Of a stretch of 64,000 nucleotides of DNA, positions 1-64,000 are shown piece after piece. The notes under the pieces are model-generated. The model saw only the letters and a program-made list of their open reading frames with translations, ran no database searches and had not been told where the DNA came from. The DNA is taken from NCBI RefSeq assembly GCF_051903065.1, contig NZ_CP178438.1, one strand, 5' to 3'. Positions within the stretch are counted from its first letter, which is position 1. Each line of letters starts with the position of its first letter. Source of the stretch: Escherichia coli (lineage in GTDB: Bacteria > Pseudomonadota > Gammaproteobacteria > Enterobacterales > Enterobacteriaceae). The position numbers were made by a program, and so were the translations under genes.

Positions 1-28488: not shown

Positions 28489-29433
28489 ATGCCAGAGGTA
28501 CAAACAGATCATCCAGAGACGGCGGAGTTCAGCAAGCCACAGCTACGCATGGTCGATCTCAACTTATTAACCGTTTTCGATGCCGTGATGCAGGAGCAAA
28601 ACATTACCCGTGCCGCTCATGTTCTGGGAATGTCGCAACCTGCGGTCAGTAACGCTGTTGCACGCCTGAAGGTGATGTTTAATGACGAGCTTTTTGTTCG
28701 TTATGGCCGTGGTATTCAACCGACTGCTCGCGCATTTCAACTTTTTGGTTCAGTTCGCCAGGCATTGCAACTAGTACAAAATGAATTGCCTGGTTCAGGT
28801 TTTGAACCCGCGAGCAGTGAACGTGTATTTCATCTTTGTGTTTGCAGCCCGTTAGACAGCATTCTGACCTCGCAGATTTATAATCACATTGAGCAGATTG
28901 CGCCAAATATACATGTTATGTTCAAGTCTTCATTAAATCAGAACACTGAACATCAGCTGCGTTATCAGGAAACGGAGTTTGTGATTAGCTATGAAGACTT
29001 CCATCGTCCTGAATTTACCAGCGTGCCATTATTTAAAGATGAAATGGTGCTGGTAGCCAGCAAAAATCATCCAACAATTAAAGGCCCGTTACTGAAACAT
29101 GATGTTTATAACGAACAACATGCGGCGGTTTCGCTCGATCGTTTCGCGTCATTTAGTCAACCTTGGTATGACACGGTAGATAAGCAAGCCAGTATCGCGT
29201 ATCAGGGCATGGCAATGATGAGCGTACTTAGCGTGGTGTCGCAAACGCATTTGGTCGCTATTGCGCCGCGTTGGCTGGCTGAAGAGTTCGCTGAATCCTT
29301 AGAATTACAGGTATTACCGCTGCCGTTAAAACAAAACAGCAGAACCTGTTATCTCTCCTGGCATGAAGCTGCCGGGCGCGATAAAGGCCATCAGTGGATG
29401 GAAGAGCAATTAGTCTCAATTTGCAAACGCTAA
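28489..29433 (+). CDS. leuO: LysR-family regulator LeuO (314 aa)
   Basis: ORF 28405..29433; the ATG at 28489 gives [61 protein letters not shown] (HTH). Confidence 0.93.
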
Positions 29434-29750
29434 CTGAATGCAGAATAGGTCAGACATGAATATCTGGTTTATTCTGCATTTTCTATTGAATGTAGAATTT
29501 TATCCTGAATGTGTGGACTCTCTATTTTAGGATTAATTAAAAAAATAGAGAAATTGCTGTAAGTGGTGGGATTCAGCCGATTTATTATCAATTTAATCCT
29601 TCGTAATGGAGGATTTTATCGTTTCTTTTCACCTTTCCTCCTGTTTATTCTTATTACCCTGCGTTTATGTCTCTGGCTGCCAATTGCTTAAGCAAGATCG
29701 GACGGTTAATGTGTTTTACACATTTTTTCCGTCAAACAGTGAGGCAGGCC

Positions 29751-31475
29751 ATGGAGATGTTGTCTGGAGCCGAGATGGTCGTCCGATCGCTTATCGATCA
29801 GGGCGTTAAGCAAGTATTCGGTTATCCCGGAGGCGCAGTCCTTGATATTTACGATGCATTGCATACCGTGGGTGGTATTGATCATGTATTAGTTCGTCAT
29901 GAGCAGGCGGCGGTGCATATGGCCGATGGCCTGGCGCGTGCGACCGGGGAAGTCGGCGTCGTGCTGGTAACGTCGGGTCCAGGGGCGACCAATGCGATTA
30001 CCGGCATCGCCACCGCTTATATGGATTCCATTCCATTAGTTGTCCTTTCCGGGCAGGTAGCGACCTCGTTGATAGGTTACGATGCCTTTCAGGAGTGCGA
30101 CATGGTGGGGATTTCGCGACCGGTGGTTAAACACAGTTTTCTGGTTAAGCAAACGGAAGACATTCCGCAGGTGCTGAAAAAGGCTTTCTGGCTGGCGGCA
30201 AGTGGTCGCCCAGGACCAGTGGTCGTTGATTTACCGAAAGATATTCTTAATCCGGCGAACAAATTACCCTATGTCTGGCCGGAGTCGGTCAGTATGCGTT
30301 CTTACAATCCCACTACTACCGGACATAAAGGGCAAATTAAGCGTGCTCTGCAAACGCTGGTAGCGGCAAAAAAACCGGTTGTCTACGTAGGCGGTGGGGC
30401 AATCACGGCGGGCTGCCATCAGCAGTTGAAAGAAACGGTGGAGGCGTTGAATCTGCCCGTTGTTTCCTCATTGATGGGGCTGGGGGCGTTTCCGGCAACG
30501 CATCGTCAGGCACTGGGCATGCTGGGAATGCACGGTACCTACGAAGCCAATATGACGATGCATAACGCGGATGTGATTTTCGCCGTCGGGGTACGATTTG
30601 ATGACCGAACGACGAACAATCTGGCAAAGTACTGCCCAAATGCCACTGTTCTGCATATCGATATTGATCCTACTTCCATTTCTAAAACCGTGACTGCTGA
30701 TATCCCGATTGTGGGGGATGCTCGCCAGGTCCTCGAACAAATGCTTGAACTCTTGTCGCAAGAATCCGCCCATCAACCACTGGATGAGATCCGCGACTGG
30801 TGGCAGCAAATTGAACAGTGGCGCGCTCGTCAGTGCCTGAAATATGACACTCACAGTGAAAAGATTAAACCGCAGGCGGTGATCGAGACTCTTTGGCGGT
30901 TGACGAAGGGAGACGCTTACGTGACGTCCGATGTCGGGCAGCACCAGATGTTTGCTGCACTTTATTATCCATTCGACAAACCGCGTCGCTGGATCAATTC
31001 CGGTGGCCTCGGCACGATGGGTTTTGGTTTACCTGCGGCACTGGGCGTCAAAATGGCGTTGCCAGAAGAAACCGTGGTTTGCGTCACTGGCGACGGCAGT
31101 ATTCAGATGAACATCCAGGAACTGTCTACCGCGTTGCAATACGAGTTGCCCGTACTGGTGGTGAATCTCAATAACCGCTATCTGGGGATGGTGAAGCAGT
31201 GGCAGGACATGATCTATTCCGGCCGTCATTCACAATCTTATATGCAATCGCTACCCGATTTCGTCCGTCTGGCGGAAGCCTATGGGCATGTCGGGATCCA
31301 GATTTCTCATCCGCATGAGCTGGAAAGCAAACTTAGCGAGGCGCTGGAACAGGTGCGCAATAATCGCCTGGTGTTTGTTGATGTCACCGTCGATGGCAGT
31401 GAGCACGTCTACCCGATGCAGATTCGCGGGGGCGGAATGGATGAAATGTGGTTAAGCAAAACGGAGAGAACCTGA
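29751..31475 (+). CDS. ilvI: Acetolactate synthase III large subunit IlvI (574 aa)
   Basis: ORF 29667..31475; the ATG at 29751 gives [37 protein letters not shown]...; ThDP-binding motifs. Confidence 0.96.
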
Positions 31476-31477
31476 TT

Positions 31478-31969
31478 ATGCGCCGGATATTATCAGTCTT
31501 ACTCGAAAATGAATCAGGCGCGTTATCCCGCGTGATTGGCCTTTTTTCCCAGCGTGGCTACAACATTGAAAGCCTGACCGTAGCGCCAACCGACGATCCG
31601 ACATTATCGCGTATGACCATCCAGACCGTGGGCGATGAAAAAGTACTTGAGCAGATCGAAAAGCAATTACACAAGCTGGTCGATGTCTTGCGCGTGAGTG
31701 AGTTGGGGCAGGGCGCGCATGTTGAGCGGGAAATCATGCTGGTGAAAATTCAGGCCAGCGGTTACGGGCGTGACGAAGTGAAACGTAATACGGAAATATT
31801 CCGTGGGCAAATTATCGATGTCACACCCTCGCTTTATACCGTTCAATTAGCAGGCACCAGCGATAAGCTTGATGCATTTTTAGCATCGATTCGCGATGTG
31901 GCGAAAATTGTGGAAGTTGCTCGCTCTGGTGTGGTCGGACTTTCGCGCGGCGATAAAATAATGCGTTGA
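31478..31969 (+). CDS. ilvH: Acetolactate synthase III small (regulatory) subunit IlvH (163 aa)
   Basis: ORF 31448..31969; the ATG at 31478 gives [40 protein letters not shown]...; start overlaps the ilvI stop. Confidence 0.96.
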
Positions 31970-31993
31970 GAATGATCTCAATGCGCAATTTAC

Positions 31994-32023
31994 AGCCCAA
32001 CATGTCACGTTGGGCTTTTTTTG
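31994..32023 (+). terminator. ilvIH rho-independent terminator
   Basis: agcccaacatgtcacgttgggct hairpin followed by a T7 run. Confidence 0.85.
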
Positions 32024-32148
32024 CGAAATCAGTGGGAACCTGGAATAAAAGCAGTTGCCGCAGTTAATTTTCTGCGCTTAGATGTTAATGAATTTAACCC
32101 ATACCAGTACAATGGCTATGGTTTTTACATTTTACGCAAGGGGCAATT

Positions 32149-33153
32149 GTGAAACTGGATGAAATCGCTCGGCTGGCGGGAGTGTCGCGGACCACTGCAA
32201 GCTATGTTATTAACGGCAAAGCGAAGCAATACCGTGTGAGCGACAAAACCGTTGAAAAAGTCATGGCTGTCGTGCGTGAGCACAATTACCACCCGAACGC
32301 CGTGGCAGCTGGGCTTCGTGCTGGACGCACACGTTCTATTGGTCTTGTGATCCCCGATCTGGAGAACACCAGCTATACCCGCATCGCTAACTATCTTGAA
32401 CGCCAGGCGCGGCAACGGGGGTATCAACTGCTGATTGCCTGCTCAGAAGATCAGCCAGACAACGAAATGCGCTGTATTGAGCACCTTTTACAGCGTCAGG
32501 TCGATGCCATTATTGTTTCGACGTCGTTGCCTCCTGAGCATCCTTTTTATCAACGCTGGGCTAACGACCCGTTCCCGATTGTCGCGCTTGACCGCGCCCT
32601 CGATCGTGAACACTTTACCAGCGTGGTTGGTGCCGATCAGGATGATGCCGAAATGCTGGCGGAAGAGTTACGTAAGTTTCCCGCCGAGACGGTGCTTTAT
32701 CTTGGCGCGCTGCCGGAGCTTTCTGTCAGCTTCCTGCGTGAACAAGGTTTCCGTACTGCCTGGAAAGATGATCCGCGCGAAGTGCATTTTCTGTATGCCA
32801 ACAGCTATGAGCGGGAGGCGGCTGCCCAGTTATTCGAAAAATGGCTGGAAACGCATCCGATGCCGCAGGCGCTGTTCACAACGTCGTTTGCGTTGTTGCA
32901 AGGGGTGATGGATGTCACGCTACGTCGCGATGGTAAACTGCCTTCTGACCTGGCAATTGCCACCTTTGGCGATAACGAACTGCTCGACTTCTTACAGTGC
33001 CCGGTGCTGGCAGTGGCTCAACGTCACCGCGATGTCGCAGAGCGTGTGCTGGAGATTGTCCTGGCAAGCCTGGACGAACCACGTAAGCCAAAACCTGGTT
33101 TAACGCGCATTAAACGTAATCTCTATCGCCGCGGCGTGCTCAGCCGTAGCTAA
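32149..33153 (+). CDS. cra: Catabolite repressor/activator Cra (FruR), 334 aa, GTG start
   Basis: 334-aa ORF (GTG)[58 protein letters not shown]..., LacI family. Confidence 0.97.
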
Positions 33154-33190
33154 GCTGCGAACAAAAATACGCGCCAGGTGAATTTCACTC

Positions 33191-33199
33191 TGGCGCGTA
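33191..33199. repeat. IS1 target-site duplication, left copy (TGGCGCGTA)
   Basis: The identical 9-mer tggcgcgta directly flanks both IS1 ends (33191-33199 and 33968-33976). Confidence 0.9.
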
Positions 33200-33254
33200 G
33201 GTGATGCTGCCAACTTACTGATTTAGTGTATGATGGTGTTTTTGAGGTGCTCCA

Positions 33255-33530
33255 GTGGCTTCTGTTTCTATCAGCTGTCCCTCCTGTTCAGCTACTGACG
33301 GGGTGGTGCGTAACGGCAAAAGCACCGCCGGACATCAGCGCTATCTCTGCTCTCACTGCCGTAAAACATGGCAACTGCAGTTCACTTACACCGCTTCTCA
33401 ACCCGGTACGCACCAGAAAATCATTGATATGGCCATGAATGGCGTTGGATGCCGGGCAACAGCCCGCATTATGGGCGTTGGCCTCAACACGATTTTACGT
33501 CACTTAAAAAACTCAGGCCGCAGTCGGTAA
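33255..33530 (+). CDS. insA: IS1 InsA (91 aa)
   Basis: [91 protein letters not shown]. Confidence 0.97.
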
Positions 33531-33952
33531 CCTCGCGCATACAGCCGGGCAGTGACGTCATCGTCTGCGCGGAAATGGACGAACAGTGGGGCTATGTCGG
33601 GGCTAAATCGCGCCAGCGCTGGCTGTTTTACGCGTATGACAGGCTCCGGAAGACGGTTGTTGCGCACGTATTCGGTGAACGCACTATGGCGACGCTGGGG
33701 CGTCTTATGAGCCTGCTGTCACCCTTTGACGTGGTGATATGGATGACGGATGGCTGGCCGCTGTATGAATCCCGCCTGAAGGGAAAGCTGCACGTAATCA
33801 GCAAGCGATATACGCAGCGAATTGAGCGGCATAACCTGAATCTGAGGCAGCACCTGGCACGGCTGGGACGGAAGTCGCTGTCGTTCTCAAAATCGGTGGA
33901 GCTGCATGACAAAGTCATCGGGCATTATCTGAACATAAAACACTATCAATAA
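33449..33952 (+). CDS. insB: IS1 InsB (167 aa; expressed as an InsAB' transposase by -1 frameshift)
   Basis: [64 protein letters not shown]...; overlaps the insA 3' end in the -1 frame. Confidence 0.96.
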
Positions 33953-33967
33953 GTTGGAGTCATTACC

Positions 33968-33976
33968 TGGCGCGTA
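33968..33976. repeat. IS1 target-site duplication, right copy (TGGCGCGTA)
   Basis: Identical to 33191-33199. Confidence 0.9.
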
Positions 33977-34450
33977 GAGTACGGGACTGGACATCAATAT
34001 CCTTAAAGTAAATAAGACTATTCCTGACTATTATTGATAAATGCTTTTAAACCCGCCCATTAATTAACTCACCAGCTGAAATTCACAATAATTAAGTGAT
34101 ATCGACAGCGCGTTTTTGCATTATTTTGTTACATGCAGAGATGAATTGCCGATTTAACAAGCACTTTTCTTTGCTTTTGCGCAAACCCGCTGGCATCAAG
34201 CGCTACACAGACGCAACAGGGACTGTTAACCGGGGAAGATATGTCCTAAAATGCCGCTCGCGTCGCAAACTGACACTTTATATTTGCTGTGGAAAATAGT
34301 GAGTCATTTTAAAACGGTGATGACGATGAGGGTTTTTTTCTTACAGCTATTCATAACGTTAATTTGCTTCGCACGTTGGACGTAAAATAAACAACGCTGA
34401 TATTAGCCGTAAACATCGGGTTTTTTACCTCGGTATGCCTTGTGACTGGC

Positions 34451-34512
34451 TTGACAAGCTTTTCCTCCGCTCCGTAAACTCCTTTCAGTGGGAAATTGTG
34501 GGGCAAAGTGGG
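34451..34512 (+). promoter_or_regulatory. Pmra promoter (-35 TTGACA 34451-34456, -10 TAAACT 34475-34480) and three MraZ-binding GTGGG direct repeats at 10-bp spacing (34488, 34498, 34508)
   Basis: Direct reading; the repeat arrangement matches the established MraZ operator upstream of mraZ. Confidence 0.8.
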
Positions 34513-34531
34513 AATAAGGGGTGAGGCTGGC

Positions 34532-34990
34532 ATGTTCCGGGGAGCAACGTTAGTCAATCTCGACAGCAAAGGGCGCTTATCAGTGCCTACCCGTTATCGG
34601 GAACAGCTGCTTGAGAACGCTGCCGGTCAAATGGTTTGCACCATTGACATTCATCACCCGTGCCTGCTGCTTTACCCCCTGCCTGAATGGGAAATTATCG
34701 AGCAAAAATTATCGCGTCTGTCGAGCATGAACCCGGTTGAGCGCCGTGTGCAGCGCCTACTGTTAGGTCATGCCAGCGAATGTCAGATGGATGGCGCAGG
34801 TCGATTGTTAATCGCGCCAGTACTGCGGCAACATGCCGGGCTGACAAAAGAAGTGATGCTGGTTGGACAGTTCAACAAGTTTGAGCTGTGGGATGAAACA
34901 ACCTGGCATCAACAGGTCAAGGAAGATATCGACGCAGAGCAGTTGGCTACCGGAGACTTATCGGAGCGACTGCAGGACTTGTCTCTATAA
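34532..34990 (+). CDS. mraZ: Division/cell-wall cluster transcriptional regulator MraZ (152 aa)
   Basis: ORF 34496..34990; the ATG at 34532 gives [50 protein letters not shown]... Confidence 0.96.
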
Positions 34991-34991
34991 A

Positions 34992-35933
34992 ATGATGGAA
35001 AACTATAAACATACTACGGTGCTGTTGGATGAAGCCGTTAATGGCCTCAATATCCGTCCTGATGGCATCTACATTGATGGGACTTTTGGTCGCGGTGGTC
35101 ACTCACGTCTGATCCTCTCGCAGCTTGGCGAAGAGGGGCGTTTGCTGGCGATCGATCGCGACCCGCAGGCTATCGCCGTTGCGAAGACTATTGATGATCC
35201 GCGCTTCTCCATCATCCACGGACCTTTCTCCGCGCTGGGCGAATACGTTGCCGAGCGCGATCTTATCGGCAAGATCGACGGCATTCTCCTCGATCTTGGT
35301 GTCTCTTCACCGCAACTTGATGATGCTGAACGCGGCTTTTCCTTTATGCGCGATGGTCCGCTGGACATGCGTATGGACCCAACCCGTGGGCAGTCAGCCG
35401 CTGAATGGCTACAAACCGCAGAAGAAGCCGATATCGCCTGGGTATTGAAAACCTATGGTGAAGAGCGTTTTGCCAAACGCATTGCCCGCGCCATTGTCGA
35501 GCGTAACCGCGAACAGCCGATGACCCGCACCAAAGAACTGGCGGAAGTCGTGGCTGCTGCAACGCCGGTGAAAGATAAGTTTAAACATCCCGCGACCCGT
35601 ACCTTCCAGGCGGTGCGCATTTGGGTAAACAGTGAACTGGAGGAGATAGAGCAGGCGCTAAAAAGCTCGCTCAACGTGCTGGCCCCGGGGGGGCGGCTTT
35701 CGATCATCAGCTTCCACTCGCTGGAAGACCGTATTGTGAAACGTTTTATGCGTGAAAACAGCCGCGGTCCGCAAGTTCCGGCAGGGTTACCGATGACTGA
35801 AGAGCAGCTCAAAAAACTGGGTGGCCGTCAGCTGCGAGCACTAGGCAAGTTAATGCCGGGCGAAGAAGAGGTGGCTGAGAACCCTCGTGCCCGTAGTTCA
35901 GTTCTGCGTATTGCAGAGAGGACGAACGCATGA
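34992..35933 (+). CDS. rsmH: 16S rRNA m4C1402 methyltransferase RsmH (MraW), 313 aa
   Basis: ORF 34863..35933; the ATG at 34992 gives [42 protein letters not shown]... Confidence 0.96.
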
Positions 35934-36295
35934 TCAGCAGAGTGACAGAAGCTCTAAGCAAAGTTAAAGGATCGATGGGAAGCCACGAGCGCCATGCATT
36001 GCCTGGTGTTATCGGTGACGATCTTTTGCGATTTGGGAAGCTGCCACTCTGCCTGTTCATTTGCATTATTTTGACGGCGGTGACCGTGGTAACCACGGCG
36101 CACCATACCCGTTTACTGACCGCTCAGCGCGAACAACTGGTGCTGGAGCGAGATGCTTTAGACATTGAATGGCGCAACCTGATCCTTGAAGAGAATGCGC
36201 TCGGCGACCATAGCCGGGTGGAAAGGATCGCCACGGAAAAGCTGCAAATGCAGCATGTTGATCCGTCACAAGAAAATATCGTAGTGCAAAAATAA
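35930..36295 (+). CDS. ftsL: Cell division protein FtsL (121 aa)
   Basis: 121-aa [57 protein letters not shown]...; overlaps the rsmH stop. Confidence 0.96.
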
Positions 36296-36310
36296 GGATA
36301 AACGCGACGC

Positions 36311-38077
36311 ATGAAAGCAGCGGCGAAAACGCAGAAACCAAAACGTCAGGAAGAACATGCCAACTTTATCAGTTGGCGTTTTGCGTTGTTATGCGGCTGT
36401 ATTCTCCTGGCGCTGGCTTTTCTGCTCGGACGCGTAGCGTGGTTACAAGTTATCTCCCCGGATATGCTGGTGAAAGAGGGCGACATGCGTTCTCTTCGCG
36501 TTCAGCAAGTTTCCACCTCCCGCGGCATGATTACTGACCGTTCTGGTCGCCCGTTAGCGGTGAGCGTGCCGGTAAAAGCGATTTGGGCTGACCCGAAAGA
36601 AGTGCATGACGCTGGCGGTATCAGCGTCGGTGACCGCTGGAAGGCGCTGGCTAACGCGCTCAATATTCCGCTGGATCAGCTTTCAGCCCGCATTAACGCC
36701 AACCCGAAAGGGCGCTTTATTTATCTGGCGCGTCAGGTAAACCCTGACATGGCGGACTACATCAAAAAACTGAAACTGCCGGGGATTCATCTGCGTGAAG
36801 AATCTCGCCGTTATTATCCATCCGGCGAAGTGACTGCTCACCTCATCGGCTTTACTAACGTCGATAGCCAGGGGATTGAGGGCGTCGAGAAGAGTTTCGA
36901 TAAATGGCTTACCGGGCAGCCGGGTGAGCGCATTGTGCGTAAAGACCGCTATGGTCGCGTAATTGAAGATATTTCTTCTACTGACAGCCAGGCTGCGCAC
37001 AACCTGGCGCTGAGTATTGATGAACGCCTGCAGGCGCTGGTTTATCGCGAACTGAACAATGCGGTGGCCTTTAACAAGGCTGAATCTGGTAGCGCCGTGC
37101 TGGTGGATGTCAACACCGGTGAAGTGCTGGCGATGGCTAACAGCCCATCATACAACCCTAACAATCTGAGTGGCACGCCGAAAGAGGCGATGCGTAACCG
37201 TACCATCACCGACGTGTTTGAACCGGGCTCAACGGTTAAACCGATGGTGGTGATGACTGCGTTGCAACGTGGCGTGGTGCGGGAAAACTCGGTACTCAAT
37301 ACCATTCCTTATCGAATTAACGGCCACGAAATCAAAGACGTGGCACGCTACAGCGAATTAACCCTGACCGGGGTATTACAGAAGTCGAGTAACGTCGGTG
37401 TTTCCAAGCTGGCGTTAGCGATGCCGTCCTCAGCGTTAGTAGATACTTACTCACGTTTTGGACTGGGAAAAGCGACCAATTTGGGGTTGGTCGGAGAACG
37501 CAGTGGCTTATATCCTCAAAAACAACGGTGGTCTGACATAGAGAGGGCCACCTTCTCTTTCGGCTACGGGCTAATGGTAACACCGTTACAGTTAGCGCGA
37601 GTCTACGCAACTATCGGCAGCTACGGCATTTATCGCCCACTGTCGATTACGAAAGTTGACCCCCCGGTTCCCGGTGAACGTGTCTTCCCGGAATCCATTG
37701 TCCGCACCGTGGTGCATATGATGGAAAGCGTGGCGCTACCGGGCGGCGGCGGCGTGAAGGCGGCGATTAAAGGCTATCGTATCGCCATTAAAACCGGTAC
37801 CGCGAAAAAGGTCGGGCCGGACGGTCGCTACATCAATAAATATATTGCTTATACCGCAGGCGTTGCGCCTGCGAGTCAGCCGCGCTTCGCGCTGGTTGTT
37901 GTTATCAACGATCCGCAGGCGGGTAAATACTACGGCGGCGCCGTTTCCGCGCCGGTCTTTGGTGCCATCATGGGCGGCGTATTGCGTACCATGAACATCG
38001 AGCCGGATGCGCTGACAACGGGCGATAAAAATGAATTTGTGATTAATCAAGGCGAGGGGACAGGTGGCAGATCGTAA
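36311..38077 (+). CDS. ftsI: Peptidoglycan D,D-transpeptidase FtsI (PBP3), 588 aa
   Basis: 588-aa [50 protein letters not shown]...; STVK and KTG motifs. Confidence 0.97.
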
Positions 38078-39551
38078 TTTGCGCGACCTTCTTGCTCCGT
38101 GGGTGCCAGACGCACCTTCGCGAGCACTGCGAGAGATGACACTCGACAGCCGTGTGGCTGCGGCGGGCGATCTCTTTGTAGCTGTAGTAGGTCATCAGGC
38201 GGACGGGCGTCGATATATCCCGCAGGCGATAGCGCAAGGTGTGGCTGCCATTATTGCAGAGGCGAAAGATGAGGCGACCGACGGTGAAATCCGTGAAATG
38301 CACGGCGTACCGGTCATCTATCTCAGCCAGCTCAATGAGCGTTTATCTGCACTGGCGGGCCGCTTTTACCATGAACCCTCTGACAATTTACGTCTCGTAG
38401 GCGTAACGGGCACCAACGGCAAAACCACGACTACCCAGCTGCTGGCGCAGTGGAGCCAACTGCTTGGCGAAACCAGCGCGGTAATGGGCACCGTTGGTAA
38501 CGGTCTGCTTGGGAAAGTGATCCCGACAGAAAATACTACCGGTTCCGCAGTCGATGTTCAGCATGAGCTGGCGGGGCTGGTGGATCAGGGCGCGACTTTT
38601 TGCGCAATGGAAGTTTCCTCCCACGGGCTGGTACAGCACCGTGTGGCGGCATTGAAATTTGCGGCGTCGGTCTTTACCAACTTAAGCCGCGATCACCTTG
38701 ATTATCATGGTGATATGGAACACTACGAAGCCGCGAAATGGCTGCTTTATTCTGAGCATCATTGCGGTCAGGCGATTATTAACGCCGACGATGAAGTGGG
38801 CCGCCGCTGGCTGGCAAAACTGCCGGACGCGGTTGCGGTATCAATGGAAGATAATATTAATCCGAACTGTCACGGACGCTGGTTAAAAGCGAGCGACGTG
38901 AACTATCACGACAGCGGTGCGACGATTCGCTTTAGCTCAAGTTGGGGCGATGGCGAAATTGAAAGCCATCTGATGGGCGCTTTTAACGTCAGCAACCTGC
39001 TGCTCGCGCTGGCGACACTGTTGGCACTCGGCTATCCATTGGCTGATCTGTTGAAAACCGCCGCGCGTCTGCAACCGGTTTGCGGACGTATGGAAGTGTT
39101 CACTGCGCCAGGCAAACCGACGGTGGTGGTGGATTACGCGCATACACCGGATGCACTGGAAAAAGCCTTACAGGCGGCGCGTCTGCACTGTGCGGGCAAG
39201 CTGTGGTGTGTCTTTGGCTGTGGTGGCGATCGCGATAAAGGTAAGCGTCCACTGATGGGCGCAATTGCCGAAGAGTTTGCTGACGTGGCGGTGGTGACGG
39301 ACGATAACCCGCGTACCGAAGAACCGCGTGCCATCATCAACGATATTCTGGCGGGAATGTTAGATGCCGGACATGCCAAAGTGATGGAAGGCCGTGCTGA
39401 AGCGGTGACTTGCGCCGTTATGCAGGCTAAAGAGAACGATGTGGTGCTGGTCGCGGGCAAAGGCCATGAAGATTACCAGATTGTTGGCAATCAGCGTCTG
39501 GACTACTCCGATCGCGTCACGGTGGCGCGTCTGCTGGGGGTGATTGCATGA
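38064..39551 (+). CDS. murE: UDP-MurNAc-tripeptide synthetase MurE (495 aa), GTG start
   Basis: 495-aa ORF (GTG)[50 protein letters not shown]... Confidence 0.97.
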
Positions 39552-40906
39552 TTAGCGTAACCCTTAGCCAACTTACCGACATTCTCAACGGTGAACTGCA
39601 AGGTGCAGATATCACCCTTGATGCTGTAACCACTGATACCCGAAAACTGACGCCGGGCTGCCTGTTTGTTGCCCTGAAAGGCGAACGTTTCGATGCTCAT
39701 GATTTTGCCGACCAGGCGAAAGCTGGCGGCGCAGGCGCACTACTGGTTAGCCGTCCGCTGGACATCGACCTGCCGCAGTTAATCGTCAAGGATACGCGTC
39801 TGGCGTTTGGTGAACTGGCTGCATGGGTTCGCCAGCAAGTTCCGGCGCGCGTGGTTGCTCTGACGGGGTCCTCCGGCAAAACCTCCGTTAAAGAGATGAC
39901 GGCGGCGATTTTAAGCCAGTGCGGCAACACGCTTTATACGGCAGGCAATCTCAACAACGACATCGGTGTACCGATGACGCTGTTGCGCTTAACGCCGGAA
40001 TACGATTACGCAGTTATTGAACTTGGCGCGAACCATCAGGGCGAAATTGCCTGGACTGTGAGTCTGACTCGCCCGGAAGCTGCGCTGGTCAACAACCTGG
40101 CAGCGGCGCATCTGGAAGGTTTTGGCTCGCTTGCGGGTGTCGCGAAAGCGAAAGGTGAAATCTTTAGCGGCCTGCCGGAAAACGGTATCGCCATTATGAA
40201 CGCCGACAACAACGACTGGCTGAACTGGCAGAGCGTAATTGGCTCACGCAAAGTGTGGCGTTTCTCACCCAATGCCGCCAACAGCGATTTCACCGCCACC
40301 AATATCCATGTGACCTCGCACGGTACGGAATTTACCCTGCAAACCCCAACCGGTAGCGTGGATGTTCTGCTGCCGTTGCCGGGGCGTCACAATATTGCGA
40401 ATGCGCTGGCAGCCGCTGCGCTCTCCATGTCCGTGGGCGCAACGCTTGATGCTATCAAAGCGGGGCTGGCAAATCTGAAAGCTGTTCCAGGCCGTCTGTT
40501 CCCCATCCAACTGGCAGAAAACCAGTTGCTGCTCGACGACTCCTACAACGCCAATGTCGGTTCAATGACCGCAGCAGTCCAGGTACTGGCTGAAATGCCG
40601 GGCTACCGCGTGCTGGTGGTGGGCGATATGGCGGAACTGGGCGCTGAAAGCGAAGCCTGCCATGTACAGGTGGGCGAGGCGGCAAAAGCTGCTGGTATTG
40701 ACCGTGTGTTAAGCGTGGGTAAACAAAGCCATGCTATCAGCACCGCCAGCGGCGTTGGCGAACATTTTGCAGATAAAACAGCGCTTATCGCGCGTCTTAA
40801 ATCACTGATTGCTGAGCAACAGGTAATTACGATTTTAGTTAAGGGTTCACGTAGTGCCGCCATGGAAGAGGTAGTACGCGCTTTACAGGAGAATGGGACA
40901 TGTTAG
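39548..40906 (+). CDS. murF: UDP-MurNAc-pentapeptide synthetase MurF (452 aa)
   Basis: 452-aa [56 protein letters not shown]... Confidence 0.97.
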
Positions 40907-41982
40907 TTTGGCTGGCCGAACATTTGGTCAAATATTATTCCGGCTTTAACGTCTTTTCCTATCTGACGTTTCGCGCCATCGTCAGCCTGCTGACCGCGCT
41001 GTTCATCTCATTGTGGATGGGCCCGCGTATGATTGCTCATTTGCAAAAACTTTCCTTTGGTCAGGTGGTGCGTAACGACGGTCCTGAATCACACTTCAGC
41101 AAGCGCGGTACGCCGACCATGGGCGGGATTATGATCCTGACGGCGATTGTGATCTCCGTACTGCTGTGGGCTTACCCGTCCAATCCGTACGTCTGGTGCG
41201 TGTTGGTGGTGCTGGTAGGTTACGGTGTTATTGGCTTTGTTGATGATTATCGCAAAGTGGTGCGTAAAGACACCAAAGGGTTGATCGCTCGTTGGAAGTA
41301 TTTCTGGATGTCGGTCATTGCGCTGGGTGTCGCCTTCGCGCTGTACCTTGTTGGCAAAGACACGCCCGCAACGCAGCTGGTGGTCCCATTCTTTAAAGAT
41401 GTGATGCCGCAACTGGGGCTGTTCTACATTCTGCTGGCTTACTTCGTCATTGTGGGTACTGGCAACGCGGTAAACCTGACCGATGGTCTTGACGGTCTGG
41501 CAATTATGCCGACCGTATTTGTCGCCGGTGGTTTTGCGCTGGTGGCGTGGGCGACCGGCAACATGAACTTTGCCAGCTATTTACACATACCGTATCTGCG
41601 ACACGCCGGGGAACTGGTTATTGTCTGTACCGCGATAGTCGGGGCAGGACTGGGCTTCCTGTGGTTTAACACCTATCCGGCGCAGGTCTTTATGGGCGAT
41701 GTAGGTTCGCTGGCGTTAGGTGGTGCGTTAGGCATTATCGCCGTACTGCTACGTCAGGAATTCCTGCTGGTGATTATGGGGGGCGTGTTCGTGGTAGAAA
41801 CGCTTTCTGTCATCCTGCAGGTCGGCTCCTTTAAACTGCGCGGACAACGTATTTTCCGCATGGCACCGATTCATCACCACTATGAACTGAAAGGCTGGCC
41901 GGAACCGCGCGTCATTGTGCGTTTCTGGATTATTTCGCTGATGCTGGTCCTGATTGGTCTGGCAACGCTGAAGGTACGTTAA
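40900..41982 (+). CDS. mraY: Phospho-MurNAc-pentapeptide translocase MraY (360 aa)
   Basis: 360-aa [53 protein letters not shown]... Confidence 0.97.
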
Positions 41983-41984
41983 TC

Positions 41985-43301
41985 ATGGCTGATTACCAGG
42001 GTAAAAATGTTGTCATTATCGGCCTGGGCCTCACCGGGCTTTCCTGCGTGGACTTTTTCCTCGCTCGCGGTGTGACGCCGCGCGTTATGGATACGCGTAT
42101 GACACCGCCTGGCCTGGATAAATTACCCGAAGCCGTAGAACGCCACACGGGCAGTCTGAATGATGAATGGCTGATGGCGGCAGATCTGATTGTCGCCAGT
42201 CCCGGTATTGCACTGGCGCATCCATCCTTAAGCGCTGCCGCTGATGCCGGAATCGAAATCGTTGGCGATATCGAGCTGTTCTGTCGCGAAGCACAAGCAC
42301 CGATTGTGGCGATTACCGGTTCTAACGGCAAAAGCACGGTCACCACGCTAGTGGGTGAAATGGCGAAAGCGGCGGGGGTTAACGTTGGTGTGGGTGGCAA
42401 TATTGGCCTGCCTGCGTTGATGCTACTGGATGATGAGTGTGAACTGTACGTGCTGGAACTGTCGAGCTTCCAGCTGGAAACCACCTCCAGCTTACAGGCG
42501 GTAGCAGCGACCATTCTGAACGTGACTGAAGATCATATGGATCGCTATCCGTTTGGTTTACAACAGTATCGTGCAGCAAAACTGCGCATTTACGAAAACG
42601 CGAAAGTTTGCGTGGTTAATGCTGATGATGCCTTAACAATGCCGATTCGCGGTGCGGATGAACGCTGCGTCAGCTTTGGCGTCAACATGGGTGACTATCA
42701 CCTGAATCATCAGCAGGGCGAAACCTGGCTGCGGGTGAAAGGCGAGAAAGTGCTGAACGTGAAAGAAATGAAACTTTCCGGGCAGCATAACTACACCAAT
42801 GCGCTCGCAGCACTGGCACTGGCAGACGCAGCTGGTTTGCCGCGCGCCAGCAGCCTGAAAGCATTAACCACATTCACTGGTCTGCCGCATCGCTTTGAAG
42901 TTGTGCTGGAGCATAACGGCGTACGTTGGATTAACGATTCAAAAGCGACCAACGTCGGCAGTACGGAAGCGGCGCTGAATGGCCTGCACGTAGACGGCAC
43001 GCTGCATTTGTTGCTGGGCGGTGATGGTAAATCGGCGGACTTTAGCCCACTGGCGCGTTACCTGAATGGCGATAACGTACGTCTGTATTGTTTCGGTCGT
43101 GACGGCGCGCAGCTGGCGGCGCTACGCCCGGAAGTGGCAGAACAAACCGAAACTATGGAACAGGCGATGCGCTTGCTGGCTCCGCGTGTTCAGCCGGGCG
43201 ATATGGTTCTGCTCTCCCCGGCCTGTGCCAGCCTTGATCAGTTCAAGAACTTTGAACAACGAGGCAATGAGTTTGCCCGTCTGGCGAAGGAGTTAGGTTG
43301 A
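41985..43301 (+). CDS. murD: UDP-MurNAc-L-Ala:D-Glu ligase MurD (438 aa)
   Basis: 438-aa [51 protein letters not shown]... Confidence 0.97.
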
Positions 43302-44545
43302 TGCGTTTATCTCTCCCTCGCCTGAAAATGCCGCGCCTGCCAGGATTCAGTATCCTGGTCTGGATCTCCACGGCGCTAAAGGGCTGGGTGATGGGGTCGC
43401 GGGAAAAAGATACCGACAGCCTGATCATGTACGATCGCACCTTACTGTGGCTGACCTTCGGCCTCGCGGCGATTGGCTTTATCATGGTGACCTCGGCGTC
43501 AATGCCCATAGGGCAACGCTTAACCAACGATCCGTTCTTCTTCGCGAAGCGTGATGGTGTCTATCTGATTTTGGCGTTTATTCTGGCGATCATTACGCTG
43601 CGTCTGCCGATGGAGTTCTGGCAACGCTACAGTGCCACGATGCTGCTCGGATCTATCATCCTGCTGATGATCGTGCTGGTAGTGGGGAGCTCGGTTAAAG
43701 GGGCATCGCGTTGGATCGATCTCGGTTTGCTGCGTATCCAGCCTGCGGAGCTGACAAAACTGTCGCTGTTTTGCTATATCGCCAACTATCTGGTGCGTAA
43801 AGGCGACGAAGTACGTAATAACCTGCGCGGCTTCCTGAAGCCGATGGGCGTGATTCTGGTGTTGGCAGTGTTACTGCTGGCACAGCCAGACCTTGGTACG
43901 GTGGTGGTGTTGTTTGTGACTACGCTGGCGATGTTGTTCCTGGCGGGAGCGAAATTGTGGCAGTTCATTGCCATTATCGGTATGGGCATTTCAGCGGTTG
44001 TGTTGCTGATCCTCGCCGAACCGTACCGTATCCGCCGTGTTACTGCATTCTGGAACCCGTGGGAAGATCCCTTTGGCAGCGGCTATCAGTTAACGCAATC
44101 GCTGATGGCGTTTGGTCGCGGCGAACTTTGGGGGCAAGGTTTAGGTAACTCGGTACAAAAACTGGAGTATCTGCCGGAAGCGCACACTGACTTTATTTTC
44201 GCCATTATCGGCGAAGAACTGGGGTATGTCGGTGTGGTGCTGGCACTTTTAATGGTATTCTTCGTCGCTTTTCGCGCGATGTCGATTGGCCGTAAAGCAT
44301 TAGAAATTGACCACCGTTTTTCCGGTTTTCTCGCCTGTTCCATTGGCATCTGGTTTAGCTTCCAGGCGCTGGTTAACGTAGGCGCGGCGGCGGGGATGTT
44401 ACCGACCAAAGGTCTGACATTGCCGCTTATCAGTTACGGTGGTTCGAGCTTACTGATTATGTCGACAGCCATCATGATGCTGTTGCGTATTGATTATGAA
44501 ACGCGTCTGGAGAAAGCGCAGGCGTTTGTACGAGGTTCACGATGA
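43301..44545 (+). CDS. ftsW: Peptidoglycan glycosyltransferase / lipid II flippase FtsW (414 aa)
   Basis: ORF 43298..44545 (TTG-extended); the ATG at 43301 gives [50 protein letters not shown]... Confidence 0.96.
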
Positions 44546-45609
44546 GTGGTCAAGGAAAGCGATTAATGGTGATGGCAGGCGGAACCGGTGGACATGTATT
44601 CCCGGGACTGGCGGTTGCGCACCATCTAATGGCTCAGGGTTGGCAAGTTCGCTGGCTGGGGACTGCCGACCGTATGGAAGCGGACTTAGTGCCAAAACAT
44701 GGCATCGAAATTGATTTCATTCGTATCTCTGGTCTGCGTGGAAAAGGTATAAAAGCACTGATAGCTGCGCCGCTGCGTATCTTCAATGCCTGGCGTCAGG
44801 CGCGGGCGATTATGAAAGCGTACAAACCTGACGTGGTGCTCGGTATGGGCGGCTACGTATCAGGTCCTGGTGGTCTGGCCGCGTGGTCGTTAGGCATTCC
44901 GGTTGTACTTCATGAACAAAACGGTATTGCGGGCTTAACCAATAAATGGCTGGCGAAGATTGCCACCAAAGTGATGCAGGCGTTTCCAGGTGCTTTCCCC
45001 AATGCGGAAGTGGTGGGTAACCCGGTGCGTACCGATGTGTTGGCGCTACCGTTGCCGCAGCAACGTTTGGCTGGACGTGAAGGTCCGGTTCGTGTGCTGG
45101 TAGTGGGTGGTTCCCAGGGCGCACGCATTCTTAACCAGACAATGCCGCAGGTTGCTGCGAAACTGGGTGATTCAGTCACTATCTGGCATCAGAGCGGCAA
45201 AGGTTCGCAACAATCCGTTGAACAGGCGTATGCCGAAGCGGGGCAACCGCAGCATAAAGTGACGGAATTTATTGATGATATGGCGGCGGCGTATGCGTGG
45301 GCGGATGTCGTCGTTTGCCGCTCCGGTGCGTTAACGGTGAGTGAAATCGCCGCGGCAGGACTACCGGCGTTGTTTGTGCCGTTTCAACATAAAGACCGCC
45401 AGCAATACTGGAATGCGCTACCGCTGGAAAAAGCGGGCGCAGCCAAAATTATCGAGCAGCCACAGCTTAGCGTGGATGCTGTCGCCAACACCCTGGCCGG
45501 GTGGTCGCGAGAAACCTTATTAACCATGGCAGAACGCGCCCGCGCTGCATCCATTCCGGATGCCACCGAGCGAGTGGCAAATGAAGTGAGCCGGGCTGCC
45601 CGGGCGTAA
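44542..45609 (+). CDS. murG: Lipid II synthase (UDP-GlcNAc transferase) MurG (355 aa)
   Basis: 355-aa [57 protein letters not shown]... Confidence 0.97.
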
Positions 45610-45662
45610 TTGTAGCGATGCCTTTTGCATCGTATGAATTTAAGAAGTTAATGGCGTAAAGA

Positions 45663-48051
<2,389 letters not shown>

Positions 48052-48052
48052 T

Positions 48053-48883
48053 ATGTCGCAGGCTGCTCTGAACACGCGAAACAGCGAAGAAGAGGTTTCT
48101 TCTCGCCGCAATAATGGAACGCGTCTGGCGGGGATCCTTTTCCTGCTGACCGTTTTAACGACAGTGTTGGTGAGCGGCTGGGTCGTGTTGGGCTGGATGG
48201 AAGATGCGCAACGCCTGCCGCTCTCAAAGCTGGTGTTGACCGGTGAACGCCATTACACGCGTAATGACGATATCCGGCAGTCGATCCTGGCATTGGGTGA
48301 GCCAGGTACCTTTATGACCCAGGATGTCAACATCATCCAGACGCAAATAGAACAACGCCTGCCGTGGATTAAGCAGGTGAGCGTCAGAAAGCAGTGGCCT
48401 GATGAATTGAAGATTCATCTGGTTGAATATGTGCCGATTGCGCGGTGGAATGATCAACATATGGTAGACGCGGAAGGAAACACCTTCAGCGTGCCGCCAG
48501 ATCGCACCAGCAAGCAGGTGCTTCCAATGCTGTATGGCCCGGAAGGCAGCGCCAATGAAGTGTTGCAGGGCTATCGCGAAATGGGGCAGATGCTGGCAAA
48601 GGACAGATTTACTCTGAAGGAAGCGGCGATGACCGCGCGGCGTTCCTGGCAGTTGACGCTGAATAACGATATTAAGCTCAATCTTGGCCGGGGCGATACG
48701 ATGAAACGTTTGGCTCGCTTTGTAGAACTTTATCCGGTTTTACAGCAGCAGGCGCAAACCGATGGCAAACGGATTAGCTACGTTGATTTGCGTTATGACT
48801 CTGGAGCGGCAGTAGGCTGGGCGCCCTTGCCGCCAGAGGAATCTACTCAGCAACAAAATCAGGCACAGGCAGAACAACAATGA
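48053..48883 (+). CDS. ftsQ: Cell division protein FtsQ (276 aa)
   Basis: 276-aa [67 protein letters not shown]... Confidence 0.97.
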
Positions 48884-50142
48884 TCAAGGCGACGGACAGA
48901 AAACTGGTAGTAGGACTGGAGATTGGTACCGCGAAGGTTGCCGCTTTAGTAGGGGAAGTTCTGCCCGACGGTATGGTCAATATCATTGGCGTGGGCAGCT
49001 GCCCGTCGCGTGGTATGGATAAAGGCGGGGTGAACGACCTCGAATCCGTGGTCAAGTGCGTACAACGTGCCATTGACCAGGCAGAATTGATGGCAGATTG
49101 TCAGATCTCTTCGGTATATCTGGCGCTTTCTGGTAAGCACATCAGCTGCCAGAATGAAATTGGTATGGTGCCTATTTCTGAAGAAGAAGTGACGCAAGAA
49201 GATGTGGAAAACGTCGTCCATACCGCGAAATCGGTGCGTGTGCGCGATGAGCATCGTGTGCTGCATGTGATCCCGCAAGAGTATGCGATTGACTATCAGG
49301 AAGGGATCAAGAATCCGGTAGGACTTTCGGGCGTGCGGATGCAGGCAAAAGTGCACCTGATCACATGTCACAACGATATGGCGAAAAACATCGTCAAAGC
49401 GGTTGAACGTTGTGGGCTGAAAGTTGACCAACTGATATTTGCCGGACTGGCATCAAGTTATTCGGTATTGACGGAAGATGAACGTGAACTGGGTGTCTGC
49501 GTCGTCGATATCGGTGGTGGTACAATGGATATCGCCGTTTATACCGGTGGGGCATTGCGCCACACTAAGGTAATTCCTTATGCTGGCAATGTCGTGACCA
49601 GTGATATCGCTTACGCCTTTGGCACGCCGCCAAGCGACGCCGAAGCGATTAAAGTTCGCCACGGTTGTGCGCTGGGTTCCATCGTTGGAAAAGATGAGAG
49701 CGTGGAAGTGCCGAGCGTAGGTGGTCGTCCGCCGCGGAGTCTGCAACGTCAGACCCTGGCAGAGGTGATCGAGCCGCGCTATACCGAGCTGCTCAACCTG
49801 GTCAACGAAGAGATATTGCAGTTGCAGGAAAAGCTTCGCCAACAAGGGGTTAAACATCACCTGGCGGCAGGCATTGTATTAACCGGTGGCGCAGCGCAGA
49901 TCGAAGGTCTTGCAGCCTGTGCTCAGCGCGTGTTTCATACGCAAGTGCGTATCGGCGCGCCGCTGAACATTACCGGTTTAACGGATTATGCTCAGGAGCC
50001 GTATTATTCGACGGCGGTGGGATTGCTTCACTATGGGAAAGAGTCACATCTTAACGGTGAAGCTGAAGTAGAAAAACGTGTTACAGCATCAGTTGGCTCG
50101 TGGATCAAGCGACTCAATAGTTGGCTGCGAAAAGAGTTTTAA
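48880..50142 (+). CDS. ftsA: Cell division protein FtsA (420 aa)
   Basis: 420-aa [57 protein letters not shown]... Confidence 0.97.
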
Positions 50143-50202
50143 TTTTTATGAGGCCGACGATGATTACGGCCTCAGGCGACAGGCACAAATCGGAGAGAAA
50201 CT

Positions 50203-51354
50203 ATGTTTGAACCAATGGAACTTACCAATGACGCGGTGATTAAAGTCATCGGCGTCGGCGGCGGTGGCGGTAATGCTGTTGAACACATGGTGCGTGAGCG
50301 CATTGAAGGTGTTGAATTCTTCGCGGTAAATACCGATGCACAAGCGCTGCGTAAAACAGCGGTTGGACAGACGATTCAAATCGGTAGCGGTATCACCAAA
50401 GGACTGGGCGCTGGCGCTAATCCAGAAGTTGGCCGCAATGCGGCTGATGAGGATCGCGATGCATTGCGTGCGGCGCTGGAAGGTGCAGACATGGTCTTTA
50501 TTGCTGCGGGTATGGGTGGTGGTACCGGTACAGGTGCAGCACCAGTCGTCGCTGAAGTGGCAAAAGATTTGGGTATCCTGACCGTTGCTGTCGTCACTAA
50601 GCCTTTCAACTTTGAAGGCAAGAAGCGTATGGCATTCGCGGAGCAGGGGATCACTGAACTGTCCAAGCATGTGGACTCTCTGATCACTATCCCGAACGAC
50701 AAACTGCTGAAAGTTCTGGGCCGCGGTATCTCCCTGCTGGATGCGTTTGGCGCAGCGAACGATGTACTGAAAGGCGCTGTGCAAGGTATCGCCGAACTGA
50801 TTACTCGTCCGGGTTTGATGAACGTGGACTTTGCAGACGTACGCACCGTAATGTCTGAAATGGGCTACGCAATGATGGGTTCTGGCGTGGCAAGCGGTGA
50901 AGACCGTGCGGAAGAAGCTGCTGAAATGGCTATCTCTTCTCCGCTGCTGGAAGATATCGACCTGTCTGGCGCACGCGGCGTGCTGGTTAACATCACAGCG
51001 GGCTTCGACCTGCGTCTGGATGAGTTCGAAACGGTAGGTAACACCATCCGTGCATTTGCTTCCGACAACGCGACCGTGGTTATCGGTACTTCTCTTGACC
51101 CGGATATGAATGACGAGCTGCGCGTAACTGTTGTTGCGACAGGTATCGGCATGGACAAACGTCCTGAAATCACTCTGGTGACCAATAAGCAGGTTCAGCA
51201 GCCAGTGATGGATCGCTACCAGCAGCACGGGATGGCTCCGCTGACCCAGGAGCAGAAGCCGGTTGCTAAAGTCGTGAATGACAATGCGCCGCAAACTGCG
51301 AAAGAGCCGGATTATCTGGATATCCCAGCATTCCTGCGTAAGCAAGCTGATTAA
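50203..51354 (+). CDS. ftsZ: Cell division GTPase FtsZ (383 aa)
   Basis: 383-aa [54 protein letters not shown]...; tubulin signature GGGTGTG. Confidence 0.98.
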
Positions 51355-51433
51355 GAATTGACTGGAATTTGGGTTTCGAGGCTCTTTGTGCTAAACTGGC
51401 CCGCCGAATGTATAGTACACTTCGGTTGGATAG

Positions 51434-52372
<939 letters not shown>

Positions 52373-52434
52373 CGACATTTATACTGTCGTATAAAATTCG
52401 ACTGGCAAATCTGGCACTCTCTCCGGCCAGGTGA

Positions 52435-53115
<681 letters not shown>

Positions 53116-53176
53116 CAACAATAAACCTTTACTTCATTTTATTAACTCCGCAACGCGGGGCGTTTGAGATTTTATT

Positions 53177-55882
53177 ATGCTAATCAAATTATTAACTAAA
53201 GTTTTCGGTAGTCGTAACGATCGCACCCTGCGCCGGATGCGCAAAGTGGTCAACATCATCAATGCCATGGAACCGGAGATGGAAAAACTCTCCGACGAAG
53301 AACTGAAAGGGAAAACCGCAGAGTTTCGTGCACGTCTGGAAAAAGGCGAAGTGCTGGAAAGTCTGATCCCGGAAGCTTTCGCCGTGGTACGTGAGGCAAG
53401 TAAGCGCGTCTTTGGTATGCGTCACTTCGACGTTCAGTTACTCGGCGGTATGGTTCTTAACGAACGCTGCATCGCCGAAATGCGTACCGGTGAAGGTAAA
53501 ACCCTGACCGCAACGCTGCCTGCTTACCTGAACGCACTAACCGGTAAAGGCGTGCATGTAGTTACCGTCAACGACTACCTGGCGCAACGTGACGCCGAAA
53601 ACAACCGTCCGCTGTTTGAATTCCTTGGCCTGACTGTCGGTATCAACCTGCCGGGCATGCCAGCACCGGCAAAGCGCGAAGCTTACGCAGCTGACATCAC
53701 TTACGGTACGAACAACGAATATGGCTTTGACTACCTGCGCGACAATATGGCGTTCAGCCCTGAAGAACGTGTACAGCGTAAACTGCACTATGCGCTGGTG
53801 GACGAAGTGGACTCCATCCTGATCGATGAAGCGCGTACACCGCTGATCATTTCCGGCCCGGCAGAAGACAGCTCGGAAATGTATAAACGCGTGAATAAAA
53901 TTATTCCGCACCTGATCCGTCAGGAAAAAGAAGACTCCGAAACCTTCCAGGGCGAAGGCCACTTCTCGGTGGACGAAAAATCTCGCCAGGTGAACCTGAC
54001 CGAACGTGGTCTGGTGCTGATTGAAGAACTGCTGGTGAAAGAGGGCATCATGGATGAAGGGGAGTCTCTGTACTCTCCGGCCAACATCATGCTGATGCAC
54101 CACGTAACGGCGGCGCTGCGCGCTCATGCGCTGTTTACCCGTGACGTCGACTACATCGTTAAAGATGGTGAAGTTATCATCGTTGACGAACACACCGGTC
54201 GTACCATGCAGGGCCGTCGCTGGTCCGATGGTCTGCACCAGGCTGTGGAAGCGAAAGAAGGTGTGCAGATCCAGAACGAAAACCAAACGCTGGCTTCGAT
54301 CACCTTCCAGAACTACTTCCGTCTGTATGAAAAACTGGCGGGGATGACCGGTACTGCTGATACCGAAGCTTTCGAATTCAGCTCCATCTACAAGCTGGAT
54401 ACCGTCGTTGTTCCGACCAACCGTCCAATGATTCGTAAAGATCTGCCTGACCTGGTCTACATGACTGAAGCGGAAAAAATTCAGGCGATCATTGAAGATA
54501 TCAAAGAACGTACTGCGAAAGGCCAGCCGGTGCTGGTGGGTACAATCTCCATCGAAAAATCGGAGCTGGTGTCAAACGAACTGACCAAAGCCGGTATTAA
54601 GCACAATGTCCTGAACGCCAAATTCCACGCCAACGAAGCGGCGATTGTTGCTCAGGCAGGTTATCCGGCTGCGGTGACTATCGCGACCAACATGGCGGGT
54701 CGTGGTACAGATATTGTGCTCGGTGGTAGCTGGCAGGCAGAAGTTGCCGCGCTGGAAAATCCGACCGCAGAGCAAATTGAAAAAATTAAAGCCGACTGGC
54801 AGGTACGTCACGATGCGGTACTGGCAGCAGGTGGCCTGCATATCATCGGTACCGAGCGTCACGAATCCCGTCGTATCGATAACCAGTTGCGCGGTCGTTC
54901 TGGTCGTCAGGGGGATGCTGGTTCTTCCCGTTTCTACCTGTCGATGGAAGATGCGCTGATGCGTATTTTTGCTTCCGACCGAGTATCCGGCATGATGCGT
55001 AAACTGGGTATGAAGCCAGGCGAAGCCATTGAACACCCGTGGGTGACCAAAGCGATTGCTAACGCCCAGCGTAAAGTTGAAAGCCGTAACTTCGACATTC
55101 GTAAGCAACTGCTGGAATATGATGACGTGGCTAACGATCAGCGTCGCGCCATTTACTCCCAGCGTAACGAATTGCTGGATGTTAGCGATGTGAGCGAAAC
55201 CATTAACAGCATTCGTGAAGATGTGTTCAAAGCGACCATTGATGCCTACATTCCACCACAGTCGCTGGAAGAAATGTGGGATATTCCGGGGCTGCAGGAA
55301 CGTCTGAAGAACGATTTCGACCTCGATTTGCCAATTGCCGAGTGGCTGGATAAAGAACCAGAACTGCATGAAGAGACGCTGCGTGAGCGCATTCTGGCGC
55401 AGTCCATCGAAGTGTATCAGCGTAAAGAAGAAGTGGTTGGTGCTGAGATGATGCGTCACTTCGAGAAAGGCGTCATGCTGCAAACGCTTGACTCCCTGTG
55501 GAAAGAGCACCTGGCAGCGATGGACTATCTGCGTCAGGGTATCCACCTGCGTGGCTACGCACAGAAAGATCCGAAGCAGGAATACAAACGTGAATCGTTC
55601 TCCATGTTTGCAGCGATGCTGGAGTCGTTGAAATATGAAGTTATCAGTACGCTGAGCAAAGTTCAGGTACGTATGCCTGAAGAGGTTGAGGAGCTGGAAC
55701 AACAGCGTCGTATGGAAGCCGAGCGTTTAGCGCAAATGCAGCAGCTTAGCCATCAGGATGACGACTCTGCAGCCGCGGCTGCACTGGCGGCGCAAACCGG
55801 TGAACGCAAAGTAGGACGTAACGATCCTTGCCCGTGCGGTTCTGGTAAAAAATACAAGCAGTGCCATGGTCGCCTGCAATAA
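53177..55882 (+). CDS. secA: Preprotein translocase ATPase SecA (901 aa)
   Basis: 901-aa [66 protein letters not shown]...; C-terminal zinc-binding [14 protein letters not shown]. Confidence 0.98.
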
Positions 55883-55903
55883 AAGCTAACAGTTGAAGTA
55901 AAA

Positions 55904-55928
55904 GGCGCAGGATTCTGCGCCTTTTTTA
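55904..55928 (+). terminator. secA rho-independent terminator
   Basis: ggcgcaggattctgcgcc hairpin followed by a T6 run. Confidence 0.85.
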
Positions 55929-55941
55929 TAGGTTTAAGACA

Positions 55942-56331
55942 ATGAAAAAGCTGCAAATTGCGGTAGGTATTATTCGCAACGAGAACAATGAAATCTTTAT
56001 AACGCGTCGCGCAGCAGATGCGCACATGGCGAATAAACTGGAGTTTCCCGGCGGTAAAATTGAAATGGGTGAAACGCCGGAACAGGCGGTGGTGCGTGAA
56101 CTTCAGGAAGAAGTCGGGATTATCCCACAACATTTTTCGCTATTTGAAAAACTGGAATATGAATTCCCGGACAGGCATATAACTCTGTGGTTCTGGCTGG
56201 TCGAAAGCTGGGAAGGGGAGCCGTGGGGTAAAGAAGGGCAACCCGGTAAGTGGATGTCGCTGGTCGGTCTTAATGCCGATGATTTTCCGCCAGCCAATGA
56301 ACCGGTAATTGCGAAGCTTAAACGTCTGTAG
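55942..56331 (+). CDS. mutT: 8-oxo-dGTP diphosphatase MutT (129 aa)
   Basis: 129-aa ORF MKKLQIAVGIIRNENNEIFITRRAADAHMANKLEFPGGKIEMGETPEQAVVRELQEEVGI (Nudix box). Confidence 0.97.
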   Translation: MKKLQIAVGIIRNENNEIFITRRAADAHMANKLEFPGGKIEMGETPEQAVVRELQEEVGIIPQHFSLFEKLEYEFPDRHITLWFWLVESWEGEPWGKEGQPGKWMSLVGLNADDFPPANEPVIAKLKRL

Positions 56332-56334
56332 GTC

Positions 56335-56530
<196 letters not shown>

Positions 56531-56546
56531 CGGCATCAGACAAATG

Positions 56547-56744
56547 TCACTGCTTTGGCTCTTCGCTCCAGTCATCGCTTTCGGAAAGATCGCCACTGCT
56601 GGGGATTCGTTTTTCTTCAGCAGCCCATTCTCCGAGGTCGATCAGCTGACAACGTTTGGAGCAAAATGGCCGAAACGGGCTGATTTCACCCCACACCACC
56701 GTTTTCCCGCAGGTTGGGCAATTCACCGTAATAGTTTCTGACAT
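56547..56744 (-). CDS. yacG: DNA gyrase inhibitor YacG (65 aa, zinc ribbon)
   Basis: 65-aa [52 protein letters not shown]... Confidence 0.93.
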
Positions 56745-56753
56745 TTTTACTCC

Positions 56754-57497
56754 TTAGCAACAGGCCAGTTCGAAATCCAGACGTTCCGGTACCTGTCCGT
56801 TTTCAGTGTCCAGCGGCATAAAACGAATGGCAAAACGGCTCTTATGTCCGGAAATTTGCGGATAAAGCTGTGAATCGAGCGACAGATTCAGGCGCAGCAA
56901 GTCGGCATCGCCACCGTTATCCTGATAAAAACCATTCAGGCTGGTTTGTTTACGGAAGGGGGCCGACTGGCGAATTAAATCCAGCACCATGGTAAGTGCC
57001 TGGGTGAGCGGATTCAGGCTGGCAATCCAGGTTTCTACCTGGCTGTCGCGCTGCGCCTGGGGTAGATGCAGCCAAATGTGCAATGTAGGTAAATCAAAGC
57101 TGCAACAGCCGCCTGGGATGCTCAGTCGCTGACGCACCAGAGCAATCAAACGATCTTCACGCAGAAATTGCCCGATACGCGGCGCGGAGATTAATACGCT
57201 CCCCGCCGCTTTTAACTGCTGAATTAATGCTTCAATACGGCTCTGGTCCACGCCAGGCACGCCAATCCAGGTCTGGAGTTTACGTTGCTGCCGGTCAAGT
57301 TCTTTCAACAGCTCAGTGCGGACTTCGCCGCGCTCGAAAACATCCAGTAATTCACTGACATTACGGAAGAAATGCAGCGCGCCAGCGTGGTCAACGATGG
57401 GTAAATTAACGGTGAGTTGCTGAATCAAAAACTCAATGCGCAGCCATGTACGCATTTTTTCATTTAGTGGATGTTCAAAAAGGACCTGGGTCTGCAT
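56754..57497 (-). CDS. zapD: Cell division factor ZapD (YacF), 247 aa
   Basis: 247-aa [50 protein letters not shown]... Confidence 0.95.
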
Positions 57498-58117
57498 TAC
57501 GGTTTTTCCTGTGAGACAAACTGCGACGCAAGCTGCAAATAGTGTGCGTGCAGGCGGGCAACATCCGATGCGATAGCATCCGGTGCGCCGTTATTATCAA
57601 TGACGTCATCTGCCACGGCAAGGCGGGCTTCGCGCGTTGCCTGAGCAGCAAGGATTTGTTCGACATGCTCGCGAGTTACATCATCGCGCTGCATGGTGCG
57701 CTTAAGTTGCGTTTCTGGGCTGACATCCACCACCAGCACTCGATTCGCTTTTTTATACAGTGAGTTTTCTACCAGCAATGGCACAACCCACAGTACATAG
57801 GGGGAGGTTGCTTGCTGGATCTGGTGTTGCGTCTCTTGCTGAATCAGCGGATGCAGCAGGTCGTTAAGCCAGTTTTTCTCTTCCGGGTTGGCGAAGATCC
57901 GCTCGCGCAAGGCCCGGCGCTGCAATGTTCCATCAGCAGCAATCATGTTAGCGCCAAAGTGATCAGCAATGGCATGTAGCGCAGGTGCACCTGGTTCAAC
58001 CACCTGACGCGCAATAATATCGGCATCAATGACGTTAATTCCGAGATCAGCAAACGCATTGGCAACGGTACTCTTGCCACTGCCAATGCCTCCCGTTAAG
58101 GCAACTATATACCTCAT
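57497..58117 (-). CDS. coaE: Dephospho-CoA kinase CoaE (206 aa)
   Basis: 206-aa [50 protein letters not shown] (P-loop); stop overlaps the zapD start by 1 nt. Confidence 0.96.
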
Positions 58118-58341
58118 AATTTATATTCCCGGGAATTCATCATGATTATCAAAACGTTAAAAATGAGCGCACGAAAGCGAAATTGATGAAACGTTCGCTC
58201 ACTATTTACCAGGTAAATTTATGGGATTGTAGCGTAAAAAAAGACAATTTCGCAGTCTTGCGCCGCATTGATTAGTGCGTATGATAGCGTCACTGGAGTT
58301 GCGCTCTTACCCTTATAGCCATTAACCCCAGGAATCCGCAC

Positions 58342-64000: not shown

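Follow-up and report, generated by a model that had tools for sequence, protein, structure and literature searches.

A complete IS1A-like element with a 9-bp target-site duplication between cra and mraZ in an Escherichia coli clone

Introduction

IS1 transposes through staggered cuts made 9 bp apart in the target, and repair of the resulting gaps duplicates the target sequence. An A6C motif in the element directs a -1 frameshift that joins insA to insB' and yields the InsAB' transposase. The target habits of IS1 have been surveyed: duplications are of 8 or 9 bp, no motif is recognised, and AT-rich and non-coding DNA is preferred (PMC5009759). Hot regions for insertion sequences have been reported, for example the regulatory region of bgl (PMC5493358). 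In a 2025 study, transcription coming from upstream raised both the transcription of insAB' and transposition, and an upstream terminator lowered both (PMC12428005). Finally, in the early phase of the LTEE, mutations and IS150 insertions near the mraZ promoter brought a strong benefit (PMC4301190). Insertions in the gap between cra and mraZ can therefore matter, given these IS150 and point mutations upstream of mraZ.

Here, we describe an IS1 copy located in the cra-mraZ gap of an E. coli chromosome. The analysis covers a 64-kb stretch of DNA, called the window throughout. The element closely resembles IS1A of MG1655 (NC_000913.3 19796..20563): the two are identical at 767 of 768 positions and have the same length, ends, insA/insB layout and A6C motif. 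They differ in their chromosomal location and at position 444, where IS1A has a T and the window copy a G. The G encodes an Arg in InsB and is also found in IS1 of MB53 and 184/2aE. As for its surroundings, the cra-mraZ gap resembles the IS1 hot regions in AT-rich, H-NS-type DNA (bgl, leuO) in that a short stretch has been hit repeatedly.

Results

A complete IS1 flanked by a true target-site duplication

The features of the locus are collected in Table 1. The first-pass annotation had described a complete 768-bp IS1 with intact insA and insB and both terminal repeats; direct reading and a script check bear this out, coordinates included. The final letters of the element, at 33967, are ...ATCAATAAGTTGGAGTCATTACC. 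IRL and IRR show no mismatch to the IS1 end pattern (GGTRATG start, about 23 bp, imperfect repeats), and IRR agrees with IRL at 18 of the first 23 positions. No other IS1-end match is present in the 64-kb window, and shuffles give an expectation of 0. When joined to insA through the predicted frameshift, the insB frame gives a reconstructed InsAB' fusion of 232 aa, which scores 245 bits (cut-off 100, E = 6e-73) against the NCBIfam equivalog NF033558, 'IS1 family transposase'. The N-terminal zinc-binding domain of insA is recognised by NF050000 (NCBIfam, 41 bits). Overall, length and ends, overlapping frames with the A6C motif, the transposase model and an 8- or 9-bp duplication all place the element in the IS1 family. 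With its frames and ends intact, this copy is likely transposition-competent and probably still mobile.

Table 1 Features of the cra-mraZ locus (window coordinates) and independent IS1 insertions in the gap
Feature	Coordinates	Strand or orientation	Basis or remark
cra (fruR), intact, upstream neighbour	32149..33153	+	ORF list; TAA stop 33151..33153
Hairpin, 10 + 4 bp, 15 nt past cra stop	33168..33199		folding
Left duplication copy, TGGCGCGTA, 9 of 10 nt of the hairpin 3' arm	33191..33199		direct reading and script
Complete IS1, 768 bp, IS1A-like allele	33200..33967	+	direct reading and script check
IRL, GGTGATGCTGCCAACTTACTGAT	33200..33222	+	end-pattern match
Promoter-like site CTGCCA-16-TATGAT, overlaps IRL	33207..33234	+	promoter scan
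insA, 91 aa, GTG start	33255..33530	+	ORF list
insB frame, 167-aa ORF as listed	33449..33952	+	ORF list
A6C programmed -1 frameshift motif, TTAAAAAACTC	33504..33514	+	in insA/insB overlap
insB G-run, CTGGGGCG	33801..33804 region		one G missing in 23CRST027/23CRST031
IRR, GGTAATGACTCCAACTTATTGAT as read on the minus strand	33945..33967	-	end-pattern match
Right duplication copy, TGGCGCGTA	33968..33976		direct reading and script
TTATTGATA	34031..34039		site of TTAYTGAT at 34031
Presumed Pmra, TTGACA-18-TAAACT, intact	34451..34480	+	reading and promoter scan
Three presumed MraZ boxes, GTGGG, intact	~34489..34515	+	downstream of Pmra
mraZ, first dcw cluster gene, intact	34532..34990	+	ORF list
Event i: 23CRST027, 23CRST031, window	reference position	+	duplication TGGCGCGTA, 9 bp
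Event ii: WEM25	identical site	opposite orientation	duplication TGGCGCGTA, 9 bp
Event iii: 1585m1	25 bp downstream	same orientation	duplication TCAATATC, 8 bp
Event iv: MB53	68 bp downstream	same orientation	duplication GATAAATGC, 9 bp

The 9-mer copies on both sides of IS1 are identical, and the chance recurrence of a given 9-mer at a fixed position is 3.8e-6. Empty sites with a single TGGCGCGTA copy are found in MG1655 and PapRG-06-5, as well as in most other E. coli genomes. In the MG1655 region NC_000913.3 87900..90200, the cra-mraZ gap contains the 9-mer once and no annotated feature. Because MG1655 and most E. coli carry the 9-mer once, the flanking pair is a true target-site duplication, as had been proposed. 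The first-pass annotation had itself named two observations that would speak against its reading, namely two 9-mers in relatives devoid of IS1 and an IS1 at the same place in K-12 MG1655; the relatives carry one 9-mer and the MG1655 gap is empty. The view that the insertion is simple and unrearranged also holds, with clean junctions and a perfect duplication. After removal of IS1 and one 9-mer, the window differs from PapRG-06-5 at 9 positions over 4,024 bp. A look-up of the exact Cra protein in public assemblies gave no further insertions; all 10 displayed neighbourhoods (standing for 682 contigs) have an empty 601-bp gap.

The hairpin downstream of cra

The hairpin that ends at the left junction is made of the arms TACGCGCCAG (33168..33177) and CTGGCGCGTA (33190..33199) plus 4 inner pairs. 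It folds with -28 kcal/mol on the + strand (z = -4.5) and with -30.7 kcal/mol on the minus strand (z = -5.9), and it is conserved in MG1655. The target 9-mer is part of the 3' arm and the stem survives on the left of IS1, in agreement with the first-pass annotation; since the left duplication copy completes the stem, the insertion leaves the hairpin as it was.

The label 'cra terminator' that had been given to this structure is doubtful. A GC-rich hairpin does lie directly downstream of cra, as expected of an intrinsic terminator, but a 3' U-rich tract is lacking on the cra strand: the + strand tail after the hairpin is GAGTACGGG / GAGUACGGG in the native arrangement and GGTGATGCT / GGUGAUGCU with IS1. 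The T-run TATTTTTGTT / UAUUUUUGUU instead trails the hairpin on the minus strand, and corresponds to the A-tract ahead of it on the + strand (33158..33167). A terminator scan of the + strand found nothing at the hairpin, the loop limit of the scan (8) excluding the 12-nt loop in any case. By the usual criteria, the hairpin looks like an intrinsic terminator of transcripts that run leftward out of the cra-mraZ gap; for cra, it would probably be 3'-end stabilising at most. We also observe that the minus-strand hairpin with its T-tract (33158..33199) faces a gap devoid of annotated genes and RNAs. Rfam scans (gathering-threshold over the whole window, E-value scan over 33000..34700) detected no known RNA between cra and mraZ.

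The insertion belongs to a single clone

Two 24-kb stretches of the window (48 kb) are 100.0% identical to the corresponding DNA of 23CRST027 and 23CRST031, both E. coli from human faeces in Ecuador. The next-best genomes reach 98.8% and 99.4% identity over the two stretches. 23CRST027 (NZ_AP045789.1) and 23CRST031 (NZ_AP045800.1) have the same insertion site, orientation, 9-bp duplication and flanks as the window. When both are stripped of IS1 and of one 9-mer, 23CRST027 shows 0 differences from the window over 4,024 bp of flank. The insertion is thus already known, since the same copy is annotated in these RefSeq genomes, where PGAP labels it as an IS1-like element IS1A family transposase. 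However, 23CRST027 and 23CRST031 have one G fewer in the insB run CTGGGGCG and their transposase is annotated as frameshifted, whereas the run is intact in the window. This discrepancy is either a real difference among members of the clone or a homopolymer error in an assembly.

Among the matches listed in 5,426 complete E. coli genomes, this insertion is confined to this one clone. It therefore arose after the clone had split from all other genomes of the collection, which agrees with the recent origin proposed for it earlier. An IS1 count had also been suggested as a guide to strain background; it was carried out on the relative 23CRST027. In 23CRST027, the 1.8-kb query matched the chromosome at 37 places, equivalent to about 36 IS1 copies, versus a median of 10 places per genome, so that the 23CRST027-like lineage is an IS1-rich background. 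The IS1 insertion is a useful marker of this lineage.

IS1 has entered the cra-mraZ gap at least four times

The 5,426 complete E. coli genomes were searched with the real arrangement (1.8 kb), a construct with IS1 inverted, a construct with IS1 shifted, which served to validate the detection logic, and a longer construct with IS1 in both orientations. MB53 was absent from the results of the shorter queries and was recovered with the longer one, and the numbers of IS1-bearing genomes given here are lower bounds. At least 6 of the 5,426 genomes have IS1 in the cra-mraZ gap. They represent at least four independent events, all located no more than 68 bp past the hairpin (Table 1). WEM25, 1585m1 and MB53 have a full-length IS1 like that of the window, but result from separate events, with alleles that differ by 1-5 nt. 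In WEM25, IS1 differs from the window copy at 2 positions and the flanks contain 42 SNPs per 4 kb; in 1585m1, IS1 differs at 5 positions. Altogether, the chromosomal backgrounds of WEM25 and 1585m1 are 37-42 SNPs per 4 kb away from the window. Past the hairpin, the GC content falls from about 52% to 25-38% across the 68-bp stretch that holds the four events. The IHF consensus WATCARNNNNTTR has no match near the target, and a metagenome scan with the left-junction pattern for both IS1 orientations (CTCTGGCGCGTAGGTRATGMYKCCAAC) gave 0 matches.

MB53 has, besides its cra-mraZ IS1, an IS200C between ilvN(H) and cra (MB53 locus 1467..1925). Both gaps around cra therefore tolerate insertions.

The leuO region provides a control for clustering. 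Across the leuL-leuO gap, leuO and the leuO-ilvI gap (about 28030..29655), at least 31 of the 5,426 genomes carry IS1, at about 26 positions, and several of these insertions disrupt leuO. Conversely, no IS1 was seen in the coding sequences of ilvI, ilvH, cra, mraZ, rsmH and ftsL among the matches listed for the 5,426 genomes. At least about 29 events have thus occurred in the leuO region, versus at least four at cra-mraZ, and both show reuse of a site in opposite orientations. At window position 28141, PEC1003 and STK78-E carry IS1 in opposite orientations with a common duplication, GATTTGGTG; at 28796, 184/2aE and 266917_2 do so with a common junction. The IS1 alleles at these two reused sites are each 27 positions away from the window copy. 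Because the leuO region shows the same exact-site reuse, returning to one site in either orientation is normal for IS1 where the DNA is AT-rich and dispensable. That the insertion was unusual, as the first-pass annotation implied, is therefore overstated: IS1 struck a 68-bp stretch at least four times independently, and leuO far more often.

We had also considered a special hotspot, from three hits within 25 bp of the 601-bp gap (p ~0.005 in a uniform model). This candidate was downgraded, the leuO control being denser with the same reuse.

Distance to the mraZ promoter and expected effect on the neighbouring genes

We take the TTGACA-18-TAAACT site to be Pmra and the GTGGG repeats to be MraZ boxes, identities that we regard as established knowledge (Eraso et al. 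2014, as cited in PMC4301190). The right end of IS1 lies 484 bp from the -35 hexamer TTGACA of Pmra (34451), close to the 480 bp estimated earlier. IS1 is co-oriented with cra and mraZ. The suggestion that IS1 ends could supply outward promoters found no support here, the scan predicting no hybrid promoter at the junctions of either IS1 end. The best candidate found by hand combines TTGGAG (33954..33959), a 17-nt spacer and GAGTAC, which has 2 of the 6 letters of the -10 consensus TATAAT.

The window's IS1 could be a comparatively active donor, because read-through from cra would enter it in the sense direction and transcription from upstream stimulates IS1 (PMC12428005). As judged from sequence features, the insertion most likely has no effect, or a slight one, on fitness and regulation, and is probably near-neutral, with no indication of a change in the neighbouring genes. 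For an IS1 insertion at cra-mraZ, we know of no selectable phenotype. The weight of the finding is small: it adds one more data point on reused IS1 sites at the edge of AT-rich intergenic DNA. Its interest would rise if the essential dcw cluster proved to be expressed at measurably different levels because of the insertion, and the sequence gives no hint of that.

Target preference and tolerance as the likely origin

We consider it likely that a simple transposition of an IS1A-type element into the cra-mraZ gap took place in the ancestor of one 23CRST027/23CRST031-like clone, with no or slight effect. Following the known IS1 mechanism, InsAB' would have cut TGGCGCGTA with a 9-bp stagger, and gap repair would have produced the second copy of the 9-mer. 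The target lies at the junction between the GC-rich hairpin and an AT-rich block (25-38% GC), DNA of the type that IS1 repeatedly selects. The insertion interrupts no gene. Pmra and the MraZ operator are unaltered, as is the hairpin after cra, and any transcripts leaving cra past the hairpin would run into IS1 in the sense direction.

Could the insertion have been selected? IS1 would then alter the expression of mraZ/dcw or of cra, by insulating Pmra or by feeding or blocking transcription, and its recurrence would reflect parallel evolution. At least four independent insertions within 68 bp are compatible with this idea, as is the repeated selection, in the LTEE, of mutations and IS150 upstream of mraZ (PMC4301190). 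In addition, the window's IS1 reads toward mraZ, and upstream transcription boosts insAB' (PMC12428005). We nevertheless hold selection to be unlikely. The insertions are found in both orientations and at three positions, which implies no common transcriptional consequence. All of them are grouped at the end of the gap away from Pmra, at least 416 bp from its -35 hexamer, and the scan predicts no hybrid promoter. With at least 6 of 5,426 genomes among the matches listed, there is no sign of spread. Finally, the non-essential leuO region shows the same pattern, and a denser one, as expected from target preference and tolerance. Distance to the promoter, mixed orientations and positions, rarity and the leuO parallel lead us to favour target preference together with tolerance over selection.

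That DNA structure directed the insertion appears quite improbable. In this view, the inverted repeat after cra would form a hairpin or cruciform, and IS1 would cut preferentially at its base. Surveys give no IS1 target motif beyond AT-richness (PMC5009759), and neither the other two events of the gap nor the reused sites 28141 and 28796 coincide with hairpin arms. In favour of the idea, the 3' arm of a perfect 10-bp inverted repeat was precisely what two independent insertions duplicated, and three events placed uniformly over 601 bp would share a site with a probability of about 0.5%. Yet the sample consists of 2 events, and the mirror image of the target in the 5' arm (the 9-mer at 33168..33176) is unhit among the matches listed. 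Misplacement of an IS1 copy during assembly, for which nothing specific speaks beyond the fact that IS copies often cause misassembly, is practically negligible, as the junctions are clean on both sides, the 9-bp duplication is perfect, and the same junctions recur in two independently deposited complete genomes.

Sequences resembling IS1 ends near the insertion clusters

Recruitment of IS1 by pseudo-ends is an idea of the 1980s that, to our knowledge, was never tested genome-wide. IS1 hot spots were reportedly proposed to resemble IS1 ends by Zerbib et al. in 1985 and by Gamas et al. in 1987. The two terminal repeats of IS1 share the core TTAYTGAT. Within 27000..34600, this octamer has only two native occurrences, at 28155 and 34031, and both fall inside clusters of independent IS1 insertions. 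Events located no more than 70 bp from TTAYTGAT amount to 9 of about 33, versus 12% expected (binomial p = 0.012, for a distance chosen post hoc). It is conceivable, though rather doubtful, that IS1 picks its targets at nucleotide resolution beside short sequences that resemble its own ends. If so, the site at the cra hairpin would illustrate, in a natural setting, InsAB' recruitment by pseudo-ends.

Other observations in the window

The segment 1..24000 is found as a single place with at least 80% coverage in 2,887 of 5,425 genomes, and its best identity outside the clone is 98.8%, versus 99.4% for 40000..64000. Given this lower coverage and identity, E. coli genomes vary more in the left part of the window. 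Across the chromosomal ftsA-ftsZ junction, 50122..50211 matches the Rfam family PssrA ('Plasmid-encoded Shigella sRNA A') with 105 bits, an odd location for a family described as plasmid-encoded. In addition, naRNA4 (nucleoid-associated ncRNA, REP-type repeats) has two tandem matches at 56331..56524, downstream of the secA/mutT region.

Follow-up and report, generated by a model that had tools for sequence, protein, structure and literature searches.

Unaltered Pmra promoter and MraZ operator of the dcw cluster, very probably, downstream of a distal IS1 insertion in Escherichia coli

The promoter Pmra (mraZp) of E. coli K-12, together with its MraZ direct-repeat operator, is the closest known system to the locus described here (Hara 1997; Eraso 2014, as presented in the papers that cite them). 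In two such papers, E. coli MraZ is described as repressing Pmra via repeats that lie downstream of the -10 hexamer (PMC7761207; PMC8475190). MraZ boxes have been defined as GTG(G/T) with 6-nt spacers, and cryo-EM structures have four MraZ subunits contacting four boxes via Lys13, Arg15 and Arg86 (PMC12957436). In B. subtilis repression is lost when the repeats are removed, and it is in the same work that the DXXXR motif is defined as the DNA-binding motif of the protein (10.1101/2022.02.09.479790). Transcription start sites are also available for K-12; Cappable-seq places four + strand starts in the gap between cra and mraZ, at 89143, 89237, 89360 and 89590, with scores of 6.2, 2.1, 9.4 and 27.2 respectively (PMC4782308 supplement), and an older mapping put the start 38 bp upstream of mraZ (Hara 1997, as cited in PMC7761207).

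The stretch of E. coli DNA analysed here is 64 kb long and is referred to throughout as the window. The + strand sequence of its promoter and operator stretch, cTTGACAagcttttcctccgctccgTAAACTcctttcaGTGGGaaattGTGGGgcaaaGTGGGaataaggggtgaggctggcATG, was read directly, and the following features were assigned to it and to the gene that it precedes.

34451-34456, + strand: -35 hexamer of Pmra, TTGACA, a perfect match to the consensus and the same in K-12.
34457-34474, + strand: spacer of Pmra, AGCTTTTCCTCCGCTCCG, 18 nt, with C34468 as the sole mismatch to K-12 in 81 bp.
34475-34480, + strand: -10 hexamer of Pmra, TAAACT, by direct reading and consensus scan; the same in K-12.
34488, + strand: putative start of transcription at a G, placed from the homologous K-12 start at 89590, the strongest in the gap with a score of 27.2.
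34488-34512, + strand: MraZ operator, three GTGGG boxes with 5-nt spacers, at +1 to +25 by the mapped K-12 start.
34488-34492, 34498-34502 and 34508-34512, + strand: the GTGGG boxes singly, with a period of exactly 10 bp.
34532-34990, + strand: mraZ, with which the dcw cluster begins, encoding 152 aa; Pfam PF02381 in two stretches (E 4e-47), and the same gene name in a genome that is 100% identical.

A first-pass annotation of this DNA had proposed a TTGACA-18-TAAACT promoter and three GTGGG direct repeats with 10-bp phasing, placed immediately upstream of mraZ. Each part of this proposal agrees with what was read; the two hexamers and the 18-nt spacer occupy 34451-34480, the repeats begin at 34488, 34498 and 34508, and 34531 is the final base before the ATG at 34532. 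The spacing falls within the 16-18 nt expected of a sigma-70 promoter, and both its position upstream of mraZ and its orthology to the K-12 promoter identify it as Pmra. In a consensus scan of 33100-34700 this was the top sigma-70-like site, agreeing with the consensus at 10 of 12 positions. Taken by itself the hexamer pair is unremarkable, since a single site with at most one mismatch was found in the 64 kb against 0.35 expected. The triple GTGGG-N5 pattern is remarkable, with one match in the window and none in 100 shuffles. Box 1 begins 7 nt past the -10 hexamer and 19 nt separate the end of box 3 from the mraZ ATG, which places all three boxes after the -10 of the dcw promoter and before the start codon of mraZ. 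They also have the form of an operator as it has been defined for this protein, namely at least three direct repeats with a GTG(G/T) core and a 10-bp period (PMC12957436).

The regulator that would act at these boxes is encoded directly downstream. MraZ is full length in the window and has the two domains of its family (PF02381, AbrB/SpoVT-like), each with its DXXXR DNA-binding motif kept (DSKGR at residues 11-15 and DGAGR at residues 87-91). The single residue that differs from K-12 MG1655 is residue 41 (window 34652), which is His here and Tyr in K-12. The His41 form is shared by strains 23CRST027, 1585m1 and 4/4 under the annotation WP_001295770.1, a protein also annotated in WS3294A and AH21B060. 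Tyr41 of K-12 may be the unusual MraZ allele. An Rfam scan of 32900-35100 returned only a sub-threshold match to the osmY sRNA, within mraZ (34867-34934); it scored 19.9 bits (E 0.14), where the gathering score is 46.9, and is most likely due to chance.

When the four K-12 starts are mapped onto the window by coordinate they fall at 34041, 34135, 34258 and 34488. The last of these, equivalent to K-12 89590, coincides with the opening G of box 1, 7 nt past TAAACT, and gives a leader of 44 nt. A start 38 bp before mraZ, as in the older mapping, would correspond to window 34494, 6 nt away from the position derived from Cappable-seq. Both positions are within the stretch from box 1 to box 2, and with either of them the boxes would be on or just past the start site. 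Further, since the K-12 start maps to the first base of box 1, MraZ bound to the boxes would be expected to occlude the start site. No significant RNA structure was found in the leader region 34481-34540 when its folding was compared to shuffles (z +0.5). Of the three minor K-12 starts upstream of Pmra, the one at 34258 (89360) has a -10 hexamer of its own, TAAAAT, at 34247-34252.

Taken with the published work, this layout suggests how the unit would operate. The sigma-70 promoter would start transcription at about G34488, yielding a transcript that runs mraZ-rsmH-ftsL-ftsI and onward with its 44-nt leader. MraZ, the product of the first cistron, would bind the three boxes in oligomeric form along one side of the helix, the boxes being one helical turn apart between +1 and +25, and the bound protein would block either initiation or escape. 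In this way MraZ would repress its own promoter, a negative autoregulation in which, as far as can be predicted, the IS1 element that lies upstream would alter nothing. The start site is one that was measured in K-12, and binding and repression by MraZ are likewise taken from the literature on K-12, whose boxes are the same as those here. The promoter of this strain would probably behave like that of the K-12 reference.

The comparison with a reference Pmra was made against K-12 MG1655. In the alignment to NC_000913.3, 80 of the 81 bases are identical, and the sole difference is a C at 34468 in place of A89570, a single spacer base which leaves the spacer length as it is. No mutation was found in the -35, the -10 or the repeats relative to this reference. 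The claim that the dcw cluster keeps its promoter intact despite the IS1 thus holds, as the hexamers are those of K-12 and the element is 483 nt away, and so does the claim that the autoregulatory operator is kept, no box base being altered with respect to K-12. Further, if IS1 and one copy of its target duplication are removed, the region from cra through mraZ is collinear with K-12, without indels.

The same conclusion is reached from the E. coli population. Of 5423 complete E. coli genomes in which this region is present, 3520 have the 81-mer of the window, 1309 the K-12 allele and 594 other alleles. The C34468 allele is also that of O157:H7. The example examined among these 594 genomes carries C34486T, the other common allele, which changes the second base ahead of the start site, and across the 5423 genomes the hexamers and boxes are untouched by common variants. 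Since C34468 is the majority E. coli allele it is not a lesion, and since no common variant falls in the hexamers or boxes the promoter and operator of the window represent the majority wild-type form. Strain WS3294A (CP035819, 756-776) has a 5-bp CAGTG deletion, equivalent to 34486-34490 of the window, which takes out the start site together with GTG from box 1 and is the sole operator lesion among the 5423 genomes; this may be either a naturally derepressed mutant or a mistake in the assembly. Close relatives of the window are E. coli 23CRST027 and 23CRST031 (human faeces, Ecuador), with which 24 kb (34000-58000) are 100% identical; in these two genomes that stretch has 22 gene names, including ftsI, murE, murF, murC and secA.

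The upstream side of the gap, where the insertion lies, contains the following features.

32149-33153: cra (fruR), a LacI-family protein, annotated cra in matching genomes.
33168-33199: hairpin 3' of cra, -23.3 kcal/mol, z -6.5.
33191-33199 (left) and 33968-33976 (right): the two copies of a 9-bp target duplication, TGGCGCGTA, by reading of the junctions.
33200-33967, + strand: IS1, IS1A-like, 768 bp, with canonical ends; annotated as an IS1A-family transposase in matching genomes.
33255-33530, + strand: insA, an IS1 gene; Pfam InsA.
33449-33952, + strand: insB' frame; Pfam DDE_Tnp_IS1.
33506-33512, + strand: IS1 frameshift site, AAAAAAC (A6C).

The element is assigned to the IS1 family by its length of 768 bp, its terminal inverted repeats (GGTGATGCTGCCAACTTACTGAT ... 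ATCAATAAGTTGGAGTCATTACC), the presence of InsA and the InsB' frame (PF03811, PF12759 and PF03400) and the 9-bp duplication. It has the same orientation as mraZ, 483 nt separate its right end from the -35 of Pmra, and all four of the mapped K-12 + strand starts of the gap fall downstream of it. The insertion is exactly at the 3' foot of the cra hairpin, with the left copy of the duplication forming the 3' arm; because the 9 bp that were duplicated are those of this arm, the hairpin remains intact on the cra side. A search of the + strand between IS1 and Pmra revealed no convincing intrinsic terminator. The T-runs at about 34333-34339 and 34421-34426 were considered as terminators and rejected, their folds being no better than those of shuffles (z +0.37 and -0.37).

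Insertions at this place are rare. IS1 is found between cra and mraZ in 3 of 5426 complete E. coli genomes, and the same site and duplication as in the window are shared only by 23CRST027 and 23CRST031, both near-identical to the window (2 of 5423). The IS1 copy in these two strains differs from that of the window by a 1-bp deletion; the insB' frame is intact in the window, and the otherwise identical 23CRST027 copy is without one G at 33697 and is annotated as frameshifted, so that the window stems from a close relative and not from the 23CRST027 assembly. Chromosomes of the 23CRST lineage have at least 37 IS1 places each, compared to a median of 11 per genome. In strain 1585m1 (CP086391, at about locus 3126) an IS1B-type element is situated 26 bp downstream of this site and is flanked by an 8-bp duplication, TCAATATC; this insertion is an independent event. 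Strain 4/4 (CP023826, 4374-5568) has an IS5 at CTAA, equivalent to window 34246-34249 and around 200 bp before the -35. This IS5 splits the TAAAAT -10 hexamer of the minor start at 34258 from its -35. All three elements, the IS1 of the window, the IS1B of 1585m1 and the IS5 of 4/4, are upstream of Pmra and oriented with mraZ, an agreement that would arise by chance with a probability of 1/8 and is not significant. No report was found in the literature on an insertion sequence upstream of mraZ, on IS1 at cra/mraZ or on the 23CRST strains.

It might be argued that to call the promoter intact understates a regulatory change, in that IS1 alters dcw expression through read-out from its right end, through a hybrid promoter created where it meets the flanking DNA, by stopping transcription that continues from cra or by moving upstream DNA away. 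The element does point towards mraZ, with no convincing terminator before Pmra; the independent IS1B and IS5 in the same gap have this orientation too, and in a transposon screen insertions with outward promoters before and within mraZ were beneficial under meropenem (PMC11731830). Its right junction also reads TTGGAG (33954-33959), 15 nt, TAGAGT (33975-33980), but this spacer is outside the usual 16-18 nt and the pair was not called by the consensus scan; as a hybrid promoter it was rejected, and it survives only within this improbable alternative. The lack of a convincing terminator means that weak read-out from IS1 is possible, but nothing supports it. The IS1 transposase gene is transcribed weakly and under autorepression, and IS1 has polar effects, all of which counts against such a change. 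So too do the distance of 483 nt to the -35 and the position upstream of every mapped start, the chance value of 1/8 for the shared orientation of the three elements, and the confinement of the insertion to a single narrow lineage (2 of 5423 genomes) whose chromosomes each have at least 37 IS1 places, a pattern consistent with a neutral event. An effect of IS1 on dcw expression is therefore considered improbable. A stronger form of the idea, which we regard as distinctly improbable, is that the co-oriented IS1 is not neutral and, with the IS1B and the IS5, marks the distal part of the cra-mraZ gap as a site at which insertion sequences tune dcw, via read-out or by cutting off cra read-through or the minor upstream promoters. 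Were it true, such tuning could be selected under cell-wall stress, given that extra dcw transcription was beneficial in the transposon screen. From the position of the element it can reasonably be inferred that it acts, if at all, solely via read-through or distal regulation, as the first-pass annotation had suggested.

Two further readings bear on the 81 bp themselves. The periodic G-runs could act chiefly by forming a G-quadruplex, whether in the non-template strand of the DNA or in the mRNA leader, either instead of or besides the operator. On the coding strand, 34490-34521 fits the canonical motif (GGG-N7-GGGG-N6-GGG-N6-GGGG), the window has four such motifs against 0.64 expected under a first-order Markov model, and a conserved quadruplex in mraZ promoters was proposed in 2025 (PMC11796246). 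The loops of this candidate are, however, long at 6-7 nt, and its fourth G-run is the ribosome-binding region, outside the boxes. Long loops generally give weak quadruplexes. Nor would a quadruplex explain the GTG(G/T) consensus or the AAAGTGT boxes of Mycoplasma, which are free of G-runs and still bound by MraZ (PMC12957436). The long loops and the functional Mycoplasma boxes together make this reading secondary at best, and we consider it very unlikely. Alternatively, C34468, as the only difference from K-12 within the 81 bp, could be a functional promoter mutation that alters the strength of Pmra in this lineage. Against this, the base is the one carried by the majority (3520 genomes, O157:H7 included, versus 1309 with A), it falls in a spacer of unchanged length and it is not specific to the lineage that bears IS1, so that this explanation is extremely unlikely. 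We therefore conclude with high confidence that the locus is the known Pmra promoter with its MraZ autoregulatory operator, unaltered, and that the distal IS1 leaves the unit without change. The feature is one already known, in its majority wild-type form. Beyond annotation this matters little. It confirms that the essential operon for division and the cell wall retains its usual promoter and autoregulatory operator in a lineage rich in IS1, so that the element is best regarded as a distal insertion that is tolerated.

The generality of the arrangement was assessed by scanning one genome per bacterial or archaeal species for GTGGG-N5-GTGGG-N5-GTGGG, which returned at least 120 loci. Among the matches listed, 62 of 120 have the start of an mraZ homologue no more than 500 bp downstream on the same strand, as detected by tblastn with E values for MraZ from 1e-7 to 1e-49, and at these 62 linked sites mraZ starts a median of 48 nt past box 3. 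The hosts of the linked sites among the matches listed include Gamma-, Beta- and Alphaproteobacteria, Actinomycetota, Chloroflexota, Firmicutes, Bacteroidota, Planctomycetota, Nitrospinota, Gemmatimonadota and one genome of the candidate phylum Levybacteria. A TANNNT hexamer ending 3-12 nt before box 1 is present at 27 of the 62 linked sites compared to 4 of the 58 unlinked ones, again among the matches listed. The triple GTGGG-N5 pattern is thus specific to mraZ, about half of the matches listed preceding that gene. The linkage to mraZ and the enrichment of TANNNT show that a layout of -10 hexamer, boxes at the start site and then mraZ is widely conserved, in agreement with the literature, and the exact triple pattern can serve to predict mraZ promoters in many phyla.

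Compared to the E. coli K-12 promoter and operator, the unit in the window has the same cra-mraZ locus, -35, -10, spacer length, three GTGGG boxes, leader and start codon; it differs in that K-12 Pmra has no IS1 upstream, whereas in the window one lies 483 nt before the -35. Compared to ordinary intergenic IS1 insertions there is nothing unusual in the element itself, but its site at the foot of the cra hairpin is confined to one lineage. The MraZ boxes described elsewhere are more divergent: three GTGG[A/T]G in B. subtilis, four AAAGTG[T/G] in Mycoplasma and four 7-nt repeats in Burkholderia cenocepacia (PMC12957436; 10.1101/2022.02.09.479790; PMC7761207). The number of boxes is three in the window and four in Mycoplasma and Burkholderia, and the bases that flank the GTG core also differ. 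What these bacteria and the window have in common is a set of direct repeats with a GTG core and a 10-bp period, situated at or just past the -10 or the start site and before mraZ.
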